64,000 bases of DNA, taken from positions 12,772,001 through 12,836,000 of the forward strand of contig OZ024761.1 in assembly GCA_964016885.1 (NCBI GenBank). Reading direction: 5' to 3'. Below the pieces are notes generated by a model. The model worked only from the letters and a program-made list of their open reading frames with translations, had not been told where the DNA came from and did no database searches. Below, in pieces: positions 1 to 64,000 of this stretch (positions are counted from its first letter, which is position 1; every line of letters begins with the position of its first letter). The translations under genes and the position numbers were made by a program. This DNA comes from Eledone cirrhosa (lineage: Eukaryota).

Positions 1-915
1 TCACTTACCACATCACTTACAACACCACCACAACCAATAACCACACCACACTACACCCCACCCCACACTACACCACCCCACACCACACCACACCACCCCA
101 CACTACACCACCCCACCCCACACCACACCACACCACACCACACCACAACCAATAACCACATCACTTACCACACTACACCACACTACACCACCCCACCCCA
201 CACTACACCACACCACACCACACCACACCACACCACACCACACCACACCACACCACACCACACCACACCACACCACACCACACCACACCACAACCAATAA
301 CCACACTCACTACACCACACTCACTACACCACACACCTCCACACCACACTCACTACTACATCACACCACACCACACTACGCTACACCACACCACACTACG
401 CTACACCACACTACGCCACACCACACCACACCACACCACACTACGCCACACCACACCACACCACACCACACCACACCACACCACACCACACCACACTCAC
501 TACTACATCACACCACACCACACTACGCTACACCACACTACGCCACACCACACCACACCACAACACACCACAACACACCACACCACACCACACCACACCA
601 CACCACACTCACTACTACATCACACTACACTACACTACGCTACGCCACACCACACCACACCACACCACACCACACCACACTCACTACTACATCACACTAC
701 ACTACACTACGCTACACCACACTACGCCACACCACACCACACCACAACACACCACAACACACCACACCACAACACACCACACCACACCACACCACACCAC
801 ACCACACTCACTACTACATCACACTACACTACACTACGCTACGCCACGCCACGCCATGCCACGCCCAATAACCACATCACTTACCACACCACACCACACC
901 ACACCACACCACACG
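1..915. repeat. (CACAC)n-type pentamer microsatellite
   Basis: caccacacca repeats running up to the SSU72 acceptor. Confidence 0.95.
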
Positions 916-948
916 GCCATTAATCTGTGAAATTGTTGATATTTACAG

Positions 949-1067
949 AACTGGAAAGTCGAGAGAAGGAAGACAGTTATCCAACCCACATCATAAATAT
1001 TGATATTCAGGACAACCATGAAGAGGCCACCATTGGGGCTTTTATGATCTGTGATTTAGTTACAAAG
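949..1067 (+). CDS. SSU72: SSU72 RNA polymerase II CTD phosphatase, penultimate coding exon (gene begins upstream of the window)
   Basis: tttacAG|AA acceptor and AAG|GTAACT donor; 119 nt. Encodes (E)LESREKEDSYPTHIINIDIQDNHEEATIGAFMICDLVTK, matching the SSU72 signature NVDIQDNHEEATLGAFLIC. Confidence 0.95.
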
Positions 1068-1074
1068 GTAACTT

Positions 1075-1660
1075 CCACCTCTCTACCACTCTCTCTTCTA
1101 TATCCACCTCTCTACCACTCTCTCTGCTATATCCACCTCTCTACCACTTTCTTTCCCACTCTCTCTTCTATATCCACCTCTCTACCCCTCTCTCTATCTC
1201 TCTCTGTCTCTCTCTTCTATATCCACCTCTCTACCCCTCTCTCTATCTCTCTCTTCTATATCCACCTCTCTACCACTCTCTCTGTCTCTCTCTCTATCTC
1301 TCTCTTCTATATCCACCTCTCTACCACTCTCTCTTCTATATCCACCTCTCTACCACTCTCTCTATCTCTACATCACTGCCTATCTTTATCTCTCTCTCTA
1401 CCTCTCTCTTCTACCTCTCTCTTCTACCTCTCTCTTCTACCTCTCTCTTCTACCTCTCTCTCTACCTCTCTCTCTACCTCTCTCTCTCTACCTCTCTCTC
1501 TACCTCTCTCTCTACCTCTCACTCTACCTCTCACTCTACCTCTCTCTCTACCTCTCTCCTACGTCTATCTCTGTCTCTACCACCTCTCTTTTCTATACCA
1601 CTCTCTCTCCACCTCTCTGTCTCTTTCTCCCTCACTCAACCACTCTCTCCCTCTCTCTCT
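1075..1660. repeat. CT-rich low-complexity tract/minisatellite
   Basis: ccacctctctaccactctctcttctatat and (ctacctctct)n units. Confidence 0.9.
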
Positions 1661-1885
1661 CTATATATATGTATGTGTATATATCATCATCATCATCGTT
1701 TAACGTCCATCTTCCACGCTAGCATGGGTTAGACAGGAGGTGTCCCACTTGAGGCAAGGTAGGTCGGGTGACTGTGTCTCGCTCGTATAGGACTGTCTGG
1801 CAGGTTTTCTACGGCTGGATGCCCTTCCTAACACCAACCACGTTTACAGTATATATATATGTGTGAGTGTGTGTGTATATATATC

Positions 1886-1937
<52 letters not shown>

Positions 1938-2480
1938 GATATTTGTGTGTCCAGCCCGTCCCTTCAATCTATCTTATTTCTCATTCTTCTTTCTTCTAAT
2001 GAAGGACTAGCGTCCGAAACGTTAACACCTCTCCCTGCTATTTCAAGTGTTAACCTAATATATCCCTTCCATATACTGTACCGATTGTGTTGTTATTTCT
2101 GTTTAACTTTTACATACATATATATATTTATTAAAATAACAGATTATATATACATATCTATCTATCTATCTAGGGCGGGTAAAATTCCCGAGATCCATGG
2201 ACGAGTTCTCTCCAGCGGTCTCTGTCCCTCATTATCGCTGCCATGTCCTGCGTCTCCAACAGACCAGCGTCTGTCCTTAGGGTATCAACATACTTTAACC
2301 TTGGTCTTCCTCTTCTAGTGTGTCCATGAAAAGATCCCGTTACGGGTGAAAGCAGCGATTCTTTGCTTAAACTTTAATCTGTTATTTTAATAAATATTTG
2401 CTCTAGGGTTCTTATATATCTGATATATATTTATCCTTATCAAGCCCTCTTTGGATTTTAGTCTTCACATTTATTATTAA

Positions 2481-2518
<38 letters not shown>

Positions 2519-2519
2519 G

Positions 2520-4010
2520 GGGACGTAGGCATCAGGGGACGTAGGCACTAAACTGGTTGCACGCATAATCAATCAGGCTATATATGGTGGTGTCATACCC
2601 AAAGACTGGTGCAGCAGTATTCTCATAAATTGCTACAGGGGTAAGGGGGATGCTTTGGAGAGGAGCAATTGTGGGGGTATAAGACTGATAGATCAGGTTA
2701 TGAGAGTGGCAGAAAGGATTTTAGCACAACTAATTAGAGAAAGGGTCAGGCTGGATGGGATGCGGTTTGGTTTTGTGCCTGGGAGGAGTGCGGCGGATGC
2801 CCTCTTCTTGGTGAGACAAATGCAAGAGAGGTTCTTAGAGAAGAATAAGCCACTATACTTAGCCTTTGTTGACCTAGAGAGGGCCTTTGATAGGGTACCC
2901 CGATCTGTCATCTGGTGGTCCCTAAGGAAGCTGGGTGTTGAGGAATGGCTTGTAAGGACAGTGCAAACTTTGTACAGAGGTACTCTCAGTAAAGTCAGGG
3001 TAGGAATGGAGTTTAGTGAGGAATTCCAGATGCAGGTGGGAGTGCATCAGGGTTCGGTCCTCAGCCCGCTCTTGTTCATTATAGTCCTCCGGGCCATAAC
3101 AGAGGAGTTTGAGACTGGCTGTCCATGGGAACTTCTCTATGCTGACGATCTGGCTCTTATGGCAGAATCAGTAGAGGAGCTAGAGAATAAATTCCAGCTA
3201 TGGAAACAGCAGTTGGAAGCAAGAGGACTGAGAGTAAATCTAGCTAAGACAGGTAAATCTAGCTAAGATGTGGCGGGATGGCGGGCAAACTAACGGGTAG
3301 GGAGAGGTATGTATGCAGTGGATGTACAGGGAGATTGGACGGTAGGGGTCGCACTGATAGACACATTTTTCAAATGCGAGAGGGCGCTGTGGAAGTGGTG
3401 GATGGCTTCCGGTGCCTGGGGGATCGGATTGGCGTGGGAGGAGGGTGTTCCGAGGCCATAGTGTCTGGAGTGAGGACGGGTTGGAAGAAGTTTAGGGAGC
3501 TGCTTCCTCTGTTGACAAAGAAGGGTTTCTCCCTGCGTACGAAAGGCCGGTTGTATGATGCCTGTGTGAGGAGCGCGATGCTGCATGGTAGTGAGACATG
3601 GGCAGCTACCGCAGAAGATATGCGACGGCTGGAGAGAAATGAGGCAAGCATGCTCCGTTGGATGTGCAGTGTAAATGTGCGTGAACGACCCAGCATGAAT
3701 GTGTTGAGAGGGAGACTGTGTCTGGGAGGGATGGAGTGTGGTGTGCGGGAGGGGAGACTGAGGTGGTGTGGGCGTGTGATGCGCATGGAGGATGACCGAT
3801 GGGTGAAGAAGTGCCAGGGGGTGCCAGTTGAGGGAGGGCGTGGTAGAGGTAGACCACGAGGGGCATGGGCGGAGGTGGTGAGAGCAGACCTCGGATCATT
3901 GGGGCTCACGGTGGAGATGGCGGGGGACCGTGACGAGTGGAGAGATGCTGTGCTGAATAAGACCCGTCCCACCCTTGCAAGCAGGGAAAAGCGGACGTAA
4001 AATGATGATG
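2520..4010 (+). mobile_element. 5'-truncated RTE-clade LINE (RT domain and C-terminus), A-to-G hypermutated, in the last SSU72 intron
   Basis: RT motifs FVDLE(R)AFD, GVHQGSVLSPLLF and LYADD; C-terminal GRGRPR..W; (ATG)n tail; flanking direct repeat ATAAACG at 2513-2519 and 4011-4017 (TSD). Frame is broken near 3250. Confidence 0.95.
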
Positions 4011-4460
4011 ATAAACGAAAGGTATAGAAAATATTGTAGCAAAAAGCCAATATATATATATATATATATATATTGGCTTTTAATATATATATATATATTA
4101 ATTCAAAATATTAACAAAATAGATATATATTTTGAATTAATATTAATAACTCCGGAAAAACATAGCTGTTGAGTGCTTCCAATCTATTGTAAAACTCATT
4201 CTTTGATTTATTCATTGAACCTTGTTTAACCTTTAAATATATATATATATATATGTGTAGAGGTTATATTTAATTTGTTGGGATACAACAAGCAAAATAT
4301 TTTTTGTATATTTAGATGCATGTGTATATATATTTACATGTATATTTATATTACCCTTTTACCATCAAAAAGTGTATGTATAGTACATAGGGTAATGTAC
4401 AAACGTCAGGAAAATGAACAGTGCATGTGTGTATATTTATATGTGTATATAAACAACAAC

Positions 4461-5078
4461 CCTGAGCACCTTTTTGATCTCCATGCGTCTAACACACGTG
4501 GAGATGCCTACATAATCAGAAAACAGCACAGCTCCCATGACTTTCGTAAACATTTTTTTTCACGCTCAGAGTTGCTGAAGCATGGAACAAACTGCCTGCA
4601 TCAGTTGTTAGATGTCGAGACACTGCATCCTTTAAAACCTCCATTGAACAAACTACCTGCGTCAGTTGTTAGCTGTCGAGACACTGCATCCATTAAAACC
4701 TCCATGGAACAAACTCCCTGCATCAGTTGTTAGCTGTCGAGACACTGCATCCATTAAAACCTCCATGGAACAAACTCCCTGCATCAGTTGTTAGCTGCCA
4801 AGACACTGCATCCTTTAAAACCTCCATGTAACAAACTACCTGCGTCAGTTGTTAGCTGCCGAGACACTGCATCCATTAAAACCCTCATGCTTCCCGGAAT
4901 ACGCCAAAACTACACCTAATATTCCCCCTTCCATACACATGCACACATGTATATCATGACTCATGCACTGTTCATTTTCCTGACGTTTGTACATTACCCT
5001 ATGTACTATACATACACTTTTTGATGAGTTGTAGTGCACCTGAGCACTGTACACAATATTTTCATTATTATTATTATT
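4461..5078 (+). mobile_element. CR1-like LINE 3' end with five 61-bp tandem units (4581-4885)
   Basis: NTRG(D)AYIIRKQHSSHDFRKHFF..RVAEAWNKLPASVV is a CR1-type C-terminus; (ATT)n tail. Confidence 0.8.
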
Positions 5079-5129
5079 TTATATATGTGTATATATATTT
5101 ATATGTGTATATATTTTGTTATTTTCCAG

Positions 5130-5231
5130 CTACACCAAAGTGATGATATTGACAACGATGTTGATGAAATAGTGCAACTGTTTGAAGAAAGACTTAAACA
5201 ACCAATTCTACACACCATGGCTTTCTGTTGA
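5130..5231 (+). CDS. SSU72: SSU72 last coding exon
   Basis: ttttccAG| acceptor, phase 0 matching the previous donor; 102 nt. Encodes LHQSDDIDNDVDEIVQLFEERLKQPILHTMAFC*, which aligns with the human C-terminus IQHTEDMENEIDELLQEFEEKSGRTFLHTVCFY. Confidence 0.93.
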   Translation, partial: LHQSDDIDNDVDEIVQLFEERLKQPILHTMAFC

Positions 5232-5364
5232 AAACATCTGATGAGACTGACTGAAGAAGATAGGGGTTTGTTGAAAGATGAGGGGAAAGGATGGGAGGGG
5301 GGGCGGACGAGAAAGGGAAGTGGATTGATGCTAGTTTGTTTTTTTTCTTTATTTAGAGCCACAT

Positions 5365-8850
<3,486 letters not shown>

Positions 8851-10804
8851 AATGACAAAAAATATACCTATATCCTTCCAAACACTTCACCACACTGCGC
8901 CACCTCACTACTGCACCCCACCACACTGCGCCACCCCACCAATCTGCCCCGCCCTCCCAATTTGTTTTTTTTTGTTTTTGATTTTTTTCTTATTTTCTCC
9001 TTCACAAATTGTTGTTTTCTCCTTCACAAATTGTTGTTGTTTTAATTAACAACAACAACAACAACAACAAATATTTACTTTTGATTTCACTAAAAAAAAA
9101 CCCCTGAAGACTTCCAATCAAATTCCTTTTTTGTTTCTTTTACATTGATTTTTTCATATTTTGACTTGCCCAACCCTCACCCTTTATCTCCCCCACACCA
9201 CTCCTTGTCTTTATCTCCCTTTATCTCCCCCACTCCTTGGCTTTATCTCCCTCACTCCACTCCCACCCTTTATTTCCCCCACACCACTCTCTGGCTTCAT
9301 CTCCCCCACACTCAACCACCCCACCCTTTATCTCCCCTAGTCCAACCCTACTCTTTATCTCCATCTCACCCCACACTCCCCTCCCCGTTATCTCCCCTAG
9401 TCCCCACCCTTTGTCTCTCCCACTCCCCACCTTTATATTCCCACACTCACCTCTCGTTAAAATACTTTGTTTTTTTACCCACCATTTTTCACCTCCCTCC
9501 CCTCTCTACTTCTCTACCCCTGACCATTCATTGCCCCCTCCCCACCTCTCTACTGCTTACCATTGCCCACTCCCCACCATTTCCCCCTCCCCTACATTCA
9601 CATTGTACACCCCACCCACCCCCAATTTATTTCAAGTATGTAATGTTTTGATGAAGAGAAAATTGAAAATATGAGAAAATACTCAATATTAAAACTGCCT
9701 TTGTGTTTTTTTTTTTATTATGTTGTGTTTGTTAATTGTTTTGATACCTGAAATAGTTTCAGCTTGATTTGTTTGAACGTCTATCTTCCACGCTAGCATA
9801 GATTGGTCAGCTGACCGTGTCTCGCTCGTATAGGACTATCTGGCAGGTTTTCTACGGCTGGATGCCCTTCCTAACATCAACCACGTTTACAGTGTGGACT
9901 GGGAGCTTTTCACCACGTTACCTACACAGCCACATTACAGCGTGGAATTTCATTTCATTTTACGTCCGCTTTTTCCCTGCTTGCAAGGGTGGGACGGGAA
10001 CTGATTCTGGCTTGATTTCTACAGCTGGATGCCCTTCCTAACACCAACCTCATTTACAGTGAGTGCTGGGTGCTTTTTGCTGTGGCACCTCCACGACCAC
10101 TTTGCAGTGGAATGATATGGACCCCAGTCCCTATCATCTCATTTCTACAGCTGAGTAAACTGGAACAATGTGAAAAAGTGTCTTGCTCAAGGAAACAACA
10201 CATCACCCGGTCTGAGAATTGAACTGACAACCTTTCGTTTGCAAGGCTAATGCTCTAACCACTAGGCCATGTGCCTCCATTGTCTGTGTGTTTTTTTTTG
10301 TTGTCATGACACCTTCACAATAGTAAAAACTTTATATTTACTATTGTTTTCACAGTATATGAACAGTGTCTTGAGTAACGAACATGCAAGCCAGCAAGAA
10401 TGGTTTGCAACAAACTGGGAGTATCAGTGGGAAAAACGTCACTTGCTGTGTAGTTAGTTACTATGATGATATCTATGTCTTTCACACAGTCTCAGTATTT
10501 TGTATGGGAAAAGTAGTTTCGGTTTTTTGAACATTTCATGTGACAAATGACCTTCAGGAATGAATTAAGTTGAAGTTAGGTTCCACTGTAGTATTGTTAG
10601 ATCTCTCCAAATCTTTGTAGGAAAAGTGTTAACCCTTTAGCATTTAATTGGCTGTATCTGGCTGGAATTCTCTCACCTCTTTCTGTTCAAACTGGCCATA
10701 ACCATCTCCTCATACTGATGTTAAGGTATTATTCTCAATAAATAATATCAAAATCTCATATTCGATATTAGTTGAGATAAAGCCTTTACCATGAAAATAC
10801 CATA

Positions 10805-10996
10805 GTATTATCATCATTATTTTACAAGCGCTTTTCCCTGCTTGCAAGGGTGGGACAGGTCCTATTCAGCACGGCATCTCTCCACTTGTCACGGTCTTTT
10901 GTCATCTCCTCTGTGAGTTTCAGCAATCTGAGGTCTGCTCTCACCACCTCCGCCCATGTTTTTTGTGGTCTTCCTCGACTGCGTTTTCCTTCTACA
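10805..10996 (-). mobile_element. RTE LINE 3' fragment (same family as 2520-4010, not hypermutated)
   Basis: Encodes GRPQKTWAEVVRADLRLLKLTEEMTKDRDKWRDAVLN followed by the cccacccttgcaagcagggaaaagc tail. Confidence 0.9.
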
Positions 10997-11678
10997 TAAT
11001 ATGGATGAGGCGTCGAATTATATTTACTGAGGTGTGAGATGTGTTGCATGATTGTTCAATTTCTGGAATCGAAAGCTCATCAGACTTTTGTTATATAAAT
11101 ATATGTATAATATTGAGCACTGTTTGGATTTTAGTCTTCACATTTACTATATAAATATATATATATATAGGGCAGTGGATTGGCAGAGTGTCGGAAACCA
11201 TGCTTTGCAGCATAGTTATGGCCCTTTATGAGCTGAGTTCAAATCCCACCAAGGTTAACTTTGCCTTTCATCCTTATGGGGTCGATAAAATAAAGTACCA
11301 GTAATGTACTGGCCTTGTGCCAAAAGTAGAAACAATTATTATTACTATATATATATATATATATAGCTGTTTTTGAAATTACCTGCCTTTAACAAGCTCT
11401 TATATATTCTTGTCAAAAGAGATTACGTTCAACATTTAGCGGCCATCTTTGTTTTTATAACAGGCTGAATAAGTTGGAGAGCGTAAACCAATGAAACTTA
11501 CGTACCTGTATATGTTACTGTAACTATACTTAACTCATCCTATGGACTGAGTGCTCTTACCCTCGGATATTTCTGCCAAACTTTTACTACAGTGTATTAT
11601 ATAGATTTTGTATATATATTAAAAAATATATTATATATATTTTTTTAATATATTTTGTATATATATATTTTATATATA

Positions 11679-11713
<35 letters not shown>

Positions 11714-11786
11714 TCATTTTATGTCCGCTTTTCCCTGCTATTTAATATATAAATTATATACATATATATATATATATTTTATATAC

Positions 11787-11823
<37 letters not shown>

Positions 11824-12176
11824 TTTATATTACATATAGCTGTGGTTATGCTTTTGCTGAAACTTCATTCCATGAAACATTACATCAACAATGGATGTCA
11901 TCCATGAACTTCTCTTCAATGACAAAACAACCATCAAACAAAGCTTGAAAGCAGTTTAGAAAACATCTAAATAGAAATTTAATTCCAAAAAGAAGAAACT
12001 GGATCATTTTTCTCTGAGTTCCTTAAACTCTGAAGAAGGGAATTTAAGTCCCGTAATATTAGGACAAAAGAAACAATAGGAACAACAAAACTAAACAAAA
12101 CAGATTTTAAGGTAACTTTTTGTTAGATTCATCTTACTGTTTATTTGGCATTGTTTAGCCTTATATTACTTTCCAC

Positions 12177-12210
<34 letters not shown>

Positions 12211-12339
12211 CGATTGATGAACTATCTGCTATGTTAGCACGGGCTAGAATATATATCATACTATATTATATATACATATTCTATAGTATATATATATATA
12301 TATATATACTTATCTCGGGAATTTTACCTGCCCTAGATA

Positions 12340-12662
12340 GATATATACTATCTATGTATATATATTAGATATATACTATCTATGTATATATATTATATAT
12401 TATATATATATATTATATATATATATTATATATTATATATATATATTATATATATATATATTATATATATATTATATATATTATATACTATATATATATA
12501 TATATTATATATATATATATTATATATATATTATATATATTATATACTATATATATATATATGTATATATTATATATTATATATATATTATATATATTAT
12601 ATACTATATATATATATATGTATATATTATATACTATATATATATATATATATATTATATAC

Positions 12663-12693
<31 letters not shown>

Positions 12694-13740
12694 CTATATA
12701 TATATATATATATATTATATACTATATATATATATATATATATTATATACTATATATATATATATATATATATTATATACTATATATATATATATATATA
12801 TTATATACTATATATATATATTATATACTATATATATATTATATACTATATATATATATTATATACTATATATATATATTATATACTATATATATATTAT
12901 ATACTATATATATATATTATATACTATATATATATATATATATTATATACTATATATATATATATATATTATATACTATATATATATATATATTATATAC
13001 TATATATATATATTATATACTATATATATATATATATATTATATACTATATATATATATATATTATATACTATATATATATATTATATACTATATATATA
13101 TATATATATTATATACTATATATATATATATATTATATGACTATATATATATTATATACTATATATATATATATTATATACTATATATATATATACTATA
13201 TATATATATATATTATATACTATATATATATATATATTATATACTATATATATATATATATTATATACTATATATATATATATATTATATACTATATATA
13301 TATATATATTATATACTATATATATATATATATTATATACTATATATATATATATATTATATACTATATATATATTATATACTATATATATATTATATAC
13401 TATATATATATTATATACTATATATATATTATATACTATATATATATTATATACTATATATATATATATATTATATACTATATATATATATATATTATAT
13501 ACTATATATATATATATATATACTATATATATATATATATATACTATATATATATATACTATATATACTATATATATATATACTATATATATATATATAT
13601 ATATACTATATATATATATATATATATACTATATATATATATATATATATACTATATATATATATATATATATACTATATATATATATATATTATATACT
13701 ATATATATATATATATATTATATATATATATTATATATTA
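12340..13740. repeat. (TA)n/tattatatac microsatellite field (similar field at 16316-17050)
   Basis: Direct inspection. Confidence 0.95.
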
Positions 13741-15351
13741 TAAAATAAAGTTAAATAAAAGTCAAATGATTAAAATTTAGCTTCGTTTATTACTGCTATA
13801 TATATTTCAGTGACAGCCATCTTTGGCTGTGACCTCTTCAGGCAGTTTGAATTAGTATGGTAGAGACAAGTACATATGTTGTTTAGGTGTATGATATTGT
13901 CAATACTCTGATATGCCCAGTTCCTTGTTGGGTTGTTAATTCACTGGGGAACTGGAGTCATATGAATTCAAACAAACGAATTTTAGTGTCACAGGTCCCC
14001 TTCTCCTCTCATTGGTCCCCTTCTCATTGGTCAGTTATTAGTGTTGTCATAGAGCCGGGACCTTTCTCAAAATATATGGACAGTAGCAACACAAGAAGAT
14101 GTGAACTCCCCTCAAGCTATAGGGACTTCTACAGAACATGAAAACACCTCTCGGCCAGACCTCCCTCAAGCTATATGGACAATTACAACACCCTAGGTTG
14201 TGAACTCCCCTCAAGCCATAGGGAACAACCCAGGCGGAGCAGACACCATGATAGCCTAGAGACAGAATCAGACACAGCCATAATAATCTGGCCAACATCT
14301 ATAACACAAACACTTTTAATTTACCAGATTTCTGACTTTAAAGTTCCAATCTTAAATCTTGATTTCTCTATATTAATTTGTTATTTGTTTTCTGCCCTCT
14401 TCACTGTATAACCTTATTAACACAAACACATTGAATATCTCATCTTAACATCTTGTATCATACCAATCTATCCAACATATTCTGACCTTGAGATTGGTTA
14501 TAGCACACACACACACACACTTTATCCTACATTATTTCTCACTTCTCCATATACATTATCATTACTTTTTCACCAATCTCTCATTTACTCTTTATTCTTT
14601 ATTCTCTATTTATTTATTTATTTTCAAATTACACAAATTATATTAATTATTTTATTTTATTATATTATTTATTTATCTTCTGTTTTCTTCATTTATTGCC
14701 TTATATTTCTTCATATACATGAAATAAACCCCCCCCCCCACCACCACCACTACGATGGTGGCGGGTGGGATGAAGAGAAAACACAAACTGAATACTTCTA
14801 AATTGTTAGCAGCAGCAAGATATAAGCTGACCACTACAACAACAACAGTACCAAAATAATGGTGGAGGTCAAATGTACTGAACAATAGCAGGCATAAACA
14901 CTACAGGGAGCCTCACCCCAGAAAGAATTCTATAGACTTCTGACTGAGGAATGCTCTCAGAACTGAACAATGGGAAGTTTGACACATTTTTTGATATTTT
15001 GTTCCTTCAACACCTGTCCCTTCTACCATTTTATCAATTTTTAAGCTAACTCCAACAATGACAACACTAATAACTGACCAATGAGAGGAGAAGGGGACCT
15101 GTGACACTAAAATTCGTTTGTTTGAATTCATATGACTCCAGTTCCCCAGTGAATTAACAACCCAACAAGGAACTGGGCATATCAGAGTATTGACAATATC
15201 ATACACCTAAACAACATATGTACTTGTCTATACCATACTAATTCAAACTGCCTGAAGAGGTCGCAGCCAAAGATGGCTGTCACTGAAATATATATAGCAG
15301 TAATAAACGAAGCTAAATTTTAATCATTTGACTTTTATTTAACTTTATTTT
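13741..15351. mobile_element. Penelope-like element remnant with ~300-bp inverted terminal repeats (13741-14050 / 15058-15351)
   Basis: The arms are near-perfect reverse complements, each carrying a minimal hammerhead motif; (TA)n-rich flanks. No intact RT or GIY-YIG ORF was recognised in the interior. Confidence 0.6.
15247..15301 (+). ncRNA. Minimal type I hammerhead ribozyme (mirror copy 13792-13846, - strand)
   Basis: ACTGC-CTGAAGA-[ggtcgcagcc aaagat ggctgtcact]-GAAA-tatata-TA^GCAGT; stem I ACTGC/GCAGT pairs perfectly. Confidence 0.75.
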
Positions 15352-16104
15352 ACACTACTCCGGAGTAACCAAACCAACCTGCGCACTTCGTCGAGTGCTC
15401 CAGCCTGCATACTGAGGTGTTGGTATACAACCAACATAAACTCAAAATCTATTATATATTATATATATATATTATATATATATATTATATATATATATTA
15501 TATATATATATTATATATATATATTATATATTATATATATATATTATATATATATATATTATATGTATATATTATATGTATATATTATATATATATATTA
15601 TATATATATATAATATATATAGGTTGACTTTGCCTTTCATCCTTACGGGGTCGATAAAATAAAGTACCAGTAATGCACTGGGTAATTACTGGCCTTGTGC
15701 CTAAAGTAGAAACAATTATATATATATATTATATATATATATATTATATATTATATATATATATTATATATATATATTATATATATATATTATATATATA
15801 TATTATATATATATATTCATCATCATCATCATCATCATCACCGTTTTACGTCCGTTCTTCCACGCTAGCATGGGTTAGACGGGTTGTCCTGTTGTGGGCA
15901 GTGTCTGGTCGGCTGACCATGCCTTACTCATACAGGAACTGATCTGGCTTGATTTTTACAGCTGGATGCCCTTCCTAACACCAACCTCATTTACAGTGAG
16001 TGCTGGGTGCTTTTTCGTGGCGCCTACACGTCCACTTTACAGTGTGGGCTGGGTGCTTTTTTGCCGTGGCACCTCCACGACCACCTTGCGGTGGGGGGGG
16101 GGGG

Positions 16105-16300
16105 GCATATTGTTTATATGCTTCAGCATGTACCCATGGGAGGTCGGGTACCCTGTATTACTGCGTGACGCCAGAAGTCACGGTCGTGTGTCATTGACTT
16201 TGAGAGGTGTAGTTGGGTAAGGTCGGCTTTTATCACCTCATCCCAAGTCATCTTGGGTCTCCCACTCCGCGGTTTCCATCAACTTCTAGTGCTCTGCACC
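16105..16300 (-). mobile_element. 3' fragment of a second RTE subfamily
   Basis: The minus strand reads GRPKMTWDEVIKADLTQLHLSKSMTHDRDFWRHAV. Confidence 0.75.
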
Positions 16301-16910
16301 TTTTTATGCAGCTGTCATATATTATATATATATATTATATATTATATATATATATTATATATATATATTATATATATATATTATATATATATATTATATA
16401 TATATATTATATATATATATTATATATATATTATATATATATATTATATATATATTATATATATATTATATATTATATATATATATATATATTATATATA
16501 TATATATATATTATATATTATATATATATATTATATATATATATTATATATATATATTATATATATATATTATATATATATATTATATATATATATTATA
16601 TATATATATTATATATATATTATATATATATATTATATATATATTATATATATATTATATATTATATATATATATATATATTATATATATATATATATAT
16701 TATATATATATATATATTATATATATTATATATATTATATATATTATATATATATATTATATTATATATATATATTATATATTATATATATATATTATAT
16801 ATTATATATATATATTATATATTATATATATATATTATATATTATATATATATATTATATTATATATATATATTATATATTATTTATATATTATATATAT
16901 ATATATATAT

Positions 16911-16942
<32 letters not shown>

Positions 16943-17053
16943 ATATATCATATATATATATTATATTTATATATTATATATATATATATATTATATTTAT
17001 ATATTATATATATATATATATTATATATATATATATATTATTATTATTATGTA

Positions 17054-17344
17054 ATAAACAACATAAGGCAATTATTCCATTTACCAGTGGTTTCTTAAAA
17101 GCAAAAGGTTTTGCTTTCAATCCTCAGAATGAAAAATCCTGGTTTGTTTATTGAATATGGATTCTAAAAACGAAAATGCAATCTATATGAAAGTGAGGCT
17201 GGAAAAGGGAGAAGGAAAGGAAAAATAAAATAAAATAAAACTACACATGCAAACACACACAAAAAAACCCCAAAAGCATACTTACACACACACACATATA
17301 TACACATATAATTTGCACGCATACACATATACACATACATATAC

Positions 17345-17387
<43 letters not shown>

Positions 17388-17554
17388 CATACACATACAT
17401 ACACATATATATATATATATAAAGAGCGTACACCTACACACACATACACATATATATACACACATATACACATACATATATTCATACATACACACGCACA
17501 CACACACACACACACATACACACACACACACATATACATACACATGTACATATC

Positions 17555-17586
<32 letters not shown>

Positions 17587-17727
17587 TACACATACATATA
17601 CACACATATACACATATACATACACACACACACACACGTATTTGCATGTGTATAATTGTTTAGCTATGTATGTATATGTGTGTTTACGTATTTATATGTG
17701 TGTGTGCGTTTATATTTTTATATTTTG

Positions 17728-17772
<45 letters not shown>

Positions 17773-18223
17773 GTGTGTGTGTGTGTATATAATTACATAT
17801 ACATGTGTGTGTTTATATTGTATACGTGTACGTGTTTACGTATGTATGTGTATGTACGTGTTTATGTATTTGTATATGTATATTTATGTGTGAGAGTGTG
17901 TGTATGTGTTTACTATTTCGAACGTATGTATATGCGCTTATGTGTGTATTACTTACCACGCGTGTCTGTCCTGTTAGCTGGGGCATGTATCGCTGTCAAA
18001 TATTTGTTAATATTATTTATATATTTTTTTCTTATATTTATTTGCGTGTGTTAATATGTAGTGGAGTGCATTCATGTATGTGTATGTATGTATGTACGTT
18101 GTATGTTTGTGTGAATGTATGTATATGTGTGTGTATATATATGTGTGTGTGTATGTGTAGGCTTGTACACACACATGTGTGTGTGTGTGTATGTATATGT
18201 GTATATGTGTGTATATGTATGTG

Positions 18224-18259
<36 letters not shown>

Positions 18260-18426
18260 GATATGTACATGTGTATGTATATGTGTGTGTGTGTGTATGT
18301 GTGTGTGTGTGTGTGTGCGTGTGTATGTATGAATATATGTATGTGTATATGTGTGTATATATATGTGTATGTGTGTGTAGGTGTACGCTCTTTATATATA
18401 TATATATATGTGTATGTATGTGTATG

Positions 18427-18469
<43 letters not shown>

Positions 18470-18761
18470 GTATATGTATGTGTATATGTGTATGCGTGCA
18501 AATTATATGTGTATATATGTGTGTGTGTGTAAGTATGCTTTTGGGGTTTTTTTGTGTGTGTTTGCATGTGTAGTTTTATTTTATTTTATTTTTCCTTTCC
18601 TTCTCCCTTTTCCAGCCTCACTTTCATATAGATTGCATTTTCGTTTTTAGAATCCATATTCAATAAACAAACCAGGATTTTTCATTCTGAGGATTGAAAG
18701 CAAAACCTTTTGCTTTTAAGAAACCACTGGTAAAATGGAATAATTGCCTTATGTTGTTTAT
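17054..18761. repeat. ~590-bp inverted duplication (17054-17640 / 18175-18761) abutting the gap
   Basis: The ORF track shows mirrored identical peptides (e.g. 17164-17433 - and 18381-18650 +); the right arm ends at the N run. Confidence 0.9.
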
Positions 18762-18961
18762 NNNNNNNNNNNNNNNNNNNNNNNNNNNNNNNNNNNNNNN
18801 NNNNNNNNNNNNNNNNNNNNNNNNNNNNNNNNNNNNNNNNNNNNNNNNNNNNNNNNNNNNNNNNNNNNNNNNNNNNNNNNNNNNNNNNNNNNNNNNNNNN
18901 NNNNNNNNNNNNNNNNNNNNNNNNNNNNNNNNNNNNNNNNNNNNNNNNNNNNNNNNNNNNN
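18762..18961. other. Assembly gap (200 N)
   Basis: Run of exactly 200 N, so the true size is unknown. Confidence 1.
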
Positions 18962-20149
18962 CCAAAAATCGATAGACAGACAGACAACCACAGATATACA
19001 ATATAGTATAATATATATTGGTTAGAAGGAAACTAATGCAGTAGTAGAGATGCTATTGTTAGTTCTTGTCTTCATCTTATTCAACCTTGCTTCTCTCCAC
19101 TGTTATCCTGTTCTCCATCTCACCACATTTCTTATACATTCTATCCCTCTTCTTCTCTGTTCTCTTAACCAGTTAGCATTTAAACCGGTCGGAACCAGCC
19201 AGAATTCTCTCACCTTTTTCTCTTTAAATTGGCTACTCATACTGATGTTAAGGGATTGTTCTCAAAATAAATAATATCAAAATCTCAGATTTGGTATTAC
19301 AACAAAAATATAGTAAATATAGAGTAATGTAAATGCTAAAAGGTTAAAGGTTTGTTAACCTGATTATTTATATATATATATATATTATCATTTCCGTTTA
19401 ATGTCAATTGTTCCACGCTTGCATGGGTTAGACAGGTTGTCCATGCTGGGAGGCAAGTCTGGCCATGTGTGCTCAAGCGAAGATTAAATTTGGCTGGGTA
19501 TGTTACAGCTGGATGCCCTTCCTAACACCAACCACGTTTATATATATATATATATATCATCATCACCTTTTAACGTCTATAGTTCATGCTAGCATGGGTT
19601 GGACGGGTTTGTCCCATTTGAGGCAAGTTAGGTCAGGTGACTGTCTCGTTTGCATAGGACTTTCTGGCTGGCATTCTACGGCTGGATACCTCTCCTAACG
19701 CCAACCACATTTATGGTGTGTGTGTATATATAAATATATATATATAGCAGAAGTCAGTAGATTAGAATTTACCTCATTTATTTGTTATACAGTCGCTCCA
19801 GTTTAACCCTTTAGCATATAAAGCAGCCATATCCGGCCAAAATTCTGTCACCTTTTTCTGTTCAAACTTGCCATAACCAGCCTCATAGATTCAATATTAT
19901 GTGAGATAAAGACTTTACTCTATATTTTCATGGTAATGTAAATGTTAAAGGGTTAAACCAGCTGTATCTGGCCAGAATTCTCTCATTTCTTTCTGTTCAA
20001 ACTGGCCACTCGTACTGAAGTTAAGGTATTTTTCTCAAAATTTCATAGATTCGATATTATGTGAGATAAATCCTTTAACATGAAAATACAACTGTATATA
20101 TAGAGTTAAGCAAATGTTAAAGCGTTAATAAATAACATGAAATATATAA

Positions 20150-20188
20150 ACAAAAAGACAAAACTGATTATTTATCCGTACTTTTATT
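20150..20188 (-). terminator. Enolase polyadenylation signal with downstream U/GU-rich element
   Basis: AATAAA on the - strand at 20183-20188, about 165 nt after the stop, followed about 20 nt later by GTTTTGTCTTTTTG. Confidence 0.65.
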
Positions 20189-20352
20189 AGTACCCGTGTA
20201 TTACAAGAGTTCTAAAAGATGTATTATATCCTGGTTATACAGATGTTACAAATTAATTTTACAAGAGACGGTAAACATTGGCCTGTTTATATTAAATCAG
20301 AGCCAAAAGAAACGATGGAAAGTAGAAGGGTGAAGAATCACTGGCAATCAAC

Positions 20353-20499
<147 letters not shown>

Positions 20500-20605
20500 T
20501 TAAGTAAAGACATAAAAAAAAAAAAGACAGTACATTTTTATATTACTAGAATTTTTTTCAACAAGCTGGCACGTATATCTATATATATACATTTATATAT
20601 GAGTA

Positions 20606-21088
20606 TCTATATACATAAATGACAATTTCTGTCTGTCTGTGTTTGTTTGTGAACCTAAAACTCAAAAACTCCCAAACCGATCTTGATGAAACTTGACGCG
20701 TGTGTGGGGCTCATGTCCATTTGATTTCTTAGTATATTTCATTTTAATCAAAGGGTTCCCCAGGGGCACAAACCCCCACTGAAAATGTTTTTCCTTCGAT
20801 TTATATGAAACTTAAACCATAGGTAAATGACAAGATAAGATGCCTATTCACAAAAGTTTTGAATTGATATTTTGAAAAAAATTATTTACAAGAAACAAAA
20901 TGAGAATAAGATTTAATAATGTAATTTTGATTTGATATATTACAAAAAATAATGTTTTTCCAAATTTTCATGCATTACATTTTACATTGAGTAATATTGA
21001 AATGCAGAGTTTTTCCCCATTAATTATATCAATCATTTTCTTACAAAAAAATGTGTGAAACGCAGCAGGGCGCGGGTAATTAGGCTAG
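20606..21088 (+). mobile_element. Non-autonomous Helitron-like element in the last enolase intron
   Basis: A|TCTATATACATAAA 5' end, (CTGT)n stretch, GC-rich subterminal patch and CTAG|T 3' end; no TSD. Confidence 0.6.
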
Positions 21089-21328
21089 TGTAAATATAAA
21101 CACGCAAACAGACTTACCACTCACACACAGTGTAGCAAATGAAACGCCAGCTGCTGTTTTGCTAGTTTTTTTTCACCATCCTCTCCCTTTCTTTTACACA
21201 AACATATACATACACTCACACACAGTGTAGCAAATGAAACGCCAGGTGCTGTTTAGCTATAGTGTTTTCACCATCCTCATCCTTCCTTTTACACACACAT
21301 ACGTAGTAATAATAATAATAATACAAAC

Positions 21329-21437
21329 CTGTCCAGTGCATAGACCAACAACCAAATCAGCAATGAAAGTGTCTTCAGTCTCACCACTGCGATGAGAAAC
21401 CATCACACCCCAACCTGCATCTTGAGACATCTTACAT
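21329..21437 (-). CDS. ENO: Enolase coding exon 11
   Basis: [36 protein letters not shown] (SHRSGE motif); 109 nt. Confidence 0.98.
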
Positions 21438-21852
21438 CTATTGAAGAGGAAAAATAAAGTTAGCTTTAATCTCTTTCATTACCATATTTCTAATGAAAGA
21501 CACTGTCTATGTCATTAACCCTGTCATTACCATATCTCTAATGAAAGGCACTGTCTATGTCATTAATAAACAAGAATTTGGAAGGATTCAGTAACATAAC
21601 TTTCTCACTGTTAATCTGATGTTTGGAACATAAATTTTATGAGAACCATTGTTAAGTTATGAGGGAAGGTTTTAAAGTAAATATAATAAACACTTTTATA
21701 ACTAGGGTCAGTTTGGTATGTAAAAGCCTAACCCTTTAGCATTTAAACCGGCTGTATCCAACCAGAATTCTCTCACCTCCTGTTTAAACTGGCCATAAGT
21801 GACTGCTCATACTGACGTAAAATAAATAATATCAAAATCTTATAAATTCGAT

Positions 21853-22430
21853 ATTATGTGAGATAATTATGTGAAGTAAAACCTTTACTGTGAAAATACA
21901 ATAGTATATATAGAGTAATGTAAATGTTGTGTGAGATATTATGAGAGGTAAAGTCTTTACTGTGAAAATACAATAGTATATATAGAGTAATGTAAATGTT
22001 ATGCGAGATATTATGTGAGGTAAAGCCTTTACTGTGAAAATACAATAGTATATATAGAGTAATGTAAATGTTATGTGAGATATTATGAGAGATAAAGTCT
22101 TTACTGTGAAAATACAATAGTATATATAGAGTAATGTAAATGTTATGTGAGATATTATGTGAGGTAAAGCCTTTACTGTGACAATACAATAGTATATATA
22201 GAGTAATGTAAATGTTATGTGAGATATTATGAGAGGTAAAGTCTTTACTGTGACAATACAATAGTATATATAGAGTAATGTAAATGTTATGTGAGATATT
22301 ATGAGAGGTAAAGTCTTTACTGTGACAATACAATAGTATATATAGAGTAATGTAAATGTTATGCGAGATATTATGTGAGGTAAAGCCTTTACTGTGAAAA
22401 TACAATAGTAAATATAGAGTAATGTAAATG
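21853..22430. repeat. 72-bp minisatellite (~8 units) inside a piggyBac-like MITE
   Basis: Unit tgtgaaaatacaatagtatatatagagtaatgtaaatgttatgtgagatattatgtgaggtaaagcctttac. Confidence 0.9.
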
Positions 22431-22501
22431 CTAAAGGCTTAAAAGGGTTCAGGTAAAATACATATCAAGTGAGGGGAGGGTAAAGTATTCATTTAACTTA
22501 C

Positions 22502-22618
22502 GCTTTGATAGATTCTGTGACGGAACCAATCTGATTGACTTTCAGAAGTAAAGCATTGGCAGCTTTGATATCAATACCTTTCTGGACTCTCTTGGGGTTG
22601 GTCACCAAAAGATCGTCC
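22502..22618 (-). CDS. ENO: Enolase coding exon 10
   Basis: [38 protein letters not shown](A), containing the enolase signature [13 protein letters not shown]; 117 nt. Confidence 0.98.
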
Positions 22619-22665
22619 CTGGAAAACAGACAAACAAATTAATATTTTAGTATTGACTATGATAA

Positions 22666-22912
22666 GGTGTATGGCCTAGTGGTTAGTGTGTGTGTATAGC
22701 CTAGTGGTTAGTGTGTGTGTATGGCCTAGTGGTTAGTGTGTGTGTATGGCCTAGTGGTTAGTGTGTGTGTATGGCCTAGTGGTTAGTGTGTGTGTATGGC
22801 CTAGTGGTTAGTGTGTGTGTATAGCCTAGTGGTTAGTGTGTGTGTATAGCCTAGTGGTTAGGGTGTGTCTGGTCTAGTGGTTAGGGTGTGTGTTTGTGTG
22901 GTTTAGTGGTTA
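22666..22912. repeat. 25-bp minisatellite (~9 units) built on a tRNA/SINE A-box
   Basis: Unit ggcctagtggttagtgtgtgtgtat. Confidence 0.9.
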
Positions 22913-23039
22913 GGGAGTGTGATCCTTTCTAAGGGGTCATTCCAGAGTCTCCTCATATATTTCTGAGCTCCTTCCTCTGTTTCAAGGGAACTCAACCCAA
23001 CCCAAAATATTGAGTGTACTGATAACACACACACAAACA

Positions 23040-23590
23040 CCCAACACCACCACCACAACAACCACCACCACCACCACCACAACAACCACCACTACCACAT
23101 CACCACAACAACAACAACCACCACATCACCACAACAACAACAACCACCACTACCACATCACCACAACAACAACAACCACCACCACCACATCACCACAACA
23201 ACAACCACCACACCACCACCACATCACCACAACAACAACCACCACATCACCACAACAACAACAACAACAACCACCACCACATCACCACAACAACCACCAC
23301 CACAACATCAACCACCACCGCCACAACAACAACAACATCAACCACCACCGCCACAACAACAACCACAACAACATCAACCACTACCACTACCACTACCACC
23401 ACCACCACCACAACCACCACCACCACCACAACATCAACCACAACCACCAGCACCACAACATCAACCACCACCACCACATCAACCACTATCACAACCACAA
23501 CCACCACCACCACAACCACAACCACCACCACCACCACAACAACAACCACCACCACCACCACCACCACCAGCACCACTACAACAACCACAA
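23040..23590. repeat. (CAC/CAA)n trinucleotide microsatellite
   Basis: Direct inspection. Confidence 0.95.
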
Positions 23591-23605
23591 AATGGTGTTA
23601 CATAC

Positions 23606-23745
23606 CCAACAATCTGGATTTTCATCTCTCCAGTAAATTTAGAGTAAGCTTCCCAATCATCTTGATCAAAAGGATCTTCAATTGAAGTGACAGGGTAATT
23701 CTTGACGAAATCCTTGTATAAATTGGCCAGTTCATCAGAGGTTAG
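23606..23745 (-). CDS. ENO: Enolase coding exon 9
   Basis: [46 protein letters not shown](G); ttacAG| acceptor, |GTATGT donor; 140 nt. Confidence 0.97.
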
Positions 23746-23995
23746 CTGTAACAGAAATTAATTAAACCCCTTCGTTAGTATATCTTTAATGAAAGACACT
23801 GTCTATGTCATTAACCCTTTCATTACCATATTTCTAATGAAAGACACTGTCTATGTCATTAACCCTTTCATTACCATATTTCTAATGAAAGGCACTAAGT
23901 ATGTCCTTAACCCTTTCATGAAAGACACTGCTTGCTTTTCAAATAATTTTGAAAATAATCATCCACGTATATACATACATATACACAAACACACA

Positions 23996-24062
<67 letters not shown>

Positions 24063-24353
24063 GCGTGTGCGTGCGCGTGCGTGTGCGTGCGCGTGCGCGC
24101 GCGCGCGCACACTGATATCATCATAATCCTCACTATTTAATGTTCACATGGGTTAGATGTGCTTTTTAGGTTATGAGACATTTTATCCTCGTCTTGCTTA
24201 TATGGCTTGCTGTATTTTGGCTTGGTTTTTACAGCTGGATGCCCTTCTTAATGCTAACCACGTTACAGTATGGACTGGGTGCTTTATATCATGGCACCAA
24301 AACGACCATTTAACAGAGTGGGCTATGTGCTTTTCGTTGTGGAAACAGCATTA

Positions 24354-24695
<342 letters not shown>

Positions 24696-24764
24696 TCAAT
24701 GAGGCCAAGTAGAGTTGTGTGTCTTGCTTAAGGTACATTTAGAAGAGTTGTGTGTCTTTGAGCT

Positions 24765-25062
24765 GCCAGCCAACAGATGTGACTGTTGCAGATGGCAGTC
24801 AACAGATGTGACTCAGTAGATGACAGTCAACAGATGTGACAGTTGCAGATCACAGTTGCAGATGACAGTCAACAGATGTGACTGTTGCAGATGACAGTCA
24901 ACAGATGTGACTCAGCAGATGTTATTCAACAGATAATAGTTAACAGATGACAGCCAACAGATGTGACTTAGCAGATAATAGTTAACAGATGACAGCCAAC
25001 AGATGTGACTTAGCAGATAATAGTCAACAGATGTGACTCACTAGATGACAGTCAACAGATGT
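24765..25062. repeat. Degenerate minisatellite (gacagtcaacagatgtgact core)
   Basis: About 10 variable-length units. Confidence 0.8.
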
Positions 25063-25102
25063 ATGGCAAGAAGAAGAAAGAAAGCAAAACTAAGATATTT
25101 AC

Positions 25103-25192
25103 CATCTTGTCCATATTTCTTCTTAATGACGGCTTTAAGATGATGATAAATCTCTGTACCCATCTTCATGGCTTCAGTGAACGATTTAGCAC
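25103..25192 (-). CDS. ENO: Enolase coding exon 7
   Basis: (G)[29 protein letters not shown]; ctccAG| acceptor, |GTAAAT donor; 90 nt. Confidence 0.97.
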
Positions 25193-25202
25193 CTGGAGTA
25201 AC

Positions 25203-26270
25203 AGTATAGTAGAGTGTAGTGGTGGTGGTGGTAGTATATATAGTATAGTGTAGTGTAGTGGTGGTGGTAGTATATATAGTGTAGTGGTGGTGGTGGTATA
25301 TATAGTATAGTGTAGTGTAGTGGTAGATAGAGTGTAGTGGTGGTGGTAGTATATATAGTATAGTGTAGTGGTGGTGGTAGTATATATAGTATAGTGTAGT
25401 GTAGTGGTGGTGGTAGTATATATAGTATAGTGTAGTGTAGTGGTAGAGTGTAGTGGTGGTGGTGGTAGTATATATAGTATAGTGTAGTGTAGTGGTGGTG
25501 GTAGATATAGTGTAGTACAGTGTAGTAGTGGTGGTGGTAGATATAGTGTAGTGGTAGTAGATATAGTGTAGTACAGTGTAGTAGTGGTAGTAGATATAGT
25601 GTAGTACAGTGTAGTGGTGGTAGTAGATATAGTGTAGTACAGTGTAGTGGTAGTAGATATAATGTAGTAGTGTAGTGGTGGTAGTAGTAGATATAGTGTA
25701 GTACAGTGTAGTAGTGGTGGTGGTAGATATAGTGTAGTATAGTGGTGGTGGTAGATATAGTGTAGTGGTGGTAGTAGATATAGTGTAGTACAGTGTAGTG
25801 GTGGTGGTAGTAGATATAGTGTAGTACAGTGTAGTGGTAGTAGATATAGTGTAGTACAGTGTAGTAGTGGTGGTAGTAGATATAGTGTAGTATAGTGGTG
25901 GTGGTAGATATAGTGTAGTACAGTGTAGTAGATATAGTGTAGTGGTGGTAGTAGATATAGTGTAGTACAGTGTAGTGGTGGTGGTAGTAGATATAGTGTA
26001 GTACAGTGTAGTAGTGGTGGTAGTAGATATAGTGTAGTAGTGGTAGTAGATATAGTGTAGTACAGTGTAGTGGTGGTAGTAGATATAATGTAGTACAGTG
26101 TAGTAGTGGTGGTGGTAGATATAGTGTAGTACAGTGTAGTAGTGGTGGTAGTAGATATAGTGTAGTAGTGGTAGTAGATATAATGTAGTACAGTGTAGTG
26201 GTGGTAGTAGATATAGTGTAGTACAGTGTAGTGGTGGTAGTAGATATAATGTAGTACAGTGTAGTGGTGT
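25203..26270. repeat. Compound gtagt/ggt/atata repeat
   Basis: agatatagtgtagtacagtgtagtggtggtagt units. Confidence 0.9.
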
Positions 26271-26670
26271 GTAAGTATGTATGAGAGATAAGATAAGTTA
26301 GTTATGTATATATATGTGTATGTATGTGTATATATGTATAAGATAAGTTATGTATGTATATATACGTGTATGTACAAAGTGTATGTATTTATAATATAAC
26401 AAGTTAGTTATGTATGTATATACGTGTGTGTGTGTGTATATGAAGTGTATATGTGTATGTATGTGTACATATGTATGTATATGAATATGTATATGGGTAT
26501 ATATATGCATAAGATAAGTTAGTTATGTATGTATATATATATATATGTGTGTGTATGTATGTATATGTCTGTGTATGTGTATGTATGTATATGTCTATGT
26601 ATGTGTATGTCTGTGTATGTGTATGTATATGTATGTATATGGATAGGTATCAGATAAATTAGTTCCATAC

Positions 26671-26812
26671 CAGTTGGGAGAATCATAAACTCTTGCATGG
26701 CCAGTTTGTTACCAGCGTGACTTCCACCATTGATGACATTAAAAGCAGGAACCGGGAGGATAACTTCCTTCTTACCAGCTAAATCAGCTATGTGACGGTA
26801 CAGTGGAACACC
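26671..26812 (-). CDS. ENO: Enolase coding exon 6
   Basis: [47 protein letters not shown] (active-site GGSHA and QEFM); 142 nt; canonical splice sites. Confidence 0.98.
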
Positions 26813-26989
26813 CTGAAACACACAACATAAACATATATTGACCATTTTCTAAGCTGTTTCTAGCTTTATATATAATAATTGTTTCTATATTTGGCACAAG
26901 GCCAGCAATTACCCAGTACATTACTGGTACTTTATTTTATCGACCCCGTAAGGATGAAAGGCAAAGTTAACCTCGCCTTCATATATAAT

Positions 26990-27586
26990 AATAATGAAAT
27001 TATTGTGTACAGTGCTCAGGTGCACCACAACTCATCAAAGGTGCATGTATAGTACATAGAATAATTGTTTCTACTTTTGGCACAAGGCCAGCACATACCC
27101 AGTACATTACTGGTACTTTATTTTTATCGAACCCGTAAGTATGAAAGACAAAGTTAACCTCGACGGGATTTGAACTCAGACCGTAAAGGGACATAACTAT
27201 GCTAGAAAGCATGGTGTCCAACCCTCTACTGATACTGCCAATTCACCGCCCATAGTACATAGAATAATGCACAAATGTCAGGATAGTGAACAGCGTACAA
27301 GTCATGATATACACACACATGCACAAACAATTTATATAATGAAAATGATTCTGTACAGTGCTCAGGAGCACTACAACTCATCAAAGTTGAATGTATAGTA
27401 CATAGAATAATGTACAAATGTCAGGAAAATGAACAGTGTAAGAGTCATGATATACATGTGTGCATGTGTATGGAGGGGTAATATCAGGTGTAGTGTTGGT
27501 GAATTTCAGGAATCATGGATGTTTTGAAGGATGTGTCCCGGCAGCTAACAACTGATGCAGGTAGTTTGTTCCATGCTTCAGCATGA
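26990..27586 (-). mobile_element. CR1-like 3' fragments interrupted by a SINE; single, unexpanded copy of the 61-bp unit
   Basis: Shares tgtacagtgctcaggtgcac/gtcaggaaaatgaacagtg and catggaacaaactacctgcatcagttgttagc with the two other CR1 copies. Confidence 0.75.
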
Positions 27587-27979
27587 ACAAATTACCTGGT
27601 CTATATACATACATGGTGGCTGCCAACTCGTTTTCGAGTACGGCCACTACTTTATATCCATGTAGGAGAACTCCCACCGATGCGCTGAACGAGTGTGACT
27701 TTTTAGTCCAGCCAGCGACTTGAAAACTCTGGTACAAACACTACACTTGTGACAATTATTGACACATAGTGCTGGGCCCATGGCACCATGTGACGACAAG
27801 TGCAGAGAGATTTCCAGATATAAAGCAATGCCTGTGCCGTGAAGCTTTTATAGTGAGCAAAGGCCTGCACAAAGCCAGTCCCACTCTCTTAACCAAGATG
27901 ATATTTACCAAAAAGAAGAACAAGTCAACATCATTGGATACCATCATACATACGTACATATATATATACAGACACAGAG

Positions 27980-28018
27980 ACCAGCCAAATCAGCAATATG
28001 ATGATACAGTGTAACTCC
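27980..28018 (-). pseudogene. Diverged, truncated duplicate of the 5' end of enolase exon 6 (with its own acceptor)
   Basis: gtgtgttttcAG|GGAGTTACACTGTATCATCATATTGCTGATTTGGCTGGT encodes GVTLYHHIADLAG, versus [13 protein letters not shown] at 26774-26812; 32 of 39 nt identical. Confidence 0.85.
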
Positions 28019-28149
28019 CTGAAAACACACACACAAAGTAGAGAGGAACAGTTGAAAGTGTTTACACTCGATTCATTTTCCAGCAAAGGCTTTAAATTAA
28101 ACAACTAGAACTATATGTTCATTATGATTGTCAAGTAATTGATGGTTAC

Positions 28150-28217
28150 CTTAGAAGCTGCTCCAGCTTTACAAGCAGCAAGGGACACACCTAGGATGGC
28201 GTTGGCACCAAGCTTAC
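28150..28217 (-). CDS. ENO: Enolase coding exon 5
   Basis: (S)KLGANAILGVSLAACKAGAASK; tctAG| acceptor, |GTAACC donor; 68 nt. Confidence 0.97.
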
Positions 28218-29185
28218 CTAGACAAGAAAAAAAGAGATAGATAAGCCATTTTAAAATTTCAGTTAACAGTGTTTACATGTACTACAGCTATACTGTGAAA
28301 TGGCTTAGGTTCCTTGTATTGGTGTCATCCAGTACCAAGCTCCAAAACTGGTTCTGCTGTGAGATGGATTTAGCACGGCCAACTAGCTTCTCCCTCCTCA
28401 TAACGGAACAATCCAATTCCACACTTGGTTGGTGTTAGGCAGGGCATCCAGCTGTAAAATACCCAGTCAAATGTACAGTCCTTGTTGGAGCAAGGAACAG
28501 TGTGGCCAACTCTGGCCAGACTTGTCTCCCAGCATGGACGACCTGTCTAACCCATGCAAGCATGGAAAGATGGACGCTAAACAGTGATAATGATGAGGAA
28601 TAGTTAACCCTGTAAAGTGGTAGTGCTGGTGCCAGGATATAATATACTTTCATCCTTCCCCAACCCATGACCCAACCATCTCATTCCTCTTCACAACATC
28701 CATCACCTGCTCTATACCTCTCACCCAGTCACTTTTGTCCATCCTCAGCACATGGCTTAGTGGTTAGAGCATTGGGCTTGCAATCGAAAGGTTGTGAGTT
28801 CAATTCTAGGACCGGGTGATGTGTTGTTTCCTTGAGCAAGACACTTTATTTCACATTGCTCCAGTTTACTCAGCTGTAGAAATGAGATGATAGGGACTGC
28901 GGTCCCTATCATTAAATCACCAAGGACACTTACGAGATATACCTTGGAGGAGGCCAGCTAAATGTGCATAGGTGTGAGCTGTCACACACATGACCCAACC
29001 ATCTCATCTCATTCCATTTCTCGTCACAACATTCACCACTGACTATTCCGCCCAGTCACTTTCGTCCATCCTCAGCACGTGACTCAACCATCTCACCCCC
29101 TTTTCTCCTCACAACAGTCACCACCAACACTATTCCACCCACTCTATTGGACTTTACAGAGAATAAACATGATTAAATTCCATAC

Positions 29186-29255
29186 TTTTGTTTTCTGTTC
29201 CATCAAGACCAAGCAAAAAGTTGTCAACTGCGACTTGATCTTTCTCATCCAGTTG
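29186..29255 (-). CDS. ENO: Enolase coding exon 4
   Basis: QLDEKDQVAVDNFLLGLDGTENK; tttgtAG| acceptor, |GTATGG donor; 70 nt. Confidence 0.96.
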
Positions 29256-29567
29256 CTACAAAAAATAAAATTAAATAACAATTCCATATCTTTAACGAAT
29301 GTCTATGACTTTTGTTTAATGTGGAAAATAGTAAGAATTTGGAGGGATTTAGTAAATAGACTGGTTACCTCCCTTGGTTGTTAGACCCCCCCCCCCCCCC
29401 ACTAACACCATCACCACATTGGAAAAATTAATAAACGGCGGGGTGGTATTATGTTGTGGTGATGACAATTATTCAAGACCCGAGAATACCTGAAGTATTC
29501 AAACTTGACTCAGGTTACCTCCCTTGGCTGGTAGATCTTCACACCAACACCACCACATAGAATCCCT

Positions 29568-29780
29568 TTAACCCTTTAGCATTTACATTACTCTATATAT
29601 GCTATTATATTTTCACGGTAAAGGCTTTATCTCACAAAATATCGAATCTATGAGATTTTGATATTTATTTTGAGAACAATACCTTAACATCAGTATAAGC
29701 AGCCGGTTACAGCCAGTTTGAACAGAAAGAGGTGAGAGAATTCTGGCCGGATACAGCTGGTTTAAATGCTAAAGGGTTAA
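29568..29780. mobile_element. piggyBac-like MITE, about 205 bp (other copies 10629-10805, 19165-19346, 19803-20127, 21729-22442, 33430-33608, 51321-51522)
   Basis: TTAA-CCCTTTAGCATTTA ... TAAATGCTAAAGGG-TTAA: terminal inverted repeats with CCC/GGG ends and a TTAA target. Confidence 0.8.
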
Positions 29781-30278
29781 AAAAATGGTTTCCCAGCTGT
29801 GTACCTCGGCGCAATGAATGTGTCACATGTAATTAGCCTTCAGCGCACTCTAGGCGCCTTATGTCACTAGTAGAGTAATTTCACCTTAATACATAATACA
29901 ATCTCAAGGGAAGCAACTCCTAAAAAGATTCAGCATGCTAAAGATTAAGTTGCACTACAAATAAAGGAAGATTCCATTTGAAAATGTGAAAAAACAAATT
30001 GATTTCCCAATAATATTTGTCTAAGTAGGAAATATCTAAACTAAGGATGAAGTTATTGCCAAAAATCCCCCAAACACGTTTCTCATTGATAACTTGGCTC
30101 CATTTATTGACTAAAGAAGGAAGGGAGAAGTAATTTTTCTGTGTTTTTCTTTAATAATGAAATAATAATTTTAGTAAATCCCTCAAAATTCTTCTTTAAT
30201 TGAAATAGAGTGTATTTCATTATATATTTCATTAGAAATGCAGTCACGAAAGGGTTAAAACAAAACAGAAATATATAC

Positions 30279-30337
30279 CTTGCCTCCAATTTCCTTGGCA
30301 ATGATATTATTGACATTACCAACGGCATTAAAAACAC
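30279..30337 (-). CDS. ENO: Enolase coding exon 3
   Basis: (S)VFNAVGNVNNIIAKEIGGK; ctacAG| acceptor, |GTATAT donor; 59 nt. Confidence 0.95.
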
Positions 30338-30466
30338 CTGTAGGACACAGAAAAAAACAACGAAATTTTATTAGAGAAATTCTAGAAAATAAAGTTTATT
30401 ATTTTAATAAAGAAAAGTGATATTTCAAAGTGAAATAGATTGATAAAGAGAGAGAAGCTACTTAAC

Positions 30467-30562
30467 TCTTTCCATGATAGTTTTTACTATCTTTGTCTCT
30501 CATTTCTAAAGCCTCATAGATACCAGTTGATGCTCCACTAGGCACAGCAGCACGGAACATCC
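30467..30562 (-). CDS. ENO: Enolase coding exon 2
   Basis: (G)[31 protein letters not shown]; cctAG| acceptor, |GTTAAG donor; 96 nt. Confidence 0.97.
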
Positions 30563-30611
30563 CTAGGAAATAGGACAAAAATTCATAAAAATCATACACA
30601 CACAATGTATG

Positions 30612-30646
<35 letters not shown>

Positions 30647-30647
30647 A

Positions 30648-31060
30648 TCATCATCATCATCATCATTTTAGGGTGGGACGGGTCTTATTCAGCACAGCAT
30701 CTCTCCACTTGTCACGGTCCTTTGTCATCTCCACCGTGAGTTTCTGAGGTCTGTTCTCACCACCTCCGCCCATGTTTTTCGTGGTCTACCTCTACCACGT
30801 CTTCCTCCATACCACTGCACACTCCATTCTATCCCCCTCAGAAACATCCATGCTGGGTCGTTCACGCACATTGACATTGCACATCCAACAGAGCATGCTT
30901 GCCTCATTTCTCTCCAGCCGTCGCATATCCTCCGCAGTTGCTGCCCATGTCTCACTACCATGCAGCATCACGCTCCTCACACAGGCATCATATAACTGGT
31001 CTTCCGTACGCAAGGAGAAACCCATCTTTGTCAGCAGAGGAAGCTGCTCCCTAAACTTCT
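30648..31060 (-). mobile_element. RTE LINE 3' fragment with internal deletions (same family, not hypermutated)
   Basis: YDACVRSVMLHGSETWAATAEDMRRLERNEASML...GRGRPRKTWAEVV plus (ATG)n tail. Confidence 0.9.
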
Positions 31061-31617
31061 ATACATATATATAATTGTTTCTACTTTTGGCACAAGGCCA
31101 GCAATTATCCAGTAGATTACTGGTACTTTATTTTATCGACCCCGTAAGGATGAAAGGCAAAGTTAACCTCAGCAGGATTTGAACTCAGACCATAAAGGGA
31201 CGTAACTCTTTGCTGCAAAGCATGGTGTCAGACCCTCTACCGATACTGCTAATCCACCACCCTTATATATATAATACAAGGGCGAATGGTTACTCCTTCA
31301 TTATGTTTATTGGTTGGTGACGCACGTTTCGCTACTGATCAGCTCAGGGTTTGATCTGTATCGATCTGGCCTGACCCTGGAGACCTCTCTAGTAGTACAC
31401 TCCCTAGATATAGATATATATTTTGTCACATCACCACACACACATGCGCACAGACACACACAGACACACATGCGCACCGACACACATGCGCACACACACA
31501 CACTACGCATGCACACACACACACACATGCAGACAGACAGACAGACATACACACATGCGCACAGACACACACACATGCGCCCAGACACACAGTAAAACAT
31601 GTAAAGAAATACCCTAC

Positions 31618-31702
31618 CTTTATCGGTCCACAAATCTACTTCAACCGTGGGGTTGCCACGACTATCAAAGATTTGGCGACCATGGACCTTTTTGATAACC
31701 AT
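31618..31702 (-). CDS. ENO: Enolase coding exon 1 (ATG at 31702; acceptor at 31719-31720 adds 16 nt of 5'UTR)
   Basis: [29 protein letters not shown]; donor G|GTAGGG; 85 coding nt. Confidence 0.97.
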
Positions 31703-34100
31703 GCTTGCAGATGTTTATCTGAAAAATACAGAGAGAAACTTTGTTATGTCATCAATGGAAAAGAGGGATATTTATGCCATCAATAACTGGATCATCATCA
31801 TCATTTTATGTCCGCTTTTCCCTGCTTGCAAGGGTTGGACTTGTTCTGTTGTGGGCAGTGTCCGGTCGGCTGACCTTGTCTTGCTCATACGGCAACTGAT
31901 TCTGGCTTCATTTCTACAGTTGGATGCCCTTCCTAACACCAACCTCATTTACAGTGAGTGCTGGGTGCTTTTTTTTTTGTGGCGCCTAGATGTCCACGTT
32001 ATAGTTTGGGCTGGGTGCTTTTTTGCCGTGGCACCTCGACGATCACTTTGTAGTGGAATGATAGGGACCCCAGTCCCTATCATCTCATTTCTACAGCTGA
32101 GTAAACTGGAGCAATGTGAAATAAAGTGTCTTGCTCAAGGAAACAACATCACCCGGTCCGAGAATTGAACTCACAACCTTTCGATTGCAATCCCAATGCT
32201 CTAACCACTAAGCCATGCGCCATATTTCTAGAAATAATTATTGATTTCATCTCTATAATATAGAATAGAAAGTATCTAATTATTTCATAACCAAATAATC
32301 TACTTAATATAATTGTTTCTACTATTGGCACAATGCCAGCAATTATCTCAGTGTATTACTGGTACTTTATTTTATTGACCCTGCAAGGATGAAACGCAAA
32401 GTTAACCCTGGCGGGATTTGCCATGCATTAGTCTGTAGCGCAGTAGAGATGACTGGGGAAGGAAGGGGTGATAGCGTCAACTGAGGAAGGAAGGGGTGTG
32501 TTTGTATGTTTGTATTACTTGTGTGAGTGAACGCGAAGGAACCAACAAATCAAGAAGTTGGAGTGATTTAATTCATAATTAAGCTGGTGTTTGGAAGATT
32601 AAAAATGTTCTTAAAATTATGATGGAATGTTTTTAGATAAATATAACTTTAAAGTTAAACAGATTTGTATGATAGAACCCGAGGTCATTTCAGCACCTGC
32701 TGGAAGGTTGCTAGAGGACTCTGCCACCATGACCGTTCCAGGAATAAGTGGGGGAAGATAGTTGTAATTCTAAACACTGAGAAACTGTGACAACTTTACA
32801 CTGTAGTCACTGAACCAGACAGTTTGAGGTATTAATAGTTTGTCAAGTCAGTGAACCATGTCGTGTGAATTGCGACAACCTTACACTAATTCTGTGAAGT
32901 CAGTGAACCAAGTCATGTTAACCTTGACAACCTTACACAGTAATTCTGTGAAGTCAGTGAACCAAGTCATGTTAACCATGACAACCTTACACAGTAATTC
33001 TGTGAAGTCTGACATGGTATGGTATGATATAGTCTCGTAACTGCTGTCCAGCGCATTTTAAAAGCTGGCAGAGCTCATCTCTCCAGGTCTCAGTGAAATA
33101 AGCAATGTTAATTACAATTAAAATTAAGGGAAACAACCTTTTGTTAAATTAGCAATTCTGGTTTTAAGGGAGACAACTCTGAAATAGATTATTAAAAATA
33201 TTTAAAAGTAAAATAAAATTCATTCGTATTATTAACAATTCTTTAAAGAAAGTATTTATATATAGTTTATGTCCAGTAAAGAGAAGAGGACCATTTCAAA
33301 CCGAAGAACTACTTTAGCTATAAATTAAAATAATAATCGAGACTACCGGAACAAAATAATCTATTTGAAATTGCTTCCACGTCTGAGTGATAAGTTATGC
33401 ATTTTATTTTTAACACAAACATATTACATAATTCTCTCATCTCTTTCTGTTCAAACTGGCTGTAACCAGCAACTGATGTTAAGGTATTGTTCTCAAAATA
33501 AATAACATCAAAATCTTATAGATTCGATATTATGTGATGTTAAAATCTTTACTATGAATATATATAGATAATAGCAAATATAGAGTAATGTAAATGCTAA
33601 AAGGTTAACATAATAAAACTATGATAATCATAGCAAATATAATAAAGATAGATTAAAGTGCGGCAGACAAGAGGAAAACAAGAAATAAATAAGAAGAATG
33701 TATTCTTTATGGCTTGTAACAATTAACATCTATAGGAATGTATAAATAGAAATATCAAAAGGTAGTCGAAGTGAGTGTTGACTGTTAAGTAGTTTCGAAA
33801 CGCTGTGTCAAGGTCAAAAATGAAGGTGAAGGCTGTTGACAATCTGAAGGTCATACCCAGCCTTTCCTTGCTACTACTACTGCTATTATTATTTCGTCCT
33901 TCCCCTAGGTCGATTTAATCGCCCCACCCCTCCCCGTCACCCCCAAACATGTTGGCCTTGTGCCTAACCCAGAAATTATTATTAAGTGCACAGATTCGCC
34001 AAATTATGTAACACACACACATACATATAAATATATATACACACATACATATATATATATATATAAATACACACACACACACACACATATATATATAAAT

Positions 34101-34133
<33 letters not shown>

Positions 34134-34246
34134 AACACACACACACATATATATATAAACACACACACATATATATATAAACACACACACACATATATAT
34201 ATAAACACACACACACATAAATACACACACGCACACATAAATATAT

Positions 34247-34320
<74 letters not shown>

Positions 34321-35056
34321 CGTTATGTAGCTGTCATAGTACAGTATATTATTACATTCAGAAAAGTATATATTTTAATAATCACATCTTTGCTTTTCAA
34401 CTGCTGAATGTCAAAGAAACCTAATAACATTTGAAGCTGCAGGAACTGGTGATGATGGCAGGTAGAGGTTTTGACAAGGTACGGGCTTGGCGGGGTAGTG
34501 ATTAGAAGAGAAAGGTGTGTGTTTGTGTGCTGGGATTAAGGTATCACCTTAGAAAATAAAAAATAAAAAATCACACAAAAAAGTAAAGGGGTACTCGGGG
34601 TTATTTTTTTAACACTCAATTCTGCCAAGCGACTGCACTATTTTAATGCAAAAATGCATTGCATTTGCAGTGTAGTAACAAACGCAACACTTTGGTAATT
34701 CGATTATTAAATAAACCAAATCTATATTATAACTGTACAGCCTTTATGTTCGTCTGTAACAAAAAAAATGTTCTAAAATTCCCTATTTAAATTTCTTAGG
34801 GAAAATCTAAAATGCTCCCTACAATTAGTGCCGTCTATCCGCCTGTCCCTTTTCTCTATGAATATGAATGTGCGCGTGTGTGTGTGTGTGGAAATGGTTT
34901 CTGCAGGACTAGAACTGATGATTTCCTTCGAATGAAACAGTTCTAGTCCTGCAGACGCATTTTCTATATTAAATATTTATACTCTATGTATTGAGAACCT
35001 TACTTACTGTGGTTACCCCCGATTGAACCCGGGATACACACACACACACATATATA

Positions 35057-35092
<36 letters not shown>

Positions 35093-35584
35093 TACATACA
35101 TACACGATGTACAAACAGGTTTTTTAAAAAAGTTTGGTGAACAAACCGAACATTATTTTAGTCGGTCGTATAAAAATAACAGGTTTCGTACTACAGTAGT
35201 TTGCTATAGTATAAAATAGAGAGCAACATTGATGCAGTGTTATTTCTAGTGGGAGGGAACCATCAGTACCCAAGCTACCACCGCCATTAATGCCCTAACA
35301 TAAATTATCCTGCCGTAATGGTTTAAAAAAAAAAAAAAATCGATAGAACACAAAACAAAACTATCATCGATACTATTTCATCTGAAACTCACATCGATAG
35401 ATTATGCCGCACATACTGATTTCACTGGCTTTTATTTACATAGGCCAATATATCTCGATTGTATATAAGGCTAGAAGAGAGAAATGTGAAGATGTGGCGT
35501 TCATTCTATTCCTAATATGAATAGCGCTGATTTATGTCAATAGAAGTTGGGACTATCTGTGACATTGACATTAGACAGGTCACA

Positions 35585-35633
<49 letters not shown>

Positions 35634-35669
35634 AAAGAAATCAAAGAACGCCTACATACTCATACAATT

Positions 35670-35729
35670 TTTATTTGCTGACAATGTTTCATCCATACCA
35701 TGGGGCAGGAATCATCAGAGCTTAATAAA
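35670..35729 (-). ncRNA. Type I hammerhead ribozyme in enolase intron 1, sense to the enolase pre-mRNA
   Basis: tttatt-aa-gct-CTGATGA-t[tcc tgcc ccat ggta t gga]t-GAAAC-att-GTC^agc-a-aataaa. Stem I has an internal loop; stem II is closed by U-U rather than the canonical G-C. Confidence 0.65.
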
Positions 35730-35765
35730 CAAAAATACAGTGCTGAGTATAAGCTCTACCAAGCT

Positions 35766-35799
<34 letters not shown>

Positions 35800-37419
35800 G
35801 TTTTAAGTGTTAAATATTTCCGTAGAAAAGGTAAAGGAAAGAGTGCTCTATGTATTGTACAGTATTTAATTATGTAATAAACAATAATTATATTGTGTTT
35901 ATTACATAAATAAATTATATATATATATATGTTATTTATTATTTTTTTCCCACATATATATGATCGAAATCACGATTCTACTATCGTGAGCAGAGCACCC
36001 TAACCACTAAGCCACACGCCTTACAAACACACACATTATATATATATATATTATATTTCAGTTGGTTTTATATATAATATATATTATATATATATATATA
36101 TAAAACCAACTGAAAATGGGCAGATAATTGGTGACGTAATGTTCGCTAAACACAAATTAATTGCAGGGTTCAAAGCGAATTATTTGGCAGTTAGGCCCGA
36201 TCTGTCTACTACGAGACTGTTTCTATTATCATATCATCTCAAGGACGTTATATAAACCATCCATACAAGTTTATATCATATTACGATTTTATTGTCACTA
36301 AACAATGCAGCAGAAAGAAAAAAAAAGCAGTATTTTTTTGTTAAAAAAGACAACTGTCGACTTTACAATAAAATGTTTCTTAGTTATTAACCGCCTGCCC
36401 GCATCACACTGATTCTTCTTCTTGGCTAGATGTGGTCAGGTCACAGCTGAACACATTGCTGTCCTTTCTCATTAAACACTGCCAAGGCCAAGGCTGTACA
36501 AATCCCGCCGAGGTTAGCTCTGCCTTTCATTCTTACGGGGCCGATTTAATCGACTTTTCCCCTCTCCCCAAATTGCAGGCATTGAGCATAAAGTAGAAAC
36601 TATTATTAATCCTTACGGGGTCGATAAAATAAAGTACCAGTAATGTACTGGGGAAGGGGGGAGGTAATTGCTGGCCTTGTGCCAATAGTAGAAACTATTA
36701 TTATGGTAGTATTTTTTTTTCATATCTCTTATGTCAAATTATGTTGGAATTTTCTAATATGGTTCAAATGGCTGGTTTTGCTTCATAGAACCAGTGGTGG
36801 TTTTAGGGGTGGGTGGGGGATGGTTGGAAAGTTCTAATATATAAATAGGAACACGTTAAAATGATTGGTTTTGCTTCATAAAACCTGAGGTGGTTTTAAG
36901 ATGGGTTGCTATCAACATTTTCAGAGTAAAGTGCGATTACACATTATCATAAATAACTAAATTTCGAGAAAGAAAGTACCCCTGACTCCCTTTCTCGAGT
37001 TATTGTTTTAAACCAGTTACCAAGATGGTAATGTTAAATTTGGCCTAGAGTACTTCGGACAGAGAAGTTTAATTCTCTCTGTCGATTGATAAAAGGAAAA
37101 ATTGGGGTCATTATTAAAAAATAAGATAAGACAGACAAAACAACATTTGATAGATTAAACGTTTAATGCAGAAACACAGAAAAATAAAAATGTGTGTATA
37201 ATATATACACACACACATATACATTATAGAGCGTGATGTTGGCGGACGCAAGAATGAGTACTCAATAGCGAAGAAGAGTTTAGTGATATTCTTTATTACG
37301 GCAAGATATCTATCAGGCAGGTGTTTGACGATCTTGTGAGTACACAGGTGAAACTACAACTTTGTCATATATATATAGCTCACTATACATATACTATATA
37401 TCTATACATATAGCTCACT

Positions 37420-38060
37420 ATATATATATCTCTCTCTATATATATATCTATCTATATCTCTCTCTATATATCTATCTATATCTCTCTCTATATATCTATC
37501 TCTCTCTATATATCTATATATATATCTCTCTCTCTATATATCTATATCTATATCTCTCTCTCTATATATCTATATCTATATCTCTCTCTCTATATATCTA
37601 TATCTATATCTCTCTCTATATATCTATATCTATATCTCTCTCTATATATCTATATCTATATCTCTCTCTATATATCTATATCTATATCTCTCTCTATATA
37701 TCTATATCTCTCTCTATATATCTATATCTATATCTCTCTCTATATATCTATATCTATATCTCTCTCTATATATCTATATCTATATCTCTCTCTATATATC
37801 TATATCTATATCTCTCTATCTATATCTCTCTATATATCTATATCTATATCTCTCTATATATCTATATCTATATCTCTCTATATATCTATATCTCTCTATA
37901 TATCTATAAATCTATCTATATCTATAAATCTATCTATATCTATAAATCTATCTATATCTATCAATCTATCTATATCTATATCTCTCTATATATCTATAAA
38001 TCTATCTATCTATCTCTCTCTCTCTATACATATCTATATCGCTCTAATCTATCTATATAT
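37420..38060. repeat. (TATATC/TCTC)n microsatellite
   Basis: Direct inspection. Confidence 0.95.
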
Positions 38061-38799
38061 CGATCTGAAGAAAACTTCCACACGAAAAAGAAATCAAACT
38101 ATATATTGCCATCATCGGAAGTTAAAACATTATGAAACACTTCAAGTTTGTCGGCAAGTTACATTGAAACCGTTAATATTGCGTTTGTTCTTCACACATA
38201 TTCCACATCTACTTATTTGGTAACTTGACAAAGACTACAACCAAATAAACAGTTCTACATCTACCCTCCTCCAGCCTGCTAACCAATTTCATTGACAAGG
38301 TTTGCGGTTGACCCAAAATCTATCTCAAGAGATACTTGCTCAACATGTTATACAGTGGGATCGAATCCAAACAACCTTGATTTACCTCTCACCAGACACT
38401 TCGATTTCTGTTCAGGTATCGATGAAATAAATCACCGAGCAAATATCGAAATCGATTTAATCAACTCCGGCCTTCGAAATGTTTTTAACAGTCACAATGC
38501 CCTCCACCAATTTCAAGATTATATATCGATTATATATTGAATCATTTACTAAAGTTATCGTAGGATAATTTTCCAATATTGATAATAAACAACATATATT
38601 TTTTATTAGACAAAAAAAGTATTTTTAGCTTTTCGGGTTTTCCCCCTTAGAGAAAATTTAGAAGATCTCAGTGTATTACTGGTATCAATGGTATTGATAT
38701 ATCGATCTCAAGATTTCACTAAGTTTATCGAATCACGAGATGATCTAAAGATTTTACTAATTTTATCAAATCACGAGATAACAGATCTCTAGAGACAGG

Positions 38800-38858
<59 letters not shown>

Positions 38859-39025
38859 CATATAGATATATGGCAGTATACAATCCAAATACTTTTGAAT
38901 ATATACATATATATATATATACACACAAATGTATTTAGAGATTATATGGATGAAGAACAAGATCTATCTGATCATGTAAAACATTACGTGACCAGCGACA
39001 TCCGTGAATACACACACACACACAT

Positions 39026-39115
<90 letters not shown>

Positions 39116-39398
39116 CTAAACGGCTCTGCTTTCAAGCATTGAGCTAATTAAATACTGTCATAAATTCGACAGGACGCCTCTATCTTATAATATATTCTGT
39201 TGTCTAAACATATATATATATATATATTTTAATATAGATGAGATTCTACAGGACTAGAACTGTTTCATTCTTTAGAAATCATCAGATATATATATATAGA
39301 AAGCAACACATAATTATGTATATCTAATCTATAAACACATATGTGTACATATATGTATATAATATAGGCATACATCTAGGCTTATATACACAAGTGAT

Positions 39399-39432
<34 letters not shown>

Positions 39433-39857
39433 AGTATATGTGGGGGACATGTATATTTCTATAGCCGATCCCCTATATATCTGTGTGTCTGAAAAAACGA
39501 AACAAGCCATAATAGATACATGAAAAATAAATCTGATCAAGTAATATAATAAATATATATTTTCTTCTCACTTCTTTTTAGATTTAATATAAATTTAACT
39601 CCAATCTTTTTATGATTATTAATAAAGAAAGGCAAAGCCTGTCATATATAAATATTTGAGTTTTGTTCAAGGACGTTGTGTCAAGGACATCAAGTCAAGG
39701 TCATAACAATGGAAATAGATTTCGTTAAATAAAATGACTAAATAACAAGGACCGAGCTGAAAAGGGTATGTGTTAGTTAACAAGAAATAGGGTAAGAGTG
39801 TTTTAAAGGGGCTGTTATTTAAAATTAAAGTAGGGAATATAATGGTAAAATGGTTAC

Positions 39858-39920
39858 CGTTTGTTGTAAGACGGAGATGTGTTCAAAGTGACGGCTTCAA
39901 GACGAAGACGCTGCGGCTGC
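39858..39920 (-). other. Candidate non-coding first exon of enolase
   Basis: The ATG exon has an acceptor, so an upstream exon must exist. This unique CpG-containing stretch ends in ACG|GTAACC and sits next to the promoter-like region. The 5' boundary is a guess. Confidence 0.35.
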
Positions 39921-40139
39921 TACAGATATATATTATATATATATACTCATCTACATATGTACATATATGGGCATAACTCGTCACAACGAGAACACCACAT
40001 GTGAAAATTTATGTCATATACCAATTTTTTTTTAATTTACAAACGAAGTATTTTTTCTTTACTAGATAAATTCAATATATTTAAAAAAATAAATAGTTTG
40101 GGTTTTGTTTTAATATTTAGTTGAATTTAATTTGAGATG

Positions 40140-40280
40140 GATTGGGGAGGTGGGAGGTGAAATGGCGGAAATGAATAACTTAAAAGTTTCGTCATGTGTC
40201 GTCACCAGTCGGTAATTTCCGTTTGGTTTCGGTAAAGTACGCCGCCTCTGCATTGGTAGCTTGTCTCGGCTGCTGCTGTT
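40140..40280. promoter_or_regulatory. Putative shared (bidirectional) promoter core between enolase and ACAP
   Basis: Repeat-free, CpG-enriched patch with AAATGGCGG (YY1-like) overlapping GCGGAAAT (ETS-like), plus TTTCCG and ATTGG motifs; lies between divergently oriented genes. Confidence 0.4.
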
Positions 40281-40294
40281 AGCATTACTTGTAT

Positions 40295-40308
40295 ATAGTA
40301 GTAGTAGC

Positions 40309-40342
<34 letters not shown>

Positions 40343-40785
40343 CTATTACTACTTGTTAGAAGGGGTAGCATTACTGCTATTAGTAGTAGTAGTAGTGGAT
40401 TTACTGCTGCTGCTATGACTATTTGGTGGTAGTACTTTTGCTATTTCTTACCACCACTTGATATTACTACTACTACCACTACCACCACTTGATATTACTA
40501 CTACTACCACTACCACTACTTGATATTACTACTACTACTGCTACCACCACCACTACCATTACTACTGCTATCACCACTACTACGACTACTACGACTACTA
40601 CTGTTACTACTACTACTACTGCTACCACCACTTTATATTACCATTACTACCAATACTACTACTACTACTGCTACGACCGCTACCACCACTATTACTACTA
40701 CTGCCACCACTACCACTACTACTGCCACCACCACTACTGCTACCACCACTATTACAACTAACTACTACTACTACCACCACTACTA
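40295..40785. repeat. (TAG)n followed by (TAC/CAC)n trinucleotide repeats
   Basis: Direct inspection. Confidence 0.9.
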
Positions 40786-41340
40786 GTATTGTTGGTGCTG
40801 CTAGTGTGTGTGTGTGTGTTGTGTTGTTTTGTAAAGTCTCTTTAGTAGTAAACATGGAAGTTGGAAGATAGATGGACAGATATATATCTCTTTCTCTCCT
40901 TACGCCAGTTGACAACCAAATACACACACCACTTCATACTTAACTGACGAAACTAAATTTATCCGCCCCCTTTTTTTTTTATCTCTGTCTCTCGTTTATT
41001 TGAACAAATAACAAAACAACTCAGCCAAAAAAAGATTTAGCCAAGTTTTTTTTTTGTTCTGGAAATATAACCAATGTTATGTCAGTGTGATCTATAAGAG
41101 AGAATTACTTGCTTGTTGGTTGGATAAGTCCAACTTTATTTCACTTTCTTCTTGTATAATCTTTTTAAAAAAAAAATACACCACACCACACCACAGCATC
41201 ACTATCGTTATTAATATCATCATCACGATCATCACCACTGCTGAAACTAACCTACCCCTACAACAACAACAACAACATATAAAACCTTTTTATTCTCCCT
41301 TCGTACTTAACTGTTCTTTCTCGTCTCTTTACCACAAATA

Positions 41341-41393
41341 ATGAGACCCGTTATTGAGTTCAGGGAATGTCTGAAAGATTCACCATACTTCAG
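41341..41393 (+). CDS. ACAP: ACAP / centaurin-beta family ArfGAP (BAR-PH-ArfGAP-ankyrin), first coding exon
   Basis: ATG...TTC AG|GTAAGT; 53 nt. MRPVIEFRECLKDSPYF(R) matches the ACAP N-terminus (ACAP2 MKMTVDFEECLKDSPRFR). No second exon was found in the window. GRAF/oligophrenin N-termini are related but a poorer match. Confidence 0.85.
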
Positions 41394-42029
41394 GTAAGTT
41401 AAACAACATTATGATCGTCTTCTTCGTGTTTATTCGTCTTCTTCAATCTTTCAGCCTCAAACAATTTCTTTATTTACTCAACTTCTTTCTCTACCATTAG
41501 AAATATATAAATCTGCATTTATCTAGCGATGTCTATTTCTATACCGATCTATCTATGACTGTATGTCTATCTATCTATCTATATCTATCTATTTATGACT
41601 ATCTATGACTCTGTGTCTATCTGTCTACGACTATCTATGACTGTCTATCTATCTATGTCGATCGATCTATGTCTATTTATTTGTCTGTCCGTCTATCAAC
41701 GTATATATGTCTACCTGTCTGTCTATTTATATTAATCTGTCTATCTATCTATCTATGTTTCTCTGTCTATCTATTTGTATGTATCTGTCTATATTTGTCT
41801 ATGTGTCTATGCCTGTCTATCTACATCTGTCTATGCCTGTCTATCTACATCTGTCTATATCTATCTATCTAGATCTATCTATCTGCATTTGTCCGTCTGA
41901 CTTTCAAGAAATCCGTTCCATGTTCTACGGAATCTATGATGGAATAAATATATGATACAGAACAGAATAGAATTAACAAATAATTCATTTGGCTGCTTGA
42001 GAGGGGATTAAACTTTCCTATTTGGGTGC

Positions 42030-43310
42030 AGTTGGTAGAAATGGTACTTTCAGAATGCCGGATGAAATGGTAATTACCGAATGCCGGATGAAAATGCCTT
42101 GCATTTCATTTAAGCTCATCTCATCTTTCTACGTTCTTTGCTAAAAACCTGTCCGAGGTTGATAATACAATTTTCCCTCTTCTCCTTACGTTGTGAATTC
42201 AGATCTTGCTGAGGTCAATTTTGCATTCAATCCTTCTCAGTGGGGGTCAATAAAATAAAGTACCTGTTATACAGTAGGGAAGGGTCGATTATAATCCACT
42301 TTCCCTCCGTTCTCCAAATTGCTGACCTTGTGCCTTACTCTGTTTGAAAGAATTATTTCTACAAGTAGCTGTCAAGTGCTGCCGGTTCGGTTTAATTGTC
42401 TCACCACCTCCTCTCACCTATTAAATCATGGCCTAGCGCCAATGAGTATTTAGACTCATTATTATCACAGGAAACCATCATTATAAACATGGAGATTGGT
42501 AGAATCATTAGAGCGTCCAAAAAAATACTTTGCAGTATTTCTTCTGGCTGGTCCTTAACATTCTGAGTTCAAATGCCGCCGAGGTCAACTTTATCAATGA
42601 AGTCAGGATCAATGAAATCAAATAAAATCAAATAGCAGACCAGTACTAGGGCCAATCTAATCGATTAAACATAAACAATCAGCACATTTTTCTCGTTTTG
42701 TGCATATGGTAGAAATGTTATTGAGAGGTTGACTTTGTCTTTCACCCTTTCGGATGTTTTATTGGGATTGATTTAATCAAGCCCCAATCCACATTACTGA
42801 CCTTTTATCGAACTAAATAACACATTATTTAAGCAGCTAAGTTGAGAGAAAAAGAATTGTATAAATGGTGGCTTTAAAATGTTTGCAATATTTATTTCTA
42901 TCTCTTGATTTCTTAAGTTCAAATCTTACCTAACTTGACTTTGTCTTCCATCCTTCCCGGGACAATGAAATAAAAATAGCGTAGTAGTCAACTTATAACG
43001 GGGTTGGATATTAAATTACTATTATGGTGCTCTCCGCCCCTAAATCTGTTTCGCCTTCCTATGATATTTCTATAAACCATGGAAGAGTTTGCCTTCAAAT
43101 CTTTCCCGTGGGGCCGATAAAATGTTATACCAGGGAATTTCTAAGGAGATTGGTGTAATCCACTGTTCATCCCTGTCCCTGCCCTAATTTTGTAGTTTTA
43201 TACCTAATTTAGAAACCACTACTTGGGTAGATTCGATCTAATCAACTACCACCAACCCTCCTTCACCCAGATAGCTGGCCTTGTATCTAAATTAGAAACT
43301 ATTATTAAAT
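42030..43310 (+). mobile_element. Field of old, degenerate SINE copies near the 5' end of ACAP intron 1
   Basis: Several decayed gagttcaaat..gaggtcaacttt..gccttc..gataaaat and ggccttgt..agaaac segments. Confidence 0.55.
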
Positions 43311-44386
43311 ACTTCCCAAGTTGTTGTTTGTTTTTTAACCCTGAGTCAGTCAGTCCTGATTAAGCAGACCGACTCCTCCTCCGGCGCTGTCTAGGACTAC
43401 ACAAATATCTAAATGTGTTTTACCATTTTCCTTCTCTTTCAAGATTGCGAGGGTGTGTAATTTGCAGGGGAATTTAGCTGCTCTCGTAATTACTGAAATT
43501 ATGTAGTAAAACCACGATGCTGTTCATACATATATTTCTATAAAGCTAGCTAAACTCGTTCTCTCCAGGTCTACCTCTTATCAACACCAACAAGGGAACT
43601 CCTATGTGATCTCTCGATCTGCTAGAAATAGCAGCCGAAATTCCTTCAAATGACACCCTACCGCGTTGTAAAAGAAAAAAAAAATGGTGGAGCTTTCTAA
43701 AAATAACAGTCACGTCTTTCTCAAATTACACACTAACGTCATGAAAGAGGAAGTCAGCACATTAGATTTTGTAGTTAGGTCCAGTATAGACTAATGTTTG
43801 AAATGTGTAGGATAGTTGTGGCTGGAGCATCTTTCGTCATAGTTAAACCTGGTCTCGAACAGAGCCCACCTGGAGCTAAATAACAACATATTTACCACCA
43901 ACAGTAATAAAGACAATTACCACCAGGGCTTGTTTTTTGCTTCCACTAAAAATTCAGCCCCTTCTCTACCCAGTTTCATCGTTCTTTAACCCCAGGTCAG
44001 CCCTGATCAAGCAGAACTATCTATAATCAACAGCGTTCCAGTCACGACTATCTCCCCTGTTTCTGAGTTTTAGAGCGATCTATGCCCTCTGCTGTATTGT
44101 TTCATATGTTCTTCCGGTTCAAAACTGAATTGAGAGAGATTTGGCTGCTATTTCTAGCAGGTCGAATGACCGTCGTTGGCTCCGTGTTACAAGACTGAAG
44201 AAGTGTGTGTATGTGATATATGATCAAATGCGTTCCAGACGCGACCATCCCTCGTCATCTATGACTACTATGTCGTTTAATGTGTTCTTCCGTTTGAAGG
44301 CGGGTGCGATTAATTTGACGGACATTGGGTGCTAACTTTAGCGGGTTCGGCGGCGTGCGTTGAGGGGTAATATAATATAGTTAAAA

Positions 44387-44576
44387 GGGCGGTGAATTGG
44401 CAGTATCGGTAGAGGGTCGGACATGCTTTCTAGCATAGAGTTACGTCCCTTTACGATCTGAGTTCAAATCCCGCCGAGGTTAACTTTGCCTTTCACCCAT
44501 ACGGGGTCGATAAAATAAAGTACCAGCAATGTACTGAGTAATTGCTGGCCTTGTGCCTAAAATAGAAACAATTATA
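44387..44576 (+). mobile_element. tRNA-derived SINE with Nin/Deu-like domain (other copies ~11169-11340 +, 26876-26978 -, 27060-27250 -, 31073-31263 -, 32310-32420 -, 36500-36700 +, 59102-59290 +)
   Basis: TGGCAGTATCGG A box, GAGTTCAAATCC B box, core GCCTTTCATCCTTACGGGGTCGATAAAATAAAGTACCAG, tail agaaacaattatt. The family assignment is from recall of the Nin/Deu consensus. Confidence 0.8.
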
Positions 44577-45046
44577 ATGTAGTTATAATTATAATATTGA
44601 TTTCATTTATTGGCCACGGGAGTAATTATACTAATTATAATTATACTAATTTACAGGGTGTTTTTTTAGCTCAATATAATAAGGGTAATACAGAGATACA
44701 TTAATACTATATTAATAAACCAAAGAATTAAAGCATGTATATATATAATCTGTTATTTTAATAAATATATATATATATAAATATAGGGCAATTATTTCAT
44801 TTACCAGTGTTATATATAGAACACCCCCGCCTTACGTCCATTTTCCACACTAGTATGGGTTAGACGGGTTGTCCTGTTGTGAGCAATGCTAGGTCAGGTG
44901 ACCATATCTTGCTCATATAGAACTGATTCTGGCTTGGTTACTACAGCTGGATGCCCTTCCTAACACCAACCTCATTTACAGTGAGTGCTGGGTGCCGTTT
45001 GTCGTAATAATAATAAATTTTGTCGTAGCAATAATAAATGTGAAGA

Positions 45047-45099
<53 letters not shown>

Positions 45100-45181
45100 A
45101 TTTCCTTCGAATGAAACAGTTCTAGGCCCGTAGAAGCCATTTCTATATTAAATCTTATATATATATATATAGATAGTTTTG

Positions 45182-45244
45182 TATTTTATCTGATGAAAGC
45201 GCACCAAGATTGGCTTGGTCGCCCTTGAAATATATAATAAAATA
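45182..45244 (+). ncRNA. Minimal type I hammerhead ribozyme (Penelope-type)
   Basis: TATTTTAT-CTGATGA-[aagcgcaccaag attgg cttggtcgccctt]-GAAA-tata-TA^ATAAAATA; 8-bp stem I, palindromic stem III. Confidence 0.75.
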
Positions 45245-45587
45245 ATTATGGTTTTATAAATATAGTTTCCATTTATTAATATATTGTATATATATATATA
45301 TATATGTAAAAGTTCTATTTAAATTGTTGGGAGACAACAAGCAAATATTTTTATAACTGATATAAAGCACTCAACAAATTATTGGAGTAAAAATAAGATA
45401 TATTAACAAATGGAAATTATATTTATAAAACCATATTTATTTCATTATACATATTTCAAGGACACCAAGTTAAATTATGGTGTGCTTTCATCAGATAAAA
45501 TATATATACTATCCGGGAGCTTCCAACAGTAATGGTTGCATTTTTTAAGGGTATGTCAATATTTATTTATAAAACTGATCTATATTA

Positions 45588-45652
45588 TATTTTATCTGAT
45601 GAAAGCACACCATAATTTAACTTGGTGTCCTTGAAATATGTATAATGAAATA
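45588..45652 (+). ncRNA. Minimal type I hammerhead ribozyme (antisense arm at ~45400-45505)
   Basis: TATTTTAT-CTGATGA-[aagcacacca...tggtgtcctt]-GAAA-tatgta-TA^ATGAAATA. Confidence 0.7.
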
Positions 45653-45712
45653 AATATGGTTTTATAAATATAGTTTCCATTTGTTAATATCGTATATATA
45701 TATATATATATA

Positions 45713-45831
45713 AAAATAACAGATTAAAGTTTAAGCAAAGAATCGCTGCTTTCACCTTTAACGGGATCTTCAGAAGATCCCGTTAAGGGTGAAAGCAGCG
45801 ATTCTTTGCTTAAACTTTAATCTGTTATTTT
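45713..45831. repeat. Palindrome with 59-bp arms and 1-nt centre
   Basis: aaaataacagattaaag...gatcttc-a-gaagatc...ctttaatctgttatttt; one mismatch. The arm sequence recurs at ~2330 and ~48720. Confidence 0.95.
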
Positions 45832-45923
45832 AATAAATATTTGCTCTACAGTTCTTATATATTTGATATATAGTTATCCTTATCGAGCCCTCTTTGGATT
45901 TTAGTCTTCACATTTATTATTAT

Positions 45924-45957
<34 letters not shown>

Positions 45958-46155
45958 CTGTATGTCAATGTATGTGTCTTGGAGGCTGTGTGTGTTAAGT
46001 GGAAGTGAAAGACTGTGTGTGTATGTGTGTATGTATGTATGTATGTATGTATGTATGTGAAAGTGAAAGACAGAGAATTCATGTGAGAGGAAATGTAATA
46101 TTAAATTATAAAAAAACATGTATTGCTATGTAGGTGTGTGTGGTGTGTGATGTAC

Positions 46156-46201
<46 letters not shown>

Positions 46202-46476
46202 ATTATGTAAAAAGGTTTTTTTTTTTCCCGTTCTGAGGATTGAAAGCAAAACCTTTTGCTTTTAAGAAACCACTGGTAAATGGAATAATTGCCTTATGTT
46301 GTTTATTACATAATAATAATAATTAAGCTCTGTTGCATACATAGAGCACTCTTTTTTCCTGGACTTTTCCGATGGAATTACTTCATTCATACATATATAT
46401 ATATGATGCACATGTGTGTAAATATGATATATATATCTATCTGTGTATATATGATATACGTGTGTGTATATATGTA

Positions 46477-46517
<41 letters not shown>

Positions 46518-46717
46518 GAGTTAAACAAGATTCAATGAGTACATCAAAGAATGAGTTTTACAGTAGATTGGAAGCACTCTACAGTAAAAAAAAAAAATTT
46601 TTCCAGAATTATTAATATTAATTCAAATAGATATTCTTGTGATCAAGATAATAAAATTTAATTGATCACAAGAATATCTATTTTGTTAATATTTGAATTA
46701 ATATATATATATATATA

Positions 46718-47066
46718 TACGATATTAAACAAATGGAAACTATATTTATAAAACCATATTATTATTTCATTATACATATTTCAGGGATACCATATTAAAA
46801 ATATGGCATGCCTTCGTCAGATAAAATACAATATATAACCAGTTTTATAAATAATTTTGACGCACCATAAATATAGCTACCATTAAGGTAGGAGGCTGGC
46901 TTGGTCGCTATATTTATGGTACGTCAAAATTATTTATAAAACTGGTTATATATTGTATTTTATCTGACGAAGGCATGCCATATTTTTAATATGGTATCCC
47001 TGAAATATGTATAATGAAATAATAATATGGTTTTATAAATATAGTTTCCATTTGTTTAATATCGTA
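46718..47066. repeat. Near-perfect palindrome with ~165-bp arms and ~20-nt loop
   Basis: tacgatattaaacaaatggaaac ... gtttccatttgtttaatatcgta. Confidence 0.95.
46956..47021 (+). ncRNA. Minimal type I hammerhead ribozyme inside the 46718-47066 palindrome
   Basis: TATTTTAT-CTGACGA-[aggcatgccatatt ttt aatatggtatccct]-GAAA-tatgta-TA^ATGAAATA. Confidence 0.7.
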
Positions 47067-47406
47067 TATCTACTCCAAAAACTTGTTGAGTGCTTTATAT
47101 CAGTTATAAAATATTTACTTGTTGTAACCCAACAATTTTAAATAAAACTTTTGCATATATATGTATATATATATATATATATATATGATTCACGTGTGTG
47201 TAACTATGATATATATGTATGTGTATATATGATATACGTGTGTGTGTATATATATAGTGTGCATATATGTACGTGCGTATATATATATATATATATATTT
47301 ATATATAATAATAATAATAATGAAATTATTGTGTAAAGTGCTCAGGTGCACTCGTATATATGATGCACGGATGTGTAAATATGATATACGTGTGTGTATA
47401 TATATA

Positions 47407-47445
<39 letters not shown>

Positions 47446-47453
47446 GTGTATAT

Positions 47454-47501
<48 letters not shown>

Positions 47502-47563
47502 GTGTGTTAATATATATGTATTTAATATATACACTACCCACATATATATATATAATGTGTGTG

Positions 47564-47628
<65 letters not shown>

Positions 47629-47670
47629 AATATTAATAAATGAAAAATATTCTCATAAAAATATATTTGG

Positions 47671-47715
<45 letters not shown>

Positions 47716-48983
47716 AGTAACCACACAAATGTGTGTGTTTGTAATGTAGATGTATGTATTAGTGTGTACTACACACACACATACACACGTGTGTGTGTTA
47801 ATGTATATGTATATACTAATGTGTACTACATATATATATGTGTGTATATGTATGTAAATGTATCTGTATATACTAGTGTGTACTACATATATATATATAT
47901 GTGTGTGTGTGTGTGTATGTATATGTATGTAAATGTATATGTATATACTAGTGTGTACTACATATATATATATATATGTGTGTATATGTGTGTGTAAATG
48001 TATATGTATATACTAGTGTGTACTACAAACTAAGGACAAGACAGAGAGGCCTCACATCAACTGAAAAATAAAATAAAATAAAATAAACAACACCTCCCAT
48101 AATGGACAAAGTACAGTTAACAGTGTTTTTAGTCAGAAGCCGTTAGATAGGAAGTGAAGATGGTCATATTTTAGTAGGTTATTGGTAGGTTTGTTGTTAA
48201 TGTAGCGTCTGTGGGGTTGAACTAAACATTCTGGTGACACAACCATAACTGTTTGGTTGTCAAAACCACACAACCCTCGCCTTCCTCGGGTATTTTGGGG
48301 TTTTCTTTTTACAGTGGAACTAATAAAATTATTAACCCATTTGAAAATATACACCTAATAGAATTTTAGTCTACGACTTCAGTTATACCATAAACGTGGT
48401 TTTGTCTTTGCGTGCTATTGTTCTCCCCGCTCCACATATGACGTATTATCTTCGTTTTTTTTCCCGTTCATTGCCAGAGAACGTCTTTATGAATCACCTA
48501 ATAGAATGTTAGTCTACGACTTCATTTATACCATAAACGTGCTTTTGTCTTTGCGTGAAATTGTTTTTACCGCTCCAAATAATGACGTATTATCTTCCTT
48601 TTTTCCGTTCTTTGCCAGGGAACGTTTCGACAAACCAAAGTATCGTCTACCTGTCTTCCTTCGGTTGCAACATTTTTCGAAATATTTACTTCTGCGTTCA
48701 CAGATTGATTTTTTTAGTTTCAGAAGATCCTGTTAAGGGTGAAAGCAGCGATTCTTTGCTTAAACTTTAATCTGTTATTTTAATATATATATATACATAT
48801 ATACAATATATTAATAAATGGAAACTATATTTATAAAACCATAATTATTTTATGATATATTTCAAGGGCGACCAAGCCAATCTTGGTGCACTTTCATCAG
48901 ATAAAATACAAAACTATCCAGCGAATTTTCAACCGTCAAGGTTGTTTTCCATGGTTATGTCACTATTTATAAAACTAATTTTG

Positions 48984-49045
48984 TATTTTATCTGATGAAA
49001 GCGCACCAAGATTGGCTTGGTCGCCTTGAAATATATAATAAAATA
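48984..49045 (+). ncRNA. Minimal type I hammerhead ribozyme inside the 48804-49087 inverted repeat
   Basis: Near-identical to 45182-45244. Confidence 0.72.
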
Positions 49046-49381
49046 ATTATGGTTTTATAAATATTGTTCCCATTTATTAATATATTGAATATATTGAATA
49101 TATTGAATATATTGAATATATTGAATATATTGGATATATTGAATATATTGGATATATTGAATATATTGAATATATTGGATATATTGAATATATTGAATAT
49201 ATTGGATATATTGAATATATTGTGCCTAAAGTAGAAACAATTAATATATTGAATATTTACTCCAGTAACTGTTGAGTGCTCTATATCTGTTATAAACTTT
49301 TAATTTTGTTGGAATCCCAACAAATTAAATATAACTTCTACACACATATATATATATTTATATGTATATATGTATATATAG

Positions 49382-49731
49382 GCACATGGCTTAGTGGTTA
49401 GAGCATTGGCCTTGCAATTGAAAGGTTGTGAGTTCAATTCTCAGACTGGGTGATGTGTTGTTTCCTTAAGCAAGACACTTTATTTCACATTGCTCCAGTT
49501 TACTCAGCTGTAGAAATGAGATGATAGGGACTGGGGTCCCTATCATTCCACTGTAAAGTGGTCGTGGAGGTGCCACGGCCAAACAAGCACCCAGCACTCA
49601 CTGTAAATGAGGTTGGTGTTAGGAAGGGCATCCAGCTGTAGAAATCAAGCCAGAATCAAGCCAGAATCAGTTCCCGTCCCACCCTTGCAAGCAGGGAAAA
49701 GCGGACGTAAAATGATATGATGATGATGATG
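49382..49731 (+). mobile_element. tRNA-derived SINE with CORE-like centre and RTE-derived tail (other copies ~9957-10272 -, 28747-28910 +, 31797-32220 -, 58410-58650 +, 60542-60848 -)
   Basis: A box TGGCTTAGTGG and B box GAGTTCAATTC; central tccttgagcaagacacttt; 3' end identical to the RTE tail ccgtcccacccttgcaagcagggaaaagcggacgtaaaatgat. Confidence 0.85.
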
Positions 49732-50009
49732 ATTATATATATATATATCATAATTATCGTTTTAACGTCCACTTTCTCTGCTAGCATGGGTTGGACAGGT
49801 CTACATAGACCAAGTCAGTACTGAAGTGGGGCTACTGACCTTCCAGACAGGCCAGGGGGATCAGTGTCTTTCTTATGTATGGTCTCACATTTCACCAAAT
49901 GCACAGGAGAGGTTGTTATGACTTTGTCGCAACTGAGGATCCTCCCAACTCTTTGTTTGGTAAGCTCTCTATGGTTGTTTATCCACTGTATAGCATCTTG
50001 AGCAAGTCT

Positions 50010-51066
50010 CTCTACCATAGCCTGACATCTTGGACACATCTTTTTACTATTGTCTGATATCTTGGACAAGTCTTTTTACCATAGCCTGAAGTCTTGAGCA
50101 AGATCTTTATTATTGCCTGACATCTTGAACAAATTTCTTTACCATAGCCTGACGTCTTGGACAAGTCTCTTTACCATAGCTTGACGTCTTGGACAAGTCT
50201 CTTTACCATAGCTTGACGTCTTGGACAAGTCTCTTTACCATAGCTTGACGTCTTGGACAAGTCTCTTTACCATAGCTTGACGTCTTGGACAAGTCTCTCT
50301 ACCATCGCCTGACATCTTGGACAAGTCTTTTTACCATAGCCTGACATCTTGGACAAGTCTACCATAGCCTGACATCTTGGACAAGTCTTTTTACCATAGC
50401 CTGACGTCTTGGACAAGTCTCTCTACCATAGCCTGACATCTTGGACAAGTCTCTTTACCATAGCCTGACATCTTGGACAAGTCTCTTTACCATAGCTTGA
50501 CGTCTTGGACAAGTCTCTTTACCATAGCTTGCCGTCTTGGACAAGTCTCTCTACCATCGCCTGACATCTTGGACAAGTCTACCATAGCCTGACATCTTGG
50601 ACAAGTCTTTTTACCATAGCCTGACGTCTTGGACAAGTCTCTCTCCCATAGCCTGACATCTTGGACAAGTATCTCTCCCATAGCCTGACATCTTGGACAA
50701 GTCTCTTTACCATAGCCTGACATCTTGGACAAGTCTCTTTACCATAGCCTGACATCTTGGACAAGTCTCTCTACCATAACCTGACATCTTGGGCAAGTCT
50801 CTTTACCATAGCCTGACATCTTGGACAAGTCTCTTTACCATTGCCTGACATCTTGGACAAGTCTCTCTACCATAGCCTCACAGCTTGGACAAGTATCTCT
50901 CCCATAGCCTGACATCTTGGACAAGTCTCTCTACCATAACCTGACATCTTGGGCAAGTCTCTTTACCATAGCCTGACATCTTGGACAAGTCTCTCTACCA
51001 TAACCTGACATCTTGGACAAGTCTCTCTACCATAGCCTCACAGCTTGGACAAGTCTCTTTACCATT
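50010..51066. repeat. 32-bp minisatellite (~33 units)
   Basis: Unit accatagcctgacatcttggacaagtctcttt; no unique spacers. Confidence 0.95.
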
Positions 51067-51714
51067 GCAAAGGGGGAAATACAATAGTAAATATAGAGTA
51101 ATGTAACAACTAAAGGGTGAATGTAAGAACTTTTGTTAAGTACCAGACATCAACTCCATAAGAAAACTTGTTATATTACTGAATCCCTTAAAATTCTTGT
51201 TTATTTTAAAAAATTGAATTGAACATCATAGCCAGTGTCTTTCATTAAAATATATTTAGATGGTTAAAGTTTTTATATTTATCTACTTCCCAACCCAATT
51301 ATAATTTCATGTAAAAACCTTTAACCTTTTACCATTTACATTACTCTATATTATACGATTGTATTTTTGTGTGAATCTATGAGATTTTGATATTATTTAT
51401 TTTTAGAACAATAACGTAACATCAGTATGAGCAGCCAGTTTCGGCAACTTTTGGCTGGTTTGAACAGAAGGAGGTGACAGAATTCTTGCCGGATACGTCT
51501 GATTTAAATGCTAAAGGGTTAAGTTATGTCCCCAAAACTACTTAATAATGAGAAAGTTACTAAAACCCTGAAAATTCTTGATTATTTTCAAATGATTTGA
51601 AAGACATAGGGCAGTGTGTTTTTACTAGAAATATGGTAGCGAAAGGGTTAGAGAGTGTGTGTGTGTGTGCTAGGTGTGCATGTGTGTGTGTCTGTGTGCA
51701 TGTGTGTGTGTGTG

Positions 51715-51754
<40 letters not shown>

Positions 51755-52015
51755 TGCATGTGTTTGTGCATGTGTGTATATGTGTGTGTGTGTGCGCGTG
51801 TGTGCATGTGTGTGCATGTGTGTATGTGTGCTTTCGTACCAGGCTGTATGCGTGAGAGTTAGGTGACACAAGTGTTTAAGGATGTTAGGATGAGGGCAAC
51901 AGTACTTATCATCATCATCACTTGCAGCCTCTTGCTGGTTTAGATGACACATCAGTCTTTGTCTCTCCCTTTCCCTCTTTGATGTCTCTCCCCCCTTCTA
52001 TCTATCTGTCGCACT

Positions 52016-52085
<70 letters not shown>

Positions 52086-52289
52086 TGTCTCTCTGTCTCT
52101 CTCTCTCTATCTGTCTCTCTCTCTCTCTATCTGTCTCTCTCTCTCTGTCTGTCTCTGTTTCTCTCTGTCTCTCTCTCTCTGTCTGTTTATCTGTCTGTCT
52201 GCCTGTCTGTAACAGGAGCTTTGATGATCAGATGAAACTTATGTCTTTTTGTGTACACATATACATACATATATATATACACACACTAT

Positions 52290-52320
<31 letters not shown>

Positions 52321-52598
52321 TCACTCACGCACACACACACACACACTATCACACACACACACACTATCACACACACACACACACTATCGCACTATCACAC
52401 ATACACATACACACTATCACACATTATCACGCACACATACACACTATTACACACACACATTATCAAACACACACATCCACACTATTACACATGCACACTA
52501 TCTCACACACACGCACTATTACACACACTATCATACACACACACCTCCATATCTTCTCTGTATATCTCTATTGTGAGCTGTGTACATAATATATGGTG

Positions 52599-52632
<34 letters not shown>

Positions 52633-52639
52633 AAAGGTA

Positions 52640-52689
<50 letters not shown>

Positions 52690-53055
52690 AACCTATCAAC
52701 CATATATCTAGTTACACTCCCCCTCCATATATACAAAGTGTCCCCCAAAAATGTATACACACATTGATTACCTGTACAGGCGATATTTATTAGAATGGTG
52801 TATACATTTGTTGACGCCCACCGTTGATAGACTATTTTGAGTGTGTGTGCTGCTGCTTCTGCAGTAGGACCCACCTCCCCCCACCGCCGACTACAGATGT
52901 CAAGGGACTGATGATGATGATGATGATACATTTTTGGGGAACACTCTGTATATACTTTGCATGTACTCTGCGTAGTTTTTGCAAGGTTTTACTAGTTGAA
53001 TGCCCTTCCTATCACCAACATACTTTACAGCATGGACTGGGTTCATTATTTGTGC

Positions 53056-53880
53056 CTCTAGCAATAGAGAGGTGGTCTTACTAGACTGAAGGGTGCTCTC
53101 TAGTGCCCCTAACACTAGAGAGGTTGTCTTACTAGACTGAAGGGTGTTCTCTAGTGCTCTCTAGTGCCTCTAGCACTGGAGAAGTTGTCTTACTAGACAG
53201 AAGGGTGCTCTCTAGTGCTCCTAACACTAGAGAGGTCAGTCTTACTAGACAGAAGGGTGCTCTCTAGTGCTCCTAGCACTAGAGAGGTTGTCTTACTAGA
53301 CAGAAGGGTGCTCTCTAGTGCTCCTAACACTAGAGAGGTTGTCTTACTAGACAGAAGGGTGCTCTCTAGTGCTCCTAACACTAGAGAGGTTGTCTTACTA
53401 GACAGAAGGGTGCTCTCTAGTGCTCCTAACATTAGAGAGGTCAGTCTTACTAGACAGAAGGGTGCTCTCTAATGCTCCGAACACTAGAGGGGTTGTCTTA
53501 CTAGACAGAAGGGTGCTCTCTAGTGCTCCTAGCACTAGAGAGGTCAGTCTTACTACACAGAAGGGTGCTCTCTAATGCTCCTAACACTAGAGAGGTTATC
53601 TTACTAGACAGAAGGGTGCTCTCTAGTGCTCCTAACACTAGAGAGGTCAGTCTTACTAGACTGAAGGGTGCTCTCTAGTGCTCCTAACACTAGAGAGGTT
53701 GTCTTACTAGACAGCAGGGTGCTCTCTAGTGCCCCTAACACTAGAGATGTTGTCTTACTAGACTGAAGGGTGTTCTCTAGTGCTCCTAGCACTAGAGAGG
53801 TGGTCTTACTAGACTGAAGGGTGCTCTCTAGTGCTCCTAGCACTAGAGAGGTGGTCTTACTAGATTCAAGGGTGCTCTCT
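53056..53880. repeat. 51-bp minisatellite (~16 units), internally palindromic
   Basis: Unit ctagcactagagaggttgtcttactagacagaagggtgctctctagtgctc. Confidence 0.95.
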
Positions 53881-54319
53881 ATCTTGTATCAATTTTTATA
53901 TTTTTATTCAGAGTGTCTGCACTCCTAGATGGTTTGCTTGCATTTCAGCTGACAGAGTCCTCGTCTGCCCTGTGCAGTTGTAATTTATTCAGAGCCACAG
54001 CCCTCATAGATGCGCTGCTTTCTGCACGGCTTACAGAGCTCAAAGCCAGTGGGTGTGTCTGTGTGTATTTTCCAGGTGTGTTGTTGTTAGTAAAGGTGCA
54101 GTGTATAAATATATATTTGTAATTGTGTGTGTGGTGGTGTCGTTGAGTAGTAGTAAGAGGGAGGGAGAAAAGAAGGGGAGTGTTCATTTTTATGTCGTAG
54201 ATTCTGATAGTAATCCTAGAGAGAGAGATAGACATAGTGAGAGTGATAGATATGTAGATATATATAGAGAGAGACACCGTGAGATAGATGTGTGTGTGTA
54301 TATATAATATGTATATATA

Positions 54320-54363
<44 letters not shown>

Positions 54364-54917
54364 TATATATATATATAAATAATATATATATATATAAATA
54401 ATATATATAATAAATAATATATATATATATATATATATAAATAATATATATATAATAAATAATATATATAATAAATATAATAAATAATATATATAATATA
54501 TAATAAATTCAAGGAATTGCCTTGTCTGATGAACGAATGCGGACGTTTCTTGTATTCGTCTTATTCGGGGAACCTCTGGTAATGAGGTAATTATATTGTA
54601 TTGTTTATTATATATTAAATTTAGCTCTGTAACTTACATAGAGCACTCTTCATTCTTATGACTTTTTCAATTTTCAACGGAAACTTCAATACATATACAT
54701 ATATATATATATAGAATAGCTTTCACCGTATTTTTTTACTAAAGAAATTTTAGTCTGATAATGGGGTTTAGAACCCTCAGATAAATGGAAAAAGATGAGT
54801 ATTGACGTACATGGGAGGGTTCTAAACCCCATTATCAGACTAAAATTTCTTTAGTAAAAAAAATATGGTGAAAGCCATTTCGACGGCTTGAGCTCTGCCG
54901 TCGGGGTCATACTTTTT

Positions 54918-54951
<34 letters not shown>

Positions 54952-55032
54952 AAGTAATACCTATGATGGCTAGTAGACCACTGATGACGGATATTCCTAG
55001 CTTCTATTTCTAATTCATTATATATATGAAAC

Positions 55033-55070
<38 letters not shown>

Positions 55071-55079
<9 letters not shown>

Positions 55080-55216
55080 TGTAATAAACAACATAAGGTG
55101 ATTATTTCATTGTTTATTACATAACTATTAAGCTCTGTTACCTACATAGAGCACTCTTTTTTCCTGGACTTTTCCGACGGAATTACTTCATTCATTTATA
55201 TATAAATGAATGAAAC

Positions 55217-55270
<54 letters not shown>

Positions 55271-55396
55271 AATGAATGAAGTAATTCCGTCGGAAAAGTC
55301 CAGGAAAAAAGAGTGCTCTATGTAGGTAACAGAGCTTAATAGTTATGTAATAAACAATGAAATAATCACCTTATGTTGTTTATTACATAACTATAT
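55071..55396. repeat. Inverted repeat with ~130-bp arms around a (TA)n spacer
   Basis: tagttatgtaataaacaacataaggtg...ttcattcattt and its reverse complement. Confidence 0.9.
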
Positions 55397-55407
55397 ATAT
55401 ATATATA

Positions 55408-56165
55408 AGAAAGAGAGGAGAGGCCAGTCTTTATAGTGTAATATGTATATATTAGAAAGGGAGAGAGAGAAGGGGTAGGGAGAGAGAGAAGGGCCAGTCT
55501 ACAGTAATATGTATATATTAGAAAGGGAGAGAGAGAAGGGGTAGGGAGAGAGAGAAGGGCCAGTCTACAGTAATATGTATATATTAGAAAGGGAGAGAGA
55601 GAAGGGGTAGGGAGAGAGAGAAGGGACAGTCTACAGTAATATGTATATATTAGAAAGGGAGAGAGAGAAGGGACAGTCTACAGTAATATGTATATATTAG
55701 AAAGGGAGAGAGAGAAGGGGTAGGGAGAGAGAGAAGGGACAGTCTACAGTAATATGTATATATTAGAAAGGGAGAGAGAGAAGGGGTAGGGAGAGAGAGA
55801 AGGGACAGTCTACAGTAATATGTATATATTAGAAAGGGAGAGAGAGAAGGGGTAGGGAGAGAGAGAAGGGCCAGTCTACAGTAATATGTATATATTAGAA
55901 AGGGAGAGAGAGAAGGGGTAGGGAGAGAGAGAAGGGACAGTCTACAGTAATATGTATATATTAGAAAGGGAGAGAGAGAAGGGGTAGGGAGAGAGAGAAG
56001 GGACAGTCTACAGTAATATGTATATATTAGAAAGGGAGAGAGAGAAGGGGTAGGGAGAGAGAGAAGGGACAGTCTACAGTAATATGTATATATTAGAAAG
56101 GGAGAGAGAGAAGGGGTAGGGAGAGAGAGAAGGGACAGTCTACAGTAATATGTATATATTAGAGA
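55408..56165. repeat. 66-bp purine-rich minisatellite (~11 units)
   Basis: Unit agtctacagtaatatgtatatattagaaagggagagagagaaggggtagggagagagagaagggac. Confidence 0.95.
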
Positions 56166-56389
56166 GAGGGAGGCCGTAAGAGTGTGATATCTATAGCAGA
56201 CATAGCTTAAATTATATTTAACTATGCTTTGTACTGCCACACTGTAGCTAGAAGCAACACTAAATATATAAATAGACCCTGCATCAGAAATGCAGGGTAG
56301 AGTGAGGCAAGGGGAGAATTTAGGGCCCAAAACTAGGGCTATATGATAGCATATTGAATGAACCTATAATTCTAGACTGAATTATTATT

Positions 56390-57175
56390 ATTGGATTGGC
56401 AGTATCGGTAGAGGGTCGGACGCCATGCTTTGCAGCATAGAGCTACGGCCCTTTATGGTCTTAGTTAAAATCCCGCCGAGGTTAACTTTGCTTTTCATCC
56501 TTACGGCGTCGATAAAATAAAGTACCAGTCACGCACTGGGGTCGATTTAATCGACTTTCCCCTCCCCCCCAAAATTGCTGGCCTTGTGCCTACATAAGAA
56601 ACCATTATTATTGTTATTATTATTAAGGTGGCGGATTGGCAGTATCGGTATAGCGCCAGATCAGATACCATGCTTTGCAGCATAGAGTTATGGCTCTTTA
56701 TGTTCTGAGTTCAAATCCAGTCGATGTTAGCCTTGCCTTTTATCCTTACGGGTTCGATAAAATAAAGAACCAGTCATGCACTGGGGTCGCTTTAATCAAC
56801 ATTCCCCTCCCCAAATTGCTGGCCTTGTGCCTAAAGTAGAAATCATTATATGTCCCTTTATGTTCTGAGTTCAAATCCTGCCAAGGTTAGCTTTGCCTTC
56901 CATTTTTACAGAGATACACTGGGGGTAATTGCCGGCCTTGTGCCTAAATAAGAAATTATTATATATATAATATTAGGGCGGTGGATTGGCAGTATCGGTA
57001 GAGGGTCGGACGCCATTCTTTGAAGCACAGAGTTACGGCCCTTTACAGTCTGAGTTCAAATCCCGCCGAGGTTAACTTTGTCTTTCATCCTTACGGGGGT
57101 CGATGAAATAAAGTACCAGTAATGTACTGGTGAATTGCTGGCCTTGTGCCAAATATAGAAACAATTATTATTACT
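56390..57175 (+). mobile_element. Head-to-tail cluster of 4-5 Nin/Deu-like SINE copies
   Basis: Repeated ggattggcagtatcggta ... ggccttgtgcctaa units separated by (ATT)n tails. Confidence 0.8.
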
Positions 57176-57589
57176 ACTATTATCCAGTTGTTGGTTAGCT
57201 GTCTGACAGAACAGTCAGATGATGAAAACTGTTCCAGTTCTGACTGTTGATATATTTTGGTTTAAACTACATTATCCAATATACTGAGCTCTCTTTTGTT
57301 AGTGTTAGGGTGTAATTTGAGAAACCTAGCTGCTGTTTCTAGGAAGCAGTGATCAGATAAATGCTTTTCTTGCTGGTGTAGGTTTGGCTGGATTGTTTAG
57401 CTAAAGGTAAACTCTGGTTAAGTAGTCTTATGATCCACGATGATCCTGTCTTTTTACTTAAATACCTGGAGACAGGTGGAGAGATGCTGTGCTGAATAGG
57501 ACCCGTCCCACTCTTGCAAGCAGGGAAAAGTGGACGTAAAATGATGATGATGATGATCTGGAACTATATTGTCCATTCTGTCTTTCTCA

Positions 57590-58036
57590 TTATTACCCCG
57601 TTCATTGCCATATTTCTAATGAGACACTATGTCATTAGCCCTTTCATTACCATATTTCTAATGAAAGACACTGTCTATGTCATTAACCCTTTTATTACCA
57701 TATTTCTAATGAAAGACACTACCTATGTCATTAACCCTTTTATTACCATATTTCTAATGAAAGACACTGTCTATGTCATTAACCCTTTCATTACCATATT
57801 TCTAATGAAAGACACTGTCTATGTCATTAACCCCTCCATTACCATATTTCTAATGAAAGACACTGTCTATGTCATTAACCCTTTCATTACCATATTTCTA
57901 ATGAAAGACACTGTCTATGTCATTAACCCCTCCATTACCATATTTCTAATGAAAGACACTGTCTATGTCATTAGCCCTTTCATTACCATATTTCTAATGA
58001 AAGACACTGTCTATGTCATTAACCCTTTTATTACCA
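57590..58036. repeat. 48-bp minisatellite (~9 units; shorter arrays at 21466-21566 and 23765-23930)
   Basis: Unit aaccctttcattaccatatttctaatgaaagacactgtctatgtcatt, starting with a TTAA-CCC transposon-like end. Confidence 0.9.
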
Positions 58037-58134
58037 GGCTCAGTTTCAAGTGGTTTGGTATCAAAGGAGTTAAATGGTTGTTAGAACCTCGGTTAGTTTC
58101 AGGTGGTTTGGTATCAAAGGAAAGAAACAAAATA

Positions 58135-58173
<39 letters not shown>

Positions 58174-58646
58174 AATAGGGAGACACAAAGCAGGCTTTGT
58201 TTACAAACAGCTAGCGAATTTGAAAATTAGGTAGTAACATGTGCTTATGCCGTATTTGACTAAATAGAATTAGTCTGTTAGTTGGAATTTAAAAAAAACC
58301 CTCTGAATGGAAAAAAAGGATGGGTATTGATTGATGTACATGGGACACAAACCCACATCTTTGGTTTGCTGGACCAATGTCTTACCATTACACCAATACA
58401 CCATATATATATTGTGAGTTCAATTCTCTCAGACCGGGTGATGTGTTGTTTCCTTGAGCAAGACACTTTATTTCACATTGCTCCAGTTTACTCAGCTGTA
58501 GAAATGGAGGTGCCACGTAAAAAAGGCACCCAGCACTCACTGTAAATGAGGTTGGTGTTAGGAAGGGCATCCAGCTGTAGAAATCAAGCCAGAATCAGTT
58601 CCTGTCCCACCCTTGCAAGCAGGGAAAAGCGGACGTAAAATGATGA

Positions 58647-58685
<39 letters not shown>

Positions 58686-59289
58686 CACACACAAAGTGTT
58701 AAAACGATCAAATTTTAGTTTAGAACATTTATTTGTTGACAATTGTTTCTTCCAGAGGGAAGTCTGGAAACATCAGAGCATAGGGAATGTCGAAACATGT
58801 GACTAAAATCCTAGTCATTTAGAACATTTAGGGTACATAATTGTTGTTAGTGTCAAAGGCATCATGTGGAGAGTGAGGAGTTTAAAAGATGTTATGCTTG
58901 AGAGAACACAATTACAGGCAGCACTGGTTGGAAGTGTAAGAGGTATAAGTGAAAAGTACAGGCAAAAAAGTTAGAAGCAAGGAAAAGTGGTGTACAATGC
59001 AGGAGTCAATACAGTCAATAAGGCATGTATGAGGAAAGAGTTATCCTCCATATTTATAGTTGTATTAAACATATATAAATATCCTTATTACTATATATAT
59101 AAGGGCGGTGGATTGGCAGTATCGGTAGAGGGTCGGACGCCATGCTTTCCAGCATAGTTACGTCCCTTTACGATCTGAATTCAAATCCCGCCGAGGTTGA
59201 CTTTGCCTTTCATCCTCACGGGGTCGATAAAATAAAGTACCAGTAATGCACTGGGTAATTGCTGGCCTTGTGCCTAAAGTAGAAACAAT

Positions 59290-59327
<38 letters not shown>

Positions 59328-59846
59328 CAAAGAAAGTGTGGTAAGAAACCAGATGGACCATAATGCACCAGAGTACTCGATACTTAGAGTAGTAGAGTGA
59401 GTAATAGGAAAAGAGTCAGGACCCCGACGGCTGAGCTCCGTCCGTTTCGACAGCTAGATCTGAACTCAGTTACACCTCCTAGTTTGCTCACCATTAATAT
59501 CGTTGTTTCTTCTGTTAGAGAGGAGTTTTAGACAAAGCAATGTTTTGTGCAAAGTTGGGTGTAGTGCTGTCAGAATCCTGAACAATATTAACAGTTGGGA
59601 TCTAGCTGTCGAAACGGCTGGAGCTCAGCTGTCGGGGTCCTGACTCTTTTCCTATATATATCATCATCATCATCATCATTGTTTTACATCTATTCTTTTC
59701 TTCCACGCTAGCAGGGGTTAGATGGGTTGTCCTGTTGTGGCCAATGCTAGGTCGGGTGATCTTGTCTTGCTCATACGAGAACTGATTTTGACCTGATTTT
59801 TACAGCTGGACATACTTCCTAACGCCAAACTCATTTACAGTGAGTG

Positions 59847-59892
<46 letters not shown>

Positions 59893-60180
59893 GTTTATAT
59901 ATATATATATACATACATATACGTGTTTTGCAACGGGTCACTTTGTGGCTCAATGAAATATTTTATCTGGTGATTCTATAGATATGTTTTGATATATATA
60001 TATAAATGAAGTATTTCCGTAGGAAAGGTAAAGGAAAAGAGTGCTCTATGTAGGTTACAGAGCTTTTTAGTTATGTAATAAACAACATAAGATAATTATT
60101 TCATTTACCAGTGGTTTCTTGAAGACAAATATTCTGATGAATGAAGACAGACAAATATCTTATGTTGTTTATTACATAAC

Positions 60181-60223
<43 letters not shown>

Positions 60224-60299
60224 CGAAGGAAATGTGGTAAGGAACCAGGTGGACAATAACGCACCAAAGTACTCAATACTTGAGGTAGTAGAGTGGGTA

Positions 60300-60413
60300 A
60301 TAGGAACCAGTAAGACCCCGACAGCTGAGCTCAAGCCGTTTCGACGGCTAATTCTGGTCCAGAATTAGCCGTCGAAACGGCTTGAGCTCAGCTGTCGGGG
60401 TCTTACTGGTTCC

Positions 60414-60416
<3 letters not shown>
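60300..60416. repeat. Perfect palindrome with 58-bp arms and 1-nt centre (related inverted repeat at 59404-59655)
   Basis: ataggaaccagtaagaccccgacagctgagc...attctgg-t-ccagaat...ggttcctat. Confidence 0.95.
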
Positions 60417-60444
<28 letters not shown>

Positions 60445-61069
60445 CTATATATATATATATATTTACAGTGAGTGATGGGTGCTTTTTTTCCGTGGCGCCT
60501 ACACGACCACTTTACAGTGTGGACTGATATATATATATATAATCATCATCATCATTTTACGTCCGCTTTTCCCTGCTTGCAAGGGTGGGACGGGAACTGA
60601 TTCTGGCTTGATTTCTACAGCTGGATGCCCTTCCTAACACCAACCTCATTTACAGTGAGTGCTGGGTGCTTTTTTGCCGTGGCACCTCCACGACCACTTT
60701 GCAGTGGAATGATAGGGACCCCAGTCCCTATCATCTCATTTCTACAGCTGAGTAAACTGGAGCAATGTGAAATAAAGTGTCTTGCTCAAGGAAACAACAC
60801 ATCACCCGGTCTGAGAATTGAACTCACAACCTTTCCATTGCAAGCCCAATATATATATAAAAAATAAAGGTTTCGATGGATAGTCAGTTGTTTACAATTT
60901 GCTCATCAAATTAATTTAGGGCACAACTATTGGATTAATTGTAATACAACATTCCCAGCTTGGCACATGTCTGTTCCTTTGTGTGTCAAGATCCAGCTGG
61001 TTGTACTCAACAAGCCACCAGCCACCATTGTCCTCTGCAGTTACACCTGTTTGGTCTTTAATTCACCCC

Positions 61070-61670
61070 ATCCCCACCTCTCGTTCAACAACTACTCCCC
61101 CCACCTCTCACTCAACATCTACCCCCACCTCTCGTTCAACATCTACCCCCCCCCCCCCAACCTCTCACTCAACATCTACCCCCCCATCTCTCACTCAACA
61201 TCTACCCCCCCACCTCTCACTCAACATCTAACCCCCCACCTCTCACTCAACATCTACCCCCCACCTCTCACTCAACATCTAACCCCCCACCTCTCACTCA
61301 ACATCTAACCCCCCACCTCTCACTCAACATCTAACCCCCCACCTCTCACTCAATCTACTCCCCTCACTACCCTTCATCTATCTGCACAACACTCTCTCTC
61401 TCTCTGTCTCTCCCCCTCTCTCTCTCTCTATCTACTCTCTCTCTGCTCTCTCTCTATCTAATCTCTCTCTCTCTCTGCTCTATCTACTCCCTGTCTACAC
61501 TCTCTCCCTCTCTGCTCTACTTATCCCCCTCTCTGCTCTACTTACCCCCCTCTCTCTGCTCTTCCTGCTCTCCCCTACCCTCAGCTCTACCCCCCCCCAC
61601 TCTCCCTACCCTCTGCCCTACCCCCCCTCTGCTCTCCTACCCCCTCTGCTCTCCTCTACCCCCCCCTACT
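61070..61670. repeat. C-rich ~25-bp minisatellite and CT-rich tract
   Basis: cacctctcactcaacatctacccc units. Confidence 0.85.
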
Positions 61671-62135
61671 ACTGTTAAGCTGTCTTCTCTCTATTATATT
61701 TGACAAAGAACAATAGATCCAATAATTACTTTTAGCTCTAACAATTATAAACAATTAAGAATTTATATTTGTGTATATAATAGTGTATATAATAGTGTAT
61801 ATACAGTGCTGACTGTGTCAATGTCTGGGTGTGTATATCTTTACACCTTGAGTATATATATATCTATATATATATATATTTATATATATGTATAAATATA
61901 TATATATTTTTATATATATGTATAAATATATATATATATATATATATATTTATCTATTTATATATATGTATAAATATATATATATATAGATATATATATT
62001 TATATATATATTTATATATTTATATATATATTTATATATTTATATATATATATATTTCGTTTCTGAATTTGTTTAGCAACATGACCCTCCCAAAGTATAA
62101 CAATATATATATATATTTATATATATGTATAAATA

Positions 62136-62167
<32 letters not shown>

Positions 62168-62382
62168 TATATGTATATTTATATAAGGGCTTATGCCCGA
62201 AACGTCGTCCCACACCTACCCCCCACTCTCCTGAGCTTGAATTTAATAAACATTTATCGTACTGCCTCTCTGTTCTGTCCCTGTTCAATTTTTCATTATA
62301 TATATATATATATATTTATATATATGTATAAATATATATATATATTTATATATATGTATAAATATATATATATGTATATATT

Positions 62383-62417
<35 letters not shown>

Positions 62418-62615
62418 GTATAAATATATATATATCATCATCATCATCGTTTAATGTCCATCTTCCACGCTAGCATGGGTTTGGACGGGAATTTTCTCAC
62501 TTGAGGCAAGATTGGTTGTCCTGCTCGTATAGGACTGTCTGGCAGGTTTTGGGCCATAACTCTATGCTGCAAACGACCCTCTACCGATACTGCCAATCCA
62601 CCACCCTTTGCTTAC

Positions 62616-63875
62616 AATAATAATAATAATGAAATTATTGTGTACAGTGCTCAGGTGCACTACAACTCGTCAAAGGTGCATCTATAGTACATAGAATGAT
62701 GTACAAATGTCAGGAAAATGAACAGTGCACGAGTCATGAAATACATATGTGCGTGTGTATGGAGGTGAGACATCAGGTGTAGTGTTGGCGAATTTAAGGA
62801 AGCATGGAGGTTTTAATGGTTTTAATCGACAGCTAACAACTGATGCAGGTAGTTTGTTCCATGGAGGTTTTAAAGGATGCAGTGTCTCGACAGCTAACTA
62901 CTGATGCAGGTAGTTTGTTCCATGGAGGTTTTAAAGGATGCAGTGTCTCGACAGCTAACAACTGATGCAGGTAGTTTGTTCCATTGAGGTTTTAATGGAT
63001 GCAGTGTCTCGACAGCTAACTACTGATGCAGGTAGTTTGTTCCATGGAGGTTTTAAAGGATGCAGTGTCTCGACAGCTAACAACTGATGCAGGTAGTTTG
63101 TTCCATTGAGGTTTTAATGGATGCAGTGTCTCGACAGCTAACTACTGATGCAGGTAGTTTGTTCCATGGAGGTTTTAATGGATGCAGTGTCTCGACAGTT
63201 AACAACTGATGCAGGTAGTTTGTTACATGGAGGTTTTAATGGATGCAGTGTCTCGACAGCTAACAACTGATGCAGGTAGTTTGTTCCATGGAGGTTTTAA
63301 AGGATGCAGTGTCTCGACAGCTGACAACTGATGCAGGTAGTTTGTTCCATGGAGGTTTTAAAGGATGCAGTGTCTCGACAGCTAACAACTGATGCAGGTA
63401 GTTTGTTCCATCGAGGTTTTAAAGGATGCAGTGTCTCGACAGCTAACAACTGATGCAGGTAGTTTGTTCCATGGAGGTTTTAAAGGATGCAGTGTCTCGA
63501 CAGCTGACAACTGATGCAGGTAGTTTGTTCCATGGAGGTTTTAAAGGATGCAGTGTCTCGACAGCTAACAACTGATGCAGGTAGTTTGTTCCATCGAGGT
63601 TTTAAAGGATGCAGTGTCTCGACAGCTAACAACTGATGCAGGTAGTTTGTTCCATGGAGGTTTTAAAGGATGCAGTGTCTCGACAGCTGACAACTGATGC
63701 AGGTAGTTTGTTCCATGGAGGTTTTAATGGATGCAGTGTCTCGACAGCTAACAACTGATGCAGGTAGTTTCTTCCATGCTTCAGCAACTCTGAGCGTGAA
63801 AAAATGTTTCCGAAAGTCATGGGAGCTGTGCTGTTTTCTGACTTTGTAGGCATGCCCACTTGTGTTAGACACATG
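62616..63875 (-). mobile_element. CR1-like LINE 3' end with about 16 copies of the same 61-bp unit (62803-63778)
   Basis: SNTSGHAYKVRKQHSSHDFRKHFFTLRVAEAWKKLPASVVSCRDTASIKTSM; same 3'UTR as 4886-5078. Confidence 0.85.
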
Positions 63876-64000
63876 AAAGATGGAGAGAGTGGGAGAGACA
63901 GATGTAGTGACTGGGAATTTGGTTCTTTTGAGTTCAGACCTGGTATATATATATATGGGTATATATATATATATGGGTATATATATATATATGGGTATAT

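What the first reader, a model, noticed from the sequence alone, without database searches (positions are those of the whole stretch)
2520..4010. RTE LINE copy that looks like an ADAR-hyperedited RNA written back into the genome
Seen in sequence: aligning 3833-3974 to the sibling copy at 30671-30805 gives, by hand count, 15 substitutions. All are G in this copy versus A in the sibling, with no other type (CGAAAAAC>CGAGGGGC, ATGACAAAGG>ATGGCGGGGG, CTCAGA>CTCGGA, GACAAG>GACGAG). A third copy (10805-10996) has A at all but one of these sites, so A is ancestral. Surviving As are context-biased: all 12 As in 3701-3780, and all As in 2751-2800 and 3401-3455, are preceded by G. Conserved RT residues change as A>G predicts (DLEKAFD>DLERAFD, NYRGI>NCGGI, MQFGF>MRFGF, YLG>CLG, WYGHV>WCGRV). 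The mutated patches alternate with nearly untouched stretches such as ~3480-3690. The element has a TSD (ATAAACG) and an (ATG)n tail, so it passed through RNA. Established: ADARs convert A to I (read as G) in clusters and disfavour a 5' G neighbour; coleoid cephalopods edit very heavily; well-known genomic retroelement hypermutation is mostly APOBEC G>A. Inference: germline ADAR hyperedited the LINE RNA before reverse transcription, producing a dead-on-arrival insertion. That would be a heritable record of ADAR acting as a retrotransposon restriction and mutagenesis system. Caveat: the copy is sense to SSU72, so polishing the assembly with RNA reads could mimic this.
Basis: partly seen in the sequence, partly recalled or inferred. 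Interest (0 to 1): 0.92.

Follow-up and report, generated by a model that had tools for sequence, protein, structure and literature searches.

The report
RNA-edited retrotransposon written into DNA
This jumping-gene copy, and eight others in the same genome assembly, carry dense clusters of A-to-G changes with the fingerprint of the RNA-editing enzyme ADAR, which suggests that edited RNA was copied back into heritable DNA; raw DNA reads have yet to confirm it.

Summary
Observation confirmed and extended. The 5'-truncated LINE at 2520-4010 differs from 28 near-identical siblings at 80 of 1468 sites: 78 A>G on the element's sense strand, 2 G>A. Changes are clustered and avoid a 5' G (12/155 versus 66/284, p=4e-5). 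The G-rich version is single-copy. Eight more copies on six contigs show the same signature at different site sets. One of them came from an unselected sample (1 of 101 copies; the other 100 show no A>G excess). Two mirror T>C motif searches found nothing, antisense neighbours in the same SSU72 gene are clean, and the element's last 75 nt are never changed (0/180 A). [quoted passage not shown] Not shown: the Gs in raw DNA reads (searches were inconclusive), the enzyme, the dsRNA partner, or any restriction role. This copy is dead by truncation and a frameshifting deletion regardless of editing, and the family is thriving (5375 motif matches). Ten literature searches found APOBEC G>A retroelements and ADAR-edited retroviruses, but no ADAR-hyperedited genomic LINE copies.

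The parts
2520..4010 (+). 5'-truncated non-LTR retrotransposon copy (3' 1.6 kb of a 4.7-kb element), carrying 78 A>G changes
   Evidence: Pfam RVT_1 on 2529-3263 E=8e-25
2513..2519 (+). left target-site duplication ATAAACG, at the edge of a (TA)n run
   Evidence: read by eye; the automatic search was dominated by TA repeats
4011..4017 (+). right target-site duplication ATAAACG
2519..2547 (+). 5' junction: 13-nt duplication (2519-2531 repeats 2535-2547), sharing one G with the TSD; typical of template re-priming at the truncation point (inference)
2638..2795 (+). edited patch 1: 17 of 57 A read G
3032..3111 (+). edited patches 2a and 2b: 4 of 6 A (3032-3044) and 3 of 9 A (3091-3111)
3234..3268 (+). 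internal deletion of 129 nt replaced by 14 nt, forming a 16-nt tandem duplication (3234-3249 / 3253-3268); shifts the frame and removes most of the PHD-type finger found in the intact sibling
3272..3472 (+). edited patch 3: 25 of 66 A
3473..3696 (+). unedited gap: 0 of 54 A
3697..3923 (+). edited patch 4: 28 of 72 A
3926..4000 (+). 3'-terminal 75 nt of the ORF, free of A>G here and in all other edited copies (0 of 180 A pooled over 9 copies, one shared old variant set aside)
4001..4010 (+). short (ATG)n tail directly after the stop codon
939..1076 (+). SSU72 coding exon upstream of the insertion (profile positions 114-158)
   Evidence: E=2e-12
5130..5231 (+). last SSU72 coding exon (profile positions 157-188); the LINE lies sense in the intron before it
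   Evidence: E=0.0023, below the family cut-off as a 33-aa piece
10808..10979 (-). older 3' fragment of the family; unedited comparator

Best explanation
A sense transcript of a currently active RTE-type LINE became double-stranded in patches, most likely by pairing with antisense RNA from one of thousands of other copies (inferred; the element has no long internal hairpin). An ADAR converted about 18% of its adenosines (30-40% within patches) to inosine. The LINE protein then used this RNA for target-primed reverse transcription in a germ-line cell, read I as G, slipped once (deletion plus duplication), stopped after 1.6 kb and sealed the copy with a 7-bp TSD in the last SSU72 intron. The last 75 nt escaped editing, either shielded by the bound LINE protein or required intact for recognition (inferred). 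This happens to a minority of insertions, roughly 0.1 to a few per cent, repeatedly and at different ages. Shown: substitution spectrum, strand, clustering, neighbour bias, uniqueness, eight further copies, bimodal distribution, spared 3' end. Inferred: enzyme identity, RNA stage, duplex partner, germ line, and that the assembly reflects true DNA.
For: 78 of 80 differences are sense-strand A>G. 5' neighbour rates T 26/90, A 29/113, C 11/81, G 12/155, p=4e-5. The bias repeats in the 8 other copies with motif-forced sites removed: T 57/426, A 89/702, C 30/512, G 58/1051, p=2e-6, and in the unselected copy L182 alone, p=0.01. 5'-G depletion is the motif shared by all metazoan hyper-editing in PMC5625713 (passages). 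Clustering p<=0.001 in 8 of 9 copies, 0.024 in the ninth. 4 of 5375 copies have both UAG sites of one motif as G and all 4 also have a third site as G. Seven motif-found copies hold 198 A>G against 17 T>C outside the forced sites. Unselected sample: 1 of 101 copies with 39 A>G to 2 T>C, p=1e-7; the other 100 have ratio 0.92. Mirror T>C motifs: 0 and 0 matches. Two antisense copies 5-7 kb upstream in the same SSU72 gene have 0 and 2 T>C. In head-to-head pair L075 only the one arm is changed (25 A>G; the other arm 0 A>G and 2 T>C). Last 75 nt: 0/180 A against 119/764 just upstream; chance for the two unselected copies 0.29 x 0.04.
Against: No raw DNA read or contig carrying the Gs was seen. The best runs hold 0.43-0.45 of the window's words, about what sibling-shared (0.39) plus flank words (0.08) give, so the private words are missing. 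Laying four runs on the older edited copy L076 showed no listed piece across its densest patches and depth 0 in one bin. No duplex was found: longest helix 9 bp, and editing frequency correlates weakly negatively with predicted pairing (rho -0.10 and -0.18). The 3' neighbour leans to G (p=0.01-0.09), whereas PMC5625713 reports A enrichment downstream for invertebrates and a reduced G preference in octopus. Decay of edit-made CpGs is suggestive only (2/27 against 22/1023, p=0.12). One sense motif in a second young LINE family found nothing (denominator unknown). Human L1 RNA was not detectably edited by ADAR1 (PMC5224506, passages). Seven of the eight extra copies were found by motifs modelled on the expected signature.
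Confidence: 0.8

Rival explanations
1. Assembly artefact: edited RNA reads (host pre-mRNA or LINE transcripts) were used in polishing or gap filling and overwrote genomic As.
For: The copy is sense to SSU72. No public run was found holding its private words, and the older edited copy L076 was not recovered in four runs. How the assembly was made is unknown to me.
Against: Host-transcript editing should hit antisense copies as T>C: 0 in two motif searches, 0 of 101 unselected copies, none in two antisense neighbours within SSU72 nor in the inverted arm of L075. It has no reason to spare the element's last 75 nt at all loci. The repeat flanking the insertion shows 1 A>G among about 7 differences from its paralogue (read by eye). 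A majority-vote polisher cannot impose 78 sites from heterogeneous edited reads (inference). Contigs of these runs drop rare variants, and the runs may come from other individuals.
Confidence: 0.07
2. Reverse-transcriptase misincorporation (for example dNTP imbalance giving dC opposite template A, or primer slippage next to G), or a non-ADAR adenosine deaminase, acting during some insertions.
For: The same RT evidently slipped in this copy (deletion/duplication). A lean to 3' G could come from dislocation. No dsRNA partner was found.
Against: The strongest bias is at the 5' neighbour, not yet copied when the RT reaches the site, and it matches the ADAR rule. Only one of twelve substitution types rises. 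Patches switch on and off within one molecule and share hot sites between independent copies (24 shared against 11.6 expected for W and L076). 41 of 78 changes lack a 3' G.
Confidence: 0.07
3. RNA-to-DNA transfer after insertion: an ordinary copy was later overwritten in tracts by cDNA from edited RNA (gene conversion), or ADAR edited the DNA strand of an RNA:DNA hybrid.
For: Patchy tracts could be conversion tracts. ADARs can edit DNA in hybrids in vitro (as reviewed in PMC12925331, passages).
Against: Editing of the first-strand cDNA in the TPRT hybrid, or of the template strand in an SSU72 R-loop, would read as T>C on the element's sense strand; 0 T>C seen. The window copy is as young as its youngest siblings (2 other changes), leaving little time. 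In L076 an 80-nt piece joined from 1.5 kb upstream is edited like the rest, which fits one edited template.
Confidence: 0.05
4. A G-rich active subfamily or ordinary mutation accumulation.
Against: The edited patch as query finds no copy above 89% identity among 40 scored of 1238 candidates. Each edited copy has its own site set. The frame is broken. Background mutation is G>A/C>T dominated and strand-symmetric for A>G versus T>C.
Confidence: 0.01

Closest known systems
APOBEC DNA editing of LTR retrotransposons fixed in vertebrate genomes (PMC4866542, passages; PMC2873906, passages)
   Same: A host deaminase leaves clustered, strand-specific, motif-biased hypermutation on a retroelement intermediate that then integrates and is inherited as a unique copy.
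   Different: G>A from C>U on cDNA, LTR elements, vertebrates; that screen covered LTR elements and found 19 invertebrate genomes at noise level. Here A>G on the RNA-sense strand, a non-LTR element, an ADAR-type motif.
ADAR-type A>G hyperediting of exogenous retroviruses: Rous-associated virus, avian leukosis virus, HTLV-2, STLV-3 (PMC12925331, review passage; the primary papers were not read)
   Same: A>G clusters laid on retroelement RNA and carried through reverse transcription.
   Different: Infections rather than inherited genome sequence; in the avian cases a U3/inverted-repeat region, whereas this LINE has no long internal inverted repeat and several independent chromosomal copies.
Hyper-editing of repeat RNA in coleoid cephalopods and other metazoans (PMC9068888, PMC5625713, passages)
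   Same: Same chemistry, clustering and 5'-G depletion; repeats are the main non-neural target, and a defence role against transposons was suggested as unexplored.
   Different: Described at RNA level only. The downstream preference reported for invertebrates is A, against a weak G lean here.
ADAR1 restriction of human LINE-1 (PMC5224506, passages)
   Same: ADAR meets a LINE ribonucleoprotein.
   Different: Restriction there is editing-independent and no editing of L1 RNA was detected in over 2.5 kb. Here editing is evident and restriction is not.
RTE-2_OV, active RTE LINE of Octopus vulgaris (PMC9115989, passages)
   Same: Single long ORF with endonuclease, RT and a zinc-binding domain; recently active, insertion-polymorphic RTE elements in octopuses.
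   Different: 1109 aa with about 600-nt UTRs and a C2H2 finger, against a 1024-aa open frame, a PHD-type hit and almost no 3' UTR here. Sequences were not compared, so identity is untested.

Membership tests
ADAR A-to-I hyperediting | A>G dominance on the RNA-sense strand | tested here: met
   78 of 80 differences, 0 T>C; 198 against 17 in seven other copies
ADAR A-to-I hyperediting | clustered sites | tested here: met
   permutation p<=0.001 in 8 of 9 copies, 0.024 in one
ADAR A-to-I hyperediting | depletion of G at the 5' neighbour | tested here: met
   p=4e-5; p=2e-6 in 8 other copies without forced sites; motif per PMC5625713
ADAR A-to-I hyperediting | 3' neighbour preference (G in mammals, A in invertebrates per PMC5625713) | tested here: inconclusive
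   weak G lean, p=0.07, 0.054 and 0.01; does not match the reported invertebrate pattern
ADAR A-to-I hyperediting | long double-stranded RNA substrate | tested here: inconclusive
   no long internal inverted repeat, longest helix 9 bp, no positive correlation with self-pairing; an antisense partner cannot be tested
ADAR A-to-I hyperediting | inosine in the RNA and dependence on an ADAR enzyme | not testable with these tools
   needs gonad RNA and knock-down; ADAR genes were not searched in G000
Heritable genomic hypermutation | changes present in raw genomic DNA | tested here: inconclusive
   neither show nor exclude the Gs; CpG-decay test p=0.12
APOBEC-edited retroelements | G>A clusters on the sense strand | tested here: not met
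   2 G>A against 78 A>G
Non-LTR retrotransposon insertion (TPRT) | TSD, 3' simple-repeat tail, 5' truncation, many dispersed siblings sharing the 3' end | tested here: met
RTE clade LINE | single long ORF with AP-like endonuclease and RT, microsatellite tail | tested here: met
   1024-aa open frame in siblings L081 and L083; Exo_endo_phos, RVT_1 and PHD hits
RTE clade LINE | phylogenetic placement of the RT within the RTE clade | not tested
   no tree with reference clades was built; the label rests on architecture and recall
Retrotransposon restriction system | editing lowers the output of functional insertions | not testable with these tools
   only survivors are visible; 100 of 101 unselected copies unedited; this copy is truncated and frameshifted anyway

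The most novel reading that the evidence does not exclude
In this animal's germ line ADAR-hyperedited RNA is a recurrent template for retrotransposition, so A-to-I edits become inherited DNA. The genome then holds a datable fossil record of germ-line ADAR activity and specificity, and of the footprint of the LINE protein on its RNA (the spared 3' 75 nt). The same route could hardwire edits of cellular mRNAs through retrocopies.
Probability: 0.7. Interest if true: 0.88.

Novelty: new variant of a known kind. Interest (0 to 1): 0.8.

Why it matters
RNA editing is normally regarded as non-heritable, and deaminase footprints on genomic retroelements are known mainly as APOBEC G>A in vertebrate LTR elements. 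Nine independent LINE insertions with an ADAR-type A>G footprint would show that edited RNA reaches the germ-line genome, in an animal group thought to edit heavily. It makes three open questions testable from assemblies alone: whether ADAR acts on retrotransposition-competent RNA in germ cells (human L1 work found no editing), whether such activity is higher in coleoids than in other animals, and whether some edited-A to genomic-G replacements arise by reverse transcription rather than by point mutation and selection. The spared 3' end also offers a natural footprint of the LINE protein's binding site. It does not yet show defence: the measurable effect is mutagenesis of a small minority of copies.

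Tried and rejected
Raw-DNA confirmation failed to decide. One search listed 15 runs, none holding more than 0.45 of the window's words. I spent the single read-laying run on the older edited copy L076 with runs X4, X5, X1, X13 (4 of 15 runs): thousands of sibling pieces were laid, X4 matched 161 nt of the 3' flank exactly, but no listed piece (24 shown, 19944 not shown) bridged the dense patches, and the flanks are themselves repeats. Edited patch as a DNA query returned mostly unedited copies and one edited copy (L032 = L063). CpG-decay dating of edits was underpowered. Self-folding does not explain the patches, and the spared 3' end folds no better than shuffles (z=+0.46). A second young LINE family gave 0 matches for both the A>G and the T>C motif with no denominator, so generality beyond one family is not shown. 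L066/L080 (183 nt, 3 A>G to 1 T>C after masking) matched a motif but was not counted as edited. L006 was dropped from the sibling set. Low-level editing across ordinary copies was looked for and not found. TSDs of the other eight copies could not be called reliably, as most sit in TA microsatellites. Earlier scan findings: none returned. Literature: ten searches found no report of ADAR-hyperedited LINE copies in a genome; the library lacks most subscription papers, a large-scale retrotransposon DNA-editing study of 2011 (recalled) was not read, and no supplements were read.

Full report
What is there. The window lies on contig C22 of a 3.0-Gb animal genome. Bases 2520-4010 are the 3' 1.6 kb of a 4.7-kb non-LTR retrotransposon whose intact siblings carry a 1024-aa open frame with endonuclease, RT and PHD-type hits. 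It has a 7-bp TSD (2513-2519, 4011-4017), a short (ATG)n tail, a 13-nt duplication at the 5' junction and a 129-nt internal deletion replaced by a local duplication that shifts the frame. It sits sense in the last intron of SSU72. The family is young and large: 5375 places match a 24-nt motif with every A allowed as G, and 28 close siblings differ from their majority by 0-9 bases in about 1470. The RTE label rests on architecture, not on a tree.

The observation. With young siblings the picture is sharper: 80 differences in 1468 columns, 78 A>G on the sense strand, 2 G>A, no T>C. 78 of 441 As are changed, by 5' neighbour T 26/90, A 29/113, C 11/81, G 12/155 (p=4e-5). They fall in patches of 17/57, 4/6, 3/9, 25/66 and 28/72 As plus one lone site, separated by clean runs of 38, 44 and 54 As (clustering p=0.0005). 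47 of 63 codons hit change the residue. No other copy shares this haplotype (best 89% among 40 scored).

A subpopulation. Four short motifs with two As forced to G gave 4, 2, 3 and 3 matches, at 9 distinct loci including the window copy. Seven of the other eight are hyperedited well beyond the motif: A>G to T>C 21/2 (C2), 35/1 (C26), 25/2 (C28), 83/2 (C5), 13/1 (C2), 29/8 (C2), 23/1 (C20); outside forced sites 198 to 17. The two weakest are L077 (p=0.017) and L078 (p=0.01). The eighth is too short to call. Independently I fetched the first 100 listed places (all on C1; 101 copies scored). One, L123, has 39 A>G to 2 T>C (p=1e-7). The other 100 show no excess (189/57074 A>G, 143/39875 T>C, ratio 0.92). 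So the distribution is bimodal, with frequency 1/101 (95% interval 0.03-5.4%) and a floor of 4/5375 at one motif. The 5'-G depletion repeats in the eight further copies without forced sites (p=2e-6). Copies range from very young (2-4 other changes) to about 3% diverged, so the process recurs. Site sets differ but overlap more than chance in most pairs.

Strand controls. Mirror motifs forcing two T to C gave 0 and 0 matches (the denominator is known only for the first). No unselected copy has a T>C excess. Two antisense family copies in an upstream SSU72 intron, 5-7 kb away, have 0 and 2 T>C in 659 and 535 nt. At L075 an edited copy is fused head-to-head with an unedited inverted copy: a read-through hairpin would edit both arms, but the second has 0 A>G and 2 T>C. 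The last 75 nt before the tail are unchanged in all nine copies (eight cover it fully): 0/180 As against 119/764 just upstream, and 0/67 against 75/245 in the favoured context (one variant shared by 7 of 99 ordinary copies set aside). For the two copies not found by motif the chance is 0.29 x 0.04. These controls tie the changes to the element's own RNA and its 3' end, not to host transcripts. Host-gene orientation is known only for the window copy.

What failed. I could not see the Gs in raw DNA. No listed run holds the window copy's private words, as expected for a very young insertion in other individuals or for contigs that drop rare variants, but also under an artefact. Laying four runs on the older copy L076 gave no listed piece across its dense patches. 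Decay of edit-created CpGs, which would prove residence in DNA, runs at 2/27, near ancestral CpGs (21/207) and above other Cs (22/1023), but p=0.12. No internal duplex explains the patches. The 3' neighbour leans to G, unlike the invertebrate pattern in PMC5625713. One motif pair in a second young family found nothing.

Mechanism. Shown: spectrum, strand, clustering, neighbour rule, uniqueness, recurrence, spared 3' end. Inferred: a sense LINE transcript paired with antisense RNA, ADAR deaminated it in patches, and TPRT read I as G. Editing of cDNA in the TPRT hybrid would give T>C and is excluded for this copy. With 47 residue changes in the RT region, protein made from the edited RNA would probably be inactive, so editing followed translation or the RNA was mobilised in trans (inference). 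The spared 3' end fits either protein shielding or a need for an intact recognition site.

Comparison and novelty. It works like APOBEC editing of LTR elements fixed in vertebrate genomes (PMC4866542, PMC2873906; passages), but fails its defining G>A feature. It matches ADAR hyperediting of retroviral RNA carried through reverse transcription (PMC12925331; review passage), but in inherited chromosomal LINE copies. Cephalopod editing of repeat RNA is known and a defence role was suggested as unexplored (PMC9068888; passages). Human ADAR1 restricts L1 without detectable editing (PMC5224506; passages). PMC7186786 (passages) attributes genomic G at edited Alu sites to selection on mutations. Ten searches found no report of ADAR-hyperedited genomic LINE copies; subscription papers and all supplements were unseen.

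Verdict. Real in the assembly, far beyond chance, and recurrent. ADAR-edited RNA written into the genome about 0.8; artefact about 0.07. New variant of a known kind; interest 0.8.

Noticed in passing
L075:4195-5152 (G000:C28 about 101245200-101246150): Two 3' fragments of the family (about 480 nt each) are fused 5'-to-5' as a palindrome; one arm has 25 A>G, the other none. It looks like two different RNA templates used at one site.
   Followed up: partly
window 3926-4000 and the same segment of eight other copies: The last 75 nt of the element are never edited, a possible footprint of the LINE protein; no notable fold was predicted.
   Followed up: partly
L076:2430-3605 (G000:C5 about 117519900-117521100): Most heavily changed copy (83 A>G). 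An 80-nt piece from 1.5 kb further upstream in the element is joined to its 5' end and is edited too; it holds both CA>TG doublets seen.
   Followed up: partly
L081:1034-4105 (minus strand): The intact ORF has a PHD-finger hit (aa 757-800, E=2e-5) right after the RT domain, and the stop codon is followed almost directly by the (ATG)n tail, so any 3' recognition signal lies inside the coding sequence.
   Followed up: no
L073:6185-8347, L085:1797-2950, L142:2-1248: A second young LINE family, about 68% identical to the first, with copies 99% alike to each other. One A>G motif and one T>C motif found no match.
   Followed up: partly
L079:2469-3298 (G000:C20): Edited copy (23 A>G in a 180-nt patch) whose alignment stops about 30 nt before the stop codon, with no tail; the 3' end may have been lost later.
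   Followed up: no
window 9955-9998, 31794-31840, 49673-49721, 57476-57551, 58601-58651, 60545-60594: Many 45-75-nt pieces matching the element's extreme 3' end plus tail; several follow other repeats and may be SINEs that borrow this LINE's 3' end.
   Followed up: no
window 30670-31060: The older sibling carries four short internal deletions within 390 nt.
   Followed up: no
window 18762-18961: Assembly gap of 200 N.
   Followed up: no
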